Origin: a virus | Virus record (IMG/VR): IMGVR_UViG_3300032249_000925 | Location: 35,363-99,362 of that record | DNA: 64,000 bases | Strand: one strand, 5' to 3' | Part shown: one piece after another, positions 1-64,000 of the stretch | Position numbering within the stretch: the stretch's first letter is position 1 | Layout: the number at the start of each line of letters is the position of its first letter | Notes under the pieces: model-generated | Databases searched by the model: none | The model's input: the letters and a program-made list of their open reading frames with translations, nothing else | Told to the model about the DNA's origin: nothing | Translations under genes and position numbers: made by a program

Positions 1-133
1 CGGCGCGGTTTGGCTATGCAGTGTAATCTTAACGCACTGTTCAACCACTAAGTTGCCAAACTTTTGAAGCGTGTCGTCATTAACACCTTGGGTAGTAAAA
101 CCCGCTTGCTGGTGCAACAGCTTCCACTGCTCA

Positions 134-3100
134 CTAAACATTGTTGTCACTTTCTTCGTGCATATCAACCACGCTTTGTAACACGTTGTTGATTAGCTGG
201 TTTAAGGTAATGTCCTGCTCATGTGCTAGCCGCATTAACCTAAAAAGTTCGTTATCGTCAAGATCTAGTTCAATGGTTTCCATTAGTGATAGTCTCCCAT
301 ACAGTGTTGGATTAGGTAATTGTATACTGGTGTGTGGTCTAAGATCCATTGACCCTCAGGCGTTAAACCTCCAAAAGCTTTGTTTGGTGAGTGCCACCAA
401 GCCCTAACAAAGTCCGGGCCTAATAGTCCCTCTAGCATTAAGTCACAGCGTTGTTTTAAAATTTCTTGCATTAAGAGTGTTCCACATAAGTATCCCAAGT
501 AATCTTAGGGTTGTCACGTTCGTATAGTTCTACTAGCTGGTCTAGTGTCCAAACGTCGTCAGTTTCAAAGGTATCCAGCCAGCGACCAAACCTGCACCAG
601 TCTAGACTAAGCATAGGCGGCACACCAAGTTCCTCGCCGCGTGGGTCACTAGTGCCCATCACATCAATTCTACCACAACTATAGTTGTCAGTAATTAATT
701 CCATTTTGTAGTGCTCACCAGCTTTGCGTCCAGTATATGGATTGTCCTGTTCTTGTACGTGATGTTCTAGTGTGGTCAAACCGCGCTTACGATACCAGTC
801 TAGGCTGACTGGCCCCATCCAGTTTGTAGAGTACTTAACCTTCATGCTATTAACCAGTTAATTTTGTCTTTGAGCATTATAGTTTCAATACCATCATACT
901 CCTTGATAATAAACTCCTGCCCCTGTTTAATCCAGGTCAACTTAAGGCCATCAAATCCGCGAAAGGCAACTTCTGGATGTGCGTGCTCAAGGTATAAACG
1001 GGCAGCATACTCAGCCTCGTGCTCTTGTTCGCTACCACAATCAGTGCCCAACCAGCGCAAGTAGTGACCAATAAGTTCACGATCAAACATAGTTTCAGGA
1101 TACCAAGTAGCCCAAGCCGTGCCCCAATCGTCGCTGTGGATAATGGCTACTTCACCGTTTAACACATATTTTTGCATTAGTTTAGGTTCCTGTTAGGTGG
1201 TTCGTTGTCTAAAAAGTCTATAAGCTTTTGTTGCATTTCGGGAGACAGTTCTTGGAAACTATCCTCAGTAACTGGGCGACTTTGCTTAGCAAATTCGCCC
1301 GACTTAAACATACGCTGAAGTTCTGCAATAAATTCGTCTAGCTCGGCCTGCGTACCGTCAAATTCGTCAAAACAACCCGGCGCAAATTCTAGTTGCATTT
1401 GTTCAGGATTAGAGTCTTCAGGCTCAGTAATATCATCAAACTTTCGCATCATCAGACTCCTGTTTTTTATCCAACAACCACGTCATATGCTCGATTTCAT
1501 CCCAGTAAAGCTGCAGTGCAGTGATGCGGTCTACTTGGTACAATTCCATTACTGCTTCTAGTGCTTGTTTGTTCATCAGTCTAATTCTCCAGTAGGTACA
1601 CCGGTGCACACAAGAATATCTGCAAGCATATACAGTGCTTCAAGAATCTCGGCATCAGTTAAAAAATCTTTAAGTGGACTACCACATTGTTCCTGCCATA
1701 CAGCATGGACAACTTTTTCTGCTAAATGTTTATTCACCGCGCAACTCCTTATCCTGTTTGCCTACTTCGTAGGCAGCTTTAAGCCACGGCAGCATTTTGT
1801 CATACAACTCTTCGTTGTTGCCAAGATCCTCCAGCAGTCGCTCAGCACGAAAACCAAAGCCTTCTAGCTCATAAAACCAGGCGTAAAACGCCTCTAAATT
1901 ATTCGGCATTGTTATCCTCCACTACTTCCCACATACGCATATAAAAATGATTACCGTAGCTTTCACGTACTTCGTCAGGATAACCTGCCCAGTACAGCCA
2001 GTTGTCTACATCCGGATCTTTAGTGCTATCCCAGATCTGCGGAAATCCATACCGCCAACCGCCCGGCGGGTCAATCCATAGTTTTTTAGTCATATAGTTT
2101 TACCGTCCTTAAGTTTACATTCGCCAACAGCTTTACTAGCACAACGACTAAACTTTACACACCAATCGTTATATGTTTTAGCCAGGTTAGAACCTGGTGG
2201 ATGGCCCGCATTATGATGATGTTTACAGTCCTTACAATGTTTGTTCACTGCTATGCCCTTTTCAAAGTATAATATATTATAGCACAAACACAAAGGGCAT
2301 TCAACTGCAAAATATTGCCGCTGAATGCCCCCAAGGTGTTACTGATACTTATCTTCTGGTGGTTCAAACTCAAACCATTCGTGCACTTCATTCATTACAT
2401 TATGTAGTACTTGCTCAACAATTTGATCTCTACTAGGTTGTTCTGTGTACTTAAAGCTGCGGTAAACGCCGGTTTGTACGCCGTCTTCAATGCAACGCTC
2501 TAGTAGTTTTAATATGTTAGCTTTCATACATACCTCAATTATTTTCTAGCAGGACAATTCCGGCCCTCTTTACAGTTATGATTACAGGGCGGGCAAGTTT
2601 TAGTGTAGTCCATAGTGTTTAAGAATTGCTTGATCAACTTTTTCCTCGTCTAATAGTGCTAATTTAGCTTGTAGTGCACATTGCCTAATAATGTTTTCAC
2701 CAAACAACATTAACATTAGTTCAATTTTTTGTTCTTCTGAAAACTTTGCCAGTTGCGGATTGTTTAGCTGCATATGTGCACTGTAGGCAGCTTCCTGCAT
2801 AGGCTTAGGCATTTGAGGAATTTGTGGCTTTTGTTGTGGCAATAGTTGTTGTAATACTTGATCAATCATCGGACTAGGCCGCCTTTGTTGTTAATACCCT
2901 TAAGGTCATTGAGGTTAAATACAGGAAAATAGTGTCCTTTATGCATTGGTACAATAGTACGAGTAACCTGCTTGCTAGCAGCTTCACCACAAGGCATACA
3001 CAATTTTTTAGTGTGTTTAAGTGCCCAACGGCGCGGATCTACTGGTTCATCACAACGGCGACAATTATGCATTTGTTTTATCTTTAGTGTGGTTTTTAAT

Positions 3101-3581
3101 CTGTTCGTATTGCTCTGGAGTTAGTGGCCCATCGTCTTCAGGATAATGCGGCTGCTGTTGTTGCATCATACGGTATACACGATTACGGCTAGTTCGTTGA
3201 CTTGCAACACTCATCATTTGTTGCAGTATTTGACGTTTACGCATTATTATCTCTGTTTATTAACTGCTTAGTAAGTTTTTTAATATGATTGTATAGTAGA
3301 TTATATACTCCACGCTGCCCCGGCAGCCAATCTGGTTTTAGCATTAGTGTAGTTTCTTCGTCTTTGGTAACTAGAATTGGTTTATCTTCGCCGTTAAACC
3401 AACGTATTTTGCACATAACAAGTGTACATATTGGAGGATTTGCTGGATTACCTTCATCGTCTTTTTCCGGACCTAAAGCTAAGCGAATCCCACCAGTTTG
3501 TTCTACTTTATCAAGTACAGTTCTTGGTAAGTCAACTACCGTAATCGGTTCAAAATCTTTAGTATAAATAACAACATTCAC
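134..3581 (-). CDS. Cluster of about 15 short, tightly packed hypothetical early-gene ORFs (e.g. 134-349, 283-498, 471-845, 842-1177, 1177-1452, 1899-2093, 2339-2527, 2600-2869, 2866-3072, 3237-3581)
   Basis: Head-to-tail overlapping ORFs on the minus strand downstream of sigma70-type promoters; no recognisable domains. Confidence 0.7.
2276..2304 (-). promoter_or_regulatory. sigma70-type promoter
   Basis: TTGAAT-17 bp-TATAAT on the minus strand. Confidence 0.7.
2539..2613 (-). CDS. 24-aa Cys-rich micropeptide MDYTKTCPPCNHNCKEGRNCPARK
   Basis: Translated by hand; fills the gap between two co-oriented ORFs; four Cys; below the ORF track length cut-off. Confidence 0.6.
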   Translation of the reverse strand: MDYTKTCPPCNHNCKEGRNCPARK

Positions 3582-3605
3582 GGTAAGTCCTCACTAACAA
3601 ATAAT

Positions 3606-3634
3606 ATTATAGCAGGATTAGCTATAAAAATCAA
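3606..3634 (-). promoter_or_regulatory. sigma70-type promoter
   Basis: TTGATT-17 bp-TATAAT on the minus strand. Confidence 0.7.
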
Positions 3635-3636
3635 GA

Positions 3637-4317
3637 TTAAATACTAAAAGTTTCTTCTGAAATGGTTTCTGGAAAAAACGCATTTACAGTAACGGGCGCA
3701 ACTAACCTAAGTTGTTGTAGCACTAGCTTGGCAATTTCACGATGTTCTTTTTGTGTAGTAATATCCAGGCGTTGCTGTAGGTAAAAAATCCAACTGCGCA
3801 GTGTACCATTCATGTACATTTTACTAGGCGTTAAGCCCTCAGGTAATATGGCTCTGGCCTGCTCTTTGGCTATACCATGATCTAATGCCCACTCATAGAC
3901 TTCAGTAGTTTTTCTAATAAGTGTATCTTGCAGAATTTCCCATTGATATGCTGTTTGTCTTTGCTTATCATTGTTGTAGTCAGTATCAATTGATGCTTGA
4001 CGATTTTTTAAATCTTGAAACCTACACTCGCGTTGCTGTAATTTGCCTAGGCTATTTACATCTGCATAGCGCTGCGAAAACTCTTGAAAACTAAAACTAC
4101 GATGGCGCAAAATCTGTCGGGCAATATCACGGGTAGTAGTAATTTCCAAACACACATTAGCCATTTCAAATGGTGACACATGTCCGTGTTTGATCATGTA
4201 CTGCAATAATCCAGTAATATTTTTATTGTCTTGATTTTTAGGATTACTGACTCTAGCAATGTAAGCAATTTGCTCGTCAATATCCGGTGTTGCCCATTTA
4301 ATTTTAACTTCTTGCAT
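3637..4317 (-). CDS. thyX: Flavin-dependent thymidylate synthase
   Basis: GHVSPFE and RQILRHRSFSFQEFSQRY ThyX motifs; probable start ATG 4317 with AGGA RBS. Confidence 0.95.
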   Translation of the reverse strand: MQEVKIKWATPDIDEQIAYIARVSNPKNQDNKNITGLLQYMIKHGHVSPFEMANVCLEITTTRDIARQILRHRSFSFQEFSQRYADVNSLGKLQQRECRFQDLKNRQASIDTDYNNDKQRQTAYQWEILQDTLIRKTTEVYEWALDHGIAKEQARAILPEGLTPSKMYMNGTLRSWIFYLQQRLDITTQKEHREIAKLVLQQLRLVAPVTVNAFFPETISEETFSI

Positions 4318-4324
4318 TTGCGTC

Positions 4325-4762
4325 CTATGTATAAAATACGTGATTACCAATTTTATCTGTGCGTTCTAGCCTGCGCCAATTGGGCTTGACTTTTGTGTTG
4401 TGATAGTACATAGCAGGTGTTGTTGACACTTCTGGATTTAACATTACTAGTTTAGCTAAGTGTAGGCTTTCTGTCCAAGCCTGTTTATCTAAAATAGGCT
4501 TGTATTTACTTTTAGTCCAACTAAACTGCCCACGTTGATAAACTACACCACAAATACTGTCGCGAAATTTACCGCTAGCAACTCTATTAAGCGTAACTTT
4601 AGCTACTGCTAGTTTTCCACGAAGTGATTCTCCACGAGCTTCGTGATAAATATTTTTAGCCAAACAAACAGTTTCGTCATTATAAACCCAAGACTTAGGT
4701 ATAGGTGCTGAATCAATTAATTGTGGAAATGCTAACAAGCTTAATATTAGGAATTTTATCAT
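4325..4762 (-). CDS. SleB-like cell wall hydrolase (Hydrolase_2)
   Basis: CLAKNIYHEARGE, VYQRGQFSW, IGNHVFY motifs; N-terminal hydrophobic segment. Confidence 0.9.
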   Translation of the reverse strand: MIKFLILSLLAFPQLIDSAPIPKSWVYNDETVCLAKNIYHEARGESLRGKLAVAKVTLNRVASGKFRDSICGVVYQRGQFSWTKSKYKPILDKQAWTESLHLAKLVMLNPEVSTTPAMYYHNTKVKPNWRRLERTDKIGNHVFYT

Positions 4763-4800
4763 TGTTATACCCTAAATTTTTGTTAAATTTAACACTATTA

Positions 4801-4829
4801 ATTATAGCATAGGCAATAAACAAAATCAA
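4801..4829 (-). promoter_or_regulatory. sigma70-type promoter
   Basis: TTGATT-17 bp-TATAAT on the minus strand. Confidence 0.7.
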
Positions 4830-5099
4830 GTTAATTTTGTTAAACCCAGTGTTAAAAAAATTTACATATTGTTTTTTGTTTATTGGTTATGTTATAATTT
4901 ACAAAATCAGGAGAATTATAATGGACAATTATGTTGAACAACTAGAAAGGTTAATTGTTAAAGAGCTGCTGCCAGTATATGAAAAATATAATTGCGAACA
5001 TGGATTAACTAATAGTAATAATATACCTGAAAATTTATTGCAAAACATAAAACGCAAACAACAAATACCTGCGTTGCTAAAACCAAAACAAATTTAAAG

Positions 5100-5128
5100 T
5101 TGACAACAAAAACAAAGTGTTGTATAAT
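5100..5128 (+). promoter_or_regulatory. Consensus sigma70 promoter
   Basis: TTGACA-17 bp-TATAAT. Confidence 0.85.
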
Positions 5129-5161
5129 ATTAAAACTATCCACTTATTTATTTAAATTATA

Positions 5162-5611
5162 ATGACTACCACTTTTACCACAAAGCTTCCAGAAATTAAT
5201 ACTACATTTAACACAATGGACGGCCCTGTTACTATTCCGGCTTTTAAAGCCGAAGACCTTAAACAACAAAAGTTTCAATTTACTAATGTTAGCTTTACAA
5301 CAAACGCATTAAAATATGACGAAGACAAGCCGCCAATGAATTTACTAAGCCGAGAAGCCTTAGAGCAAACCGCAAAAGTAATGGCATTTGGCAAAGAAAA
5401 GTATGATGCACACAATTGGCGCAAAGGCTTTGCCTGGAGCCGACCCTTAAGCGCAGCAATGCGGCATATTATGGCATTTAACGATGGCGAAAACAAAGAC
5501 CCCGAATCGGGCTTATCGCATCTAGCACATGCTGCTTGCTGTATTATGTTCCTTTTAGAATTTGAGAAAACTCACCAAGAACTAGATGATCGTTTCAAAC
5601 CAATTAAATAA
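5162..5611 (+). CDS. dATP/dGTP diphosphohydrolase-domain protein (DUF5664-like)
   Basis: KYDEDK..MNLL, FGKEKYDAHNWRKG, AAMRHI, DPESGLSHLAHAACC motifs. Confidence 0.85.
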   Translation: MTTTFTTKLPEINTTFNTMDGPVTIPAFKAEDLKQQKFQFTNVSFTTNALKYDEDKPPMNLLSREALEQTAKVMAFGKEKYDAHNWRKGFAWSRPLSAAMRHIMAFNDGENKDPESGLSHLAHAACCIMFLLEFEKTHQELDDRFKPIK

Positions 5612-5816
5612 TAAACTTGTTCGTGAACTTGTAGGCACTAGAAAAGACTTAGCTGCCGCTTGTGAAGATTTAGGCCTTAGCTTTGAACAAGTAACAAAAC
5701 AAGGCGGGCCCGGTGTACCACAGTGTACACACTGCGGCCGCTGGGAATTTAAACTAATCCCAGACTTAGACAATAATCCAATCTGCAAGTACTGCAGAGA
5801 CATAGAAGGTATGTAA
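5586..5816 (+). CDS. Hypothetical zinc-ribbon protein
   Basis: CTHC...CKYC. Confidence 0.55.
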   Translation: MIVSNQLNNKLVRELVGTRKDLAAACEDLGLSFEQVTKQGGPGVPQCTHCGRWEFKLIPDLDNNPICKYCRDIEGM

Positions 5817-5823
5817 TTATTTT

Positions 5824-5898
5824 TGCAATAGCCTATTTAGGTATTGCACAACCCCGGGCTATGTGCCCATAACACAATCTTGCTTTTAGGAGATTTCG
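5824..5898 (+). promoter_or_regulatory. ROSE-like RNA thermometer in the hsp20 5' UTR
   Basis: Two upstream hairpins, then AATCTTGCT-TTT-AGGAGATT in which the UUGCU motif pairs with the SD, leaving a bulged G. Confidence 0.7.
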
Positions 5899-6315
5899 AT
5901 GACTTTTGATGTTAGACTATTAAATCGTGCCCTGGTTGGGTTTGATGACTTTTTTAATGCTTTTGAAACACGCCATGCAAATCAGCTAAACACTAACTAT
6001 CCTCCATATAATGTAATTAAATTTGGTGAAAATGACTACATTATTGAAATGGCGGTCGCTGGTTTTAAACGTGATGAAATTACTATTGAACTAGAAAATG
6101 ATGTGCTTAGTATTCGTGGTGTTAAACGCGATCAGAAACCGGATACTGCACAGTATATATACCATGGACTAGGCAGTCGTGGATTTCAACGACAGTTTAC
6201 ACTGCATAATAACTTAGTAATAAAAGATGCCATCTTAGAAGATGGTATTCTTAAAGTACTAATCTTACACGTAATTCCAGAGGATAAAAAACCAAAACTA
6301 ATTAAGATTAACTAA
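5899..6315 (+). CDS. Small heat shock protein (Hsp20/IbpA family)
   Basis: NYPPYNV, IEMAVAGF, YIYHGLGSRGFQRQF, LEDGIL motifs. Confidence 0.95.
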   Translation: MTFDVRLLNRALVGFDDFFNAFETRHANQLNTNYPPYNVIKFGENDYIIEMAVAGFKRDEITIELENDVLSIRGVKRDQKPDTAQYIYHGLGSRGFQRQFTLHNNLVIKDAILEDGILKVLILHVIPEDKKPKLIKIN

Positions 6316-6324
6316 AAACTAATC

Positions 6325-6353
6325 TTGACAGGGCGGGTATAATTTGTTATAAT
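6325..6353 (+). promoter_or_regulatory. Consensus sigma70 promoter
   Basis: TTGACA-17 bp-TATAAT. Confidence 0.85.
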
Positions 6354-6374
6354 ATATCTTTATCGGAGAATATT

Positions 6375-6560
6375 ATGGCTGGTTATACCCGCGATTTTTT
6401 GATTCAAGCATATGTTAGTCGTTATGAACCACTAGGATTGGAAGCAGTAGAATCGCTATATAAACTTGCTGAAGCAGCTTATACTAAGTACGGCAAAGAT
6501 AAATTTCGTGCTTATGCAAGCCTTGACGCAGAAACCCTACGAAAATACAAAGGAAAATAA
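6375..6560 (+). CDS. Hypothetical protein
   Basis: GGAG RBS; follows a promoter. Confidence 0.65.
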   Translation: MAGYTRDFLIQAYVSRYEPLGLEAVESLYKLAEAAYTKYGKDKFRAYASLDAETLRKYKGK

Positions 6561-6561
6561 A

Positions 6562-6858
6562 ATGACTTATACACCTCAAGGTTGGATTGTTGTTGAAATT
6601 ACAAGTGTTACAGGCGAAAAAATTGAAAAAGTTTTAGCTACTTGGGGCATTGATCAATGGAAGCTAAACAGCGGCAATAAGTACGCAGAAGAATTGCCAG
6701 ACCGCTGGAAATTCCATGGCTATAGTGGTAGTATCTATGTGTGCTATAAAGATAGCTATGGCACATCAGCATTTATACAAGATATTTACGACGACTTTGA
6801 ACGTCAACTAAACCTAAGTGGAGGCAGTATTAAAATTGTAGACAAGTATAATGTTTGA
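6562..6858 (+). CDS. Hypothetical phage protein
   Basis: Probable start ATG 6562 with AAGGA RBS; WKLNSG and FHGYSGSIYVC pattern. Confidence 0.7.
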   Translation: MTYTPQGWIVVEITSVTGEKIEKVLATWGIDQWKLNSGNKYAEELPDRWKFHGYSGSIYVCYKDSYGTSAFIQDIYDDFERQLNLSGGSIKIVDKYNV

Positions 6859-7864
6859 TCAAACTGTGCAACGCATTGGTTTTGCCTGCAAAATTCAAGA
6901 ATCGCAAGGCAAAGCTAATCCTAGCCTAAATACTAAAACTACTACACTTACTTGGCTTAACAAACAAACACGCGATGTAGCAGTTGAGCGACTGTATGAA
7001 ATTGCTGAACAAAATATTCAAGCACTACAACGTCAGCTTGTGTGGGTTGCTGCTCAACCAAAACACCTGCGTATGTTTAGATTGAGCAGCGATTTGCTGC
7101 CTGCGTATACTCATGAGGACTGGATGTGGGCCTACTTTGAACCTAGTATGGTTAAACTACTAGAAACTGGATTTGCAAAAGTAGGTGACTTAGCACGCAA
7201 ACACGACATTAAAATCAGCTTTCACCCAGGTCAATTTTGTGTGTTAGCTAGTGAAAATCCCAATGTAGTAGAGAACTCAATTCAAGAATTCGAATATCAC
7301 TGTGACATAATTCGTTACATGGGATATGGTCAACAATTTCAAGACTTTAAGTGCAATGTGCATATTGGCGGCAAGCTAGGTCCTGAAGGTATTAAACAAG
7401 CTGTGCGTAAACTTAGTCGCGAAGCACGCAACACACTAACTATTGAAAATGCAGAATTTACGTGGGGCCTTGATGCCAGTCTTGAACTTGTGGATACTTG
7501 TGCTCTTGTTGTGGACATTCATCACCACTGGATTAACACTGGTGAGTATTTGGATTGCAATGACCCTAAGCTAGAGCAAGTTTTAGAAAGCTGGCGCGGA
7601 GTCAGACCTACGCTACACTACAGTGTTAGCCGAGAAGATCTACTCATTGATCATGATCCAAATGTCCTGCCCAATCTCAAAGAACTAAAGCTACAAGGAT
7701 TTACTAGTGCTAAACTTAGAGCACATAGTGACTACTACTGGAATAGTGCTGTTAATACCTGGGCTATGAGTTTTTTACCACGTTTTGACATTATGTGCGA
7801 GTCTAAAGAAAAGAATTTAGCCAGCCATGAATTTGCAAAATTTGCACTTGATTTTGCTTGCTAA
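6851..7864 (+). CDS. uvsE: UV damage endonuclease (UvsE/UVDE)
   Basis: RIGFACK, MFRLSSDLLP, SFHPGQF, TIEN, DIHHH, RAHSDY, DIMCESKEK motifs. Confidence 0.93.
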   Translation: MFDQTVQRIGFACKIQESQGKANPSLNTKTTTLTWLNKQTRDVAVERLYEIAEQNIQALQRQLVWVAAQPKHLRMFRLSSDLLPAYTHEDWMWAYFEPSMVKLLETGFAKVGDLARKHDIKISFHPGQFCVLASENPNVVENSIQEFEYHCDIIRYMGYGQQFQDFKCNVHIGGKLGPEGIKQAVRKLSREARNTLTIENAEFTWGLDASLELVDTCALVVDIHHHWINTGEYLDCNDPKLEQVLESWRGVRPTLHYSVSREDLLIDHDPNVLPNLKELKLQGFTSAKLRAHSDYYWNSAVNTWAMSFLPRFDIMCESKEKNLASHEFAKFALDFAC

Positions 7865-7876
7865 TTGTAGTATAAT
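7848..7876 (+). promoter_or_regulatory. sigma70-type promoter
   Basis: TTGATT-17 bp-TATAAT. Confidence 0.7.
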
Positions 7877-7882
7877 TTAAAT

Positions 7883-7977
7883 ATGCCCCTTGATCAAGGG
7901 AAAATCTGGTCGAGCAATTAGTTCGCGGCACATCCAGACACGGCGGCTAAACCCTTAGGCCGCTACTAACAAAGCAT
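7883..7977 (+). ncRNA. Candidate structured RNA or structured leader
   Basis: GC-rich intergenic stretch with three hairpins (CCCTT/AAGGG, TCTGG/CCAGA, GCGGC/GCCGC) closed by ATGC/GCAT, directly after a promoter. Confidence 0.35.
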
Positions 7978-7980
7978 TTT

Positions 7981-8580
7981 ATGGAACTAATTAACGATAG
8001 CGATGTTTGGATTAACTGTCCCACAGAGCACTTATGGGTATATGATAAACTTATTTTAGCAAAAAAGCTAGGATATAGTGCTGGTCCTGCTGGTATTTGT
8101 GTACCTAAAGCAGACTGGTATGTAGTAAGACCAATTACTAATTGTCGTATGATGGGACTAGGCGCATATAGGGCTTGGTTAGTGCCGGACAAGGACACTA
8201 TTCCAGATGGATATTTTTGGTGTGAATGGTTTAGTGGTAGACATATTACCATAGACTATAATTTTGGTCAACAAGGTTTAACAGCAGAAGGTATAAAATT
8301 TACTGGTTCCTTAAACAGATTTTCTAGTTGGGAAAAGATTAAATACATTTACAAATTGCCAGATTGTTTGCAACAAGTAGCCAATGCTAGTAAGTGGTTA
8401 AACATTGAGTTAATTGATGGTAAGATTATTGAAGTACACCTAAGATACAACGATGATTTTTCTGGACATAATGGTAGCATAATATGGCCTGTATGGGCGG
8501 ACAAAAAAATTAGTCAGCCATCTAACACTAAATTTATAGAAAATGCCTGCGGCGCTAGACAGGGATTTTGGTATAAATAA
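7981..8580 (+). CDS. Conserved phage protein, possibly ATP-grasp-like
   Basis: WVYDKLILAKKLGY, YVVRP, FWCEWFSGRH, NIELIDGKIIEVHLR pattern. Confidence 0.55.
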   Translation: MELINDSDVWINCPTEHLWVYDKLILAKKLGYSAGPAGICVPKADWYVVRPITNCRMMGLGAYRAWLVPDKDTIPDGYFWCEWFSGRHITIDYNFGQQGLTAEGIKFTGSLNRFSSWEKIKYIYKLPDCLQQVANASKWLNIELIDGKIIEVHLRYNDDFSGHNGSIIWPVWADKKISQPSNTKFIENACGARQGFWYK

Positions 8581-8590
8581 AGGACATAAC

Positions 8591-8914
8591 ATGAGTCGTA
8601 CACTAAAAGACAAAAAATGGAAACTTAAATTTCCTGAATTAGACTATAGATTTGATAGCATTAAAATTACTAGCGATAATAGTTATAGTATTAGGTATAT
8701 TCAACTACCTGGTGTAAAGCCCAAAAAGAAACGAGAATTAGATACTGATTGGCACTGGCTTAATACAACGCCTAGTTGGTGGACTCGCCTAACCATGAAT
8801 CGTCCACAGCGTCGTGCAGGACATATGTGGGAACAAAAAGTTTTACTAGAAACTGATTTAGAAATAACTGATCCTCCTGGTGTGGGACATAAACCGCACG
8901 TATATTATTATTAA
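8591..8914 (+). CDS. Hypothetical basic Trp-rich protein
   Basis: Probable start ATG 8591 after AGGA RBS. Confidence 0.65.
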   Translation: MSRTLKDKKWKLKFPELDYRFDSIKITSDNSYSIRYIQLPGVKPKKKRELDTDWHWLNTTPSWWTRLTMNRPQRRAGHMWEQKVLLETDLEITDPPGVGHKPHVYYY

Positions 8915-8916
8915 TT

Positions 8917-9008
8917 AGAGAGTTGGCTGAGCGGCCGAAGGCAGCGGTTTGCTAAACCGTCGTATGCAGCGATGTGTACCGTGGGTTCGAATCCCACACT
9001 CTCTGCCA
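8917..9008 (+). tRNA. tRNA-Ser(GCT)
   Basis: AGAGAGT/ACTCTCT acceptor stem, anticodon loop TTGCTAA, long variable arm, GGTTCGAATCC, encoded CCA. Confidence 0.95.
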
Positions 9009-9016
9009 CAAATACT

Positions 9017-9328
9017 ATGAGCAGTAAAAGACAACAAGTAACAGCAATTATATACGACAAACGTGGGCGCGTGCTTAGCGTTGGACAGAATAGCTACATA
9101 AAGTCGCATCCTGTTCAAGCTCGGCACGCTAAACGCGTTGGTAAAGAACACCATATTTATCTACACGCAGAAATTGCAGCTATTACCCGTTGCCAAGACA
9201 TTAGTCGTGCACACAAAATATTCGTTACTAGATATGATGCTAATGGCAATCCTACCCTAGCCAAGCCCTGTGAAATATGTTGCAGCGCTATTAGTGTTAC
9301 ACCAATTAAAATTATAGAACATACTTAG
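9017..9328 (+). CDS. Zn-dependent cytidine/dCMP deaminase-like protein
   Basis: HAE...KPCEIC motif; start placed at ATG 9017, after the tRNA. Confidence 0.85.
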   Translation: MSSKRQQVTAIIYDKRGRVLSVGQNSYIKSHPVQARHAKRVGKEHHIYLHAEIAAITRCQDISRAHKIFVTRYDANGNPTLAKPCEICCSAISVTPIKIIEHT

Positions 9329-9337
9329 GAGAGCACT

Positions 9338-9589
9338 ATGCCATGTATGCGATGCAGCAATGGTAAATATAAATACGGCGAACATGGCGACTGTATGTTT
9401 GATACACTAGCTAAATGTAAAGCGGCCGCGGCCGCTATTCATATTAGTGAACCAGGACCACATGGTCCAATACCAGCAGGAAAAGATATGACACCAGTTC
9501 AACCTGTACAGCCCACAAACCCTATGCATGACCCAATGTGTCAATGTGCTGGGTGTAAGGGTATGTATCCTAAATATCCCACAAAATAA
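9338..9589 (+). CDS. Hypothetical Cys/Pro-rich protein
   Basis: AGGAG RBS; CxxC motifs at both ends. Confidence 0.6.
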   Translation: MPCMRCSNGKYKYGEHGDCMFDTLAKCKAAAAAIHISEPGPHGPIPAGKDMTPVQPVQPTNPMHDPMCQCAGCKGMYPKYPTK

Positions 9590-9591
9590 TC

Positions 9592-9906
9592 ATGGACGCG
9601 TATACACAAAAAATTAGTGAGTACAATACTGCACTAGATAAGATTATTGAAAAAGCTCAAAACCTAAAACGCGGCGATAGTGTAAGCTGGAACAGCAGCG
9701 GCGGCACAGCACGCGGAAAGATTACTAAAATAATTACTAGTGGCAGCGAGCAAGTACCAAATAGTAGTTTTAAAATTACTGGCACTGAGGAAGATCCCGG
9801 CGCTCTTATCAGAGTTTACGCTAAAGATGGTGATGTATACAAACCTACAGATACAATTGTAGGACATAAAGTAAAAACTTTAACAAAAATACCTAATCTA
9901 GATTAA
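9592..9906 (+). CDS. DUF2945/Hva1 Tudor-like domain protein
   Basis: KRGDSVSWNSSGGTARGKI...VGHK motif. Confidence 0.7.
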   Translation: MDAYTQKISEYNTALDKIIEKAQNLKRGDSVSWNSSGGTARGKITKIITSGSEQVPNSSFKITGTEEDPGALIRVYAKDGDVYKPTDTIVGHKVKTLTKIPNLD

Positions 9907-9916
9907 AGGAACTAAC

Positions 9917-10102
9917 ATGATCAGATATGAACAAGTAGAAAGTTATGTAGATGAAATGCCAGAAAAACCGCCTAATCCTAAAACAGGGCGAGATGAAGAC
10001 GACATGCCACAAGGCGGTGCAGAAACCATGCAAATCAACATTGTTGACCGCGGTGGAGTTACACACGAAGGCGATATGGGTCGCCTAGGCAAAAGCGAAT
10101 AA
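9917..10102 (+). CDS. Hypothetical acidic protein
   Basis: AAGGA RBS. Confidence 0.55.
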   Translation: MIRYEQVESYVDEMPEKPPNPKTGRDEDDMPQGGAETMQINIVDRGGVTHEGDMGRLGKSE

Positions 10103-10142
10103 GCCTTAATTATTTGCAACACACAACACACAAGGATATAAT

Positions 10143-10370
10143 ATGAATCCCTTTGAATTACGAACAAAATTACTAGAGATGGCCACAGACCATCTTAAAC
10201 GTCAACATGAAATTAACTGCGACTTTGCCAAAGAAAGTTTTTCGCAGATGATTAAAACTGGTCAAGCTATTCAACAAGACTATCAAAAGTATATGCCTAA
10301 AATGTATACTTTTGAAGATGTGGTTAGCGAAGCACAAAAGCTATACGGGTTTGTCAATAATGCTAAGTAA
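10143..10370 (+). CDS. Conserved hypothetical phage protein
   Basis: NPFELRTKLLEMA...AQKLYGFV pattern; AAGGA RBS. Confidence 0.7.
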   Translation: MNPFELRTKLLEMATDHLKRQHEINCDFAKESFSQMIKTGQAIQQDYQKYMPKMYTFEDVVSEAQKLYGFVNNAK

Positions 10371-10530
10371 ATTGTGGCATAACCTACAGCAGCTATTTAA
10401 ACCTTATGATCTTGACGATTATATCCGTGATTGTGACCCTAAAGACATTATGGAGCTAGAAGCTCGTATGCGTAACTGGGAACGCTACCAGCACGGCATG
10501 GATTTTCGTAACAGCTATTGAGATAATACA

Positions 10531-10665
10531 ATGAATAAATATGAATGTGAAGTTTGTGGCAATGTGCATGACGAAGCAGTAGACGGCAAGTGGGACGAGT
10601 TACCACAGTTCTACTTGTGCCCTGAATGTGGATGCCACAAAGACGAATACTTTTTAGTAGAGTAA
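10531..10665 (+). CDS. Rubredoxin (44 aa)
   Basis: Translated by hand: MNKYECEVCGNVHDEAVDGKWDELPQFYLCPECGCHKDEYFLVE; two CxxCG knuckles plus W-x-x-LP; absent from the ORF track. Confidence 0.9.
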   Translation: MNKYECEVCGNVHDEAVDGKWDELPQFYLCPECGCHKDEYFLVE

Positions 10666-10666
10666 T

Positions 10667-10702
10667 AAAAGCCGCAAGTTAACCGCTTGCGGCTTTTATT
10701 TT
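10667..10702 (+). terminator. Rho-independent terminator
   Basis: GCCGCAAG/CTTGCGGC stem flanked by A and T tracts. Confidence 0.85.
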
Positions 10703-10819
10703 GACTATTTAATTTATAACTAGTAATGTGACAAGTTTTGTCGTATAGAAATAAAATTATAATTTTTAAGAAAATATTCGCACAAAAACACGTATAATTT
10801 TGGTAAAAAAATTAAGACA

Positions 10820-10848
10820 TTGACTTTTAATGCTCAACACTGTATAAT
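10820..10848 (+). promoter_or_regulatory. sigma70-type promoter of the Gly-rich/collagen operon
   Basis: TTGACT-17 bp-TATAAT. Confidence 0.8.
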
Positions 10849-10964
10849 ATTAAAAGTTACAAAAATAATAACTAACTAGCATAGTTGGTTAAACACCAGA
10901 TAATACTTGTTAGTATTATCTATTATTATAAACCCTAAAAAATAATAATAACAAGGGGAATATT

Positions 10965-11729
10965 ATGGCAGAAGTTTTAAGCCCAGGTGGCATGATGATG
11001 GCTGGCGGAGACGGCGGTCTTGGTTTTGGTAGTGGTGGTGGTTTAATTGGTGGTCTTATTCTTGGCAGCCTACTACGTAACAATGGCAATCTACTTGGCA
11101 ACGACGGCGCAGCTGCAGGTGGTGCAGTATTACGTAGCCCTCCAGAACAAGTAACAGCAAATATGTCACTAATGCAAAGCATTGGTCAAGTTGACAAAGC
11201 AGTAGCTGTTAGTACAGCTGCAATGGAAGCTAGTCAAGCTAATCAAAGTATTGGCCTTACTAATCAATTTAATAGCGTAACAGGTTCATTAGCAACTCGT
11301 GTTGAAGGTGTTAAAGATACAGTTAACAGTAATAGTGTTGCACTAATGCAGCAACTTAACACAGTTAACACAAATCTGTTAACTGGTTTTAATCAAACAC
11401 AACAAGTTGTTCAAAATGATGGTGATAAAACTCGTGCACTAATTACTGCACAGTACGAAGCTACACTTAATCGTCAGCTTTCAGACGCTAATGCAGCAGT
11501 TATTGCGCTACAAAATCGTTTTGAAAATGCTGAACGTGCACGCGGTATTGAAGTTAATACAACTACTACCGTTAATCAAATGCAGCAACAAACTCAACAG
11601 CAACAACAATATGGCCATTTAGCAAATCTAATTTACGGATTAGGTCAAAACATTACTAACGGCGCAATTAACGTTGGTAGCGGAACACTTACCGCCAACC
11701 CAACTAACACAAATACAAGCATTCGGTAA
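10965..11729 (+). CDS. Glycine-zipper / coiled-coil / Gln-Asn-rich protein of unknown function
   Basis: GGGLIGGLILGSLL segment, helical middle, QQQTQQQQQ tract; no Cys or Trp; AAGGGG RBS. Confidence 0.8.
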   Translation: MAEVLSPGGMMMAGGDGGLGFGSGGGLIGGLILGSLLRNNGNLLGNDGAAAGGAVLRSPPEQVTANMSLMQSIGQVDKAVAVSTAAMEASQANQSIGLTNQFNSVTGSLATRVEGVKDTVNSNSVALMQQLNTVNTNLLTGFNQTQQVVQNDGDKTRALITAQYEATLNRQLSDANAAVIALQNRFENAERARGIEVNTTTTVNQMQQQTQQQQQYGHLANLIYGLGQNITNGAINVGSGTLTANPTNTNTSIR

Positions 11730-11746
11730 TCCTGAAGCAAGTAAAC

Positions 11747-11780
11747 AGCCCCTTCAGTCAAAAGCTTTAGGGGCTTTTTT
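11747..11780 (+). terminator. Terminator/attenuator within the operon
   Basis: AGCCCCT/AGGGGCT stem plus T tract. Confidence 0.7.
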
Positions 11781-11794
11781 ATAAGGATTACAAA

Positions 11795-12292
11795 ATGGCT
11801 CAACAGCAACAACAACGACAAGGAATGCCTTTTGGTTTTCCTATGACTCCTTATATAGCACCAGGAGCCCCAATTATACCGCCTTGGTGCCCTCCGCCTT
11901 TTCCAGATCATGATCTATTTATTAGATATAATCCACCTGGACCTCCCGGCCCGCCCGGACCCGAAGGCCCGCCAGGCCCGCCTGGACCACAGGGTCCCCC
12001 TGGTTCGCTGGCAAACTTGCCGGTTACCTTAGTAGATTCGGCAACTTATGCTGCTAGTAATGATGACTACTTTATTGGAGTAATTTTTGATGGCAGCACT
12101 ACAATTACTTTGCCCGTTGGTACTCTTGGTAAAATATTTATTATCAAGGATAGCACGGGCGATGCACTGGCTAATCCAATTACGGTGGTTGCGCTTGCTA
12201 GTACCATTGATGGTGCGGCAAACTACATAATTGATTCGCCTTGGGGCTCCATTGGCCTTATATACAATGGAATTGAATGGAACGTAACTTAA
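11795..12292 (+). CDS. Collagen-like protein with C-terminal beta-rich domain
   Basis: About eight G-P-X triplets followed by TITLP..GKIFIIKD..NPITV..IDG..YNGIEW. Confidence 0.85.
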   Translation: MAQQQQQRQGMPFGFPMTPYIAPGAPIIPPWCPPPFPDHDLFIRYNPPGPPGPPGPEGPPGPPGPQGPPGSLANLPVTLVDSATYAASNDDYFIGVIFDGSTTITLPVGTLGKIFIIKDSTGDALANPITVVALASTIDGAANYIIDSPWGSIGLIYNGIEWNVT

Positions 12293-12317
12293 CAGCCTGA
12301 TAAAAAGGAATAATAAA

Positions 12318-12722
12318 ATGGCTTTTAATTCTCCCTTAGCTTCACCCACCAGTTATGGTGTGGTTGAAATCGGTACCGGTATTTCAGTAACCAACGGTGT
12401 GATCTCGGTCGCGCCAAATGGTCAAGTAAATACTTTTCTTGTCAACAACGCAGCTAGTCCATATACACTAGACAGTGCAGGCACTACACCTAACTACTAT
12501 CTTGGAGTTGTAGGAACTGGTGCTGCTATTACTATCAACCTTACAGCCGGAGTAGATGGCCGTGAAGTTGTAATTAAATCTGAAGCTACTAATACTAGTG
12601 ACATTACAATTGTGCCTAACGGTGCAGAAACAATTGAAAATGCTGCTACATACCCAATCTTAGCTGTTACCGATGGTAGTGTAACGCTAGTTTTCCGTGG
12701 ATCAAACTGGAACGCAGTTTAA
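12318..12722 (+). CDS. Fibre-like protein, paralogous C-terminal beta domain
   Basis: YGVVEIGTGISV repeat unit followed by TINL..GREVVIK..ITIV..FRGSNW. Confidence 0.75.
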   Translation: MAFNSPLASPTSYGVVEIGTGISVTNGVISVAPNGQVNTFLVNNAASPYTLDSAGTTPNYYLGVVGTGAAITINLTAGVDGREVVIKSEATNTSDITIVPNGAETIENAATYPILAVTDGSVTLVFRGSNWNAV

Positions 12723-12738
12723 TTAACCGGGGGTTAGT

Positions 12739-13212
12739 ATGAGTTATACCAGACCCCCAGCATCTACCCTTGCAGGTGTTGCCTTAAAGCAGACACCTGC
12801 TCCCAGTACTCAGGCCTTAGTTCCTGTAGTATTAGATGCTGAAATTGCTACTGCTGGGCAACTTGGTGTTGTACAAGTAGGCAGTGGTTTATCAATTACT
12901 CCGCAAGGAGTATTAAGTGCTACGACTAGTAGCAGCTTATTTGCAGTAAAAATAGTTTCTGCAAATTACATGGTAGTTGCTAATGACTATTATATTGGCG
13001 CTATTAAAAAAGATATTACCATAACACTTCCCCTAGGTGTAACTGGTAAAGTATATGTAGTAAAAAACGAAGAAAATGGCGAAATTACCGTAACTGGTAG
13101 TGCTGGCCAAAAAATAGACGGCAGTGTTTCTGAAAAATTAAGTACCAATAAATCACTAATGGTTATATTTAATGGTACTGAGTGGCAATCTATTGCCAAA
13201 AATAATAGTTAA
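12739..13212 (+). CDS. Fibre-like protein, paralogous C-terminal beta domain
   Basis: LGVVQVGSGLSITPQGVLS unit followed by TITLP..GKVYVVKN..ITV..IDG..FNGTEW. Confidence 0.75.
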   Translation: MSYTRPPASTLAGVALKQTPAPSTQALVPVVLDAEIATAGQLGVVQVGSGLSITPQGVLSATTSSSLFAVKIVSANYMVVANDYYIGAIKKDITITLPLGVTGKVYVVKNEENGEITVTGSAGQKIDGSVSEKLSTNKSLMVIFNGTEWQSIAKNNS

Positions 13213-13232
13213 CCCTTTAACCTTAAATTAAA

Positions 13233-13424
13233 ATGTTTACCAACGATATTTCTAGCCTAACAGTTAATCAAATTAGCGCAGTTGAAAGCGCAGTTGAATC
13301 CCTAGACGACTTAATTGAATCTACTACCACTTTTGTTAAACAAGGTGGTCAAAGTTACAGAACTTTTTTAGAAGATCGCAAACAAGTAATTGCAAAAATC
13401 TTTAATTTACCAAACTGCAAATAG
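13233..13424 (+). CDS. Hypothetical protein
   Basis: Last ORF of the operon. Confidence 0.55.
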   Translation: MFTNDISSLTVNQISAVESAVESLDDLIESTTTFVKQGGQSYRTFLEDRKQVIAKIFNLPNCK

Positions 13425-13439
13425 ACAAAAATTTTCAAC

Positions 13440-13468
13440 TTGAAATTTGCTAATGATTAGGGTATAAT
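13440..13468 (+). promoter_or_regulatory. sigma70-type promoter
   Basis: TTGAAA-17 bp-TATAAT. Confidence 0.75.
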
Positions 13469-13503
13469 ACTTATTCTATGGGAAATTTTAACACAGCAAA
13501 ACT

Positions 13504-13719
13504 ATGCAAAAACCAAACCGCTTTGATTTTGAGCAACAAATGATGGATTGCTGGGGTGTAGTAGATGACATTAAAACCATCTACTATCTCCAAGACTTGC
13601 GAGATAGTACAGAAGACGAAATGCAGAATTTACTGCTAGGTTTGTTTACAATGTATCAGGTCAAGTTTGAAATTTTGCAAAAAATGTTTGAGGACTTGGT
13701 TCACAGCAAACAGTTGTAA
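13504..13719 (+). CDS. Conserved hypothetical phage protein
   Basis: RFDFEQQMMDCWGVVDDI pattern. Confidence 0.65.
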   Translation: MQKPNRFDFEQQMMDCWGVVDDIKTIYYLQDLRDSTEDEMQNLLLGLFTMYQVKFEILQKMFEDLVHSKQL

Positions 13720-13790
13720 ACGGGTAGCTACTTGGCAATACTGTCAAGTAGCACCATACCAAAGCCTAGTTTATCTGGGCTTTGGTATGG

Positions 13791-14084
13791 TTGTATGAAA
13801 CAAGCCGAAAGGCGCGCTGGACGTGGGTTCGACTCCCACCTGGTCCACCAAAAGCACATATAGTTGTCCTAGATGAAAGAAACCTCTGAGGGCTCTAGCG
13901 GGGATTATTGTGTGCTTCTGATGGGCCAGTCATGGTTTCGACAGTGTGATAAGTATGCAAGTGGACAACTCGGTAGGCGATCTCCGCAAAAGAAGCAAAC
14001 TATATAAATGCCAACGATGAGGTATTTGCTCTAGCCGCTTAAGCTAGTGCCGAGGTATGCCCCCGCCTTGTAACCAAGGGGGGC
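13791..14084 (+). ncRNA. ssrA: Circularly permuted (two-piece) tmRNA
   Basis: Acceptor piece with T-arm GTGGGTTCGACTCCCAC and CTGGTCCACCA ends at 13850; hairpin intervening segment 13851-13922; coding piece starts GGGCCAG..GGTTTCGAC at 13923; G3-U70 pair; tag ORF 14010-14042 = ANDEVFALAA-stop. Outer boundaries approximate. Confidence 0.93.
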
Positions 14085-14089
14085 TTTTT
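14059..14089 (+). terminator. Terminator at the tmRNA coding-piece 3' end
   Basis: GCCCCC(G)CCTTG/CAAGGGGGGC stem plus T tract. Confidence 0.75.
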
Positions 14090-14103
14090 ATCGGATAAAT
14101 CTT

Positions 14104-14736
14104 ATGGCTAACAAAAAACTTGATAGTGATGATTTTATGCTGGACACAGGTCTTAGCCGAGGATTTCGTAAATCTGGTTCTGCTATCTACGAGTTCTACC
14201 TAAGTGGAACTATTACAGGACCTGAAGACTATATTGAGTGGTTTAACACTATTCGTAGTGCAGGACCACAAGACGAAGTAAAAATTTATATTAACAGCAG
14301 CGGCGGCGATTTAAATTGTGCACTACAATTTATGCGTGTACTTAGTGAAACACAGGCCACTGTTATTTGTAGTGTTGAAGGCAGTTGCATGAGTGCTGCT
14401 ACAATGATCTTTTTATGTGCTGATGTATTTGAGGTTACTCCACACAGTTTATTTATGTTTCATAACTACAGCGGCGGCATTTTTGGCAAAGGCGGCGAGA
14501 TCTATGATCAAGCTGTTTTTGAACGTGAGTGGTCTAAGCAGTTTTTACAGCATATTTACAAAAATTTCTTAACCAGCAAAGAAATTGATAGTTTACTAGA
14601 AAACAAAGACTTGTGGCTACACAGCGAAGAAGTAAGTAATCGTGTAGAAAAATTGTGTGAAGCTAGAACTAAGGAACAAGAAGATGCTCGTAACGCCCTG
14701 TCAGGGGATTTGCAAGATGAATCCAACAACGAATAA
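14104..14736 (+). CDS. clpP: ClpP-like serine protease
   Basis: FYLSGTI, IYINSSGG, GSCMSAATMIF (catalytic Ser), FMFH (catalytic His). Confidence 0.88.
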   Translation: MANKKLDSDDFMLDTGLSRGFRKSGSAIYEFYLSGTITGPEDYIEWFNTIRSAGPQDEVKIYINSSGGDLNCALQFMRVLSETQATVICSVEGSCMSAATMIFLCADVFEVTPHSLFMFHNYSGGIFGKGGEIYDQAVFEREWSKQFLQHIYKNFLTSKEIDSLLENKDLWLHSEEVSNRVEKLCEARTKEQEDARNALSGDLQDESNNE

Positions 14737-14866
14737 GTGTATTGGGTGTTTTAGAACACTAGAAGAAATTACTGACTGGACTAGTTATACAGAACAACAA
14801 AGATTGGATGTAATGCAAAGGTTGTATTATGAAAACGATTTTGTCTTTGTTCGACTACAGCGGTAA
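14684..14866 (+). CDS. DUF1289-family small Cys protein
   Basis: TPCQGICK...CIGCFRTLEEITDW; probable start ATG 14684 with AAGGA RBS. Confidence 0.85.
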   Translation: MLVTPCQGICKMNPTTNKCIGCFRTLEEITDWTSYTEQQRLDVMQRLYYENDFVFVRLQR

Positions 14867-15392
14867 TTGGCCTAAGTACTACCGCGAAGCTGGTTACAAT
14901 GTACTACAAGTAGATATTAAACATGATATTGATATTCTAGAGCTACAACCCGAGGATTTGCCTAAAGAAATTTATGGTATTTTAGCAGCTCCGCCTTGCA
15001 CAGACTTTGCTGGCAGTGGCGCACAATATTGGAAACAAAAAGATCTAGACGGCAGAACTGATCAAAGCTTAAAGCTAGTAGACAAAGTTTTGCGAATGGT
15101 AGACTACTATAATCCACAATTCTGGGCACTAGAAAATCCAGTTGGCAGACTACAAAAACTGCGTCCTGAATTGGGCGATCCCTGGTATTTTCAGCCACAC
15201 TGGTTTGGAGATGCCTATACCAAGAAAACTGGATTATGGGGCAAGTTTAACCGTGACTTGCCTAAGTCTCCGGTAGAGCCTGACCCTAATTCGTGGATAA
15301 TGAAACTGGGGGGCAAATCGGAACGAACTAAAGAATTACGATCAATGACACCGCTGGGATTTGCTTTTGCATTTTTCCTAGCTAATCCATAG
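14829..15392 (+). CDS. Short C5-cytosine DNA methyltransferase-like protein
   Basis: LSLFDYSG (motif I variant), AAPPCTDF (motif IV), LENP (motif VI); no obvious target-recognition domain. Confidence 0.75.
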   Translation: MKTILSLFDYSGNWPKYYREAGYNVLQVDIKHDIDILELQPEDLPKEIYGILAAPPCTDFAGSGAQYWKQKDLDGRTDQSLKLVDKVLRMVDYYNPQFWALENPVGRLQKLRPELGDPWYFQPHWFGDAYTKKTGLWGKFNRDLPKSPVEPDPNSWIMKLGGKSERTKELRSMTPLGFAFAFFLANP

Positions 15393-15400
15393 AGGTTAAT

Positions 15401-15994
15401 ATGGCGGAAACTTATACGCCCACAACGGGCATGGCAACAGCAGCTAAGCGTGCGCTTAAATGGCGTGAAGAAGGCTATCCTGGTGGCACACTAGTAGGCC
15501 TAGCCAGAGCTAATCAACTTAAAAATCGTGAACCACTAAGCGCTAGTGTTGTGCTTAGAATGCATAGTTTTTTTAGCAGACACGAAGTAGATAAGCGCGC
15601 AACTGGTTTTAATAGCGGCGAAGAGGGCTTTCCTAGCAAAGGTAGAGTAGCTTGGGATTTATGGGGCGGCGATGGCGGCCAGACCTGGGCAGAGGCTAAA
15701 CGCAATCAGATTATGCGTGATCGTGAAGGCAAAGCAATAAAATTAGTTAAGATTAGTACAAAATCTACTATGCCACAGTATATGTTAGATGTAGTAGCAC
15801 AGTATTTAGAAGACTATGCAAATGAAAATATTAGTGAAAGCCTAGAAGCATTTGGTCAATTTATGTATCATGCTGAATTACTTAGAAATTGTCACTTAGA
15901 TATTTACTTACTAGACCTACACATGGTTGAACAACCATATCGTGATATATTAGTAAATGTATTTATGGAACTAGAAAGCAAATACGACGATTAA
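15401..15994 (+). CDS. Conserved phage protein of unknown function
   Basis: GGTLVGLARANQL, RMHSFFSRHEVDK, GRVAWDLWGGD motif, recalled from phage head-associated proteins. Confidence 0.65.
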   Translation: MAETYTPTTGMATAAKRALKWREEGYPGGTLVGLARANQLKNREPLSASVVLRMHSFFSRHEVDKRATGFNSGEEGFPSKGRVAWDLWGGDGGQTWAEAKRNQIMRDREGKAIKLVKISTKSTMPQYMLDVVAQYLEDYANENISESLEAFGQFMYHAELLRNCHLDIYLLDLHMVEQPYRDILVNVFMELESKYDD

Positions 15995-16043
15995 GTTTGT
16001 GTCCCCGTGTGTGCTTGTAGCACTATCGGGGACTTTTTATTTA

Positions 16044-16120
<77 letters not shown>

Positions 16121-16124
16121 GAAA

Positions 16125-16200
16125 CTGCCCATAGCTCAGTGGATAGAGCAACAGCCTTCTAAGCTGTTGGTCGAAGGTTCGATTCCTTCTGGGCAGGCCA
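16125..16200 (+). tRNA. tRNA-Arg(TCT)
   Basis: Cloverleaf, loop CTTCTAA, encoded CCA. Confidence 0.95.
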
Positions 16201-16206
16201 AACAAT

Positions 16207-16281
16207 TCCTTAGTAGCTCAGCGGTAGAGCAGCAGACTGTTAATCTGTTGGTCCGTGGTTCGATCCCACGCTGGGGAGCCA
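16207..16281 (+). tRNA. tRNA-Asn(GTT)
   Basis: Cloverleaf, loop CTGTTAA, encoded CCA. Confidence 0.95.
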
Positions 16282-16288
16282 AATTTAT

Positions 16289-16362
16289 GCCGGTGTAGTA
16301 TAATGGCAGTGCGGCGGTCTCCAAAACCGCTAGTGGTGGTTCGATTCCATCCACCGGTGCCA
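16289..16362 (+). tRNA. tRNA-Trp(CCA)
   Basis: Cloverleaf, loop CTCCAAA, encoded CCA. Confidence 0.95.
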
Positions 16363-16391
16363 ATTGCCTTGCCACCACAAAAATTATTTTC

Positions 16392-16420
16392 TTGAAAATA
16401 ATAGTTAACTTTGCTATAAT
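16392..16420 (+). promoter_or_regulatory. sigma70-type promoter
   Basis: TTGAAA-17 bp-TATAAT. Confidence 0.75.
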
Positions 16421-16459
16421 ATTTGTTCTCGGAAATTATTTTTAAAAAGGACCAAGCAC

Positions 16460-17621
16460 ATGAAAATTTATTTTGGATCGCAAGAAAAAGATGTAGTACT
16501 TGATACTGATGGTATGTTTTACACTGAAGCTGAACCAGACTTCTACTTTTACTACGGCCTAGAATTTGGAACTAATCCTGGCGGTACTAATGAAGTAATG
16601 ATTTTTGATGGTTGTGAGCGTGCCGTTCCTGTAGACATTGAGTCTGTTCCTGCATTAATTGAAGCTCTTCAGCGCTGTTATGATATGCATCAACAGATTG
16701 AGCATGCTGAACAGCTAAAACTTAATATAGAAGACGACAACTACGAAACCGCTATCGTTTTTGATGACGAATAATCCTATTAAAGAATTGTTATTTGAAT
16801 TAGGTACTAGTAGTCAAGAAATTACTCTTGACTACTTACACAAAGTTAATAAGCTGTTGCTAAACCACGGTGTTGATCTTAAAACTTATGGTCATATATT
16901 TAACTTTTTAGAGTACTTAGAAGAAAATAATTGTGTTAAAATACACAAAGATAATAACAAAGACGTTTTTGTATTAACAGGACTACATAACTATGGCAAA
17001 AACATCTAGTAAAGGCAAACAAGCCTGCTACGACCTTTATAAAAGTAAACAAACTTGGAAACACAATCGTGAACGCAAACTACTGCGTGCACTACAAAAA
17101 AATCCTGGTAATAGCAAACAAATTGAAGCTGCTATAAAAAACATTACATATAGGCGTAAAACACCCAACTCCACAATCTGGAATAAAACTAGAATTCGTG
17201 AAGCACAACTAATACGACAAGTATGCGGCAGTTGTCCACATGATATATTTAGTAGTAATTCTAAAATTGCAGATTCTACACTAGCAAGTTTAAGAACTAA
17301 CTTTAACCCTAAAGCGTTGCAAGCGCAAACAGTTAGTTTTAAGCTAGGGGATAGAGCCATATGGAAACTGTAACCCTATACCTAATCTTTTGTATAACCA
17401 CTTCGATTTGTTGTTTATATGAAATAATTTGGCCCGCTATGCGGGGCGCTAAACAAGAAGGCATTGTAAATCCATTTACTGAACAACCACTACTAAGTTC
17501 AATAGTATTTTTTATAATTAATGCGTTGTTTGCACCTATAATTATTTTTGTACTATTTGTTCCTAAAATGTTTGAACAAGCCAGCTTAGGAATCAACAAA
17601 GCAATTAGAGAAGCCAAATAA
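16460..17621 (+). CDS. Four overlapping hypothetical ORFs (16460-16774, 16761-17009, 16993-17373, and 17361-17621, a membrane protein)
   Basis: Translationally coupled ORFs; the last has two hydrophobic segments. Confidence 0.65.
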
Positions 17622-17626
17622 CACAC

Positions 17627-17655
17627 TTGAATTTGCAATCAATTGTTGATATAAT
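17627..17655 (+). promoter_or_regulatory. sigma70-type promoter
   Basis: TTGAAT-17 bp-TATAAT. Confidence 0.75.
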
Positions 17656-17684
17656 ATTATTTCTGTTGCAATAAAGGATTTAAG

Positions 17685-17957
17685 ATGAAACTTATGCAAT
17701 TTATGTACACAAAAACCAATGGTGATAAAAGTGATCGCGCTATTGTTGTTACACAAGAGCCTACTCACCTAATTGCTGGCTTTGATGTTAGTGAGTTGCC
17801 TGAAATAGAATTTGAAGTATTTACTCGTGAAATGCGCGAACTAAAAAATCGTCAACATGAAGAAATGCTAGAACTTGTAGCAAAGCACGATCTAAAGCAC
17901 AACTATCGTCAGTTTACTCCAAGTAAAATGACTAATGTAACTACTGAACTTATTTAA
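17685..17957 (+). CDS. Hypothetical T5-like protein
   Basis: AAGGA RBS; position upstream of the D3-like gene. Confidence 0.65.
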   Translation: MKLMQFMYTKTNGDKSDRAIVVTQEPTHLIAGFDVSELPEIEFEVFTREMRELKNRQHEEMLELVAKHDLKHNYRQFTPSKMTNVTTELI

Positions 17958-17966
17958 GGAAATATT

Positions 17967-18329
17967 ATGACACAATGGAATGACGAACTCAAAGCTAATG
18001 TAATTAAAATGTATCAAGACGCAGAGCCAACGCCTGAGTCTAGTACTGAAATTATCAAAGACATTGCCGAAGAAATTGAAGCCTCGCCTAACGGCGTTCG
18101 TATGGTACTAGTTCAAGCCGGTGTTTATGTTAAAAAAGATGCAACAGCCGCTAAGCCTAGTGGTGATAAAAAAGCTGCTGGTGATGCACCTAAACGTGTA
18201 AGCAAAGAATCCTCAATTGCTGATCTCAAAGCTGCAATTGAAGCTAAAGGTGCTCCGGTTGATGACGACATTCTTGGCAAACTGACTGGCAAAGCAGCAG
18301 TGTACTTTTTGAGTGTGCTTAAAGCATAA
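17967..18329 (+). CDS. T5 D3-like DNA-binding protein
   Basis: SPNGVRMVLVQAGVYVKK and KLTGKAAVYF motifs; T5 synteny. Confidence 0.7.
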   Translation: MTQWNDELKANVIKMYQDAEPTPESSTEIIKDIAEEIEASPNGVRMVLVQAGVYVKKDATAAKPSGDKKAAGDAPKRVSKESSIADLKAAIEAKGAPVDDDILGKLTGKAAVYFLSVLKA

Positions 18330-18333
18330 AAAT

Positions 18334-18355
18334 AGGCAGCCTAGTGCTGCCTTTT
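18334..18355 (+). terminator. Rho-independent terminator
   Basis: AGGCAGC/GCTGCCT stem plus T tract. Confidence 0.7.
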
Positions 18356-18373
18356 GTTATTTAAGGATGTATT

Positions 18374-18997
18374 ATGGCTCGTAAACGCACTGAACTTGAA
18401 CAAGAACGCATGACTGACGCTAATATTGAGCGCGTTATTGGCTTGCTTGAACCTAAAGAGCAAGGCGTTAAACCTATTACTAAAAAAGATGCTTGCCAAA
18501 TCTTAGGCATGAGCTATAATACTACCAGGCTTGATCAAATTATTCAAACACACAAGGACCGCAAGGAGAAGACTGCTAAACGCAGAGCTGAAAAACGCGG
18601 CAAACCTATTACACTAGACGAAGTACAGTTTATAATTCAAAGCTATCTTGCTGGCGAGCCTGTAAGTGAAATCAGCAATAATACCTATCGCGGCACTCAG
18701 CTTATTAAGCAAGTTCTAGATACACACAATGTGCCTGTTCGTAAAAGTAGCCCAGACTATTTTAAGCCTGAGTTAATTCCTGAAGGTGCTATGCAAGACA
18801 AATTTGTTATAGGCGAAGTAGTGTACAGTGCTCGTTATGATTCTATGTGCAAAATACAAGCAGAACAAACACATCCAGAATATGGTTGGATTTATCGAGT
18901 ATGGCTGCTTAGCGAGCGCTGGTTACAAAGCGCATATCAACCAGCTTGTGAATTAGCTAGTCTTAAACATTTGCGTGAACTAGGAATTAAAGTTTAA
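18374..18997 (+). CDS. T5 D2-like DNA-binding protein
   Basis: TKKDACQILG helix-turn-helix-like segment; T5 synteny. Confidence 0.55.
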   Translation: MARKRTELEQERMTDANIERVIGLLEPKEQGVKPITKKDACQILGMSYNTTRLDQIIQTHKDRKEKTAKRRAEKRGKPITLDEVQFIIQSYLAGEPVSEISNNTYRGTQLIKQVLDTHNVPVRKSSPDYFKPELIPEGAMQDKFVIGEVVYSARYDSMCKIQAEQTHPEYGWIYRVWLLSERWLQSAYQPACELASLKHLRELGIKV

Positions 18998-19284
18998 TGG
19001 ATTCAAATATTCTATATGAAAAATTAATTGAGGAAAACTTAGATAAAGGTTTTCAGGTTAGGCTAGTAGTCAATGACTTTAAAGACGTTACTTACCTACA
19101 GCTTAGAAAATATTTTTTAAGCTATGAAGGTGACTGGATTCCTAGTCGCGAAGGTGTAAGTATTCCCGCCTCACTACAAAATATCTATAGTTTGCTAGAC
19201 GGATTATTTGATATTTGTAGTCAAGCAGAAGGTGAAGAAATTATTAAAAGCTATGCTCGTCAGTTACTAGAAAAACCTACTTGA
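18997..19284 (+). CDS. PC4/p15-like ssDNA-binding protein
   Basis: VNDFKDVTYLQLRKYF..EGDWIPSREGVSIP. Confidence 0.75.
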   Translation: MDSNILYEKLIEENLDKGFQVRLVVNDFKDVTYLQLRKYFLSYEGDWIPSREGVSIPASLQNIYSLLDGLFDICSQAEGEEIIKSYARQLLEKPT

Positions 19285-19309
19285 TTTTAGCCCATTAAAC
19301 TGGTATAAT
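19281..19309 (+). promoter_or_regulatory. sigma70-type promoter
   Basis: TTGATT-17 bp-TATAAT. Confidence 0.75.
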
Positions 19310-19336
19310 ATATTATATTTTGAATAAGGAAATATC

Positions 19337-19969
19337 TTGAAACAAACCGTTGCAATTTTTGTTCATGATCCTGTGTGTGAAGTAGAGTGTGCACTTGCTA
19401 TGGAAGCCGCACTTGAAGATAAATTTGAAGTAAAACTATTTGGCATTGAAGATCTTAACAGTAAATTTTTGCTTAATGTAAATATTTTGGCTTTTCCTGG
19501 CGGTATTGGTGAAAGTGATCAGTTTGATGAAATTTTTGAGCCAGATCATGTTGACGCAGTTCGTGACTTTGTTAGTGATGGTGGCAAATATTTAGGTATT
19601 TGTATGGGCGCTTACTGGGCTGGCAGCTATTACTTTGATATTCTTCACGGTATTGAGCCTGTGCGATATATTTCTCAAACAGATGCAGACATTATAACCG
19701 AAGGCCCTACCCTTGCTTGTGTAGAGTGGAATGGCAAACAAGAAGATATGTATTTTTATGATGGCTGCGCTTTTGTTGGTAACTTAAGTTTTATTGATGT
19801 TATTGCTACTTATGCCAACGGCGATGCAATGGCAGTTTATCAAAACACAGTAGGTTTGATTGGTTGTCATCCAGAAAGCGAACAGTGGTGGTATGAGCTA
19901 GATGACTTTGTTGGTTGGCACGAAGGGTATCATAATCAACTTTTTTGTGAGTTTGTGGAAGGTCTATGA
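19337..19969 (+). CDS. Class I glutamine-amidotransferase-like protein (BPL_N)
   Basis: FPGG, GGKYLGICMGAY (catalytic Cys), GCHPE. Confidence 0.85.
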   Translation: MKQTVAIFVHDPVCEVECALAMEAALEDKFEVKLFGIEDLNSKFLLNVNILAFPGGIGESDQFDEIFEPDHVDAVRDFVSDGGKYLGICMGAYWAGSYYFDILHGIEPVRYISQTDADIITEGPTLACVEWNGKQEDMYFYDGCAFVGNLSFIDVIATYANGDAMAVYQNTVGLIGCHPESEQWWYELDDFVGWHEGYHNQLFCEFVEGL

Positions 19970-20919
19970 CAATTAAACAGTATCTAGATAGTGCAAGTCA
20001 GGCTTATTATGCAGGCTCGCCTATTATTAGTGATGTGCAATTTGATCGCCTAGCCGAAATTGCAAAATATTCGGCTGTAGGCGCTCAAGCTACAGGCGCT
20101 AAGGCTAAACATTACTATCCTATGTACTCGCTACAAAAGCACTATGAGGATGAAGGCAAGGCCAATCCACTAGCAGGCATGGGCGATATTAGCATGAGTG
20201 TTAAACTAGACGGCGCTGCTATTAGCTTGCTTTATGTAGACGGTCAACTAGTACAAGCGCTTACTCGCGGTGATGGAGTAGAAGGTCAACTAATTACTGA
20301 CAAGCTGCTTAGTAGCACTAGTCTAGTTCCGCATACTATTTTATCTAAAAAAATAGTACAAATTACTGGCGAGATTGTAGCACCTAATCATATTCCTAAT
20401 GCTAGAAACTATGCTGCTGGTAGTCTTAATCTAAAAGATGCGGACGAGTTTGCTACTCGTGCAATTAGTTTCTTTGCCTATAATGTATCACCTAATTTTC
20501 ATGATACATATGACAAAGATATGGTTCACCTAAAAATGTTAGGATTTAATACAGTTCAGGAAACTGATCTAGAAAAAATCTATCCTACTGACGGCGTGGT
20601 ATTTAGACTTAACAATAATAAAAAATTTGAAGAACTTGGCTATACTAGTAAACATCCTCGCGGTGCTTATGCTCGTAAAGAACGTGCTGATCATGTAGAG
20701 ACTAAATTGCTAGATGTTGAATGGCAAGTTGGCAAGTCTGGTAAGGTAACACCAGTAGCAATCTTAGAACCTGTGTTAATAGGTGATGCTATGGTTAGCA
20801 GAGCTACATTAAATAATCCAGGCTTTATTGAAGCACTAGGCCTAGAAATTGGTGATACTGTAGCGGTAGTACGCAGCGGAGAAATAATTCCCTGCATTTT
20901 ACACAAGGTAGAGGCATAG
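19966..20919 (+). CDS. NAD-dependent DNA ligase subunit A (adenylation and OB domains)
   Basis: KLDG, TRGDG, NARN, DGVV, WQVGKSGKVTPVA, RSGEIIP. Confidence 0.95.
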   Translation: MTIKQYLDSASQAYYAGSPIISDVQFDRLAEIAKYSAVGAQATGAKAKHYYPMYSLQKHYEDEGKANPLAGMGDISMSVKLDGAAISLLYVDGQLVQALTRGDGVEGQLITDKLLSSTSLVPHTILSKKIVQITGEIVAPNHIPNARNYAAGSLNLKDADEFATRAISFFAYNVSPNFHDTYDKDMVHLKMLGFNTVQETDLEKIYPTDGVVFRLNNNKKFEELGYTSKHPRGAYARKERADHVETKLLDVEWQVGKSGKVTPVAILEPVLIGDAMVSRATLNNPGFIEALGLEIGDTVAVVRSGEIIPCILHKVEA

Positions 20920-20930
20920 AAAATTTTCAC

Positions 20931-20959
20931 TTGCAAAACCTAGCCTAATACTGTATAAT
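20931..20959 (+). promoter_or_regulatory. sigma70-type promoter
   Basis: TTGCAA-17 bp-TATAAT. Confidence 0.7.
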
Positions 20960-20985
20960 ACATTATTAAATTTAAAAAACGCACA

Positions 20986-21747
20986 ATGAAGATCAAAATT
21001 CCCACTAATTGTCCGTGTTGTGAATATACCCTAGAGCTTGTTAACGATCAACTTTTTTGTCGTAACCAAGCCTGTGGTGCACAGTTAGGTAAAAAATTAG
21101 AGCATTTTTGTAAAACATTGGGCATCAAAGGCATGGGTGCTAAAACCCTAGAAAAACTTCAACTAAGTGATATTACTGAAATTTACTATCTTGAGCTTGA
21201 CGAAATTATCAAAGCACTAGGCAGTGAAAAAATTGCAGTAAAACTATTAGATGAGATTAATCGTTCTCGTAACAGTGATTTAGCAACCATACTGCCTGCT
21301 TTTAGTATTCCGCTTGTAGGTAACACAGCAGCACAAAAAATTAGCAAAGTAGTGCATAGCATTGATGAGATTACCCAAGAACAGTGTAAACAAGCAGGTC
21401 TAGGAGAAAAAGTTACTAATAATCTAATCTCTTGGCTAGAGACAGATTTTCAAGAAATGAAAGAGTTCTTGCCATTCTCTTTTACAGTAGATAATAAACC
21501 AGTAGCCAATGCAATCGGCGAAGTTGTTTGCATAACTGGTAAGTTAACTTCATTTAAAACCAAATCAGAAGCCACAAAAGCACTAGAAAATGCAGGTTTT
21601 AAAGTTACTGATTCAGTAACTAAACAAACTAATTATCTAGTAGATGAAGATAATAAAGGCAGTTCAAAACGTATTAAAGCCGATCAGCTCGGTATTACAA
21701 TCATCAAAAACTTATTACACTTCTTAAACGAGAAAAAATATGACTGA
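20986..21747 (+). CDS. NAD-dependent DNA ligase subunit B (Zn finger, HhH, BRCT)
   Basis: PTNCPCC..FCRNQAC, IKGMG, VCITGKL..SVTKQTNYLV. Confidence 0.93.
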   Translation: MKIKIPTNCPCCEYTLELVNDQLFCRNQACGAQLGKKLEHFCKTLGIKGMGAKTLEKLQLSDITEIYYLELDEIIKALGSEKIAVKLLDEINRSRNSDLATILPAFSIPLVGNTAAQKISKVVHSIDEITQEQCKQAGLGEKVTNNLISWLETDFQEMKEFLPFSFTVDNKPVANAIGEVVCITGKLTSFKTKSEATKALENAGFKVTDSVTKQTNYLVDEDNKGSSKRIKADQLGITIIKNLLHFLNEKKYD

Positions 21748-22486
21748 AAAACTTAAAAAATGGTCCGACGAAGCCGTTGCTCAACTTCTACAAATTGTAG
21801 GACATGAGTCTCCTGTATCGGTTTCTAAAGTTGAACAAGCCGCCGAAGCACTTGACGTTAGCACACGTAGTGTAGCTGCAAAACTACGTCAACTAGACCA
21901 TGAAGTAGTTAGCATGGCAAAAGAAAAAGTTAGCGCATTTACCGAAGACGAAGGTAATGCACTTGCTAATTTTGTTAATAGCAATGCCAATGTATTTACC
22001 TACAAACAAATTGCAGAAAAATTTGCTGATGGCAAATTTACAGCTAAACAAATTCAGGGCAAACTACTTGCTCTAGAAATGACTGGCAGCGTTAAAGCTG
22101 CTGAAAAAGTTGAAGTAGCACGTAGCTATACAGAAGCCGAAGAAAACAAGTTTGTTCAGATGGCTGAGCGCGGTAGCTTTATTGAAGATATTGCACAAGC
22201 TCTTGGTAAAACTGTTGCTTCAGTTCGTGGTAAAGCACTTAGCCTTACTCGTAAAGGCCAAATTGCAAAAATTCCAGTACAACGCGAATCACACGCTAAA
22301 GACCAAGTAGATCCAATCGTTGCACTTGGTGAGCGTATTACAACTATGACTGTTGCAGAAATTGCAGCTAAAGTTGATAAAACTGAGCGAGGTCTACGCA
22401 CCCTGCTTACACGTCGCGGCATTAATGTTGCTGACTACAAAGGAGCCGATAAAAAGGCTAAAGCAGAAGCTAAACTAGCTGCTTAA
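21740..22486 (+). CDS. T5 D5-like DNA-binding protein
   Basis: Repeated HTH-like units (RSVAAKLR, SVRGKALSL, RGLRTLLTRRG); T5 synteny. Confidence 0.8.
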   Translation: MTEKLKKWSDEAVAQLLQIVGHESPVSVSKVEQAAEALDVSTRSVAAKLRQLDHEVVSMAKEKVSAFTEDEGNALANFVNSNANVFTYKQIAEKFADGKFTAKQIQGKLLALEMTGSVKAAEKVEVARSYTEAEENKFVQMAERGSFIEDIAQALGKTVASVRGKALSLTRKGQIAKIPVQRESHAKDQVDPIVALGERITTMTVAEIAAKVDKTERGLRTLLTRRGINVADYKGADKKAKAEAKLAA

Positions 22487-22503
22487 ATCCCTTTAAACAG
22501 CAG

Positions 22504-22537
22504 GGCCGGGAGTTTTTATAGGCTCCCGGCCTTTTTT
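22504..22537 (+). terminator. Rho-independent terminator
   Basis: GGCCGGGAG/CTCCCGGCC stem plus T6. Confidence 0.85.
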
Positions 22538-22554
22538 ACTTTGGAAACCAGTAA

Positions 22555-22854
22555 ATGAAAGTTACAATTACATATCACGATTCAGAATCGTTTACTGTTG
22601 AAGAAGTAGTAAAACAAGCAGTTCATAATTATGGCCGTTTAGCTCAGGTAGACGTAATGCCTGATTCTACAATGGCCTATGATCATATCTATTTTGGTTT
22701 GCAACAATTAGTTACTCATGAACAGCTAAGTATGTTGTTTGATAAAGGTTCTAGTTATCAGCAAGATATTAAACGTCTGCGTAATCAAATTATTTACAAA
22801 GTAACAGAAATTATAGACCAAGTAATAGTAGATAATGAATCTAAGGTAGGTTAA
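22555..22854 (+). CDS. Hypothetical protein
   Basis: ORF coupled to the helicase gene. Confidence 0.6.
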   Translation: MKVTITYHDSESFTVEEVVKQAVHNYGRLAQVDVMPDSTMAYDHIYFGLQQLVTHEQLSMLFDKGSSYQQDIKRLRNQIIYKVTEIIDQVIVDNESKVG

Positions 22855-22855
22855 T

Positions 22856-24238
22856 ATGGATGTTTCAGCCGTAGTCTTAAACAAACTGCTTCAAGAGCAG
22901 AGCCTAGATATTTGGGCTAAGCTAAAGCTAGTGTTTTTAGATCCGGCTTACTCGTCCTTGTATAGTGTTATCAATAAGCATTATGAAAAGTATAATGCAC
23001 TTCCAAATTTTGATGACCTAGAACTTACATTGCGAGAAGGTCCTGCATCAAAAATATTAGCTACGCTAAAATTAACAGAAATTCCGGACGTAACAGCAGA
23101 AATAGCACTTGATGCACTTATAGATCAATATACGCAAAATGAAACTGTAAAACTACTAGATAAATTTGTGGATAAGCTTCCACTATACGATTCAAATGAA
23201 ATAAAAGAAAACTTAGCATCAATTGCACTAGTAATTGAAGAAAAAACGCATACTAGTGAAAAAGTGTTTACTATGGCTGATATAATGCTTTTTCAACATC
23301 CTGAAGATTTAGAAAAAGAACGCGTTTATCTTGGCCTTAATAATACTTTTGATAGTGTGCTTGGTGGTGTTGCTAGACAAGAACTTATCTTAATTGGCGG
23401 TAAACGAGGCAGCGGTAAAAGTATTACTTGTAGTAATATTTTTATTAATCAATACGAAGCTGGAAACAGCAGTATTTATTTTAGTATTGAAATGACTGCC
23501 TACGAAACTATGCAACGAAACTTAGCAATCTTAGCTAATGTAAATTTGCAAAATTTAAAGCAAAACAAACTAACTGATCAAGAAATATTACAAGTAGTAC
23601 AAGCTAGAGCTTCAATGTTTGAAGGCGCGGAGTCTGTAGCCGATGAGTTTTTACGTCACAGAGACAGATTTAAATTTGAAGAAACTTTAGTTAGAAACTT
23701 TAAACTAAAACCCGATAATCAAATGATTATTGTTGATGACAGAGATTTGACCCTAGGCGCTATTGATTTGCACATTGGTAAAACTAAAGCTAAATTTGGT
23801 GATAAACTATCAGTTGTAGTTGTAGATTATTTAAATCAAATTGTTATAGAGGGCAATAGTCAATACGATTGGCAACCACAAATCGAAGTCTCAAAGAAAT
23901 TAAAAAACTTAGCTAGAAAATACGAAGTAGTTATTGTAAGTCCTTATCAAATTGATGCTAGTGGTGAAGCCAGATTCGCCAAAGGCATTTTAGATGCAGC
24001 AGATATAGCATTAGTAATGGAAGCACATGAAAAAGATGCACAAGCAATTAGTTTTGAAACAACAAAGATTCGTGGGGGAAAAGAGATGGCATTTACATGC
24101 CCTATTAATTGGGACACACTTAGAATTGCCCCCCAAAGCATTGATCAACCATCTAAAAAAGAACCTGTTAAAAAAGCAAATAAAAAAACAAATAATCAAA
24201 CACAAGAACTCGCAACTGATTTACCTTGGGACGCGTAG
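22856..24238 (+). CDS. DnaB-like replicative helicase (T5 D6-like)
   Basis: GKRGSGKS Walker A, FSIEM, VVVDYLN, SPYQ. Confidence 0.93.
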   Translation: MDVSAVVLNKLLQEQSLDIWAKLKLVFLDPAYSSLYSVINKHYEKYNALPNFDDLELTLREGPASKILATLKLTEIPDVTAEIALDALIDQYTQNETVKLLDKFVDKLPLYDSNEIKENLASIALVIEEKTHTSEKVFTMADIMLFQHPEDLEKERVYLGLNNTFDSVLGGVARQELILIGGKRGSGKSITCSNIFINQYEAGNSSIYFSIEMTAYETMQRNLAILANVNLQNLKQNKLTDQEILQVVQARASMFEGAESVADEFLRHRDRFKFEETLVRNFKLKPDNQMIIVDDRDLTLGAIDLHIGKTKAKFGDKLSVVVVDYLNQIVIEGNSQYDWQPQIEVSKKLKNLARKYEVVIVSPYQIDASGEARFAKGILDAADIALVMEAHEKDAQAISFETTKIRGGKEMAFTCPINWDTLRIAPQSIDQPSKKEPVKKANKKTNNQTQELATDLPWDA

Positions 24239-24240
24239 AG

Positions 24241-25092
24241 ATGGATCCCGTTTTAGACCTGATTCAAAAAAACGGATTGCAATTCCAGGTATCCGGTCGC
24301 GACTATTTAATCAAATGTTTAAACCCAGAGCATCCGGATACAAATCCTAGTTTTCGTGTAGACAAAATAAGTGGAATAGCACATTGTTTTAGTTGTGGAT
24401 TTAAAACTAATATATTCAAATATTATGGAATTTTTAGTAACCCTATACCCATAAAAATTGCTAAACTAAAAGAAAAACTGCAAGATTTAAAAATGCAAGC
24501 ACACGGTGTAGACCTTCCTGCAGGCGCTACACCGTTTACTAAAACTTTTAGAGGCATTAGCCAACAAACTCTAAAACATTTTGAAGCTTTTTACACTAAT
24601 CAAGTAGAAAAACTACAAGATAGAATTATTTTTCCTATAAAAGATATAACTGGAAAAACTGCAGTATATGTTGCTAGACATATGCTATCAAACGGTAATC
24701 CTAGATATATTAATTATCCTAGCAAAGTTCAAATGCCTATTTTTCCTGCACAAATACCAGGAGGGTATAAAAGTTTAGTAATTGTAGAAGGCATATTTGA
24801 TATGCTAAATCTTTATGATAAAGGTTTAAAAAATGTAGCTTGTGCATTTGGCACAAATACCCTACAAGCAGACACAAAACTAAAAATGTTTCCGTATAAA
24901 GCTCAGGGCATTAGTCATATATACATATTATTTGACGGAGACGATGCAGGAAAAAAAGCAGCTGAAAGTTTAAAACTAACGCTTGAACAACTAGAATTTA
25001 TAGTTGAAATTATTAAATTGCCAGACGGAACTGATCCAGGTGATTTAGATCAGATTAATGTACAAAGCATTGCAGAATATATTAAAAAATAA
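24241..25092 (+). CDS. DNA primase
   Basis: CLNPEH..HCFSC zinc domain; TOPRIM VEGIFD, FDGDDAG, DPG. Confidence 0.93.
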   Translation: MDPVLDLIQKNGLQFQVSGRDYLIKCLNPEHPDTNPSFRVDKISGIAHCFSCGFKTNIFKYYGIFSNPIPIKIAKLKEKLQDLKMQAHGVDLPAGATPFTKTFRGISQQTLKHFEAFYTNQVEKLQDRIIFPIKDITGKTAVYVARHMLSNGNPRYINYPSKVQMPIFPAQIPGGYKSLVIVEGIFDMLNLYDKGLKNVACAFGTNTLQADTKLKMFPYKAQGISHIYILFDGDDAGKKAAESLKLTLEQLEFIVEIIKLPDGTDPGDLDQINVQSIAEYIKK

Positions 25093-25093
25093 C

Positions 25094-25122
25094 TTGATTA
25101 TTCTAGCCAAATACGCTATAAT
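25094..25122 (+). promoter_or_regulatory. sigma70-type promoter
   Basis: TTGATT-17 bp-TATAAT. Confidence 0.75.
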
Positions 25123-25142
25123 AAAGTATTACTGGAGAAATT

Positions 25143-27425
25143 ATGAAAAAAGTTGCGCTAATAGACAAAGCACCAAATCGCACTAGATATAGTGAATATT
25201 TCAATTTTGACTTTGATCACTATCATATGAGTGATGTGCCTATTACAAAACTGTTGAAAAAAGACGTTACACTGCAGTTTGATGCAGAGCCTTATGATTT
25301 AATTATACTTGTAGGTGCTGAAGCTGCAAAAGAATATGCTAAAATTACTAGTGTAACTAATTATGCAGGCCAACTAGTTAACGAAAAATTTGTTTGTATT
25401 ACAAATCCAGCAATGTTAGCTTTTAAACCTGAAGGCAAACCTGATTTTCAACGTGCTGTAGACAAAATTCTTAAATATTATAATGATAGCATTGTTGCAC
25501 CTAGTACTGGTGATTTTAGCGGTATTGATAACACAGACCAAGCAAAAGCGTACTTAAAAGAAATCTTAGCAAATGCACAAGGATATGTTGCCTGGGATAC
25601 AGAAACTACTAGTTTGTACCCTAGAGATGGATATGTACTAGGCGTTAGTTTAACCTATAAAGCCAAACAAGGCAGATATGTTATTACAGACTGCATGGAT
25701 GAGGAGTGCATAGATTTACTGCAACAAATTGCCAATAAATTTTATACCATTTTTCATAATATGAAATTTGACTATAAAATGATTAACTATCACTTAGGCA
25801 TTAATTTTCCTCGTGATAGAGTGCACGATACTATGGTTATGCACTATGTACTAGATGAAACAGATAGTCATGGGCTAAAACAACTAGCATTAAAATACAC
25901 AGACTATGGCGATTATGACAGTGCACTAGATGATTTTAAAAAGAGTTATTGCAGTCAATACAATATTTTGCAAGAAAACTTTAGCTATGACTTAATTCCT
26001 TTTGAAATTATTAGCGAATATGCCGCAATTGACACAGCCGTAACTTTTGAGTTATTTCACAAATTTTGGCCTATTGTGCAGGCTAATGAAAAATTTACTT
26101 GGGTATATAAAAATTTACTAGTAGACGGTACATTATTTTTAATGGATATGGAAGAAGTAGGTATTCCAATCTGTAAAGATCGTATGCACAGAGCTAACCT
26201 TTACCTAGACGATGAAATTCAGCGTGCTAAAGAAGTAGTATTTAGTTTTGATGCAGTTAAACAGTTTGAACAAGCTAGTGGAAAAATCTTTAATCCTAAC
26301 AGCGTAATGCAATTACGTGAAGTATTATTTGACTACTTGGGCCTAGAGCCTACTGGCAAGAAAACTGGTACTGGTGCAGTTTCAACCGATGCTGAAGTAT
26401 TGGCACAACTAGCCGAAGAACATGAGCTGCCAGGCGCAATTTTAAAAGTGCGACAACTAGGCAAAATTCAAAATACTTATATTCAAAAAATCTTACCGGA
26501 GTTAGACAAAGATGGGCGAATTCGTACAAATTTTAATCTTATTTTTACCACTAGTGGCCGGTTGTCTAGTAGTGGCAAATTTAACGCTCAGCAGATTCCA
26601 CGTGATAATCCAATCATCAAAGGATGTATCCGCGCACCACAGGGATATAAAATAGTATCACAAGATTTAGCTACTGCTGAAATGTACTATGCTGCTGTAC
26701 TTAGCGGCGACAAAAACCTGCAACAAGTATTTAGTAGCGGCGGAGATTTTCATAGCACAATTGCTAAAATGGTATTTAACCTGCCCTGTCCCGTAGAAGC
26801 GGTTAAAAAAGAATATACTAGTATGAGGCAAAGTGCAAAAGCAATTAGTTTTGGTATTCTTTATGGTAGTGGTGCAAATAAAGTTTCACAAACTGTAAGT
26901 AAAGCAACTGGCGAAGTATATCCAGTTGAGCAAGCTCGTGAAGATATTAAAGCGTATTTTGGTAAATTTAGCAGGCTAAAACATTGGCTAGACGAGCGCA
27001 AAAGTTTTATTGAACAAAATGGGTTTACTTATAGCTTTTTTGGCAGAAAACGCAGATTATCTAATGTGTTTAGCAGTGATAAAGGTATTGCAGCTCATGA
27101 AGTACGCAGCGGTATTAATGCAGAAGTACAGTCACTAGCCAGTGATGTTAATTTACTTGGAGCTATGCGAACTGCCAAGCATATCAAACAAGAAAAACTA
27201 GATGCAAAAATCTTTATGCTTGTACATGATTCTATTGTAGCACTGGTAAAAGACGAACACGTTGCGCAGTATTGCAAAATACTTAAATTAAATACTCAGT
27301 ATGATCATGGCTGTAGTATTCCTGGTACGCCTATTGGTGTAGATCAAGATATAGGCGAAGACTATAGCTTTGGTGATTTTGAGGTACGCTATGAATTTGC
27401 TGGAGATAAGTTGGCCCGTATTTAG
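25143..27425 (+). CDS. polA: Family A DNA polymerase with 3'-5' exonuclease
   Basis: DTETT, HNMKFD, SGRLSS, DLATAE, RQSAKAISFGILYG, VHDS. Confidence 0.97.
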   Translation: MKKVALIDKAPNRTRYSEYFNFDFDHYHMSDVPITKLLKKDVTLQFDAEPYDLIILVGAEAAKEYAKITSVTNYAGQLVNEKFVCITNPAMLAFKPEGKPDFQRAVDKILKYYNDSIVAPSTGDFSGIDNTDQAKAYLKEILANAQGYVAWDTETTSLYPRDGYVLGVSLTYKAKQGRYVITDCMDEECIDLLQQIANKFYTIFHNMKFDYKMINYHLGINFPRDRVHDTMVMHYVLDETDSHGLKQLALKYTDYGDYDSALDDFKKSYCSQYNILQENFSYDLIPFEIISEYAAIDTAVTFELFHKFWPIVQANEKFTWVYKNLLVDGTLFLMDMEEVGIPICKDRMHRANLYLDDEIQRAKEVVFSFDAVKQFEQASGKIFNPNSVMQLREVLFDYLGLEPTGKKTGTGAVSTDAEVLAQLAEEHELPGAILKVRQLGKIQNTYIQKILPELDKDGRIRTNFNLIFTTSGRLSSSGKFNAQQIPRDNPIIKGCIRAPQGYKIVSQDLATAEMYYAAVLSGDKNLQQVFSSGGDFHSTIAKMVFNLPCPVEAVKKEYTSMRQSAKAISFGILYGSGANKVSQTVSKATGEVYPVEQAREDIKAYFGKFSRLKHWLDERKSFIEQNGFTYSFFGRKRRLSNVFSSDKGIAAHEVRSGINAEVQSLASDVNLLGAMRTAKHIKQEKLDAKIFMLVHDSIVALVKDEHVAQYCKILKLNTQYDHGCSIPGTPIGVDQDIGEDYSFGDFEVRYEFAGDKLARI

Positions 27426-27918
27426 ACTTGGTGAACATAAGCCTACTATAGAAAATAACCTTGTCTACTATTCAAAAGAATACGTAGACAAGGAGTCACT
27501 AGAAACTAGAATAGGTTTACGTATTGTAGATGATAAATCTGTGCAAGGAAGTACACTAGGGCTACGTAGGCTAGTTATTACAGGCGCTAGACTTTTTCCT
27601 ATACGACAAGCTATATACTTTTTAGGTGATTTGATTAAAATAGCCAAACAAACTACATGGTTTATTGATAACACCGGAAAAGTATTTCAGTATAGAAAAT
27701 CTAGTCGCGCCAAGCTGACTGCATACAAGATTAAAAAAGTTTTGCCGCTTGAGGGTATGGGTGCTATTATCGAAGTGCAAGGTCTACCACAACGATTTAA
27801 ATGTATGTATGCACCTAAACCAGAGCAATATTATGCAGGCATACTTCGTTGGGGTTTAAGCTATGTATTATACGGATTTTATGATGAACAATTTAAAGCA
27901 ACATATAGGTTAGTATAA
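27391..27918 (+). CDS. Conserved T5-like hypothetical protein
   Basis: Sits between the polymerase and D10 as in T5; probable start ATG 27391. Confidence 0.7.
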   Translation: MNLLEISWPVFRLGEHKPTIENNLVYYSKEYVDKESLETRIGLRIVDDKSVQGSTLGLRRLVITGARLFPIRQAIYFLGDLIKIAKQTTWFIDNTGKVFQYRKSSRAKLTAYKIKKVLPLEGMGAIIEVQGLPQRFKCMYAPKPEQYYAGILRWGLSYVLYGFYDEQFKATYRLV

Positions 27919-29213
27919 TGGCTAAAGCAATTATAAGTAACAGAATTTACTTAGATAACCCTGGTGTAGAAGAAACCAAGCAAATTATAAAAACGCTTAC
28001 CTATAAAATTCACAAAGACACGGGAAGTAAGCAATTTAGTACTGTAGAAACTATCAGAAACTATAAAATTTTACCTAAAAACGTATTAAGTATACCACAA
28101 GGACGATTAGATTTAGTTCCTAAAAATTACGAAATTATAGAAAAACGCACACAAGTACCAGCACCTTTTCCTGAAACTAAATTTCCACTACGTGATACGC
28201 AACAAGTAGTTTATGATGAAGTTACAGATACGTGTTTTATTAATGCTTTAGTTGGTTGGGGCAAAACTTTTACTGCACTGCATCTTGCTAAAAAATTTGG
28301 TCAAAAAACACTAGTAGTTACACACACTACCGCACTACGCGATCAGTGGCGTGAAGAAGTAGAAATATTGTTTGGTATGCGTGCAGGAGTTATTGGTGGT
28401 GGTGGCCTAGATTGGGAAGATCATGCTATTACAATAGCCAATGTTCAAACACTGGTAAAACACAGCGCAAAATTAGCAAAAGAATTTGGCACAATAATCT
28501 TAGACGAAGCACATCACTGTCCTGCTAGTACATTTTCGCAACTAATAGATGATTTTCATGCCCGTTATAGAATAGCACTTAGTGGAACTATGATTCGTAA
28601 AGACGGCAAACACATAATGTTTGCAGACTTTTTTGGTCAACAAGTATATAAACCTCCACAATCTCATACTTTAAACCCTGAAGTTAAACTAATACAAACT
28701 GGTATTACGTTAAAACCTGGAGCTACTTGGGTAGAAAAAATTAATGCACTTACAGAAGACAAAGAGTATCAACAATTTATTTCTGCATTAGCAAAAATAC
28801 AAGTAGGATTAGGGCATCAAGTTTTAGTTATTGCAGATAGAGTTGGATTTTTACAAAAGGTAAAAGACTATGTTGGAGAAACCTGTGTGTTGGTTACTGG
28901 GGAAACCAGTTTTGAACAGCGACAACAAATCAAGCAACAACTACTCTCAAAAGAAAAAATGTGCATTGCTGGCAGTCGCCAGATCTTTAGCGAAGGCATC
29001 TCAATAAATTCTCTTAGTTGCGTTATCCTAGCAGTACCTATTGCAAATGATAGTTTACTAGAACAAATTGTTGGCAGAATTCAACGTCAACATGAGAATA
29101 AGCTGGTGCCGGTAGTCTTAGATATGCAATTTTCTGGTTTTATGGATAAAAAACAAAACAGGGATCGACTAGGATTCTATATGCGCAAAGGTTGGGAAAT
29201 TGAAACGGTATAA
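27918..29213 (+). CDS. SF2 helicase (T5 D10-like)
   Basis: GWGKT, DEAHH, SGT, EGIS, QIVGRIQR. Confidence 0.93.
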   Translation: MAKAIISNRIYLDNPGVEETKQIIKTLTYKIHKDTGSKQFSTVETIRNYKILPKNVLSIPQGRLDLVPKNYEIIEKRTQVPAPFPETKFPLRDTQQVVYDEVTDTCFINALVGWGKTFTALHLAKKFGQKTLVVTHTTALRDQWREEVEILFGMRAGVIGGGGLDWEDHAITIANVQTLVKHSAKLAKEFGTIILDEAHHCPASTFSQLIDDFHARYRIALSGTMIRKDGKHIMFADFFGQQVYKPPQSHTLNPEVKLIQTGITLKPGATWVEKINALTEDKEYQQFISALAKIQVGLGHQVLVIADRVGFLQKVKDYVGETCVLVTGETSFEQRQQIKQQLLSKEKMCIAGSRQIFSEGISINSLSCVILAVPIANDSLLEQIVGRIQRQHENKLVPVVLDMQFSGFMDKKQNRDRLGFYMRKGWEIETV

Positions 29214-29223
29214 AAATTTACAC

Positions 29224-29252
29224 TTGTAAACTTATACTTATTATGTTATAAT
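29224..29252 (+). promoter_or_regulatory. sigma70-type promoter
   Basis: TTGTAA-17 bp-TATAAT. Confidence 0.65.
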
Positions 29253-29271
29253 ATATTCTTAAATCACAAAA

Positions 29272-29658
29272 ATGACTTTATTTTTTAACCTAAAAATCTT
29301 AGAACAAGACACAAAAGGTGATGCAGAATATTTGGTAGAAGCCCTTAACAAATTTTACAAGGGTATAACTATACCAAAAAACAAACATGAAAAATACAAG
29401 CCACTACCAAGGTTACAGGCAGGCAGTAGTTTTATACTCAAACCTAAACCATTTTTTGATAACACGGGCATAGATTCAGTCTATAGAGCACAGTACATTA
29501 AATTAGCTGCATTAAGAAATTACGGTTTATATAAAACTAATGGCATTAAATTTGTAGACTTAACTCTGTATCCTGATATTGATTTAAACAATATAAAATC
29601 AAACCCGCTTTTAATAATTGCTAACAAACAAATTAAATTTATACACGAGGAAACTTAA
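29272..29658 (+). CDS. Conserved T5-like hypothetical protein
   Basis: Position between D10 and D11. Confidence 0.65.
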   Translation: MTLFFNLKILEQDTKGDAEYLVEALNKFYKGITIPKNKHEKYKPLPRLQAGSSFILKPKPFFDNTGIDSVYRAQYIKLAALRNYGLYKTNGIKFVDLTLYPDIDLNNIKSNPLLIIANKQIKFIHEET

Positions 29659-29660
29659 AA

Positions 29661-30296
29661 ATGGCACTAACTTTTAAGCAAACTAAAGGCCGCGCACAAA
29701 AAAGTTCAGTTGAAAGCTATGAGTACAAAGACGGTGAAAATACTGTTCGCTTAATTGGCGGTGTACTACCACGCTATGTTTACTGGGTAAAAGGTACTAA
29801 TAACAAAGACATTCCTATTGAATGTTTAGCCTTTAGCCGTGAAAAAGAAAAATTTGATAACCTAGAAAAAGACTGGGTTCCTGAATTTCATCCTGATCTT
29901 AAATGCAGTTGGAGCTATGCAGTTAATTGCATTGATTCCAAAGACGGCAAAGTTAAAGTTCTTAACTTAAAAAAGAAACTATTTGAGCAAATTATCACTG
30001 CTGCAGAAGATTTAGGCGATCCTACAGATCTAGAAACTGGTTGGGATGTAGTGTTTAAACGAGTAAAAACTGGGCCTCTTGCATATAATGTAGAGTACAC
30101 CTTGCAAGTACTACGTTGCAAACAGCGTAAACTAAACTCACAAGAAATAGAACTAGCAGAAAAAGCTCAGCCTATTGATGAAAAATATCCTCGTGGAAAC
30201 CCTGATGAAATCAAAGCATTGCTTGAAAAACTCCAGGCTGGTGCAGAAGAAGAACAGACTCAAAGCGAACAAGAAGCTGTAAAAGAGCTAGGTTAA
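29661..30296 (+). CDS. ssDNA-binding protein (T5 D11-like)
   Basis: GVLPRYVYWV, LGDPTD..TGWD, KTGP..NVEY; acidic tail. Confidence 0.85.
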   Translation: MALTFKQTKGRAQKSSVESYEYKDGENTVRLIGGVLPRYVYWVKGTNNKDIPIECLAFSREKEKFDNLEKDWVPEFHPDLKCSWSYAVNCIDSKDGKVKVLNLKKKLFEQIITAAEDLGDPTDLETGWDVVFKRVKTGPLAYNVEYTLQVLRCKQRKLNSQEIELAEKAQPIDEKYPRGNPDEIKALLEKLQAGAEEEQTQSEQEAVKELG

Positions 30297-30303
30297 ATAA
30301 CAA

Positions 30304-30338
30304 AGCCCGCTAAAGCTAATACTTTAGCGGGCTATTTT
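30304..30338 (+). terminator. Rho-independent terminator
   Basis: AGCCCGCTAAAG/CTTTAGCGGGCT stem. Confidence 0.8.
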
Positions 30339-30350
30339 GTCTGGTAAAAA

Positions 30351-31301
30351 ATGAACATATTATTCACAGCAGATATACACATAAAACTGGGTCAAAAAAA
30401 TGTTCCAGTTGATTGGGCTAAAAATAGATTTCAGCTATTTACAGAACAGTTTAAAAAAATGCAACAACACGCCGACTTAGTAGTTTTAGGTGGTGATATT
30501 TTTGACAGATTGCCTACAATGGATGAAGTAGAGCTTTATTTTGATTTAATAGCTGGCATTGATGTAGAGTGCATAGTCTACCCTGGCAATCATGAAATGC
30601 TTAAAAAAGACACTACTTTTTTAAGTTATCTAAAACGCGCTACTACTAGAATTAATCCACTAGTAACTATTGTAGATGACTTCTATACACGACACGGTAT
30701 TGATTTTGTGCCCTACAATAAGTTAAAAGAATTAGAAACTACAAAGTACACTTTTGATGAAAAGATTCTTTGTACTCATGTACGCGGCGAAATTCCACCA
30801 CACGTTAAATCTGAAATTGACCTTAATTTATTAGATCGTTGGCAGCTAGTATTAGCAGGAGATTTACACAGCTATGAAAATTCGCAACGTAATATACTTT
30901 ATCCTGGAAGTCCTTACACGACCAGTTTTCATCGCAATACTGTTAGCACTGGTTGTATATTGCTGGACTCTAAAAACCTTACTCATATCTGGTTAAATTT
31001 TAATTTACCACAGCTTATCAAACAAACCGTAGGAGTGCATGACCCTAAACCGCAGACCCTATTTCATCATACAATTTATGAAATTGAAGGCGATTTGCAT
31101 GAACTAGGGCAGCTTGAGGACAGCGATCTTATTGACAAAAAAGTAGTTAAACGTGCACAAGAAACTCAACTAATCCTAGATCCAGAACTTTCACTAGGCG
31201 AAGAAGTTCGTGAGTATTTAACTTATATTTTACAGCTTAATGAAACTGCAGTTGTTGAAACACTAAAAGAATTTTACAATTATGCGGATAAATTAGAATG
31301 A
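30351..31301 (+). CDS. SbcD/Mre11-like nuclease (T5 D12)
   Basis: ADIH, GGDIFD, GNHE, AGDLH, YPGSP. Confidence 0.92.
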   Translation: MNILFTADIHIKLGQKNVPVDWAKNRFQLFTEQFKKMQQHADLVVLGGDIFDRLPTMDEVELYFDLIAGIDVECIVYPGNHEMLKKDTTFLSYLKRATTRINPLVTIVDDFYTRHGIDFVPYNKLKELETTKYTFDEKILCTHVRGEIPPHVKSEIDLNLLDRWQLVLAGDLHSYENSQRNILYPGSPYTTSFHRNTVSTGCILLDSKNLTHIWLNFNLPQLIKQTVGVHDPKPQTLFHHTIYEIEGDLHELGQLEDSDLIDKKVVKRAQETQLILDPELSLGEEVREYLTYILQLNETAVVETLKEFYNYADKLE

Positions 31302-33094
31302 TTACACTAAAGCAATTAAATTGGTCCAATGCTTTTAGTTATGGTTTGGGTAATAAGATTGATTTTACTCAAAGCCCACTTATTCAACTTGTGGGTAAAA
31401 ATGGACATGGTAAAAGCAGCATTGCATTAATCTTAGAAGAAGTTTTATTCAACAAAAATAGCAAAGGTATTAAAAAAGGCGATATTTTAAATCGTTATAC
31501 AAAAGACAAAAACTATCAAATTGAACTTATTTTTATTAAAGATGGTTGTGAGTATAAAATTGAAACAAAACGTGGTGCTCAACAACAAGTAAAACTCTAC
31601 AAAGGTTTAGAAGATATTAGTGGACATACAGCTACTACAACTTATAAATTAATAGAGCAACTTATAGGTATAGACCACAAAACTTTTTCACAAATTGTAT
31701 ATCAAAGTCATGCAGGTAGCCTAGAGTTTTTAACTAGTGCAGATACTGCTAGAAAAAAGTTTTTAATTGAGTTATTAAACCTAGGCAAGTATACACAAGC
31801 TGGAGAAGTATTTAAACAAGCAGCTACAGAAGTAGGTAAAGACCTTACAGAAGCACAAGCTAAATTAAGTACTATTCAACAGTGGATTGCTAAATATACT
31901 AAAACAAATTTTCAATTAAAAAATTATACTCCGGTTTCCGTTTTAGACGATAGTCTGGTTGCAGAAGCTAGTAGACTATCAACTACTATTCAAGATATTG
32001 AAAAAACCAATAAAAAAATTACGCAAAATAATACCTACAAACAACTAAAAGATAAAATCAACTTGTTGCCAGTGCCTGATAAACCCGAAACAGATATAAG
32101 TTTATCAGTAACTAAAAAAGCTGAATATGATAAAACTATTCAAGATGCTACCATATTCAAAAAGAAAATGACAGCATTGCATGGTAACTGCCCTACGTGC
32201 TTACAAACTATTGATAGTGAAAAAACTAAAAATCTAGTAACAGAACAAGATACAATTATTTTACTAGCTAAAGCCCAAGCAGATCGTGAAACCGCAAAAA
32301 TTAAAAATTATAATGAACAGTTAAACAAATGGAATACAGCGCAACGTAATCAAGAAGATTGGGAAAAATATCATCAATTAATTGATGTAGAACTACCAGA
32401 AAATCTATTAGACGAAGCAATATTACAAAAACAATTAAAAAATTTACAACAACAAATCTTAAAAACAAAACAAGATATTGCAGATGCAGAAAAACACAAT
32501 CACGAAGTAACGGCACACAATAATCGACTAGAGTTAATAAAATCACAAATAGTTGAAATGGAAACGGAACTTGGCGAATGGACTGCAAAAGCTAATCAAT
32601 TAACTGCAAAATTAAACACTATTAATACACTAGTAAAAACTTTTAGTACTACTGGTTTAGTAGCGTATAAAATTGAAAATCTTGTTAAAGACCTAGAAGT
32701 TATTAGTAATGAATATCTAGGCGAATTAAGTAGCGGTAGATTTCAAATAAGTTTTCAAATCAGCGGCAGTGACAAATTAAATGTTGTTATTACCGATAAC
32801 GGAACAGATATTGATATTTTAGCGCTTAGCGGGGGTGAACGAGCAAGAGTTAATGTGGCAACACTATTAGCAATTAGAAAGCTAATGCAAAGTTTAAGTC
32901 ATAGCAGAATTAATTTGTTAATCTTAGATGAAACTATTGAAGCACTAGACGTAGATGGTAAGGAGAAACTAATTGAAGTCTTACTTAAAGAAGAATCTCT
33001 CAATACAATACTCGTTAGTCACGGATTCAGCCACCCCTTATTGGAAAAAGTACACGTTGTTAAACAAAACAACATTTCTAAAATCGATGGATAA
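31298..33094 (+). CDS. SbcC/Rad50-like ATPase (T5 D13)
   Basis: GKNGHGKS, CPTC zinc hook, LSGGE, LILDE. Confidence 0.94.
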   Translation: MITLKQLNWSNAFSYGLGNKIDFTQSPLIQLVGKNGHGKSSIALILEEVLFNKNSKGIKKGDILNRYTKDKNYQIELIFIKDGCEYKIETKRGAQQQVKLYKGLEDISGHTATTTYKLIEQLIGIDHKTFSQIVYQSHAGSLEFLTSADTARKKFLIELLNLGKYTQAGEVFKQAATEVGKDLTEAQAKLSTIQQWIAKYTKTNFQLKNYTPVSVLDDSLVAEASRLSTTIQDIEKTNKKITQNNTYKQLKDKINLLPVPDKPETDISLSVTKKAEYDKTIQDATIFKKKMTALHGNCPTCLQTIDSEKTKNLVTEQDTIILLAKAQADRETAKIKNYNEQLNKWNTAQRNQEDWEKYHQLIDVELPENLLDEAILQKQLKNLQQQILKTKQDIADAEKHNHEVTAHNNRLELIKSQIVEMETELGEWTAKANQLTAKLNTINTLVKTFSTTGLVAYKIENLVKDLEVISNEYLGELSSGRFQISFQISGSDKLNVVITDNGTDIDILALSGGERARVNVATLLAIRKLMQSLSHSRINLLILDETIEALDVDGKEKLIEVLLKEESLNTILVSHGFSHPLLEKVHVVKQNNISKIDG

Positions 33095-33355
33095 TAATAT
33101 GTATATAATCGAACGTATAATCAGAGCCAAAGCTACAGCAATCGTAGACGGCAGAGAAACAGAACTTAAGGAAGGTGATTACATTACCAAAGAACAACTT
33201 GAAACATTAAAAGTTTATGGTGATAAATTAATCTATAGGATCGATCAAAATTGTACAGGAGAAATTTGTGGAATTGATATTGAAGCATATTTAGCACCAG
33301 TACACACAAATAGTGCACCTATGGTACAAATATCTCCTGAATCTGCAACAAAATA

Positions 33356-33814
33356 ATGGTAGATTCTAGAGCTAAAGGCGCTAGAACAGAAACAGTAATC
33401 AGGGACCTTTTTCGCAAACATACCAACTTAGGGTGGGAACGGGTTCCTGGTTCAGGTGCACTAGATGAAAAACATGGATTAAAAGGCGATTTATACGTTC
33501 CTAATTACAAGAACACGTTTTGTGTTGAAGCAAAAGGATACGCAGATGATCACTTAACTAGCGCAATATTAACATCCAAGTCTCCACAATTACTAGAATT
33601 TTGGCAACAAACTATTCGTCAGGCTAAACAAGTTAGTAAATTGCCGTTGTTAACTTTTAAACATGATCGTAGTAAAGTATTTGTAGCCTTTAGCAGTGAT
33701 TATTGTATACCAGAAAACTATCACCATTTTTATGTGCACAGACAGCCACATAGTTTCTATGTTGCGCTTTTAGAAGACTGGTTAACATTTGAGCACCCAC
33801 AATTTGTGTCTTGA
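33356..33814 (+). CDS. PD-(D/E)xK Holliday junction resolvase-like protein (T5 D14)
   Basis: SRAKGAR.E, RVPGSGA, KGD, VEAK. Confidence 0.85.
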   Translation: MVDSRAKGARTETVIRDLFRKHTNLGWERVPGSGALDEKHGLKGDLYVPNYKNTFCVEAKGYADDHLTSAILTSKSPQLLEFWQQTIRQAKQVSKLPLLTFKHDRSKVFVAFSSDYCIPENYHHFYVHRQPHSFYVALLEDWLTFEHPQFVS

Positions 33815-33839
33815 CTTAACGGTTAATATTTAGTATAAT
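33811..33839 (+). promoter_or_regulatory. sigma70-type promoter
   Basis: TTGACT-17 bp-TATAAT. Confidence 0.75.
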
Positions 33840-33844
33840 ATTAA

Positions 33845-34135
33845 ATGAAAAATATTTTAATAAAGCCAACACTAGACTGGATATACAATGATTACAAGTC
33901 CAATCGTTTTAGGTTTACTATGGAGCTGGTTGCTTGGGCTCTTAGTATTGGGTGTGCTGCTATTATGGCTGGAACAGTACCAAACCCTCCACTTATGGCT
34001 CTTTATCCCACTTGGATTACTGGTTGTGCTATTTATGCCTGGTGTGCTTGGTCTCGCCGTTCATTTGGTATGTTGGCTAACTACCTCTTGCTTGTCTCCA
34101 TTGATATACTAGGACTTATAAGACTATTAACATGA
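33845..34135 (+). CDS. Small three-TM membrane protein
   Basis: Three hydrophobic segments. Confidence 0.65.
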   Translation: MKNILIKPTLDWIYNDYKSNRFRFTMELVAWALSIGCAAIMAGTVPNPPLMALYPTWITGCAIYAWCAWSRRSFGMLANYLLLVSIDILGLIRLLT

Positions 34136-34977
34136 GTAAAACATTTCAACAAGTTTCAGAACAAGAAAATTGCTTAATAGTAGTAGATGCACTAAACCTA
34201 GCTTTTCGTTGGAAACACAGCGGTGCTACAAATTTTGCAGAAGATTATAAGCGCACAATAGAAAGTTTAAAGAAAAGCTATAAAGCTCGTTGGGTTATTA
34301 TTGCAGCAGATCAAGGTTCTAGTAGTTATCGCAAAGAAATTTATCCTGAATACAAGCAAAATCGTAAAGATAAATTTGCTGAACAAACCGACGCTGAACG
34401 TGCAGCTTTTGAACTTTTCTTTGAAGACTATCAAGCTAGCTTAGACTATATTCGTGAAACTACTGACTATCCAGTTATACAATTTAAACAAACAGAAGCA
34501 GATGATATCGTCGCATATATTACTAGTGTTTATCATACTCGGCCTATTGATCACATATGGATGATTTCTAGCGACAAAGACTGGGATTTATTAATTAGTG
34601 ACAAAGTAAGCAGATTTAGTTATGTAACACGTAAAGAAATAACTGCTAATAATTGGCATACACATTATGATTTTCCACATGAACATTATATTTCCATAAA
34701 GTGTTTAATGGGCGACACTGGTGATAATGTACAAGGTGTAGAAGGTATAGGCCCAAAACGCGCACAACAATTAGTTAGCGAATACGGCACTGCGCTAGAC
34801 ATAGTGGCAGAACTACCTATTCAAAGTAAATTAAAATACATTAAATCACTAAATCAAGCTGCTGATAAAATTTTACTTAACTATCAGCTCATGGATTTAG
34901 TAACTTTTTGCAGAGATGCGCTGGGTGAAAACACCAAGCAAATAGATGAAATTTTAAAAGAGTATTGCAAGGATTAA
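34132..34977 (+). CDS. 5'-3' flap endonuclease (T5 D15)
   Basis: VDALNLAFR, YKQNR, EADD, SSDKD, GDTGDNV.GV.GIGPKRA. Confidence 0.95.
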   Translation: MSKTFQQVSEQENCLIVVDALNLAFRWKHSGATNFAEDYKRTIESLKKSYKARWVIIAADQGSSSYRKEIYPEYKQNRKDKFAEQTDAERAAFELFFEDYQASLDYIRETTDYPVIQFKQTEADDIVAYITSVYHTRPIDHIWMISSDKDWDLLISDKVSRFSYVTRKEITANNWHTHYDFPHEHYISIKCLMGDTGDNVQGVEGIGPKRAQQLVSEYGTALDIVAELPIQSKLKYIKSLNQAADKILLNYQLMDLVTFCRDALGENTKQIDEILKEYCKD

Positions 34978-34978
34978 T

Positions 34979-36940
34979 ATGGTTAGCACAAGAGCACAAG
35001 TAATTACACGTCGTACATATAATCGTCCTACTAGTGACGACGGAAAACAATTTGAAACATGGGAAGAAACAGTTGCCCGTGTAATTGATCATCAAGCATG
35101 GCTATGGGAACGTGCAGTTAATCGTGAATTAAATGATCAAGAATATGCAGAACTTTATGACTTAGAACAGCTAATGTTAGATCGCAAAGTATTAATGAGC
35201 GGTCGCACGCTTTGGCTTGGCGGAACTAAAGTAGCTAAAACACGAGAAGCAAGTCAGTTTAATTGCAGCTTTACTCATGTAGAAACTGTATATGATGTAG
35301 TAGATGTGCTATGGTTATTGCTACAAGGTTGCGGTGTAGGATTTAAACCTATTGTAGGTACTCTTAATGGATTTTCAAATCCAATTAAAAATATCAAAAC
35401 AATTCGTAGTCAGCGCACTGAAAAAGGCGGCAATGAATACAATACAGAAACTTGGGATGCAACAACTAAAACTTGGACACTGCAAATTGGTGACAGTGCA
35501 GAAGCTTGGGCTAAAAGTATTGGTAAGCTATTAGCAGGCAAATATCCAGCAGAAACACTAGTTTTAGATTTTTCGCAGTTGCGTCCAGCAGGAGAAAGGT
35601 TAAAAGGTTATGGTTGGATTTCTTCAGGCGATACTGCAATTAGTGCTGCATATACTAGCATTGCCAATATTCTTAATGGTAGGGCTGACAGTCTACTTAC
35701 TAGGATGGATATTCTGGACATTGTTAATCATCTGGGCACTATTCTTAGCAGCCGCCGAAGTGCTGAAATCGCTCTTTTCGACTATGGTCAGCCTGAGTGG
35801 GAAGAGTTTGCAGTAGCTAAAAAAGACTGGTGGCTACACAACAATGAACATCGTACTCAAAGTAATAATAGCCTAGTGTTTAAAGAAAAACCACTGCGCG
35901 AAGACTTAGAAAAGATTTTTCACCTAATGCAAGAAGCAGGCGGTAGTGAGCCAGGTTTTATTAATGAAGTAGAAGCTCTTAGACGAGCACCTTGGTTTAA
36001 AGGCGCTAATCCTTGTGTAGAAATTTTACTGGGCAATAAAAGTTTTTGCAACTTAACAGAAACTGACTTAGCTAAATTTCGTGGCGACAATGCAGGACTA
36101 CACGCTGCTATTAGATTAGCTGCTAGAGCCAACTATCGTCAAACTTGTGTTGACTTACAAGATGGTATCTTACAAGAATCTTGGCATTTAAACAACTACT
36201 TTTTACGATTGTGCGGTGTAGGTTTAACAGGCATTGCAATGCGTCCAGATATGGGCAGTTACGATTACGAATACTTAAAGCGCACAGCAACAGCTGCTGC
36301 TGTAGGTATGGCACAAGAACTAGGTTTACCAGCTCCAAAAAATGTAACTTGTATTAAGCCTAGTGGTACACTAAGCAAAATTATGGATACTACTGAAGGA
36401 GTGCACAAGCCACTAGGCAAGTACATTTTTAACAATGTACAGTTTAGTAAACACGATCCAGTAGTAGACAAACTGCGTGAAGCAAACTATCATGTTATTA
36501 ATCATCCAGTAGACGATAGCGGCGTGTTAGTAACTTTTCCAGTATGTTGGGATGGTGTAGTGTTTGATAAAGTTGATAGTAAAGAAATTAACTTAGAAAG
36601 TGCTGTTACGCAATTAGAACGATATAAATTGCTACAAACTAGCTGGAATCAACAAAATACTAGTGTAACTATTAGCTATGATCCTAGTGAAATTAGTGAT
36701 ATTATTGATTGGTTACTAGATAACTGGGATTGTTATGTAGGTGTTAGTTTTATTTACAGAACTGATCCTACTAAAACAGCAAAAGATCTAGGCTACCTAT
36801 ATCTTCCACAAGAAGTAGTAGATGAACGTACTTACAGAGACTATATAGCACAACTTAAACCAGTTACGCTAGATAATGCTAATAGTTTTGATGAAATTAT
36901 AGATCAAGAGTGTGCAACCGGCGCATGTCCAATTAGGTAA
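34979..36940 (+). CDS. nrdJ: Class II adenosylcobalamin-dependent ribonucleotide reductase
   Basis: GRTLW, FNCSF, RRSAEI, NPCVEI, FCNL, KPSGT, C-terminal CATGACPIR; no beta-subunit gene nearby. Confidence 0.93.
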   Translation: MVSTRAQVITRRTYNRPTSDDGKQFETWEETVARVIDHQAWLWERAVNRELNDQEYAELYDLEQLMLDRKVLMSGRTLWLGGTKVAKTREASQFNCSFTHVETVYDVVDVLWLLLQGCGVGFKPIVGTLNGFSNPIKNIKTIRSQRTEKGGNEYNTETWDATTKTWTLQIGDSAEAWAKSIGKLLAGKYPAETLVLDFSQLRPAGERLKGYGWISSGDTAISAAYTSIANILNGRADSLLTRMDILDIVNHLGTILSSRRSAEIALFDYGQPEWEEFAVAKKDWWLHNNEHRTQSNNSLVFKEKPLREDLEKIFHLMQEAGGSEPGFINEVEALRRAPWFKGANPCVEILLGNKSFCNLTETDLAKFRGDNAGLHAAIRLAARANYRQTCVDLQDGILQESWHLNNYFLRLCGVGLTGIAMRPDMGSYDYEYLKRTATAAAVGMAQELGLPAPKNVTCIKPSGTLSKIMDTTEGVHKPLGKYIFNNVQFSKHDPVVDKLREANYHVINHPVDDSGVLVTFPVCWDGVVFDKVDSKEINLESAVTQLERYKLLQTSWNQQNTSVTISYDPSEISDIIDWLLDNWDCYVGVSFIYRTDPTKTAKDLGYLYLPQEVVDERTYRDYIAQLKPVTLDNANSFDEIIDQECATGACPIR

Positions 36941-36945
36941 TAAAT

Positions 36946-37146
36946 ATGGCAACAAAACAAACAATAAGTATTAATGTTACAAAAGAAGAGCTAGGTATTC
37001 TTTTAATTGCATTACAAGAAATTCCTGCTAAAATTTGTAATCCACTATCAGAAAAACTAAAAATTCAAGCACAAGAACAATTAGGCAAAACTATTGAACA
37101 TAAAATTAACGAAAGCATTAACATAGACGAAAAATTTGGAAATTAA
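36946..37146 (+). CDS. Hypothetical protein
   Basis: Last plus-strand ORF before the convergent terminator. Confidence 0.55.
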   Translation: MATKQTISINVTKEELGILLIALQEIPAKICNPLSEKLKIQAQEQLGKTIEHKINESINIDEKFGN

Positions 37147-37184
37147 AAAAAAAAGCCCCTAGTACTTCTACTAGGGGCTTTTTT
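37145..37184. terminator. Bidirectional terminator at the plus/minus convergence point
   Basis: A tract-GCCCCTAGTA/TACTAGGGGC-T tract. Confidence 0.9.
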
Positions 37185-37185
37185 A

Positions 37186-37878
37186 TTAGTCGTTATAGGC
37201 TAAGATAATTTGCTTACACATTCTGCTACGTACAATGTCTTCGTCTAGGAATCTAACAATTTCCACACCAGAGATACCTTCAAGTCGTTTAACGCTATCT
37301 TCTAATCCACTGTCTGGAATATCTACTTGTTTAGGATCACCACTTAGGATAATTTTACAGCCTTTGCCAATTCTGCTTAACAACATTTTTAGTTCAGTTT
37401 TGGTTAAATTTTGTGCTTCATCGACTAGTACAATTGCATACTCAAAGCTACTACCTCGCATAAACCCAATAGGTCTAGGATCAATGTCTTTGTTTTTAAC
37501 AGCATACTCGTAGAATCCACGACCTAGTGTTTTTGTAAATACTGAGTCAAATGGCTGTAGGTAGGGCGCATATTTATCGTCAATTTTACCTGGTAAAAAT
37601 CCCATGCCACGACCTGTTTCTACATTTGGTCGGGTAAGAATAATTTTTGAAATTTTACGGTGAAATAATAATCCTGCTGCATAACTAGCGGCTACATAAG
37701 TTTTACCGGTACCAGCACTACCTATGCCAAAAATAATATCGTTTTGTTTAATTGCTTCTAAATAAATGCTTTGAATTTCATTTAGTGGTTTAATTTCCTT
37801 AAAGCCATTTTCAATTGGATTTTTATTTTCAAGAAGTATAGCTTTACGAACTTGTTTTCCAGATGGTTGATTACCCAT
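37186..37878 (-). CDS. phoH: PhoH-family ATPase
   Basis: GSAGTGKT, TRP, GFLPG, MRG, DEAQN, GDPKQ.D, DIVRS. Confidence 0.95.
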   Translation of the reverse strand: MGNQPSGKQVRKAILLENKNPIENGFKEIKPLNEIQSIYLEAIKQNDIIFGIGSAGTGKTYVAASYAAGLLFHRKISKIILTRPNVETGRGMGFLPGKIDDKYAPYLQPFDSVFTKTLGRGFYEYAVKNKDIDPRPIGFMRGSSFEYAIVLVDEAQNLTKTELKMLLSRIGKGCKIILSGDPKQVDIPDSGLEDSVKRLEGISGVEIVRFLDEDIVRSRMCKQIILAYND

Positions 37879-37895
37879 ACAAACCCTTTAATAGG

Positions 37896-38471
37896 TTAAT
37901 GAAGAAACTTTGTATACTTATCGCTACGTGTGTTAATTACATCCTTTACATGATGACGGTTAATATCACAAGCACTACGACTACCGTAAAGTGCCACCTT
38001 AGATTTTAAACAAAGTTTTTCTACATTATCAAACCACCTATTAGGATCACACCAACTTGTTAATTTACAAGCTCTACGCTCGTGATTAACACCACCTAAT
38101 CCACCATTATAGGCAGCATCTGCAAATGCATATGCTTCACGTTTGTCTAACACATACTTATCAAAAGTTTGATAATTATCGCGCATCATTAGTGTTAATG
38201 CACGAATTTGTAGGTCTGGTCGAGTATAAACTACTTGCCACGACAATTCTGATAGCTCTTTAGGATACTTATGTTTTAGTTCTGATAGAGCATCAAACCT
38301 AATAGATCCATCTGCTTTAAAAGCCCTGGTAATCTGACCAAGTCCTGCACCTTCTTCACGATCGCTGCGCAGGCGACTTTGTGAATTCCAGCACTTACTG
38401 TGCTTAAGTGATATGCAAGACTCGTGCTCTATTAGACTAGCAAGGTAAGCTGCTTTGGGTGTGTAGGCCAA
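37896..38471 (-). CDS. Lytic transglycosylase (SLT-type endolysin), catalytic part
   Basis: IEHES, GAGLGQIT, AAYNGGLG; TTG start lacks a well-spaced RBS, so it is probably reached by a -1 frameshift from the upstream ORF. Confidence 0.85.
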   Translation of the reverse strand: MAYTPKAAYLASLIEHESCISLKHSKCWNSQSRLRSDREEGAGLGQITRAFKADGSIRFDALSELKHKYPKELSELSWQVVYTRPDLQIRALTLMMRDNYQTFDKYVLDKREAYAFADAAYNGGLGGVNHERRACKLTSWCDPNRWFDNVEKLCLKSKVALYGSRSACDINRHHVKDVINTRSDKYTKFLH

Positions 38472-38851
38472 ACCTTGTCTTTTTCTTGCTGTAGGGTAGG
38501 CAAGTGTTCATATGCTTGTTTAGGAATATAAGTTTCTGGTGATTGTGCGTAGACTTGTGAGCCAAAAAGACTTAACAAACCGTAGATAATAATACACAAT
38601 CCTATAAATGCTAAACCTGCGCCAGTGGCAGTTTCACGTGCTTTTTTAAGCAGTGATTCCATGTCTGCATAATCAAATAGTGCACGACGTGCAAGATGTG
38701 CAAACCACACAGCTACAATTGGCGTAGCTAATTTAGCTAAAAATGGGATAGTCATGTTACCACCATTAGGGTCGCTGATAAAAAGATACAGCATAACAAT
38801 AAGGGTGCCGCCAATCATAAAAATGTTGCGAAAACGAAAATGTTCTTTCAT
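38432..38851 (-). CDS. Holin-like three-TM protein carrying the apparent N-terminus of the transglycosylase
   Basis: Three hydrophobic segments, then AQSPETYIPKQAYEHLPTL..VWPTHP; lies between spanins and the lysin. Confidence 0.7.
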   Translation of the reverse strand: MKEHFRFRNIFMIGGTLIVMLYLFISDPNGGNMTIPFLAKLATPIVAVWFAHLARRALFDYADMESLLKKARETATGAGLAFIGLCIIIYGLLSLFGSQVYAQSPETYIPKQAYEHLPTLQQEKDKVWPTHPKQLTLLV

Positions 38852-39141
38852 GGATTGTCCAAATTGGAAAGTTTGCGAATAGCCTCTATGCCAACCGCTT
38901 GTTTAAGTGCACACGTGCCGTATAGCCTAATAATTTGAATATAATGTTGAGCTATATCGTCGTATGTGGAATTTTGTGGTAGTAGTGGCAATAGTTCGCA
39001 ACCAATTAATAGTTCTGGTTCTACTACTACACGTTTTTGTGTTGCTGCAATCGCTGGTGTTTCTACAGATTTTTTAGAAAAAATTCCACATCCAGCAAGC
39101 ATTGCAAGAAGGCAAAAACTAAATAATATTTGTGTTTTCAT
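38848..39141 (-). CDS. o-spanin (Rz1-like lipoprotein)
   Basis: Lipobox LAGC; Pro/Cys-rich; lysis cassette position. Confidence 0.8.
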   Translation of the reverse strand: MKTQILFSFCLLAMLAGCGIFSKKSVETPAIAATQKRVVVEPELLIGCELLPLLPQNSTYDDIAQHYIQIIRLYGTCALKQAVGIEAIRKLSNLDNP

Positions 39142-39509
39142 TTTTCGTTGGCTCGCATAATTGCCTCGCCGATACTATCTAAAAATGCTTGTGATGGTAA
39201 ACATTCACCATTTTTTACAATAGTAACCTGCCGCAGTTTTAACTGTTCGCTAATACTAATTATTTGTTTGTTTAATTTTTGTTGTTTTTGTGTTGCTTGT
39301 TGTTGAGCAGCGGTTAAACTACCCTCTAACTGTGTAATTTTTTGTTGTAATTCTAGTTCATATTGTTGCTGAGCTTGTACACACTCTAAGCGTGCTTGTT
39401 CATAGCCGCGAGTATAAATTTTATTGTAGATAAAAAATCCAGCTATAGCTAAGCCTACGCACACAAATATGCTAATTATTATTTTTATATCATTAAGCAT
39501 TTTGTTCAC
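39138..39509 (-). CDS. i-spanin (Rz-like)
   Basis: N-terminal TM followed by a coiled coil. Confidence 0.8.
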   Translation of the reverse strand: MNKMLNDIKIIISIFVCVGLAIAGFFIYNKIYTRGYEQARLECVQAQQQYELELQQKITQLEGSLTAAQQQATQKQQKLNKQIISISEQLKLRQVTIVKNGECLPSQAFLDSIGEAIMRANEK

Positions 39510-39948
39510 TAGGATTAAAATGCGGGTATCTGTACGACTCTGGTCTAACTATGGGCATAATTTCAGTAGCCTGCAAACCATTAATAATCGATTGTGGAAA
39601 TTCTTCATACATATCCCTGGTGCCGGTTAATCTGTAAGGTTTTGAACCTTCAAAAGTTCCTAGAGATTCATACCAATCATTTTGTTTATCATAAGGCTGT
39701 ACAGGACCAGTATAATGTGTAACAATTTTACCATCAATATTAGTTTTACCAATAAAATGCAATGTTTTAAATGGAATATGTGGTAATTTCAAGGTAAACG
39801 CATTCCAGTCATATAATTCAAACACTGTAACAAGACTAAAATCTACTGGTGATGACTGTGTTGGCGGTGTTCCAATTTCTGTTGTTGGGTCATAAGGAAA
39901 TTGTGCTTCTAACTCTTCAAGTGTTGGCGCATTCGTTGTATTAACCAT
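39493..39948 (-). CDS. Hypothetical protein
   Basis: ORF in the minus-strand late block. Confidence 0.6.
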   Translation of the reverse strand: MVNTTNAPTLEELEAQFPYDPTTEIGTPPTQSSPVDFSLVTVFELYDWNAFTLKLPHIPFKTLHFIGKTNIDGKIVTHYTGPVQPYDKQNDWYESLGTFEGSKPYRLTGTRDMYEEFPQSIINGLQATEIMPIVRPESYRYPHFNPSEQNA

Positions 39949-39951
39949 AAT

Positions 39952-40152
39952 TTATCCTTGATTATTAGTAGGTTGTAAGTCTTGCCATTTATTCAATGGA
40001 CACATAGAAGACTTTATTTTTGCTTTTGCTGGCATAATGCAGCCGCATTCTTTGCAGCGATATATTGGTTTTTGTAAACTGTCACACTGCGTGCATGTTT
40101 GTAGTCGTGCATAATATGTAGTTTTATCTGCTAAAAAATCTTGAATTGCCAT
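39952..40152 (-). CDS. Small Cys-rich protein (DUF6171-like)
   Basis: RLQTCTQC...CKECGC.M..K......CPLNKW. Confidence 0.7.
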   Translation of the reverse strand: MAIQDFLADKTTYYARLQTCTQCDSLQKPIYRCKECGCIMPAKAKIKSSMCPLNKWQDLQPTNNQG

Positions 40153-40243
40153 TATTTTAATACCTTTTTGAATCGTTTTATATTGCTGTAATATTTTTAT
40201 AAAAGTACTACAGCAATACTTTTTGTTATTTGCTCAAGTTGAA

Positions 40244-40858
40244 TTAAAACTTACGAGTATAAGTTACTTGATAAGCAGTTTGTCCTGGCCCAATGTCGTT
40301 GTTTGCTTTATCAAAATTAAAACCAACGGTATCAACCTTAGTTAAGTCGTACGCTAGACCCATTCTAACAGTAGTGCTAGTGTCGTTCTGAGTAGGTGTA
40401 GTGCTAAATGCTTGTCTCCAGCGATACCCGACTCTAGCGCGGACATTAAAAGGAGTATGGTAAACTAGACCCACTTCTTCAGTATTGTAAGCAAATGATT
40501 GAGCACCATTTACAATTTTTACACCAAGTCCTAAACGAGCGTAACCATCAACTGGTCCAAAAATTTGTTTTTGTGCATTAAAACCTGCTTCAACACGACC
40601 TCCTACTCGATAAGAACTTGGCGTTGGTTTTCCTGAAGGTCCTTCAAAATAATCATTTTGGTTTGATGCAAGTAAAAAATCTCCTGCAAAAAGATCAGTA
40701 AATTTTTGTCTAAGCTGAAAGTTGATTTGTTGTTGATTTGGTCCACTGTTATCGTCAACTGATTGGGTTAGATAACCAACAGTTACGGAAGTTCCTGCAG
40801 CTAAAGCTGACGAACTAATAGCAGCGCAAATTGTTGTGGCGATAAAAACTTTTTTCAT
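40244..40858 (-). CDS. Outer-membrane beta-barrel / porin-like protein
   Basis: Sec signal ending ALA, alternating amphipathic strands, C-terminal YTRKF (BAM signal). Confidence 0.8.
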   Translation of the reverse strand: MKKVFIATTICAAISSSALAAGTSVTVGYLTQSVDDNSGPNQQQINFQLRQKFTDLFAGDFLLASNQNDYFEGPSGKPTPSSYRVGGRVEAGFNAQKQIFGPVDGYARLGLGVKIVNGAQSFAYNTEEVGLVYHTPFNVRARVGYRWRQAFSTTPTQNDTSTTVRMGLAYDLTKVDTVGFNFDKANNDIGPGQTAYQVTYTRKF

Positions 40859-40906
40859 GTTATATTTCCTTTTAAAAGTTTTGTTTTATTGTATGACAGT
40901 ATGTCA

Positions 40907-41848
40907 TTATTTTAATACCTTTTCAAATAGTTCTCTATCTGTTGCAGTACCTTTTGTATATCCAGCAGGAGTTAATTCATTTGTTAAGATTATCAACCCT
41001 GTTGCGTTGTAAATTGGTGTAGCTTGTTCACTTCTAATTGCTTTAACAAATTTTTCTTCGAACCAATCTTTAATTTCTTTTGCGGTATTTTTAGGCAATC
41101 CAATTCCCCAAGAGGAATGAAATACTAAACTTTTATCAAAATCTTTGGCTAAAGGTGTTGAAGGAAATTCTTTTACTTTTGAATCACTGAATACAGCAAT
41201 AAATTTAATTTTACCAGAATCATGCAAATTAAGTGCTGTTATTAGCGGCACAATAGTAATTTTTGTTTCTTTTTGTGCAACTGAGACTTGTGATTCTAAT
41301 GGTCCTTTATAATTAACTAAAGTTACTTTATCTTCAGACGAATCCGTTAGTTTAAGATAGTGTCTAAATGCAGCTTCTGTATTGCCGCCATTAGATGCCA
41401 CTAACGTTGGTGCGGTTGAAGATTTTATAAGATTTTTTAAATCATTTAAATTGTTCAATGGCGAATCTGCACTAACAACTGCTACCATAGGGCTAGCGGC
41501 CATGGTAAGAATTTTATCAAAATCTGATTCTTGATATTTTACAATGTCTTTATTTAAAATTGGACTTGTGGTAAAAGCATGTCTACCAATTACTTTTAAA
41601 TGATGCCCGTCATTGGGTTTATCTACAAAACTATTTAAATCAATAAGTCCGCCTGCTCCCGGTCTATTATTGAGAATAAACTTTGTTTCTGGGTTTTGTT
41701 TTTCTATAATCTTTGTTAAAGCTCTTGTAACACTATCATCCCCAGAGCCAGGTGGAAAACCTATGTAGACATTAATAGGTTTTGTAGGTTCCCAAGCAAG
41801 TGCTTGTGTGCAAACCAATGTAAGTATAAGTAATAGTTTTTTAAACAT
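40907..41848 (-). CDS. Bug/TctC tripartite tricarboxylate transporter substrate-binding protein
   Basis: Signal peptide; WEPTKPI, GFPPGSGDD, NRPGAGG, DGH, VNYKG, PKNT motifs. Confidence 0.88.
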   Translation of the reverse strand: MFKKLLLILTLVCTQALAWEPTKPINVYIGFPPGSGDDSVTRALTKIIEKQNPETKFILNNRPGAGGLIDLNSFVDKPNDGHHLKVIGRHAFTTSPILNKDIVKYQESDFDKILTMAASPMVAVVSADSPLNNLNDLKNLIKSSTAPTLVASNGGNTEAAFRHYLKLTDSSEDKVTLVNYKGPLESQVSVAQKETKITIVPLITALNLHDSGKIKFIAVFSDSKVKEFPSTPLAKDFDKSLVFHSSWGIGLPKNTAKEIKDWFEEKFVKAIRSEQATPIYNATGLIILTNELTPAGYTKGTATDRELFEKVLK

Positions 41849-41874
41849 AATATGTGTAGGTTAAAGTGTGTTTG

Positions 41875-43323
41875 TTAAAGGGTTTGAGGATCTACAATCT
41901 CAAAAGTTGTATAATCAATCATTCTAAATCTCTGTGTTAATTCTTGCTCTACTTCTTTACTATACAGTTCTGTGAATGTAGAGCCTACTAGTTTTATAGT
42001 TGTAGTTTTACCAAAATCTTTTACTTGTATTATACTAATACTATCTAAAAGGATTTCATATTTTATAAAATCGCCAAAAAATACGAAAAAGTTTTCTAGA
42101 GTAGCCGGAGTATTCTCCTTAAATCCACAAATGCAAATATAATTAGTAAAATTTATTTCTTCTTTATTTACTGTGTCTATTCGTTTAGCATCAGCAAATT
42201 TATAAATTTTCCAATTTACTAATCCAGTATTAGAAGAAAAAGTTTGATTTTTTGGAACTACAGGCACTGGAATTCCTGGCTGATCTACAATAAAATTTAA
42301 ATCACTAGATGTTTTGGTATAGTTAACTGGTATATAATATTTGTTCCAATTTACATCAATTGTGTTAAGTGTGTCCGGCCCGTATTTTAAAATAGCAGGA
42401 CCCTTGAGTTTATTGTTAAAATAATCTTGATCTTTAGTATAGTCTAATATCAACTTTTTTAAAGGCAATTTATTATTTGGAGAACGGTGATCTTGATCCC
42501 CTAACTGTTCTAAAGGCATGCTTAATATATAATAGTTGAACTCTTTTGTATCATAAAAATGAAATAAATTTTTATTCAATATTGCATTAGCCATATGTAA
42601 ACTTGTTCTTAATTGAACTCGTTGGTATTTAAAATTAAACCTAACAGCTTTTAAAAATTCTTTAACAGTTGTAATGGGAATAGGATAGTTATTTACAAAA
42701 TATTCAACAGTGCTATGGTATTCTGTAAAACTTGGATTTAATAACAGTTGCCAAGGATCTTTATTCCAATCCGCTATGTGTGTTAGCAAATGTATAAGCC
42801 TATCAACTACGAATAATTGATCTGTTACTTCTCCAGAAATAATAATACTATTGTCTGTAAATAATTCATTCAATACCGTGCCATAACTAAATATACTCAA
42901 ATCCACAAATTTATGTTTTTGAATTATTTGATTGTATAAATTGGGATATTCCCTAAATGCTGTTGTATTGCTTAAAATGATTAAATCTTCTGGATTTTTC
43001 ATATAAGTCATTAATGCACAGTATATACTGGTACTGTCTATTCCCCCGCTCCACAATAATTGTAATGGTTGATTTCGTTGGTTGCTCAAATCAACTAATT
43101 CGCGAACTCTTGATTCTATTAACTGATTAAAATCATAAGTTTTTGTTTTATCATAATCTAAAAGAGGTTGTAGAACTACAATATCTGGATCAGTTCCAAG
43201 TATCGCCATTCTATCAATATACATTAGATCAGTGTAATCAAAAATAATTGGATCAAGTGCTCGTCTAAACTCAACCATTTTAGGATAGTTTGTTACTAGG
43301 TAGGGGTGTATATAGTATTTCAT
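41875..43323 (-). CDS. Asparagine-synthetase-like (PP-loop ATP pyrophosphatase) protein without a glutaminase domain
   Basis: LLWSGGIDST, ISGEVTDQLF, KLPLK. Confidence 0.75.
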   Translation of the reverse strand: MKYYIHPYLVTNYPKMVEFRRALDPIIFDYTDLMYIDRMAILGTDPDIVVLQPLLDYDKTKTYDFNQLIESRVRELVDLSNQRNQPLQLLWSGGIDSTSIYCALMTYMKNPEDLIILSNTTAFREYPNLYNQIIQKHKFVDLSIFSYGTVLNELFTDNSIIISGEVTDQLFVVDRLIHLLTHIADWNKDPWQLLLNPSFTEYHSTVEYFVNNYPIPITTVKEFLKAVRFNFKYQRVQLRTSLHMANAILNKNLFHFYDTKEFNYYILSMPLEQLGDQDHRSPNNKLPLKKLILDYTKDQDYFNNKLKGPAILKYGPDTLNTIDVNWNKYYIPVNYTKTSSDLNFIVDQPGIPVPVVPKNQTFSSNTGLVNWKIYKFADAKRIDTVNKEEINFTNYICICGFKENTPATLENFFVFFGDFIKYEILLDSISIIQVKDFGKTTTIKLVGSTFTELYSKEVEQELTQRFRMIDYTTFEIVDPQTL

Positions 43324-43337
43324 TTTTATAATTTACA

Positions 43338-43952
43338 TTAGAAGACGCCACAACAATAGTTAGAGTAGCAATAATCATAAGTTCCGCAACATCCATTAGC
43401 ATAATAAAAGGTGGTATCACACCCGGGGCTGCCGGAACATCCATCGCAACCAGACTGCCCTGCTGGTGTATTGTAGGGAGGACAACCCGCGCAAGGATTA
43501 GCTACATATCCACAATATCCTGAATTATATTCGGTGTCTACACGATAAAATCCACAACTACCGTTGGTGTATGTATCATACCTAGTATAACCATCACAAT
43601 TATCTCGAGTATAGTTAACACCAGAGTAAGCACAAGCAGCACCTCCACCAGCAACACTGCTATTACCTATCATGTTTACTGCATATACATAGCCATTATA
43701 ACTACCATGGCTATCTGTACCAAATGAAACTGAAAAAGTAGTAGAACTTACTGACGTACTAGCAGCTACTGCACCACCATTTTGATTAGTAATATAAGGA
43801 ATATATGCAGTAATAGGCCTATTACCACTACTACTAGGAGCTCCCCAACTAATACATACTGTAGCGCCACCACATCTACTTACACTAACACTTACTGGTG
43901 GACCTGGGACTGAACCTTTTGGCAGCCCTGAAAATTTAAGTGTAGAAAACAT
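43338..43952 (-). CDS. FN3-like domain protein with Cys/Gly/Tyr-rich C-terminus
   Basis: VPGPP..ISWGAPSSSGNRPITAY..VYAVN.IG FN3 pattern; 16 Cys in total. Confidence 0.75.
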   Translation of the reverse strand: MFSTLKFSGLPKGSVPGPPVSVSVSRCGGATVCISWGAPSSSGNRPITAYIPYITNQNGGAVAASTSVSSTTFSVSFGTDSHGSYNGYVYAVNMIGNSSVAGGGAACAYSGVNYTRDNCDGYTRYDTYTNGSCGFYRVDTEYNSGYCGYVANPCAGCPPYNTPAGQSGCDGCSGSPGCDTTFYYANGCCGTYDYCYSNYCCGVF

Positions 43953-44476
43953 TAGAAATTTGCACCTGATTGACTTGCATACCAGTTTACGCCATCACTA
44001 ATAAATACGTAAATATCTGTTTTACCATTAGTTAGTGTAGGAATAGGAGCACTACCAAAATTATATTTAATAGTACCTCTAGTAGTTGCAAATGTTAACG
44101 TAGTAGGAGTATTTACATAGTTTACTTGAATAGTTAAACTTTTGCCTGCTAGGGGCGGTGGCAGAGTAATTGCATTTGCACCCGCCATGGTAGTAATACT
44201 TTGATAGCTACCGTTGCCTAGTGACAGTGTTAGTGCGTTTCGTGTAACTGTTACAAAGTACAGTTGTTCAGTATAGTCTTTAATAGTTGGATTAGTAATA
44301 ATTTTATTACCAGCGTTATCTAAAGTAGTTAGTTCTGTCCAACTAACTACTCCCCTATTACTAACTAATCTTTTATATAATATATTTGTTGAGGAATTGT
44401 ACCACTCATCCCCAACCGCAACCCCCGTAGGTTCCGTTGGAGACCAGAAATGTTGTATGCTATTTCTGGTTGACAT
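43952..44476 (-). CDS. Tail fibre-associated protein
   Basis: EPT...GDEWYNS motif; C-terminal ..DIYVFISDGVNWY domain. Confidence 0.65.
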   Translation of the reverse strand: MSTRNSIQHFWSPTEPTGVAVGDEWYNSSTNILYKRLVSNRGVVSWTELTTLDNAGNKIITNPTIKDYTEQLYFVTVTRNALTLSLGNGSYQSITTMAGANAITLPPPLAGKSLTIQVNYVNTPTTLTFATTRGTIKYNFGSAPIPTLTNGKTDIYVFISDGVNWYASQSGANF

Positions 44477-44478
44477 GA

Positions 44479-47400
44479 TTATGCCTGCGCTTCGGTCCAG
44501 CTAATACGAGCTAGAATTGAGTTTGTGGTAACTGTGGTAACATTAGTAGCACAAATTGTAATAATATCCGGACCGTCTGGATATAAATTCAAAAAGCTAT
44601 TTGGACAAGTATTAGTTGTGCCACCACCAAGAATACAAGTACCCAAGTCACGAACTTGATTTAAGTCCTCGGTATTAACACCGCCGCTGGTATAGAAACC
44701 AAACACAGTTTCGCCACCAGTAATTGTAGTGCTAGCAGGATGAATAGCTAGTTGTGCTAAGCTTGAACCACCTACCTGTGCAAATTGACCGGCACTAACT
44801 CTGCCATTTAGTCTTAGTGAAATTAAGAATGCAATACCAGTACCTGTAGCAACTGTAGATAGACTACGCATAATTAACTGCATACGGTTAATTAATTCAC
44901 GTGAACCAAGTACACCAGTTAATCCATTATCTACTGTAGGAGCAATACGAATACTGACTAGTGGAACTGTAACGTCTTGGCCAACGTTAGTAATAGTCTG
45001 CGTACGATTCATACCGCCAACGAACACTAGTGACTTATCGTCGTCGTACCTGCCGTCCATCATTACCGCGGAACCCCAATGACTAATAGTACTTGCCTGA
45101 CTTGGACCATATAGTTCTACTTTAATTGGAGCTGTACCTGCTAAACTGCCTGTAGTTTGACCAGTAACTGTAAATGCAGTTGCAACAGCACTACCACCAC
45201 CAGCAGTACCAGCACCTACAATAGCAATATCTCGAACATTGCGAGTAAGGTTGTTTAAAACATTACCAGTTTTACTAGTATAACTAACGTATTCAATTAC
45301 ACCTCCAGTATCAGATGCTTGACTTAAAACCACAGTACCTGCTGGCGGAAAATTACTAGCATCTGCTACACTCATTGAAGTAGTAAAACCACTAGCTAGT
45401 GTTGAGGTAAGATAAGTATAAGGTGTATGCGTATTAGTTTCATAACGTGCAACCAAATTACCAGTGCGCATATAAGCTTCGGTATTAAGGTTGTTATTAG
45501 CAATTCTGTGGCAGTAAATAACTTCACCACGATTATTTTTTACACCAAATCTAATTGCACCTGCACCATACCACGTAAAGTCAATATAGAACATTTGCAT
45601 TTTAGTCAAGTCCATATTAAATAAACTTGCACCAGTACCGTCTAGTTTATCAATATTCCACTGACTTTGCGGATATTTGGTATCAATGGTTTTACTAACC
45701 ACTGCACCGCTAATATTAGCCGCACCTCGATATTCTGGATAAATGGTCATTGCTGTGTCTGTGGTAATTTGCTGTACTGTATAGCTCATACCACGAATAA
45801 CTACATAATCACCAGGTTTTAATTGTTGACTAAATTTTGTGTTAGTACCAGTAACTGCATTACTACCAGCATTAACTGCAATAGCTCCAGAAATTTGTGT
45901 AGTACTACTACGTTTTACACAATTTAGTGTTTGACCATCATATTCAAAGAAAAATCCGTTTTGATTGTCAAACATACCAATACGGTTATAACTACCATAC
46001 CAAGTAAAAGGACTTACGGTAATTGGAAATCCCGGTGCTGGTGCTATAGCAGGAATAGCTCCTGCAGCATCAATACGAGCAGTGCTTGTATAAGTAAATG
46101 TTAAACCACTTACTGTAACTACTGCAAAATTACCATTATAAGCCGCGTCTGTACTACCAATAACCCTAATAATAGATCCTGGCAATAGTCCGTGCGGATA
46201 TTTGCAAGTTACAGTAACAGTACTACCGCTGCCACCATTAGTTAAATTTTCAACAAATAGTGCAGGTTTTAAAATACTGCCAGTTGAAAACTGAATGCCT
46301 TTACCGCTTTGATAACGGAACTGACGGCGTGTTTGTCTGATGACTTGATAACCATGATAAGGGCTAACATTACTAAATTGTACACCACCATCAAATGGTC
46401 TGTGTTGTACGTAACCCATTGAGCGTGGATATACGCAAGCATTAAGCGGCGTAGTATGCGTTGTAGCTGCAGCAGCGGTTAAAAATGTAAATGTATTTGT
46501 AGTAGGAGTAGTTTCAACAACCCAAGTATTATTAAGTGCTGTGTTAGTAGTACTACCAACAATATATACAGTATCACCAATACGCAAACCGTGACCAAAA
46601 GTAGTTGTTACTGTAGCGCGAGTACCGTTTGTAACAATTGCTGTAGTTCCAGCTGGAATTGCTGCACCTGTGTAAAAATTTCCAAGCCAAATATAGCTTT
46701 TAGTTGCGTCAACTAGCGGTGTAACCACAGGGTTAACAATAGTACTAAAAGTAAATGTGCCGCTGGCCACGGTACTAGCTGTACATAACCACCAACCATC
46801 TGCATTTGCTGCGTCTAAACTACCTTGCATAAACAGTGGTTGACCAACTGAAGGTAGTTGTGTAGTAAATACAAATGCACCCGCAGTCATAGCACTACCA
46901 CTTTGTACAGTAATTTGTGTTGCGCTATCTACGGATAATACAGTTGTAGTACCAGTACCAAAAGTACCAGTACCACTTTGTTTAATTAAAATTGCGCCTG
47001 GATATAAATTAGCTGTGCTAGCAATACCAGTAATTGTAGATACAATAGCTGCACTAGTAATACTGCCACTAAATGCTTGTAGGGTAGCGGTGACCACATT
47101 ACCACTAGCAGTAATATTACTAAGTACTGCGGGTTGCGTACTATCATAGCTAGCACTAGGGCGATTATTTAAGAGTGTAATACTTTCCCATTTAGTTGGT
47201 TGCTGACCATATTCAAAGTCAGTATCAATCAAACTTTGCGGAGTACTTACGCGCAGTTTATCAACTGGATCGCGCATAATTTCAGCGGGAATTAACTCAG
47301 TATAAGTTTCTTCTACTAAAATGCTTAGTTTATCTGTAGCCGACATTGCGGCAGTATTGTAACTTAGCACAATAGTTGTAGTTTCAGTTCCGCTGTTTGC

Positions 47401-47598
47401 GTCAACAGCAGTAACATAACTAGTTGCACCTAATGCAGGATCACTAAAATTATATAACACAGTGCCTTGATAAGCAACATTTTGTGTTACATTAGTAATT
47501 AGTAATAATTGTTCTTTTCTAATATTCTTACCCACAACAACAATAGTTTTTGTTGTTGGGCTAAATGTATAACTTTCAATGATTACGTGTTTTGCCAT
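44479..47598 (-). CDS. Large virion structural/fibre protein
   Basis: KLRVSTPQSLIDTDFEYG, repeated HGL..G..V beta units, YQSGKG, WYGAG; Thr/Gly-rich. Confidence 0.75.
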   Translation of the reverse strand: MAKHVIIESYTFSPTTKTIVVVGKNIRKEQLLLITNVTQNVAYQGTVLYNFSDPALGATSYVTAVDANSGTETTTIVLSYNTAAMSATDKLSILVEETYTELIPAEIMRDPVDKLRVSTPQSLIDTDFEYGQQPTKWESITLLNNRPSASYDSTQPAVLSNITASGNVVTATLQAFSGSITSAAIVSTITGIASTANLYPGAILIKQSGTGTFGTGTTTVLSVDSATQITVQSGSAMTAGAFVFTTQLPSVGQPLFMQGSLDAANADGWWLCTASTVASGTFTFSTIVNPVVTPLVDATKSYIWLGNFYTGAAIPAGTTAIVTNGTRATVTTTFGHGLRIGDTVYIVGSTTNTALNNTWVVETTPTTNTFTFLTAAAATTHTTPLNACVYPRSMGYVQHRPFDGGVQFSNVSPYHGYQVIRQTRRQFRYQSGKGIQFSTGSILKPALFVENLTNGGSGSTVTVTCKYPHGLLPGSIIRVIGSTDAAYNGNFAVVTVSGLTFTYTSTARIDAAGAIPAIAPAPGFPITVSPFTWYGSYNRIGMFDNQNGFFFEYDGQTLNCVKRSSTTQISGAIAVNAGSNAVTGTNTKFSQQLKPGDYVVIRGMSYTVQQITTDTAMTIYPEYRGAANISGAVVSKTIDTKYPQSQWNIDKLDGTGASLFNMDLTKMQMFYIDFTWYGAGAIRFGVKNNRGEVIYCHRIANNNLNTEAYMRTGNLVARYETNTHTPYTYLTSTLASGFTTSMSVADASNFPPAGTVVLSQASDTGGVIEYVSYTSKTGNVLNNLTRNVRDIAIVGAGTAGGGSAVATAFTVTGQTTGSLAGTAPIKVELYGPSQASTISHWGSAVMMDGRYDDDKSLVFVGGMNRTQTITNVGQDVTVPLVSIRIAPTVDNGLTGVLGSRELINRMQLIMRSLSTVATGTGIAFLISLRLNGRVSAGQFAQVGGSSLAQLAIHPASTTITGGETVFGFYTSGGVNTEDLNQVRDLGTCILGGGTTNTCPNSFLNLYPDGPDIITICATNVTTVTTNSILARISWTEAQA

Positions 47599-47604
47599 TT
47601 TTAT

Positions 47605-48072
47605 TTAATCTCCAAGTGCGACTGTTGCCGCTGAAAAAGGATATCTAGAAGTTTGGGGGGTAGAAAATGATCTTAAAATTAGTAAAGCATTACTACCAGC
47701 ATCAGGTGCATTATATATAGTAATATAATTTTGAGAATCAAAAGTTCTTACCCTATAACCTTTAAAAGAGTCATATACCATTAGCCAAGGCCAAGTATAT
47801 CTAGCAATATATGGTGATAAACGTAAACCATCTACTACTACTTCTAAGTCTTTACTATTTGTAATAGTATTTATTGCGTTTTGTTCTAATCTTAGCTCAA
47901 AGTGTCTGGTTATACCATCAAATTGATTAGAAATATCGTTTAATATTACACCAGAATTTAGTATATTACTAATATCATTATTAAGATTAATAAAATTAGT
48001 ATCTATTTCTATATTAGTTAGTGGCCTATTTAGTGCAGTAGTGCCTACTTGTCTGGTAACAATTGTTGCCAT
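47605..48072 (-). CDS. Virion protein with a shared N-terminal anchor motif
   Basis: MATIVTR..G..A..RPLT..E.D.NFINL. Confidence 0.7.
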   Translation of the reverse strand: MATIVTRQVGTTALNRPLTNIEIDTNFINLNNDISNILNSGVILNDISNQFDGITRHFELRLEQNAINTITNSKDLEVVVDGLRLSPYIARYTWPWLMVYDSFKGYRVRTFDSQNYITIYNAPDAGSNALLILRSFSTPQTSRYPFSAATVALGD

Positions 48073-48099
48073 ATTAAGTCCTTTTTTGTAATAATATAT

Positions 48100-51000
48100 T
48101 TACCAACTAATAGTACCGCTGCCACTGGTAAAAGTATAAATTCTATAACCAGTTCTAGTATCAGTATCTAGTGTGTAGGTTAGTGTTCCTGTAACACTTA
48201 GTAGGTTACTAATAGTATTAGAGTATGCAATAATAACTACGCCTCTACCACCTGCAAGTCTACTACCACCGCCAGCACCACCACCTAATCCATCAGTTCC
48301 TGGAGCACCAGGACTAGCAGCATAAGAACCTATACCTCCGCCACCTAAACCACCACTACCTCGGTTAAAGTCAAAAGCGCTATATCCACTGCCACCGCCA
48401 CCGCCAGCATAATAAACACTAGTACCAGTAATACTAGAAGTTAGCCCATTACCGCCATTACCACCAGGAGTACCGCCAGCACCGTTACCACGAATTCCTT
48501 CTGCACCAGCGCCGCCACCACCACCGCCACCGCCTTCTCCAAATTGTGGACTACTGCCACCAGAGTAACCTTGTACAGTAGTTGTTTCACCTGCAATTGG
48601 TGTTATAGCAGGAGTATTACCGGCACTTCCAGGACCATTATAAGTAACTTGACCACCGCCACTACCGCCAGTGGTACTTGAACTACCATATTCACCTCCT
48701 GCACCACCACCAGTAGATACAATAGTATGAAACTGTGAGTCTTTACCTTTACGATTAGCTGCTATACTACTAGATGAACCGCCTTCACCCACAGTAACTT
48801 GATAGCTAGTACTTGCGCTAACAGTATAATTACCCTGCCTAAAACCGCCTGCTCCACCACCACCGGCAATATAATACAAATAATCTACAAGTTGATTTGA
48901 ACCGCTAGCACCTCCGCCACCAACTACTAAAAATTCTACACTAGTAGTTTGCGTAGGAGTTTGTGATAGCGGAACTGGTAAAGAGCCTTGATTAGGAAAT
49001 TCTCTAGAAGGTACAGTTGTAACTTTTGTTCTATTTATACCTTTAGTAATTCGTACGTCTTGAATATAACCATTAAACCAATAATTATTAAAACCTGTAT
49101 TAGAGCCACCACCAATACTTAAAACTTGATTAGCTGAATAGTTTCTAGTATCTGAGCCGCTGCCAACAGCTGTGCCATTTCTGTATATAGTAGTTGTTGA
49201 ACCACTTTTAACAATTGCAATATAGTACCAAGTTTCTGCTACAACAGTTGTACCAGTTTCTGCAGCAACTAAAACGCCGCTAGGCGCCTGATAATAAAAG
49301 TTTATTTTGCCGTCGCCATTGCCAGTTTGAATAAGCCATCCTCCAGCAACAGCACCGCCAACATAACCTGTTGACATAATTGTTTGATAACCAGCTAAAT
49401 TAGAGTAATATTGCCAAAACTCAATTGTAAAGTTACTAGTACCGAATTGTCCGGTATAATTAGCAGGTATTGTTAAACAGTCTGTGGAACCATCAAATTT
49501 TATGCTTGTTGGAGACCACTTGTATTGAACACTATTAACTTGTGCATTATCTTGTGTACTTATTACGTTCTGTGCACTAGCATCGTAAATTCCTGCGTTG
49601 GTGAAGTTGAGCAGGAGACTGGTGTTGGCGGCTGCAAAACTTGTATTGACGTTGGTCGTGCTTGAGTAGCTTGCTGCGCTGGCCGGTCCTGTCGTGGCTA
49701 ACGGTGCGAGCGTGGGTGGGGTGAATGCTCCGGTATAGACTGCCGTGCCTTCAACCATCCTAAAATTAGACAAATACCCTTTCAAATAATCAGCGGCCCC
49801 GCCAACGGTCCTTGCTCCAACTATTATTGACGCAGAAGCAACCCCAGCAGCATCAGTTGTTGACAGGCTATAACTAACGCCGTTTACATATCCAGTATGA
49901 ACACCAGCGGAACGAACTACAGCAACGTGGTACCAAGTGAAAGGACTAAGAGTTGCTGGGCCAAAATTGACAAAGCTAACACCATTCCACAAATACTGGA
50001 ATCTAGATGTATTTTGTAAAGTCACCAACGGGGATTGTGACGGTTGCGCTGTTCTAGCATCAAAAACGACCTGAAATCCCGTCACATCTGTAAAATAAAC
50101 CCACGTCTCAATCGTAAAGTCTAAACTGCCAACCCCTAACGCCGCATTACTGGCCGCACTCAAATAATCCGTACTACCATTAAAGTATCCGCTGCCACCA
50201 TGCAGCACAGGGGTATACGCGTCTGCAGGAAAAAATGGTTGAAATGTTTGAACTTGAGGAGTGTTGGTAGGAGTAAGTGTAAAATTGTTACTGCTGTTGT
50301 CTCGAAATCTGTTGCTTTGGCAAGTTAATAAAGTTGTATTAGCAATTGGTGTTAATGGCGTTGTAGAAGGAGTAAAATTAGAAGTATAAGTTGCAGAATT
50401 AACAATTCTTAGGTTGCTGATATACCCTAGCCAAGACGAAGTTGCTGGATTTGATTCTTCTCTGCCAATATAAAGATTATTTCCACCACTACCAGCAGCC
50501 CATGTTAAACTACTAAATGTTCCAGTAGCACTTAATACACCGTTAACATAAATTTTTAAATTATTAGAACCTGATCCGTTAAATACTGCTGCAATATGAG
50601 ACCAAGTATTTACTTTAACTGCAGTAGAAGAAGTTACTGCATTTTGTCCGCCTGAAGAGTACGAATATACTTTTGGTAATCCGTTATCAACTCCAAAATT
50701 AAAATATGTAGATCCAAGACCAAGAATGCAAGGAAATGTATATGTAAGACTTCCTGCTCTAAGGCTAGTTGGATATACCCATGCTTCAATAGTTAGGACT
50801 GCTCCAGCGGTGATTAAAGGAGTTATTGGTCCTGGCGTAGAACCAATTTGAATATAATCTCCACTGCCATTAAAGTAGTTACTCCACTGACCATTAGGCC
50901 AATACGGAGTGCGCGAACCTTGTGTTGGTGTGCCGTTTCGAGCAATTGAAAAGTTATTGGTGCTGCTATCTAAAAATGTGTTATTTTGTTGAGTAGTTAA

Positions 51001-51729
51001 ATTAGTAGTTTTTAATAGTAGTGACACTTTATTAAAATAATAATCGCCCGCTGAAATATTAACACTAAAAACTTTAGGTGTAAGTTGATTTTCTAGATCA
51101 GTGGCATTAATAGTAAATGTATAAGTAGTATCATCCAATAAACTACCTACGCTCCCACTTAGTAATCCACCACTAGTAAGCGTTAAACCTGTAGGCAGCG
51201 TGCTGCCACTAGCAACAGAATAAACTACTGTACTATCACTAGTAGCTTGAAGCTGAATATTAACATTAATACCTGTAGAAAGTGGACTTGTAGTACTCCA
51301 AGTGGGACTTTGGCTGTAGCTTAGTGCACCTACTTTAATAGCTACACTACCATCAATTAACACTAAATATAAAACATAACTACCACCACTAAGTGGTGGT
51401 AGCTGTGCACGAACTTCTGTGCTGCTAATAAAAGTTACACTGCTAGCATAGCTATTGTTTACTAATACTTGGCAACCACTAGTAAATCCAGTACCAGTAA
51501 TTTTAATATAGCCGCCAGTAGAATCTAAAGAATTAGCACCTGTAGCTGTATAACTACTGTCTGTTATAGTTATACCAGTAATTTTTGGTATACCTGCACC
51601 AGTACTAATATCGCTTTGAGCTTTAATAATATCAGCATTTAAGTTAATAAAATTATTATCTACTTCTGTATTAGTTAGTGGCCTATTTAAAGCAGTGGCT
51701 CCTGTTTCTCTAGTTACAATTATTGCCAT
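48100..51729 (-). CDS. Tail fibre/adhesin: IPT/Ig-like domains, three LamG (concanavalin A-like) domains and a Gly-rich C-terminal domain
   Basis: Three (F/L)TIE.W...W.H.A..R units; VVGGGG..GGGGAGG domain. Confidence 0.88.
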   Translation of the reverse strand: MAIIVTRETGATALNRPLTNTEVDNNFINLNADIIKAQSDISTGAGIPKITGITITDSSYTATGANSLDSTGGYIKITGTGFTSGCQVLVNNSYASSVTFISSTEVRAQLPPLSGGSYVLYLVLIDGSVAIKVGALSYSQSPTWSTTSPLSTGINVNIQLQATSDSTVVYSVASGSTLPTGLTLTSGGLLSGSVGSLLDDTTYTFTINATDLENQLTPKVFSVNISAGDYYFNKVSLLLKTTNLTTQQNNTFLDSSTNNFSIARNGTPTQGSRTPYWPNGQWSNYFNGSGDYIQIGSTPGPITPLITAGAVLTIEAWVYPTSLRAGSLTYTFPCILGLGSTYFNFGVDNGLPKVYSYSSGGQNAVTSSTAVKVNTWSHIAAVFNGSGSNNLKIYVNGVLSATGTFSSLTWAAGSGGNNLYIGREESNPATSSWLGYISNLRIVNSATYTSNFTPSTTPLTPIANTTLLTCQSNRFRDNSSNNFTLTPTNTPQVQTFQPFFPADAYTPVLHGGSGYFNGSTDYLSAASNAALGVGSLDFTIETWVYFTDVTGFQVVFDARTAQPSQSPLVTLQNTSRFQYLWNGVSFVNFGPATLSPFTWYHVAVVRSAGVHTGYVNGVSYSLSTTDAAGVASASIIVGARTVGGAADYLKGYLSNFRMVEGTAVYTGAFTPPTLAPLATTGPASAASYSSTTNVNTSFAAANTSLLLNFTNAGIYDASAQNVISTQDNAQVNSVQYKWSPTSIKFDGSTDCLTIPANYTGQFGTSNFTIEFWQYYSNLAGYQTIMSTGYVGGAVAGGWLIQTGNGDGKINFYYQAPSGVLVAAETGTTVVAETWYYIAIVKSGSTTTIYRNGTAVGSGSDTRNYSANQVLSIGGGSNTGFNNYWFNGYIQDVRITKGINRTKVTTVPSREFPNQGSLPVPLSQTPTQTTSVEFLVVGGGGASGSNQLVDYLYYIAGGGGAGGFRQGNYTVSASTSYQVTVGEGGSSSSIAANRKGKDSQFHTIVSTGGGAGGEYGSSSTTGGSGGGQVTYNGPGSAGNTPAITPIAGETTTVQGYSGGSSPQFGEGGGGGGGGAGAEGIRGNGAGGTPGGNGGNGLTSSITGTSVYYAGGGGGSGYSAFDFNRGSGGLGGGGIGSYAASPGAPGTDGLGGGAGGGSRLAGGRGVVIIAYSNTISNLLSVTGTLTYTLDTDTRTGYRIYTFTSGSGTISW

Positions 51730-51795
51730 ATTAAAATCCTATATAGGCTTAAACTACTATTTTATTTAAAATACTATGGTTAATAGACTGCACTA

Positions 51796-54447
51796 TTACC
51801 TTGTTTGAAATGCTAAAGTTGGTGTTGTAATAGTGCGGGCTACGCCTCTAGTTATGCGAAGATCTTGGATGTAACCGTTTGTGTTATAACTGGTATCCCA
51901 ACCATAAGCAGTACTTATTCCCCCAATGGCAATTGGGCTTGAAGATGCCGTAATTGTTGGGGTTCCCTGAGCTTGCTGAACCCCGTTTATATAAATTTTT
52001 GTATTGTTTGTTGCAGTGCCAGACCTTACTACAGCAACATAATACCAAGTTCCAGTGGAAGTTATTACATTTCCAGTTGAAATAGTACTAAGTCCAACGC
52101 CGGCCCACAAAAACCTAATTGCTTGATTAAATTGAAAAATGGACCAACCTGCGCCAGTTGACCCATTCCAGTTTGTTTTGCCAACAATAAAAGCAAAACC
52201 AGGATCGCCGGGTCCGGTTGGCGTTAACGTGTTTGTATTAAACCAAAACTCAATCGTAAAGTCACCAGACGCCAAATCAAGCGCAACATTACTTGGGGCG
52301 TATAATAAATCCCCAGTCCCGTCAAATTTCACACTACTTAGCGGCCACTGTTTAATTGTGGTGTCGGTCTTAGCATCTGCAACCGTAATAAAATCGTTCT
52401 GCACGGCGGCGTCGTAGATTCCTGCGTTGGTCATGTTGAGCAGGAGACTGGTGTTTGTGACTGCCGTTACTGGTGCGGTTGGGACGGTAAGAGTTGTCAG
52501 CGTTGGATCGTAGACTGCGGTTCCTTTTACAACCCTAAAATTGCTCATGTACCCATTTAAATATCCGGCGGCGCTTCCAAAATATCTGTTAATAAATGCG
52601 CTTGAAAAGTCTGCCGTACTACTAAATGAGGCATTGGTTCCAACCCTAGAGCCGTTTACAAACATTGAAACAGTTGAGCCGCTTCTAACGCAAACAACGT
52701 GGTTCCACTGGTTATTTGGCAAAACTGTTGTGGCTGTTGTAATAATTGCGGAACCTACAAAAAGGCATAGACCCCTGTTTGAACCACTTGATTCGTAAAA
52801 TATAGAAGCTGGAGAGGTGTTAAAAAGACTTGGGTTGGATGCGCCACTTGCAAACGCACCGCTATACACCCAAAACTCAATTGTGAAATCAGCCGTTAAA
52901 GTTAATACCGAACTTGCGGGCAGAGTCAAATAATCCGTACTACCATTAAAGTACCCGCTCCCACCATACAGCGCAGTGGTGTACGATGCCGTTGGGGAGA
53001 ACGGTTGGAATGCTTGGACGGTTGGGGTTCCGTTTACTGTGAGCGCGAAATTGTTGGTGCTGTTGTCGCAAAAACGGTTGGATTGACAAGTGAGTAGTGA
53101 TGTATTGGTAATTGCTGTTAGCGGAGTTGTTGGCGGAGTAAATGCCGTAGTGTAGACAGCAGTACCTTTTACGTATCTAAAGTTACTAATATATCCGTTC
53201 CACAATCCATAGACAGCATGCGAATACGAACCTATAGTTGGAGTATAAGAGACGTTTGTTAAATCTGTGGTATTACTAGTCGGCGTTCCAGAAACGCCAT
53301 TTACAAAAACACGAACAATTCCGCTTAATCTAGTAACAGCAATATGATACCAAGTATTTGTGTTGATAGCTGTTGAGTTACCAATTCCTGTGCCAGCTCC
53401 ACCTGAAGTTGCTGTAAAACCAACTCCAGTAGGTCCAAAATTAAGAACAAAATAGTTGTGACCACTTGCTGATTGAGAATAAATCCAGTTACCTTGAGCA
53501 ACATTATGTGCTATAACATAAATCCAACACTCTACAGTAAAATCACTAGTGCCCGGGGCAAACGCTGTATTTGGAGAAAGCTGAAAATAACTACTGCCAT
53601 TTAAATAATTACTCCACTGCCCAACAGGCCAATACGGAGTGATTGAACCCTGCGTCGGTGTGCCGTTGCGCGCGATAGTAAAATTGTTTGTTGAAGAATC
53701 TAAAAACGTGTTGTTTTGTTGACCATTAGTGCTGCCTGTATTTAACAACAATGAAACATAGGAAAAGTAGGGGTCTTTAACAGTAATAGTAATACTAAAT
53801 GTTCTAGGACTGTCTTGATTTTCTAAGTCGACGGCATTAATGGTAAAATTATATGTAGTGTCTACTGTCGGCTCAGTAACAGTACCTGACAACAGCCCGC
53901 TGTTACTTAAACTTAAACCAGTCGGCAGCGTACTACCAGCAGCTAAAGAATAAGTTATAGTGGTGTCGCTGACAGCAGCCAACTGTATGTTAATAGTTAT
54001 ACCACTAGTGCCAAGAGTGCTGCTAGTAGTCCAAGTTGGTGTAGCACTAAAAGTTATGCCGTTAACACGAATAGCTACGCTGCCGTCTGTGGCTACTACA
54101 TACACAACATAAGTACCAGCTGCAGTAGCTGGTACTTGTGCTCGTAATTCAGTGCTGCTAACAAAACTAACACTAGTTGCAGCTACAGTTCCTATTAATA
54201 CCTGACTGCCACTAGTAAACCCTGTGCCTGTAATCTTAATATAACCACCGCTAGTAGTTACTGCGGTATCATCTAGTACTGCATAGCTGCTATCAGTTAC
54301 AACTATACCAGTAATTTTAGGTACAGTAATAGCGCTAATAGCACTAATAGCAGCATCAAGATTAATAAAGTTATTATCAAGTTCGCTAATAGTTAGAGGA
54401 CGACTAACAGCGCTCGCCCCAGTATCTCTTGTGACAATAGTTGCCAT
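51796..54447 (-). CDS. Tail fibre/adhesin paralog with three LamG domains
   Basis: Colinear with 48100-51729 but lacks the Gly-rich tail. Confidence 0.88.
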   Translation of the reverse strand: MATIVTRDTGASAVSRPLTISELDNNFINLDAAISAISAITVPKITGIVVTDSSYAVLDDTAVTTSGGYIKITGTGFTSGSQVLIGTVAATSVSFVSSTELRAQVPATAAGTYVVYVVATDGSVAIRVNGITFSATPTWTTSSTLGTSGITINIQLAAVSDTTITYSLAAGSTLPTGLSLSNSGLLSGTVTEPTVDTTYNFTINAVDLENQDSPRTFSITITVKDPYFSYVSLLLNTGSTNGQQNNTFLDSSTNNFTIARNGTPTQGSITPYWPVGQWSNYLNGSSYFQLSPNTAFAPGTSDFTVECWIYVIAHNVAQGNWIYSQSASGHNYFVLNFGPTGVGFTATSGGAGTGIGNSTAINTNTWYHIAVTRLSGIVRVFVNGVSGTPTSNTTDLTNVSYTPTIGSYSHAVYGLWNGYISNFRYVKGTAVYTTAFTPPTTPLTAITNTSLLTCQSNRFCDNSTNNFALTVNGTPTVQAFQPFSPTASYTTALYGGSGYFNGSTDYLTLPASSVLTLTADFTIEFWVYSGAFASGASNPSLFNTSPASIFYESSGSNRGLCLFVGSAIITTATTVLPNNQWNHVVCVRSGSTVSMFVNGSRVGTNASFSSTADFSSAFINRYFGSAAGYLNGYMSNFRVVKGTAVYDPTLTTLTVPTAPVTAVTNTSLLLNMTNAGIYDAAVQNDFITVADAKTDTTIKQWPLSSVKFDGTGDLLYAPSNVALDLASGDFTIEFWFNTNTLTPTGPGDPGFAFIVGKTNWNGSTGAGWSIFQFNQAIRFLWAGVGLSTISTGNVITSTGTWYYVAVVRSGTATNNTKIYINGVQQAQGTPTITASSSPIAIGGISTAYGWDTSYNTNGYIQDLRITRGVARTITTPTLAFQTR

Positions 54448-54466
54448 AATCGCCCACTAATTAAAT

Positions 54467-54919
54467 TTAAGCTACTGTAACCTTCCAGGTAACTACTAGT
54501 GTATCTAATGCACCTTTATTAATAACTGCAAATACTGTGCGGCAAAGCATAGCTCCAGCACTACTTGCATTAAACAGACCAGCTTCAGTAAGTGGTCCAC
54601 TACCACTACCAGGAGCAAATGTAGCAACATATTGAACTGTGTCATTTGTTACTGCTGTAGTAGTAATAGAAGTACTGTCTAAAGCTACTCTAGCTAGTTC
54701 ACTGCCTAAAATAGCATCTGGTTTAAGAGCTGTAGCTGTTCCCTGACCTACTGCCATATGGCTCATTGCAGTTGAGCTGCTGTCTTTAATTCTGCTAGCA
54801 ATATAAGCTAAGCCATTATTTACTACTAAATTTTCTTCTTTTCTTAGTGTAACATTGCCTTGGGAATCTATTAGTTTTAGTTCTAATGTGCCCTTGGCTT
54901 TTAATAAATCATTTAACAT
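54467..54919 (-). CDS. Tail/baseplate structural protein
   Basis: NLVVNNG, MAVGQG, ELARV, TEAGLFNA, INKG..DTL.VTW. Confidence 0.75.
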   Translation of the reverse strand: MLNDLLKAKGTLELKLIDSQGNVTLRKEENLVVNNGLAYIASRIKDSSSTAMSHMAVGQGTATALKPDAILGSELARVALDSTSITTTAVTNDTVQYVATFAPGSGSGPLTEAGLFNASSAGAMLCRTVFAVINKGALDTLVVTWKVTVA

Positions 54920-54945
54920 TTTAAATCCTTTTTAAAATAATTAGG

Positions 54946-57900
54946 TTAACCAGCAATAATTTCAATGCCAGAATACCTTGCGCTTACATAACCACTACTT
55001 AAATATCTTATACCGCTTGCATAAGCATCTGAATTAATTACAGCATAAGAAACAATATTACTTAAATCTGTAAATAGAACGCTAGACTGTGTAATTACTA
55101 TGCCTGCATAATCTTCTACAGCATAGTCTTCAAGTGCATAGTCTTGTTGTCTAAAAGTTATATTTTCTTGTACAAAAGATACTTGATCTTCTAAAGCTTT
55201 AATTTTTGATGATAAGAATTTATCATAGCTAAAAAGCTCTGTGCTAGTAAAACTATCGGCGAATTCAGTACTGTACACAAAACCTAATATATCTTGAATT
55301 ATACCTTGGTCTGCTAAATTAAAATATGCGCTGTATATTAAACTTGTACCCCCAATACCATCAGTGCTATCTATTAGTGCCTTATTAATACTAACGTACT
55401 CATCATCACCTAAAGTAGCTGTGCCGTAATAATCGTCTGTGATATTTATGGTATCAAACAGATCTTTAACACGTGTAATATCAAGGGTTTCTATAATAGA
55501 AGCATAGCTATTAATATTAACAGTATTATAGTTAAATGTTATACCAGCATAATCTTCTATGGCATAGTCTTCAAGTGCATAATCTTGTTGTCTAAAGTTT
55601 ATAGCTTCTTTTACAAGTGATATTTGTTCTATAAAGTTTTTAATATCTTTTGCTTCTAGTTTAATATAGGTAAAAAACTCTGAGCTAGTAAAACTATCGG
55701 CGAATTCAGTACTGTACACAAAACCTAATATATCTTGAATTATACCTTGATCCGCTAAATTAAAATATGCGCTGTATATTAAACTTGTACCCCCAATACT
55801 ACTAGTATCTATAATAACGTTATTGATACTAGCATATGCACTGTCTGCAACAACTAAAGTATCAAATAAGTCGTCTTTAACACGTGTAATATCAAGAGTT
55901 TCTATAATAGAAGCATAGGTAGTAATATTAACATTATTATAGTTAAAAACTATACCTAAATAATCATCTTTAATATAATCGCTTAAAAAGTAATTTTGCT
56001 TATTAAGCTTAAATTTAGTAGTTTCAAGATTATTTGCTAACAATAGCTCTTTAATAAGTTTTCTTGTTCCCTTAAACTGATGATCGTATACAAAATCCTC
56101 TGTGGCAATTAAGCTATCTTGTAAGTTAGTTGTAACAAATGCAGATAAAATTTCACTAGAATTTATTAAGTCAATTAAGGTATTACCAACTAAAACTGAA
56201 AATACTTCTTGTTGTGAGTTAATTGTCTCCAACAATACTTTATAGGGAGTTAATGGATTAGTATCTTGAACATTGCTTAATGTATCCTGTAGATTAGCAC
56301 TAGATAAAAAGCCTAAATCATCACTAGTAATTGCTAAGTCTAGTAAAACATTAAATATATCATAAACCATTGTTGTGCTTATGATGCCATCAGTACTGTC
56401 TATTAGTGCCTTATTAATACTAACGTATTCATCGTCGCCTAAAGTAGCCGCACCGTAATAATCGTCTGTGATATTTACAGTAGTAAACAGATCTTTAACG
56501 CGTATAATTTTAAAATCGTCAGTAATTATGCTATTTTCATCTGGAGCATATACGCGTATATAATTTTCTATTATTTCTGTAGCACTATACAGTTGAGGGT
56601 CGAGAATCTTTTCTACTCTAGTAAATAAGTTATCTAATAAAAAATAATTACTAGTAGCTGGTTTTTCATACTGTTTATAAGTTTTTTCATCCGGCAATAA
56701 TTGCTCTGGATCGTTTTCACGTTTATATAAAAAGTAAGGATCTGACTCTATTATACTAGTATTTTCAAGAGGTACATTAAGTAGGTACTTAATAATACTT
56801 ACATCACTAGCTAAATATCTATCATCATCTAGTTTAGTGTCAACAAAGAATTTTATAGGATCTAATGTTATGCCTATGTCTTGTAGTACTAAACCTATAT
56901 TAAAATAAATTGGTTCGTCTGTAACTTTATTAGAATCACTAATAGTTATTTTAAATAGTAGTTCTACTAAATCTGTATTATTTATTAGGTCTAGATCAAC
57001 AAACTTATTAAGATAATTTATAATAAAATCGTCAGTTGCTGTAGAATCTACTAATACACTATCAATATTAAAATAGTAATCACTATCGTTAAAAGCAATA
57101 AGATCTCTTACGTCTTTATTAACATTAGCATACTGATCATCATCTATATTACTTATGCCGTAAAAATCATCAGTAGTATAGAAAGAATCATAAAAGTTAT
57201 AGATAAATGTAAATGCTGGATCTGCAGTAACAGTTACGCTATCTAGTAAAACTTTATTAAAGTCTACAAAATTAAACTCAGTAGTTAAAACGTTATCTTC
57301 AGCAAGTTTAATAAATAACAATTCATTAAAATCACTTTGACTAACTGTTTCACTTCTAGGTTTTCTTACTAGAAAGCTAATTAGATCTAAGTTTTTTAAG
57401 TTAGTTAGTTCATTAACCGGTTTGCGTATTAATAAACTAAATACAGAATCAGTGTTAACAGTGTCTAGTCTTTCTAATAAGTATTCTAATAATACTTCGT
57501 CATTAACTAAATACTTGTCTGTAAAATCGCGTTTCCAAGTAAATCTAATATAGTCACTATCAGTAATTACTTTGTCTAATTTAACAAGTTGAGGTTTTGT
57601 TATTATCTTATCAATAGGACCAATTGGATCTATATAACTAGTATAAATTGCTAGTTTAAATTCAGGGTCATCAATATAACTAGTATCTTGATACTCACGT
57701 TTATAATCTATAGATAGTAAAATACTTTCTGTTACTTTTGGACTGTCTTGTAGCTGTTTAAGTATAAATAGTGACTGTACAACACTAATAAACTGATCTT
57801 CAAAAAATCGTCGAAATACTCCTAGTAAAGGCGTTACTATAGTACTTTCAACGCCAGGAATTACTACATTAAGATTGCCTTCTGGAACTTTAGTAGTAAA

Positions 57901-58053
57901 ACCATTTTCGCTATAAGTAACTACTGCAAAAGGTAAAGTATAGTTACTAACTGTACCAGGAATAATAGTACCATTACTACTAATTTGTGGAATAGATACA
58001 CCAACACTAACTCCTGGAATAGTATAACTTGTAGTTATTGGTGTAGTTGCCAT
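54946..58053 (-). CDS. Large acidic repetitive virion protein
   Basis: Asp/Thr/Ile-rich short repeats; internal duplications. Confidence 0.7.
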   Translation of the reverse strand: MATTPITTSYTIPGVSVGVSIPQISSNGTIIPGTVSNYTLPFAVVTYSENGFTTKVPEGNLNVVIPGVESTIVTPLLGVFRRFFEDQFISVVQSLFILKQLQDSPKVTESILLSIDYKREYQDTSYIDDPEFKLAIYTSYIDPIGPIDKIITKPQLVKLDKVITDSDYIRFTWKRDFTDKYLVNDEVLLEYLLERLDTVNTDSVFSLLIRKPVNELTNLKNLDLISFLVRKPRSETVSQSDFNELLFIKLAEDNVLTTEFNFVDFNKVLLDSVTVTADPAFTFIYNFYDSFYTTDDFYGISNIDDDQYANVNKDVRDLIAFNDSDYYFNIDSVLVDSTATDDFIINYLNKFVDLDLINNTDLVELLFKITISDSNKVTDEPIYFNIGLVLQDIGITLDPIKFFVDTKLDDDRYLASDVSIIKYLLNVPLENTSIIESDPYFLYKRENDPEQLLPDEKTYKQYEKPATSNYFLLDNLFTRVEKILDPQLYSATEIIENYIRVYAPDENSIITDDFKIIRVKDLFTTVNITDDYYGAATLGDDEYVSINKALIDSTDGIISTTMVYDIFNVLLDLAITSDDLGFLSSANLQDTLSNVQDTNPLTPYKVLLETINSQQEVFSVLVGNTLIDLINSSEILSAFVTTNLQDSLIATEDFVYDHQFKGTRKLIKELLLANNLETTKFKLNKQNYFLSDYIKDDYLGIVFNYNNVNITTYASIIETLDITRVKDDLFDTLVVADSAYASINNVIIDTSSIGGTSLIYSAYFNLADQGIIQDILGFVYSTEFADSFTSSEFFTYIKLEAKDIKNFIEQISLVKEAINFRQQDYALEDYAIEDYAGITFNYNTVNINSYASIIETLDITRVKDLFDTINITDDYYGTATLGDDEYVSINKALIDSTDGIGGTSLIYSAYFNLADQGIIQDILGFVYSTEFADSFTSTELFSYDKFLSSKIKALEDQVSFVQENITFRQQDYALEDYAVEDYAGIVITQSSVLFTDLSNIVSYAVINSDAYASGIRYLSSGYVSARYSGIEIIAG
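55243..55799. repeat. Near-identical direct repeat (55243-55358 and 55684-55799) inside the acidic protein gene
   Basis: 116-nt copies 441 nt apart; further partial copies near 55370-55470 and 56400-56500. Confidence 0.85.
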
Positions 58054-58065
58054 AAAACTCTCTTA

Positions 58066-58689
58066 TTACGCAGTTTGGAACAATAAGTCCGTTACTTGAT
58101 CAGTAGGACTAAACATTAGTTGAATCATACCTCTAATAGGTTTAAAAGTTCTACTAAATACTGCACTAGGCGGCTCAGTAACACGTAATTCAAAGAATCC
58201 ATATACATCACTGTTTGCACTAGGTTGTACTTTCCAAGTTGTGCCTAAATTACCGGGAAATTGTACATAGATTTTATTTAATACAGTTTCTGACCAACGT
58301 ACAGGATCAAAAGTAGGATCTTGGAGACTTGTATAAGCAAAACCATAATTTAATTTATAGTACTTATCATTAAATTTTACTATTTCTTCTACATTATACA
58401 CTCCAGTAGGTGACCAAACACCAACATAAGTAGGTATTCTTACAAACAATCTAGTAAAAGCTCCGCCGGGTTCTACTGCCTTAGGTTTATCTGATTGATC
58501 AGGAGCATTAGCTGCTTCAATAACAACAGCTTCATAAATATAGTTACCGCTGGGTTTTAGTGTAGCATCAAAAATAAAGTTTAAAGTAATAGGAAACTCT
58601 AACTGTTCGCCACGCACCATTGACCATAGTATTGATCCAGCATCGCTAATTATATCTAAGCTAGTATTTGTTAATCTTGATCGTGCCAT
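58066..58689 (-). CDS. Virion-associated hypothetical protein
   Basis: W.PTGVYNVEEIVKFNDKYY short carbohydrate-binding-like motif. Confidence 0.6.
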   Translation of the reverse strand: MARSRLTNTSLDIISDAGSILWSMVRGEQLEFPITLNFIFDATLKPSGNYIYEAVVIEAANAPDQSDKPKAVEPGGAFTRLFVRIPTYVGVWSPTGVYNVEEIVKFNDKYYKLNYGFAYTSLQDPTFDPVRWSETVLNKIYVQFPGNLGTTWKVQPSANSDVYGFFELRVTEPPSAVFSRTFKPIRGMIQLMFSPTDQVTDLLFQTA

Positions 58690-59033
58690 GAGGTTTCCTT
58701 TAGTTTAACTATAGAAAGGTCTTTTAATTTACTAATCTCAGCAGTTAGTTTTACAATTTCAGCATGTAATGCTTGATTTTCTACAGTTAGGGTTCTTAAT
58801 TGTTGATTTAATTCAATTACTTCGGTTTGTAGTTTACCTAATTCTTCACTTAGTTTAGAGTTTTGCTGACTCATACGCTCTAATTCAGTGTGCATAATTG
58901 TAATAATATGCGACTCTGTTTTATCGGTTTTAAATAGAGTAAAAAATTTTTGTAATAAAAAAGCTAATGCTACTAATCCGCCAGTACCTGCAATAAGTAT
59001 TTGTAGTATTGAGTTAGTTTCTTCTGGATTCAC
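58671..59033 (-). CDS. TM plus coiled-coil protein
   Basis: Hydrophobic N-terminus, heptad repeat; AGGAG RBS with GTG start. Confidence 0.65.
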   Translation of the reverse strand: MNPEETNSILQILIAGTGGLVALAFLLQKFFTLFKTDKTESHIITIMHTELERMSQQNSKLSEELGKLQTEVIELNQQLRTLTVENQALHAEIVKLTAEISKLKDLSIVKLKETSWHDQD

Positions 59034-59079
59034 TATTAGCTCCTACAAGAAAGTTACGTTAAATTAATAATTTTGTTCT

Positions 59080-59108
59080 ATTATATCATAGCACCATATA
59101 AGTGTCAA
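59080..59108 (-). promoter_or_regulatory. Consensus sigma70 promoter driving the leftward structural/lysis block
   Basis: TTGACA-17 bp-TATAAT on the minus strand. Confidence 0.85.
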
Positions 59109-59111
59109 TAT

Positions 59112-59144
59112 AAAAAAATACCTACCCCATTGGAGTAGGTATTT
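59112..59144 (-). terminator. Rho-independent terminator
   Basis: AAATACCTAC/GTAGGTATTT stem with a T tract on the minus strand. Confidence 0.75.
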
Positions 59145-59147
59145 AAC

Positions 59148-59576
59148 TTAAACAGGTTTTGTAGGCCACTCTATTGTATTAGGATAGCCTGGTTGTGCGT
59201 CTATATCTCGTAATTTTTGTCTGTAGGTTTGCCAGTCTTTGGGAATTGGTACGCCTTGGTCCAATGCTCTAATAACAATCCAATCAGATTCTCTTAATAA
59301 TCTTTGTTGTAGTTTTTTAATTTTTAAAAGCATTAATCCTTCAGAAAGTTCCCACTGTTTTGAATCTGGGTCCCACATATGATTAGAACTAGGTTGTGGT
59401 GGTATAGTAACTATAGAATTATCTTGTATATAGTAATCACTATTTTCAGGTAAACCATCTGCTAATTTTGCACCTATATCTTCTGATAACATATGTGTAA
59501 TATCTTCTAGATTACAGTCTTTCATTACCTGTATAAGTTGTCCTGTTTTTTTATTATAAAGTATATAAGTATTCAT
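59148..59576 (-). CDS. Tail fibre assembly chaperone
   Basis: LLRESDW...WQTYRQKLRDI..QPGYP..IEWPTKP. Confidence 0.88.
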   Translation of the reverse strand: MNTYILYNKKTGQLIQVMKDCNLEDITHMLSEDIGAKLADGLPENSDYYIQDNSIVTIPPQPSSNHMWDPDSKQWELSEGLMLLKIKKLQQRLLRESDWIVIRALDQGVPIPKDWQTYRQKLRDIDAQPGYPNTIEWPTKPV

Positions 59577-59629
59577 TTTTAAAATATGTATATTTGTACA
59601 AGGTCAATAAAATATTGATTAATTAAGAC

Positions 59630-60157
59630 TTATTTAATTGTTAATGTAGCATTGTGTGTCCAAATCCAACGATCTGGTTCATCACCAGCAGCATAACATT
59701 GATTATCACAAAAGATAGTTGCTACTTCTCCTCGACCTGCATCAATGATTTCTACAATTTCTTCCCAACGGAAACCATACTTGTAATCTTGTACAGGTAA
59801 TAAATTACCTACGGCCTCAGTGCTGTTGATACAAGATCCATCTTGCAATGTAAGTGGTGTATTATCCGAACAAGTTAGTTTAATTCCAGAACTAGATACT
59901 AAAGTTAATAGTTTTTGTTCACTAATTCTATTAGATATTACGTTGCCAGTTACTATGCCTTTACGGTTTGGAGATAATAGTAATAATGGATCTCCTGCTG
60001 TCATTGTACCAGCTAACTTATTATAAGGCATATAGGCATTTACCGAAACGCTACTTCCAGTTGTTGCAATTTTCATTATATATGCTAATGCATAGTAAGG
60101 TGACAAATTTTGATTAGTGCCACTAACACCTGTAGAGTCAGTAGTAATAGTGCTCAT
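59630..60157 (-). CDS. Tail-collar C-terminal strand fused to a Hint (intein-like) domain
   Basis: Starts STGVSGTNQNLSPYYALAYIMK; LTCSDNTPL block B-like; ends WTHN-A. Confidence 0.75.
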   Translation of the reverse strand: MSTITTDSTGVSGTNQNLSPYYALAYIMKIATTGSSVSVNAYMPYNKLAGTMTAGDPLLLLSPNRKGIVTGNVISNRISEQKLLTLVSSSGIKLTCSDNTPLTLQDGSCINSTEAVGNLLPVQDYKYGFRWEEIVEIIDAGRGEVATIFCDNQCYAAGDEPDRWIWTHNATLTIK

Positions 60158-60215
60158 GTTTTTTCTCCAATCAGTGGATTTTTATTTTCTAACAGCATAT
60201 TTAAAATTTTATCTT

Positions 60216-61106
60216 TTAAAAGCTTGTTTTACTAATTTTAAGAGTTTTTGTTCCAGATAAACCAAAAACAAATGGACCAGTGCCGTCGTGTCCTGTCGGT
60301 TCTGAGAAGTTAGTGTTACCGCTAACGCCACTGACTGACACTGTAAGTCCTCCAACAATTTCGATAGTGTACCTACCTGTATAACTCTGGGCAGTGTCAA
60401 AAACTAACTCAATGTCGTTGTAACCACCGTCAGCCCCACTTGCATCATCAAATGAATGCTGCAATGCAATAATATTACCAGTCCATAGACTACTAGTGGT
60501 AGGACTTAAACTTCCAAAAGCGTAAGAAGAGCCACCCATAGAATTATATCCAGTTTGGCCAACAGCACCAGTACCACTGCTACTATACCCGCCAACAGTC
60601 ATAGTAAGGGTAACACTTGTTGGTGCTGCTGGTGCCTGGCTAGTATCAATGACTGAAATGTAGCCGCTTTGTAAAACAGGGGTATTGCTAATACCGTTAA
60701 TATTTATTACAAATTGCTCAGTACCTTCAGTTAAATTATCAGCTATAAGATTTAATGTAAATGAACCAGTATTGCTATTAATTATAAATGTTCCAGTAAG
60801 TGGTCCAGTAATACCAAAATCACTACTACTAATAGCACCAGGGCTTGCCGTGCCAATTCCCCAATAACATGTACTACCATTAGGTACATTAGTAGTGTTA
60901 ACAGTCACTGTTAAACTACTGCTTTCATTAATACTAGTTGGTAAGGGGCCAAATGCATATGTTGGCGATGTTGGTGGTGCTGGTGGTGCTGGTGGTGTTA
61001 TAATTGTGCCACTTGCAAGTTTCATTATAAATGGTAGTGCATGGAAGGGTGGCAAGTTTTGATTGAGGCCAGTAGTGCCTGTAGAATCAGTAGTAATAGT
61101 GCTCAT
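60216..61106 (-). CDS. Tail-collar C-terminal strand fused to a Pro linker, Calx-beta/Ig-like and tip domains
   Basis: Starts STGTTGLNQNLPPFHALPFIMK; SINES..ADNLTEGTEQF. Confidence 0.75.
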   Translation of the reverse strand: MSTITTDSTGTTGLNQNLPPFHALPFIMKLASGTIITPPAPPAPPTSPTYAFGPLPTSINESSSLTVTVNTTNVPNGSTCYWGIGTASPGAISSSDFGITGPLTGTFIINSNTGSFTLNLIADNLTEGTEQFVININGISNTPVLQSGYISVIDTSQAPAAPTSVTLTMTVGGYSSSGTGAVGQTGYNSMGGSSYAFGSLSPTTSSLWTGNIIALQHSFDDASGADGGYNDIELVFDTAQSYTGRYTIEIVGGLTVSVSGVSGNTNFSEPTGHDGTGPFVFGLSGTKTLKISKTSF

Positions 61107-61226
61107 GTTTTTTTGACTAATGCGTTTACAATAGGATTGCCTAGCCTATTAATTACAAATGCTATTAGCATAGTTTAATCCTTATTTTATTATTTAATTG
61201 TAGTACTGCAGCCAAAGCTTTTAGTT

Positions 61227-61709
61227 TTAAAAAACTTTCCTAGCATTAAACATTCTAGGTACCCTGTTAGGAGTTAAATCGTCAAATGGTAGCGCAGGAG
61301 GAATTAAAAATTTTCCAGTTTGTTTGTGTACACTTTCTATTGTTTCTCGCAATGATGTTGGAACTGGAATCATTTCAGGATCAATAATAGTTTCTGTTTC
61401 ATCACGTAAAGCATGAATGCAACAAACAACGGTGTTATCTTCTAAAGAAGTTATTTGATGGGCAATATTTTTTTCAATCATTACCATTGATGGAGCATGA
61501 TAGACAACAGGGTCTAATAATTCTTGAGTATTATCGTTGTATACTTGAATCGCAATAGATCCAGATGCTACAAGACTAGTATGTGAATATGGATGTCTAT
61601 GTCCAACTTCGACAATGCCTTCTTTTGAAAATAGCATACGCCTAACGTACACATTGGAAAGACAAGAAATTTTAATTTCGGGTCCTTGTTGTGTTGCTTG
61701 TGGTTTCAT
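61227..61709 (-). CDS. Cupin-fold protein
   Basis: GHRHPYSHTSLVASG...AHQI...CCIH. Confidence 0.75.
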   Translation of the reverse strand: MKPQATQQGPEIKISCLSNVYVRRMLFSKEGIVEVGHRHPYSHTSLVASGSIAIQVYNDNTQELLDPVVYHAPSMVMIEKNIAHQITSLEDNTVVCCIHALRDETETIIDPEMIPVPTSLRETIESVHKQTGKFLIPPALPFDDLTPNRVPRMFNARKVF

Positions 61710-61951
61710 CTTACAAATGATCCTAACTCAATAGTTTGAAATTGACGTGTTTCGTAATTCCATTTTAAAATTCGACGAGCTTTACCACTACTAATATTTT
61801 GAATTCGAATTTCAAGTGCCCAGTCTGGAAGTGGCACAACTGACATACCGTCTGGTTCAGAATACACAATATTTTCTTCTGTACCAACACCGTGCTCTAC
61901 TATTATTCCATTTATAATTTTAGCTATATTCATTATTAAGTACTCTGCCAT
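61706..61951 (-). CDS. Hypothetical protein
   Basis: Coupled ORF downstream of the tail tip gene. Confidence 0.55.
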   Translation of the reverse strand: MAEYLIMNIAKIINGIIVEHGVGTEENIVYSEPDGMSVVPLPDWALEIRIQNISSGKARRILKWNYETRQFQTIELGSFVR

Positions 61952-64000
61952 AAACGTGCTGTAATTATGTGGGGACCACCATTTGCTGGGTGATATACGT
62001 GTACCTGGTGTCGATTAATTCCTGAAGCAAGAATTTGTCTTTTAACGTTTGCTACCTCAAATTCTGCGTCGATGCCAGCGCTACCATAAGTTACCCAGTA
62101 ATCAAAATCAATTTCTACTAGTCCTAGACTACCGCCAGCGGGTATGGTAACAATATCCGTTGCCTCTTCCGGAGCAACATTAATAGACCCTGTAACTGTT
62201 CCTGTTGCAGTTTGTTTAAGTACTCCACCAGTATTAGTAATGGTATGAGTGTGTGCTACTACTACTGCATCAGCTGTGCCACCTCTACTTCCTGGAGTAA
62301 AAGTACTACTAGAACCCATAACAAATCGATCGCGTAGATCAGGTGTACCATTTCCTCCATCACATAATGCCCAGCCAGGGGGTATTGTAGACCCGGAAAA
62401 CGTAATAATACCACCAGTTGGAAAAGCTGCTCCAAGATCTAGTTTATCAGCAGTAATTGTTCCAACTTTAATATTACCACCAGCAATAACGTTACCATTA
62501 AAATTAAGTGCGCCACCATTATAGGTAATATTAGTAGTACTATTGCCAAAAGCAAAATGTCCGTCTTTATTAATTAGACCACCAGCTCCAGTCATTGTAG
62601 TACCACTTATAGCAGCTGTACCAGCCTTAAAATCACCAGTTACTGTTAAGTCACCAGTATTTGCAGTAATTGCTGATAAAGTACCTACTTTAAGTGTACT
62701 TAAGTAGGGAACATTCCAAGTAGTGTTATCGGTAACAACATTATAAAAACCATCACTTTGATATACACTTTCACCAGCTGTTATACTAGGAGGAGTTGCT
62801 TGCCAAACTGTGCCTGCTCCCCAGGAGTCATTAGCAGGAAAACTAATATTTCCTGTAGTTACAATAGTAGTAGGTGTAGAGCCCAGACTTGTTAAAGTGG
62901 TTTTAGTGTAAGCTGTTCTAGCGGAAACTCCTTGATATCCGCGTCTAGATAGACTATAACTAATAGTTGTGGTTAATTTAGTTAAAACATTTGCAGCATC
63001 TCTAATACTTACTTCTATTATAGCATTTGCAGTATCACTGGTCATAGCAACGGGATCATTAACAGTAAACACATTACCACTACCACTACCAGTTACAGTA
63101 ATGCCTGAAGTAGAGAATACCATAGCACTAAATGTTTTAGCACCGCTAGTAGCATAGTTAAGTTGTTCTGTACCTATATAAGCTCTTATTAGTGCAAGAC
63201 TACCACTAAAATCAATACCTGCATAACCAGAAGCCGCGCCAGCAAAAGTAATATTTTCATTACTATTAGTAATACTAATAGCACTGCTTGCGTCTATTAA
63301 TAGCGGAATAGTTATTTGATCGGCTACTGTAGTTGTAATATTATTAAATTTGCATGTTAATTCACACTTATATGTGTTTGTAACAACTGTACTGCTATAG
63401 TCAGTATTAGCTACTGTATAGCTACTAGCAGTAGCACCACTAATTAGATCAAAAGTACCCGTACTACTAGTTTGTTTATACCACTTATAACTTTCTGAAC
63501 CAGCATCAGTATTTTGTGCTATAGTAGTTAATGTAACATTTGTAGGAGTTATAGTAGTATCTACAGCTCTTTTAAACGTAACAGCACTATTTTGAATAGA
63601 AAATATTCCTGCATAAAAACCAGTTCTAGCTAAACTATAACTAATAGTTGAAGTTAGTGTGCTTAAAGTACCAGCAGCATCTCTAATATTTACTGTTACT
63701 ACTGCAGTAGCTGTATCTTTGCTCATGGCACTAGGTTGAGTAACATTAAACACATTACCACTGCCACTACCAGTTACAGTAACACCATCAGTAACTATTG
63801 TACAATCAAATGTTTTAGCACCAGTAGTAGCATAGTTAAGCTGTTCTGTGCCTATATAAACTCTTATTACTGCACTACCACCAGTAAAATCAATACCTGT
63901 ATAACCAAAAACAGGTCCTGCAAAAGTAATATTTTCATTACTATTAGTAATACTAATAGCACTGCTTGAGTCTATTAGTAGCGGAATAGTTATTTGATCA
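61936..64000 (-). CDS. C-terminal part of a large central tail fibre / host-specificity protein (5' end outside the window)
   Basis: Reading frame stays open to 64000; internal repeat of about 678 nt; LSAITANTGDL motif; tail-collar N-half FPTGGII..GWALCDG.NGTPDLRDRF..G followed by HTH. Confidence 0.85.
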   Translation of the reverse strand, partial: DQITIPLLIDSSSAISITNSNENITFAGPVFGYTGIDFTGGSAVIRVYIGTEQLNYATTGAKTFDCTIVTDGVTVTGSGSGNVFNVTQPSAMSKDTATAVVTVNIRDAAGTLSTLTSTISYSLARTGFYAGIFSIQNSAVTFKRAVDTTITPTNVTLTTIAQNTDAGSESYKWYKQTSSTGTFDLISGATASSYTVANTDYSSTVVTNTYKCELTCKFNNITTTVADQITIPLLIDASSAISITNSNENITFAGAASGYAGIDFSGSLALIRAYIGTEQLNYATSGAKTFSAMVFSTSGITVTGSGSGNVFTVNDPVAMTSDTANAIIEVSIRDAANVLTKLTTTISYSLSRRGYQGVSARTAYTKTTLTSLGSTPTTIVTTGNISFPANDSWGAGTVWQATPPSITAGESVYQSDGFYNVVTDNTTWNVPYLSTLKVGTLSAITANTGDLTVTGDFKAGTAAISGTTMTGAGGLINKDGHFAFGNSTTNITYNGGALNFNGNVIAGGNIKVGTITADKLDLGAAFPTGGIITFSGSTIPPGWALCDGGNGTPDLRDRFVMGSSSTFTPGSRGGTADAVVVAHTHTITNTGGVLKQTATGTVTGSINVAPEEATDIVTIPAGGSLGLVEIDFDYWVTYGSAGIDAEFEVANVKRQILASGINRHQVHVYHPANGGPHIITARLWQST

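Follow-up and report, generated by a model that had tools for sequence, protein, structure and literature searches.

The virus record from which this DNA comes (IMGVR_UViG_3300032249_000925) is a complete genome of 99,362 bp with direct terminal repeats, and represents an uncultured freshwater phage. We analyzed a window of 64,000 nucleotides, corresponding to positions 35,363 to 99,362 of the record, and all coordinates given here are those of the window. The minus strand carries a densely packed lysis cassette, in which genes joined by ATGA overlaps are arranged in the order i-spanin, o-spanin, a three-TM membrane protein (hereafter ORF1) and an enzyme (Table 1). The i-spanin gene is the first of the cassette, and its 3' end overlaps the start of the o-spanin gene, whose TGA stop in turn overlaps the ATG of ORF1 as ATGA. 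The o-spanin also gives an additional weak match to Pfam LysC.

Table 1. Features of the lysis cassette and its surroundings
Feature	Position	Strand	Remarks
i-spanin gene	39138..39509	-	123 aa; N-terminal TM, coiled coil; PHROG Rz-like spanin families, E 1e-5
o-spanin lipoprotein gene	38848..39141	-	97 aa; lipobox ending in Cys; PHROG 456 Rz-like spanin, E 9e-7
ORF1 (0-frame product)	38432..38851	-	ATG at 38851, TAA at 38434-38432; 139 aa
V100-Y101-A102, signal-peptidase-I-like (-3,-1) motif	38546..38554	-	Directly after TM3; predicted cut before Q103
N-terminal ~31 enzyme residues (Q103-K133)	38453..38545	-	In the ORF1 frame, upstream of the slip site
TTG taken as enzyme start by gene callers	38469..38471	-	Probably unused; the only ATG/GTG/TTG before the catalytic motif in the -1 frame
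Slippery heptamer C CCA AAG	38453..38459	-	In phase with ORF1 (codons CAC CCA AAG)
-1-frame enzyme part	37896..38453	-	185 residues plus stop (37898-37896); PHROG 669 endolysin, E 1e-14
E-x-E-S catalytic motif	38429-38418	-	The -1-frame part also holds G-L-G-Q and A-Y-N-G-G motifs
PhoH-like ATPase gene	37186..37878	-	Pfam PhoH, E 3.5e-63; last gene of the transcription unit
Strong terminator-like hairpin	37149-37184		Beyond the PhoH gene; terminator scan

ORF1 encodes three hydrophobic helices (at about residues 10-25, 35-54 and 77-97). This three-TM module is followed by 31 residues that belong to the enzyme domain, and then by a tail of six nonconserved residues and the TAA stop. The in-phase heptamer C CCA AAG stands at the end of the enzyme-domain stretch, and the 0 frame terminates six codons past it. 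The -1 frame opens at 38507 and continues to the stop codon of the enzyme. In conceptual translation, a tandem -1 slip at the heptamer joins 133 residues of ORF1 to 185 residues of the -1 frame, which gives a product of 318 amino acids. The anatomy set out in a preliminary description of this DNA (a three-TM ORF, an enzyme in the -1 frame, an in-phase heptamer and a stop six codons on) was confirmed from the sequence, and the fusion of about 318 amino acids proposed there is the same product, with the same junction.

Heptamers of the form X XXY YYZ occur in phase at a rate of 0.0054 per codon in the long ORFs of the window, and in-phase CCCAAAG occurs only once in these ORFs. The chance argument from this genome alone is thus only modest, and it is the conservation among homologues, described below, that makes the case decisive.

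The enzyme frame gave no match in Pfam (E <= 0.1) or NCBIfam, and the SLT family PF01464 gave no match in the genome. Sequence searches of the PDB were of no help for the enzyme or for the three-TM module, and a match to M13 peptidases (E 0.009) was dismissed as noise. A homologue search with the enzyme found 2275 sequences, and the invariant alignment columns (A1, A2, A4) comprise E, E-S, G..Q and Y-N-G-G, which form the motifs E-x-E-S, G-x-G-Q and Y-N-G-G. We built an AF2 model of an in-frame homologue of 319 amino acids, P0092, by using 31 fused relatives (pLDDT 87). In VIA-align, this model matched MltF with a Z score of 17.2 (rmsd 2.5 A over 172 residues), Slt70 with 15.3 and MltE with 14.7. 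The model thus has the goose-lysozyme-like SLT fold, and the enzyme belongs to a divergent subfamily of the family-1 (SLT/GH23-type) lytic transglycosylases.

The structural match spans residues 102-319 of the P0092 model, in which residue 133 is equivalent to the slip position, and a helix at residues 111-127, modeled with pLDDT above 90, lies ahead of that residue. The corresponding stretch of the phage protein, Q103-K133, aligns to the N-terminus of the mature enzymes of signal-peptide-type relatives. Because the match begins at model residue 102, the enzyme fold starts directly after TM3, some 30 residues before the slip site. The preliminary description had remarked that the end of ORF1 reads like the N-terminal part of an SLT lysin; about 30 residues of the fold are indeed encoded there.

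Eight other endolysin Pfam families were searched for in the complete 99-kb genome, and none was found; searches for GH19 and GH108 were uninformative, as their controls matched no genome. The enzyme that would be made by frameshifting therefore appears to be the only recognizable endolysin candidate of this genome. Among the frame-broken loci described below, dN/dS is 0.16 for the ORF1 part and 0.13 for the enzyme part, with dS above 2 for both. Both halves are under purifying selection.

ORF1 and the in-frame fusion P0092 align with 70% identity over residues 1-133 of both, and it is precisely at the heptamer's Lys that the alignment stops. The ORF1 module is also homologous to a stand-alone three-TM gene of relatives (E 1e-16), and the existence of such a gene shows that the module has a function of its own. 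In position and topology it resembles a holin: it is a small integral membrane protein with three TM helices, and it adjoins spanins and an endolysin. The module had no match in Pfam, NCBIfam or PHROG. In hhalign comparisons with the small gene upstream of the endolysin in cultured phages, the probabilities were 0.3% for Sonora, 3% for Mecenats66, 20% for YuA (in all three of which the partner is an annotated holin) and 47% for ECML-606-1 (in which the equivalent small gene is unannotated). Of the preliminary description of ORF1 as holin-like, then, the three-TM topology and the position in the cassette hold, and holin identity as such finds no match in these libraries. From its position, size and topology, we presume that ORF1 is a holin, or at least an independently needed membrane protein.

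To place the locus among its relatives, we collected their DNA from IMG/VR, from JGI/ENA metagenomes and from GTDB genomes, and classified a nonredundant set of loci by whether the conserved N-terminal stretch and the catalytic motif share a frame and, if not, how their frames are offset. The catalytic motif is in the -1 frame in 51 loci and in the +1 frame in none, and 41 loci are single ORFs in which the three-TM module is fused to the enzyme. In about 32 others, of the separate-gene type, the enzyme is a gene of its own with its own short signal sequence; upstream of it there is usually a stand-alone three-TM gene, which terminates shortly past the third helix. The 51 frame-broken loci come from IMG/VR and metagenome assemblies, are 55-94% identical and have a GC content of 33-45%.

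The preliminary description had left to an alignment of homologues the question of whether the frame break and the heptamer are conserved. Both are kept in all 51 frame-broken loci, each of which has an in-phase X XXY YYZ heptamer within the short overlap of the frames. This heptamer is CCCAAAG in 35 loci, CCCAAAA in 10, CCCTTTT in three, and CCCTTTC, AAAAAAG (L085) and CCCAAAC (L203) in one each. Heptamers of the CCC TTT type were confirmed in the JGI/ENA loci L179, L180, L196 and L217. The position is as constant as the pattern: the heptamer nearly always lies 30 nt ahead of the first Glu codon of E-x-E-S. In 50 of the 51 loci, it belongs to the classes V_VV.A_AA.R or H_HH.U_UU.Y, which are the most efficient in E. 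coli; the weak heptamer C CCA AAC occurs only in L203. Frame-broken loci left outside the set of 51 follow the same pattern. Other heptamers are suggested by the -1 frame of proteins P0087, P0101, P0103 and P0111, which occur only in Logan.

The codons at the site also show little freedom. His is encoded by CAC in 47/47 cases and Pro by CCA in 46/46, compared with fractions of 0.44 and 0.40 elsewhere in these genes, and wobble positions flanking the heptamer vary freely. In two loci, the heptamer is shifted 6 nt downstream, and the old site reads CAT CCT. Codon choice at the slip site is thus fixed beyond the needs of protein coding.

In-frame relatives without a heptamer had been named in the preliminary description as a finding that would speak against frameshifting. 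Such relatives exist, and they are colinear with the predicted trans-frame junction. Among about 73 in-frame homologues, an in-phase heptamer of any kind occurs within the equivalent 54 nt in only one, at a different position. One extra A in the A run is all that sets the in-frame locus L247 apart at this site from its frame-broken sister, L249, and the L247 protein is continuous across the predicted junction. In the GTDB genome scan, the only relatives were in-frame ones in Betaproteobacteria, including isolates of Undibacterium and Ideonella, and one phage contig that is probably mis-binned. In a phylogenetic tree, the frame-broken state falls in a deep clade (SH-aLRT 99) with 50 frame-broken members, in which nine signal-peptide-type members and one in-frame member are nested; the tree labels "FUSED" and "SP" are crude, since they were set by how long the open frame upstream is, so that some signal-peptide forms of high GC content carry the wrong label, and only the frame-broken label was used.

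Taken together, we consider it probable, at roughly 0.87, that programmed -1 ribosomal frameshifting is how this lysis cassette produces its lytic transglycosylase. Most ribosomes that translate ORF1 would terminate six codons after the heptamer and so make the three-TM membrane protein of 139 amino acids. A fraction would slip back by one base at C CCA AAG, where the P-site tRNA-Pro would move from CCA to CCC and the A-site tRNA-Lys from AAG to AAA, and would continue in the -1 frame to make the protein of 318 amino acids. In this longer protein, which would have its N-terminus inside and its C-terminus outside, TM3 would run directly into a complete SLT-fold enzyme on the periplasmic side. 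The ratio of membrane module to enzyme would be set by the frameshift, which would also be the only route to an intact, exported enzyme. Because the whole enzyme requires the -1 slip, a single gene should yield the membrane protein and, less often, its enzyme-bearing form.

The simplest competing explanation is that the cassette contains two genes, and that the enzyme starts at the TTG of Table 1, or is reinitiated there after termination of ORF1, so that a cytoplasmic endolysin of 191 amino acids would be freed by an ORF1 holin. Gene callers routinely choose this start (about 100 of the 120 best matches are proteins of 189-193 amino acids), the NTG codon is ATG, GTG or TTG in 27 of the 51 relatives, and the stop codon of ORF1 is only 37 nt downstream of the TTG. 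However, this NTG consists of a wobble base and part of the TGG codon of a conserved Trp, and in the other 24 loci it is CTG or lies behind a stop. In 18 of the 51 loci, no ATG, GTG or TTG precedes the catalytic Glu, and in about nine the enzyme frame opens just one codon ahead of the heptamer. The doubts already raised about the start at 38471 were borne out: the only SD-like sequence, AAGG, is 1 nt upstream of the TTG and so too close to be usable, and the codon is not conserved as a start. The product would moreover have no export signal, and about 30 residues and the first SLT-fold helix would be missing from it; the conservation and covariation of the heptamer and the fixed CAC and CCA codons would be left unexplained. 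We therefore regard two separate genes as improbable.

Two further explanations turn on the single base by which the forms differ. If RNA polymerase slipped at the C3A3 run, some mRNAs would have one extra base and would carry both parts in one frame, and it fits this proposal that L247 differs by exactly one A in the run and that one locus, L085, has an A6 run. Longer homopolymers, of about seven or more, are required for productive transcriptional slippage in bacteria and phages, whereas the runs here are only 3 + 3. What is conserved is instead the codon-phased pattern X XXY YYZ, including its CCC TTT variants, a hallmark of re-pairing by tRNAs, and slippage of the polymerase is accordingly even less likely than a second start. 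That the break arose in assembly, or that the recent loss of one nucleotide turned the gene into a pseudogene, would also agree with the one-base difference between the frame-broken and in-frame forms, and homopolymer indels are common errors. Logan contigs from four runs in three studies cross the junction, and they contain substitutions and no indel, which answers the earlier concern about a missing base. The same break recurs in 51 diverged loci from many samples, the dN/dS of 0.13 downstream of it was obtained with dS saturated, and an error or dead gene would affect the only endolysin candidate of a complete genome. The probability that remains for an artefact or pseudogene is close to negligible.

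Returning to programmed frameshifting, we found no conserved hairpin or pseudoknot downstream of the heptamer: the mean fold z score was -0.46, and RNAalifold predicted 0 pairs over 32 sequences, which agrees with the earlier failure to find a clear stimulatory structure. Inspection by eye likewise found no consistently placed SD-like element upstream. In a systematic E. coli assay, C_CC.A_AA.G was the most efficient heptamer, at 54% with a pseudoknot, and heptamers without a stimulator gave about 0.3% frameshifting, or up to a few percent in a favorable context (PMC4066793). Given the value of about 0.3%, the yield could be very low. With no conserved RNA structure found, the efficiency is probably low, like that of lambda G/GT. 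Overall, we presume a slip by the ribosome, with an efficiency that is low to moderate. The preliminary contrast of an abundant with a minor product draws on the known low efficiency of such sites without stimulators, and is kept here as an expectation of that kind; a low efficiency would be in keeping with a membrane protein that is abundant and an enzyme that is scarce.

One speculative possibility, which we consider unlikely, is that the nascent chain acts as the stimulator: insertion of TM3 by Sec/YidC might pull on the chain and so promote the -1 slip at C CCA AAG. The end of TM3 lies about 35 residues upstream of the slip codons. In the alphavirus 6K/TF system, -1 frameshifting is stimulated by membrane insertion of an upstream TM helix, with a spacing of 45 residues. 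That system differs in being eukaryotic and in needing an RNA hairpin as well, and a link between it and the phage is only an idea. If it were true, endolysin synthesis would be coupled to the state of the membrane or translocon, TM3 would be a third helix, a cleavable signal peptide and a frameshift stimulator at once, and the phage would provide the first bacterial or phage case of the alphavirus 6K/TF mechanism.

The junction between TM3 and the enzyme bears on how the enzyme reaches its substrate. In an alignment of 126 family members from the three architectures, the -1 position of the V100-Y101-A102 motif is A, S or G in 125 and the -3 position is A or V in 123, and the (A/V)-x-A motif is preceded by Gly, Ser or Pro. 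Its position coincides with the cleavage region of the signal peptides of signal-peptide-type relatives. Because the same (A/V)-x-A ends the enzyme's own signal sequence in separate-gene forms, TM3 of the fused and frameshifted forms resembles an internal signal peptide. Signal peptidase I may thus cut the enzyme free into the periplasm after A102, as a mature protein of about 216 amino acids. Alternatively, the enzyme may stay anchored or behave like a SAR domain. The membrane-tethered fusion of the preliminary description may therefore be correct as to the fusion and wrong as to the tether, since the conserved motif after TM3 suggests cleavage and release.

Phage tail chaperones, capsids, dnaX and IS elements are all well-known settings of programmed -1 frameshifting. 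Lambda-like tail chaperones G and GT, for example, are produced by a -1 frameshift at G GGA AAG, with no obligatory RNA stimulator in lambda. The two products there, one short and one with a C-terminal extension, are made at a fixed ratio, as also, by extension, in T7 gene 10A/10B and P2 E/E'. The locus described here resembles lambda G/GT in that a phage-encoded X XXA AAG heptamer, close to the 3' end of a short ORF, would give a -1 slip under the same general rules (PMC4066793, PMC5009743). It is unlike G/GT, which serves virion assembly, in that it concerns lysis, in that the extension supplies an entire enzyme, the fold of which starts ahead of the slip site, and in that the short product is an integral membrane protein. 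With E. coli dnaX (tau/gamma) and IS3/IS911 orfAB, it shares the bacterial rules for efficient heptamers and the A-site shift of Lys from AAG to AAA. However, the dnaX and IS3/IS911 sites depend on an SD upstream, on a hairpin or pseudoknot downstream, or on both, and none of these is conserved here.

The closest counterparts in cultured phages are pairs of a holin and a secreted or SAR lytic transglycosylase, such as YuA gp61/gp62, Sonora 013/014 and those of Bordetella PHB04 and Morganella Mecenats66. YuA is a Pseudomonas phage and Sonora a Stenotrophomonas phage, whose gene 014 is annotated as "SAR endolysin transglycosylase". The cultured-phage collection contained no close relatives of the locus, as blastn gave only short fragments, and tblastn found enzyme homologues with 41-57% identity, all of the separate-gene type. 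Like our cassette, these cultured pairs have spanins and a small three-TM gene directly upstream of a homologous enzyme, and they have a hydrophobic N-terminal export segment with an A-x-A motif on the enzyme. They differ in consisting of two genes, each with its own start, whereas here the enzyme has lost its start and signal and would borrow TM3 by means of the frameshift. The in-frame fusions, which occur in metagenomic phages and in prophages of Undibacterium, Ideonella, Accumulibacter and Paucimonas, agree with the predicted trans-frame product in their two modules, in module order and in junction sequence. In contrast to the frame-broken loci, they are single ORFs with an obligatory 1:1 ratio of the modules and no slippery heptamer, and are mostly of high GC content.

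In the literature on frameshifting together with endolysins or holins, we found only genome notes on tail-chaperone frameshifts, and no case in a lysis cassette. What we describe is thus classical programmed -1 frameshifting in a new functional setting, the lysis cassette. If confirmed, it would represent a new means by which phages set the ratio of a membrane (holin-like) protein to a wall-degrading enzyme, and the enzyme would be exported by borrowing the last helix of the membrane protein. It would also explain hundreds of database entries that were called as truncated proteins of 189-193 amino acids with odd starts. Finally, separate genes, in-frame fusions and frameshift fusions would form a natural three-state series, with which questions of holin/endolysin stoichiometry and of enzyme export could be tested.

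Start and stop codons overlap as ATGA at 38848-38851 and 39138-39141 (minus strand), joining the i-spanin gene, the o-spanin gene and ORF1, the three-TM reading frame. These overlaps suggest that the genes of the lysis cassette are translationally coupled. The two spanins are encoded by separate genes, and neither is embedded in the other. The GC-rich hairpin 3' of phoH (see table) probably ends the transcription unit that takes in the lysis genes. ARAGORN also predicts a tmRNA-like gene in the phage, with tRNA genes nearby; there is no tRNA-Lys gene within the window.

Terminator-like hairpin and RNA genes in the window
Feature	Position	Strand	Remarks
16-bp GC-rich hairpin, then T run	37149-37184	-	directly 3' of phoH
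tmRNA-like gene	13758-14133	+	ARAGORN call; tag peptide ANDEVFALAA
tRNA-Ser gene	8917		near tmRNA-like gene
tRNA genes Met, Arg, Asn, Trp	16044-16362		near tmRNA-like gene

A 13-kb contig (L266, CAYGVZ010000051.1), binned to a Planctomycetes MAG labelled Pirellulales, has a copy with the frame break that is almost the same as ORF1 of the window. This is probably a mis-binned phage contig, and it therefore provides no evidence of the host. The closest cultured homologue (57% identity), from Bacillus phage vB_BspM_AgentSmith (MW749006.1, 125447-129989), has an enzyme of the signal-peptide type. The enzyme is matched by tblastn at two places in MW749006.1, in which a "putative endonuclease" CDS lies between, and overlaps, two "putative lytic murein transglycosylase" CDSs. 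This arrangement may reflect either a homing-endonuclease insertion or mis-annotation.

In protein databases, approximately 100 of the 120 best matches among 2275 enzyme homologues (P0001-P0120) are annotated as proteins of 189-193 aa that start at the NTG codon four codons before Pro-Lys, the heptamer's CCA AAG; in several entries, the annotated start is an internal Leu codon just before the catalytic motif. Such starts are a systematic mis-annotation of the frameshifted gene.

What the first reader, a model, noticed from the sequence alone, without database searches (positions are those of the whole stretch)
59630..62425. Tail-collar domain split across three genes: one N-half, two alternative C-strand carriers
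Known: phage tail-collar domains normally run G.I..W..CDG.NGTPDLR.RF..G...HxH...TN.NLPPYYALAYIMK in one chain. Seen: the large tail-tip gene has only the N-half plus AHTHTIT and then diverges, never supplying the closing strand. Two separate downstream genes start with exactly that missing piece (MSTITTDSTGTTGLNQNLPPFHALPFIMK and MSTITTDSTGVSGTNQNLSPYYALAYIMK) and share about 35 nt around their starts (AAAAAACATGAGCACTATTACTACTGA). One carries an Ig/Calx-beta tip and the other a Hint domain. Inference: a plug-and-socket system in which strand complementation in trans docks interchangeable modules onto the tail tip. A DNA cassette switch is less likely, since only ATTACTA is shared at the junction and no recombinase is visible.
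Basis: partly seen in the sequence, partly recalled or inferred. Interest (0 to 1): 0.82.

Follow-up and report, generated by a model that had tools for sequence, protein, structure and literature searches.

The report
Tail fibre gene split into docking pieces
In this uncultured 99-kb phage the tail-collar domain at the fibre tip is cut in two: the big fibre protein keeps the first part, and two separately translated downstream genes each begin with the missing closing segment and carry different cargo. They most likely plug into the fibre tip, which is predicted here and not shown by experiment.

Summary
The 1001-aa fibre protein has the collar N-part up to AHTHTIT and then a private 99-aa tail. 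It lacks the family-invariant closing element (..SxGxSGTNxNLPPYYALAYIMK). Two downstream genes (296 and 175 aa) start exactly with that element.

- **Single-chain relative:** a close relative (L003) encodes the same fibre as one 1269-aa chain: collar, Calx-like Ig, then a Hint-like module.
- **Sister strain:** a second strain on a 40-kb contig has the same split. Both adaptors are unchanged over the first 29 residues (one difference at residue 30 of the 175-aa type), but the third cargo is a beta-propeller.
- **Rarity:** in 86 other viral loci the closing element always lies inside the fibre ORF, almost always at its very end.
- **Genome content:** one collar N-part, two canonical closers, no serine or tyrosine recombinase, and no Rfam intron in the region.
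- **Complex model:** a 3+3 model puts the 36-mer onto the N-part, score 0.91 against a best control of 0.01. This may only reflect likeness to solved single-chain collars.
- **Cargo:** the 175-aa protein has a Hint/BIL fold under purifying selection.

Still open: the fibre's own conserved C-terminus might close the collar, and expression is untested.

The same scan has flagged split-domain joints in other phages, but in other domains. A solved precedent for such a composite domain is Tuc2009 BppU-BppA.

Verdict: the trans-docking reading is supported in silico, with confidence about 0.6.

The parts
61936..63999 (-). 3' part of the large distal tail-fibre gene. The full ORF is 1001 aa and continues over the end of the record.
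   Evidence: It is 88% identical in DNA to the single-chain fibre of L003 down to 62233. It is 91-93% identical in protein to P0228 of the sister strain.
62236..62427 (-). Collar N-part (the socket): FPTGGIITF..GWALCDGGNGTPDLRDRF..AHTHTIT, including the HxH motif.
   Evidence: PF07484 positions 1-21, E 7.6e-4, below the cut-off. There are 12,134 homologues. PDB 9qgo matches at E 2.6e-12. These residues form the confident interface in the complex model.
61939..62235 (-). Private 99-aa tail of the large protein, ending GPHIITARLWQST. Probably a head domain; a self-closing strand is not excluded.
   Evidence: No counterpart in L003. It is 71% identical to P0228/P0001 and the last 13 residues are identical. 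hhalign finds no homology to the canonical C-half. MAFFT loosely aligns its end with the closers.
61706..61951 (-). ORF of 81 aa, function unknown, inside the segment absent from L003.
   Evidence: No Pfam or PHROG hit. The X2 contig covers this stretch continuously, at about 5% difference over the whole contig piece.
61227..61709 (-). ORF of 160 aa, weakly cupin-like, inside the segment absent from L003.
   Evidence: Cupin_2 E 0.0024, below the cut-off. phrog_12032 'short tail fiber protein' E 1.8e-4.
61103..61171 (-). Leader mini-ORF of 22 codons with an AAGGA upstream. Its TGA overlaps the ATG of the 296-aa gene (ATGA).
   Evidence: It is homologous to the leader of the 175-aa gene.
60216..61106 (-). 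Carrier 1 (296 aa): closing element (61020-61106), a Pro-rich linker, a Calx-like Ig module, and a roughly 145-aa C-terminal domain X.
   Evidence: P0176 aligns at 94% identity (BLASTP 91%), and its N-terminal 40 residues are identical. Domain X also ends another fibre, P0177. The Ig module is related to the P0190 repeats.
60154..60198 (-). Leader mini-ORF of 14 codons that ends in the same AAAACATGA overlap. A GGAG lies 7 nt before the main ATG.
59630..60157 (-). Carrier 2 (175 aa): closing element (60071-60157), the short linker IATTGS, and a Hint/BIL-like domain (about 59651-60052) ending WIWTHN.
   Evidence: AF2 pLDDT 84.6. Foldseek matches BIL 2lwy, inteins and hedgehog 1at0 at probability 1.0. 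dN/dS is 0.16 against the L003 Hint. The first 29 residues are identical to P0223.
61087..61113 (-). 27-nt exact repeat, copy 1 (AAAAAAC + ATG + 17 nt).
60138..60164 (-). 27-nt exact repeat, copy 2.
   Evidence: The contigs of strain X2 break at both copies.
59148..59576 (-). Tail-fibre assembly chaperone, placed directly after the fibre module as in L003.
   Evidence: PF16778 E 2e-13. PHROG tail fiber assembly. Syntenic in L003.

Best explanation
The distal tail fibre is encoded in pieces.

**The socket.** The 1001-aa protein builds the shaft, the first part of the trimeric tail-collar domain (with its HxH site) and a private, fast-evolving 99-aa head. It lacks the collar's invariant closing element.

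**The plugs.** Two downstream genes are translated on their own. Each starts exactly with that about 29-residue element, followed by a linker and cargo:
- Carrier 1 carries a Calx-like Ig module plus a tip domain X.
- Carrier 2 carries a Hint/BIL autoprocessing domain.

The closing element inserts into the open collar of the fibre trimer by beta-strand complementation. Cargo is thereby tethered non-covalently to the fibre tip.

**Modularity.** Because the adaptor is constant and the cargo varies, tips can be exchanged by recombination at the adaptor boundary. The sister strain has a beta-propeller as its third cargo.

**What is shown:** the anatomy, the single-chain relative, conservation of the adaptors, and the absence of recombinases and of an Rfam intron.

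**What is inferred:** independent translation, docking, stoichiometry, and that the Hint domain cuts itself off to leave a roughly 35-residue cap.
For: 1. L003, about 88-93% identical in DNA on both flanks, has one 1269-aa ORF: collar N-part, HTHTVT, insert, NLPPYYALAFIMK, linker, Ig, poly-Gly, then Hint. The same chaperone follows.
2. In 86 viral loci the closing element always lies in a fibre ORF with at least 139 aa upstream wherever the ORF is whole (five are cut by a contig end, one with only 32 aa). It is never at an N-terminus.
3. The genome has one N-part and two canonical closers, and the closers are only on the carriers. hhalign aligns the large protein to the canonical profile only as far as HTHTIT.
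4. P0228, P0176 and P0223 each come from a contig of the same length, 40,425 bp, most simply one contig. They repeat the arrangement, and run X2 shows it too. The 29-mers are 100% conserved, against 94% for the rest of carrier 1 and 71% for the 99-aa tail. The third cargo is swapped exactly behind the adaptor.
5. The leaders of both carriers are homologous, each with a mini-ORF whose stop overlaps the main ATG. Carrier 2 has a GGAG like other genes of this phage.
6. Both paralogous closers keep the family-invariant residues despite 5 synonymous and 10 non-synonymous codon differences between them.
7. The Hint domain has dN/dS 0.16 against L003, so it is not a decaying remnant.
8. Complex model of the large C-terminal part x3 with the 36-mer x3: ipSAE 0.91, 0.91 and 0.89. 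The best of 3 controls was 0.01. The mark was reached by 58 of 80 solved complexes and 2 of 110 mismatched pairs. Contact agreement was at least 91% and the partner's pLDDT at least 81. The interface covers residues 29-92 of the 190-residue piece, which is the N-part.
9. A 7.5-kb contig spans the locus in the source run, and a second sample holds the same order.
Against: - The large protein ends in GPHIITARLWQST, identical in the sister strain and loosely closer-like. MAFFT aligned it with the closers, and the AF2 monomer model failed at pLDDT 44. Self-closure is therefore not excluded.
- The complex pass may come from likeness to solved single-chain collars such as 9qgo. My own alignments were used, and a 3+3 job is unlike the tool's calibration.
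- The closer of carrier 1 departs from four nearly invariant positions (F21, H22, P25, F26).
- Carrier 1 has no Shine-Dalgarno sequence of its own.
- There is no RNA, proteome or raw-read evidence; only contigs were available.
- The split is seen only in two closely related strains, and the sequencing runs that show it come from one study.
Confidence: 0.6

Rival explanations
1. The large fibre protein is complete on its own. Its 99-aa tail supplies a diverged closing strand or makes closure unnecessary. The two downstream genes are then independent proteins whose conserved N-terminus does something else, or they are left-overs from the recombination that brought in the new tail.
For: The terminal 13 residues of the tail are 100% conserved between strains and match a loose closer pattern. 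The tail (99 aa) is about as long as 'insert plus closer' in single-chain relatives. The 2.1-kb block is absent from L003, so it arrived or was lost by recombination.
Against: hhalign finds no homology beyond HTHTIT. Useless closers should decay, yet both 29-mers are identical between strains while the rest differs, and both keep the family invariants. The Hint cargo is under purifying selection. The leaders and starts are conserved as a unit. The complex model puts the trans peptide in the socket; the fibre's own tail is not part of the confident interface.
Confidence: 0.27
2. The pieces are joined into one chain, either at the DNA level (deletion or cassette switch between the short HTHTIT/MSTIT repeats) or at the RNA or translation level (intron, bypassing). 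The downstream ORFs would then be alternative C-terminal exons.
For: Fusing AHTHTIT to TDSTG.. in frame would recreate a known single-chain sequence, as in P0174 ..HTHTITTDSTGVSATNANLPPYYALAYIMKIA. The junctions are homologous codons.
Against: Only 7 nt are shared with the fibre junction. The complete genome has no Resolvase or Phage_integrase family. All cassettes lie in direct orientation. Rfam finds no intron at E<=1, and the leaders do not fold better than shuffles. The stretch that would be skipped is almost filled with ORFs, including the 99-aa tail, which is conserved as protein. No joining contig appears in three runs, though contigs would hide rare variants.
Confidence: 0.08
3. Assembly artefact: a chimeric contig that stitches together fragments of several fibre alleles.
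For: The locus contains repeats, and the record comes from a metagenome.
Against: One 7.5-kb contig covers 58000-63271 without a difference in the source run. A related strain in another sample has the same order of pieces. The proteins attributed to a separate 40-kb assembly match all three parts.
Confidence: 0.02

Closest known systems
Single-chain tail-collar fibre tips: Pfam PF07484 plus the C-terminal ..NLPPYYALAYIMK strand. Examples are the Photorhabdus PVC fibre in PDB 9qgo and T4 gp12, PDB 1ocy (a weak hit only).
   Same: The same N-part motif, the same HxH and the same closing element. 9qgo has the N-part at residues 240-312 and ends ..PPYYLLAFIMKL. The sister phage L003 has all parts in one chain.
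   Different: Here the closing element is missing from the chain that holds the N-part. It sits at the N-terminus of two other proteins, and cargo follows it.
Tuc2009 baseplate tripod, BppU-BppA joint (crystal structure, PMC4742702).
   Same: Two separately encoded phage adhesion proteins are joined by a composite beta domain. A 25-residue BppU hairpin 'completes one of the beta-sheets' of BppA, and the composite resembles a titin domain.
   Different: It involves a different fold and different proteins, in a siphophage baseplate. There are no alternative carriers sharing one adaptor, and that paper describes no single-chain relative.
Donor-strand complementation in chaperone-usher pili (from my own knowledge).
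   Same: The working principle is the same: an incomplete beta fold is completed by an N-terminal strand from another subunit.
   Different: There is no homology. Pilins have Ig-like folds and are assembled by a chaperone and an usher. Here the fold is a trimeric collar domain of a phage fibre.
Separately encoded adhesins and branched receptor-binding proteins: T2/S16 gp38 on the gp37 tip, and the anchor-branch systems of G7C or CBA120 (from my own knowledge). Also the transient chaperone 'caps' of Alteromonas phage fibres (PMC10579305).
   Same: Extra proteins encoded next to the fibre gene sit on the fibre tip and alter or extend host recognition.
   Different: Those proteins dock through whole folded domains, not through the missing piece of a domain that is intact in relatives.
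Genes in pieces in phages: Aeh1 nrdA split by the mobE homing endonuclease gene, with the fragments reassembling (PMC3045599).
   Same: A gene that is whole in relatives is interrupted by inserted DNA. The pieces are translated separately and work together.
   Different: No nuclease is recognisable in the inserted block. Here the split also creates two alternative second halves.
Invertible tail-fibre cassettes: Mu Gin, P1 Cin, and shufflons (PMC9881135 surveys programmed inversions).
   Same: Alternative fibre C-termini are encoded behind a constant part.
   Different: Those systems need a recombinase and inverted repeats. Neither is present here.

Membership tests
Phage tail collar domain (PF07484 N-part plus C-terminal closing strand) | N-part motif G.I..W.....P.GW..CDG.NGTPDLR.RF | tested here: met
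   It is in the large protein at 62236-62427. The Pfam hit has E 7.6e-4, 19.8 bits, below the 24-bit cut-off, and covers model positions 1-21 only. phmmer finds 12,134 relatives. 9qgo matches at E 2.6e-12.
Phage tail collar domain (PF07484 N-part plus C-terminal closing strand) | HxH motif after the N-part | tested here: met
   AHTHTIT. H86 and H88 are invariant in alignment A1.
Phage tail collar domain (PF07484 N-part plus C-terminal closing strand) | Closing element ..SxGxSGTNxNLPPYYALAYIMK in the same chain | tested here: not met
   It is absent from the large protein: the strict regex finds nothing, and hhalign stops at HTHTIT. It is present at the N-terminus of the 296-aa and 175-aa proteins. 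It lies in the same chain in all 86 other loci.
Hint / bacterial intein-like (BIL) domain | Hint fold | tested here: met
   AF2 pLDDT 84.6. Foldseek: 2lwy BIL E 4.7e-7, NpuDnaB intein TM 0.66/0.80, hedgehog 1at0; 52 hits at E<=0.001.
Hint / bacterial intein-like (BIL) domain | Match to a Pfam Hint or intein sequence model | tested here: not met
   No Pfam family at E<=0.1.
Hint / bacterial intein-like (BIL) domain | Nucleophile (Cys/Ser) at position 1 and terminal His-Asn | tested here: inconclusive
   The G-S-V start after poly-Gly is the consensus of the 27-row alignment, and T-H-N at the end is nearly invariant there. The first strand of the model starts at Ser36. That this Ser is the nucleophile is inferred. 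The residue after Asn varies and is not Cys, Ser or Thr.
Hint / bacterial intein-like (BIL) domain | Autoproteolysis | not testable with these tools
   This needs expression and mass spectrometry.
Invertible or recombinase-driven tail-fibre cassette switch (Gin/Cin, shufflon) | Site-specific recombinase gene | tested here: not met
   PF00239 and PF00589 are absent from the complete 99-kb genome. The control genomes were positive.
Invertible or recombinase-driven tail-fibre cassette switch (Gin/Cin, shufflon) | Inverted repeats flanking oppositely oriented cassettes | tested here: not met
   All cassettes are on the same strand. The only repeat is a direct 27-mer.
Gene in pieces caused by a homing endonuclease | Intact single-chain homologue in a close relative | tested here: met
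   The 1269-aa ORF of L003.
Gene in pieces caused by a homing endonuclease | Nuclease gene in the inserted block | tested here: not met
   The 81-aa and 160-aa ORFs have no nuclease family hit. The only hits are a weak cupin and a weak 'short tail fiber' PHROG.
Self-splicing intron between exons | Catalytic RNA fold | tested here: not met
   No Rfam intron at E<=1 in 57000-64000. Leader fold z-scores are +1.0 and +0.1.

The most novel reading that the evidence does not exclude
The fibre tip is a three-socket hub that is filled after translation by competing plugs. One plug carries a receptor-binding module. The other is a self-cleaving Hint fusion that leaves only a roughly 35-residue cap, or uses its ester intermediate to link the cap covalently. 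The ratio of the two would set how many fibres of a virion carry the extra binding module. That would give mixed host-recognition phenotypes without any DNA change, and new tips could be acquired simply by recombination behind a constant 29-residue adaptor.
Probability: 0.15. Interest if true: 0.85.

Novelty: new variant of a known kind. Interest (0 to 1): 0.68.

Why it matters
Phage host range is set by fibre tips. How new tips are attached is a practical question for understanding and re-targeting phages of laboratory and environmental bacteria.

If the collar domain really is completed in trans, a 29-residue adaptor is enough to hang arbitrary cargo on a fibre. That would be a simple natural docking rule. 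One phage here has the parts fused, and two strains have them split with different cargo.

It would also extend the composite-domain joint solved in Tuc2009 to a very widespread fibre domain (more than 12,000 relatives in the search). And it gives the common C-terminal Hint-like module of phage structural proteins a testable role.

Tried and rejected
- **AF2, large C-terminal piece:** the monomer model (190 aa, 21-row alignment) failed at pLDDT 44. It says nothing about self-closure.
- **ESM Atlas:** no usable hit for the 99-aa tail. For the 296-aa protein only weak structural neighbours appeared (TM up to 0.52), some of them Calx-beta.
- **Metagenome scans:** two scans, with the 296-aa protein and with P0001, found nothing.
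- **Viral-contig scans:** scans with the 296-aa protein, the exact 20-mer and a degenerate M-S-T-I-T-T-D-S-T-G pattern found nothing.
- **Cultured phages:** none shares the locus.
- **Read laying:** only contigs were served. No J1-J2 or J1-J3 joint was seen, but rare variants are invisible in contigs. Run X3 gave only short unlike pieces.
- **Literature:** 'strand complementation' with 'tail fiber' returned no paper. 'Hint domain' with 'tail fiber' returned only terminase inteins and unrelated papers.
- **L079:** I suspected a collar-Hint fusion, but it is a collar followed by a second, classical collar.
- **Group I intron:** splice sites after CAT and at the G of the ATG would be in frame. 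I rejected this for lack of any catalytic RNA signal, lack of non-coding space, and the protein-level conservation of the tail.

Full report
**What is there**

The window is the last 64 kb of a 99,362-bp IMG/VR virus record. The record has a 123-bp terminal repeat, so it is a complete circular assembly. GC is 37%. All genes of the locus lie on the minus strand.

- The large fibre gene stops at 61936. Read across the record's end, it is 1001 aa.
- Near its end it reads FPTGGIITFSGSTIPPGWALCDGGNGTPDLRDRF...AVVVAHTHTIT (62427-62236). After that come 99 residues that resemble nothing in the collar family.
- Downstream lie an 81-aa ORF, a 160-aa weakly cupin-like ORF, a 296-aa ORF, a 175-aa ORF, and then a tail-fibre assembly chaperone (PF16778, E 2e-13).
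- The 296-aa and 175-aa proteins start MSTITTDSTGTTGLNQNLPPFHALPFIMK and MSTITTDSTGVSGTNQNLSPYYALAYIMK.
- Their starts share an exact 27-mer. A 20-mer from it matches twice against 0.02 expected.

**The family context**

The N-part has 12,134 relatives at E<=0.001. Its best solved relative is the Photorhabdus PVC fibre 9qgo. That protein has the N-part at residues 240-312 and ends ..PPYYLLAFIMKL.

I collected 86 viral loci that hold the closing element.
- The element always lies in an ORF with at least 139 residues upstream wherever the ORF is whole (five are cut by a contig end).
- In most of them a strict pattern finds the collar N-part in the same ORF (73 of 88 matches).
- In all but three loci it is followed by at most 2 residues.
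- None sits at an ORF start.

An alignment of 34 canonical C-halves shows an invariant G..G-T-..N-L-P-P-Y-Y-A-L-A-.-I-M.

Single-chain members such as P0174 end ...GDHTHTITTDSTGVSATNANLPPYYALAYIMKIA. The MSTITTDSTG of the two small genes therefore corresponds to a second HTHTITTDSTG motif. The cut lies between the variable 'head' insert and the closing element.

**A sister phage with one chain**

L003 (IMGVR_UViG_3300032225_001463) is colinear with the window from 64000 to 62233 at 88% DNA identity, and from 60054 to 58000 at 93%. Its fibre is one 1269-aa ORF. In order it holds:
- the same shaft and the collar N-part,
- HTHTVT and a roughly 40-aa insert,
- TTGITIATAGVDGKDKNLPPYYALAFIMK,
- a Thr-rich linker and a Calx-like Ig module,
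- poly-Gly and the same Hint-like module, followed by the same chaperone gene.

Colinearity breaks exactly after HTHT(I/V)T. Window 62232-61061 has no counterpart in L003. This stretch holds the 99-aa tail, the two small ORFs, and the leader and first 15 codons of carrier 1.

The closer of carrier 1 matches L003 at 78%. The closer of carrier 2 matches at 88% and runs directly into the Hint module, skipping L003's Ig.

**A sister strain with the same split**

Three proteins of the public collection are each listed with a longest contig of 40,425 bp, most simply the same contig:
- P0228 is a 1225-aa fibre that ends in the same kind of tail.
- P0176 is 288 aa and aligns to carrier 1 at 94% identity.
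- P0223 is 599 aa. It has the same first 29 residues as carrier 2, then a Calx-like Ig module and an SBBP beta-propeller.

Contigs of a second sample (X2) laid on the window show the same arrangement.
- One piece covers 61088-63321 with about 5% differences.
- One piece covers carrier 1.
- One piece covers 58000-59626, then 2031 other letters, then 60065-60158.

The third cargo is therefore replaced exactly between the end of the adaptor and the stop codon.

Identities between the two strains:

| Part | Identity |
|---|---|
| Fibre shaft | 91-93% |
| Collar N-part | 95.5% |
| 99-aa tail | 71% (last 13 residues identical) |
| Carrier 1 | 94% |
| Both 29-residue adaptors | 100% |

The adaptor is the constant part, the cargo is the exchangeable part, and the tail is the fastest-evolving part.

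**Are the carriers real genes?**

- The two leaders are homologous over about 45-70 nt. Each contains a mini-ORF (22 and 14 codons) whose TGA overlaps the main ATG. This is the usual layout for coupled translation.
- The mini-ORF before carrier 1 has an AAGGA upstream. Carrier 2 has a GGAG 7 nt before its ATG. Many genes of this phage have a similar AGGA/GGAG-type signal.
- The two closers differ at 15 of 32 codons (5 synonymous, 10 non-synonymous), yet both keep the invariant family residues.
- The Hint module has dN/dS 0.16 against L003. Neighbouring genes show 0.23-0.39 at the same dS of about 0.25.

These are not decaying fragments. Expression itself was not tested.

**Does the large protein need a strand in trans?**

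- The genome has exactly one collar N-part and two canonical closers.
- A profile of the large protein's C-half (with P0001) aligns to the canonical C-half profile only up to HTHTIT: 27 columns, probability 96%.
- A 3+3 complex model places residues 1-32 of the carrier-2 peptide on residues 29-92 of the 190-residue piece, which is the N-part. The ipSAE scores were 0.91, 0.91 and 0.89, and the best of 3 controls was 0.01. The mark was reached by 58 of 80 solved complexes and 2 of 110 mismatched pairs. Contact agreement was at least 91%. The partner's pLDDT was at least 81; the other chains' pLDDT was 64-71.

This model supports binding but does not show it. Single-chain collars have been solved, so the pass may only reflect that likeness. 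My own alignments and a six-chain job also differ from the tool's calibration.

The large protein's own end, GPHIITARLWQST, is strictly conserved and loosely closer-like. MAFFT placed it under the closers. The monomer model was useless. Self-closure therefore remains the main rival.

**The cargo**

*Carrier 2.* Residues 33-170 fold with pLDDT above 90. They match a bacterial intein-like domain (2lwy), many inteins and hedgehog HhC at Foldseek probability 1.0. Pfam gives no sequence hit. The module (consensus start GGGGG-S-V...AYMP, end ...WIWTHN) ends dozens of otherwise unrelated proteins, some of them about 1000 aa long. From the Ser at the first strand and the terminal His-Asn, I infer that it is a self-cleaving C-terminal module. 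If so, carrier 2 would leave little more than the closing peptide.

*Carrier 1.* It has a Pro-rich linker, then one unit of a repeat found many times in P0190. Those repeats score 26 bits against the 27-bit Calx-beta cut-off. Last comes a roughly 145-aa domain that also ends another fibre, P0177.

**Other mechanisms**

- There is no serine or tyrosine recombinase in the complete genome.
- All cassettes lie in direct orientation, and only 7 nt are shared with the fibre junction.
- There is no Rfam intron, and the leaders are unstructured.
- The stretch that would have to be skipped is nearly full of ORFs.
- No joining contig was seen, although contigs cannot exclude rare variants.
- An assembly artefact is excluded by a 7.5-kb contig across the locus and by the second strain.

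**Comparison with what is known**

The domain is the ordinary tail-collar domain. What is unusual is that it is divided between proteins.
- The nearest solved precedent for a composite beta domain joining two phage adhesion proteins is Tuc2009 BppU-BppA (PMC4742702).
- The principle resembles donor-strand complementation in pili. That comparison rests on my own knowledge.
- The genetics resemble phage genes in pieces (PMC3045599), but without a recognisable nuclease.

I found no description of a split tail-collar domain.

Earlier notes of this scan report similar split-domain joints in other phages, in other domains: collagen caps, Ig-like and BACON. Those are unchecked AI notes and not independent evidence. 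They do suggest that the principle may be common.

**Verdict**

The plug-and-socket reading is supported in silico at about 0.6. The main rival, a self-sufficient fibre, stands at about 0.27. I class the finding as a new variant of a known kind.

Noticed in passing
window 62944-63999 and beyond the record end; P0228; L003:2608-6417: The fibre shaft contains tandem modules of about 224 aa (..DQITIPLLID.SSAISITNSNENITFAG..). Their copy number seems to account for much of the length difference between relatives: 1001 aa here, 1225 aa in the sister strain and 1269 aa in L003. Shaft length therefore seems to vary by repeat gain and loss.
   Followed up: partly
window 61227-61951: Two small ORFs lie between the fibre gene and the carriers: one of 81 aa with no family, and one of 160 aa that is weakly cupin-like with a GHRHPYSH motif and a weak hit to a 'short tail fiber' PHROG. 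The sister strain's contig (run X2) covers the stretch that holds them; L003 lacks them. They could be assembly or modification factors for the new 99-aa head.
   Followed up: partly
window 59080-59144: Behind the chaperone gene there is a strong terminator-like hairpin (13 pairs, then a T run; 59144-59116). It is followed at once by a perfect TTGACA-17-TATAAT promoter with an extended TG (59108-59080) in front of the 120-aa coiled-coil membrane protein gene.
   Followed up: no
P0154-P0221, L004:4534-6420: The Hint-like module (start GGGGG-SV...AYMP, end ...CYAAGDEP.RWIWTHN) is a widespread C-terminal end-piece of very different proteins of uncultured phages. It also occurs in jumbo Xanthomonas and Erwinia phages at 31-42% identity. 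One member (P0166) carries an additional true intein (PF14890). Pfam has no model for the module.
   Followed up: partly
window 54946-58053: A 1035-aa protein next to the fibre genes holds long internal repeats (..RVKDLFDTINITDDYYGTATLGDDEYVSINKALIDSTDGI.. occurs twice, nearly identical). It has no family assignment apart from one faint PHROG hit.
   Followed up: no
L079:4840-6540: In another phage one fibre protein has a collagen-like N-part, a collar of the type studied here, a Gly/Ser linker and then a second, classical MdpB-like collar. Collars can therefore be stacked in one chain.
   Followed up: no
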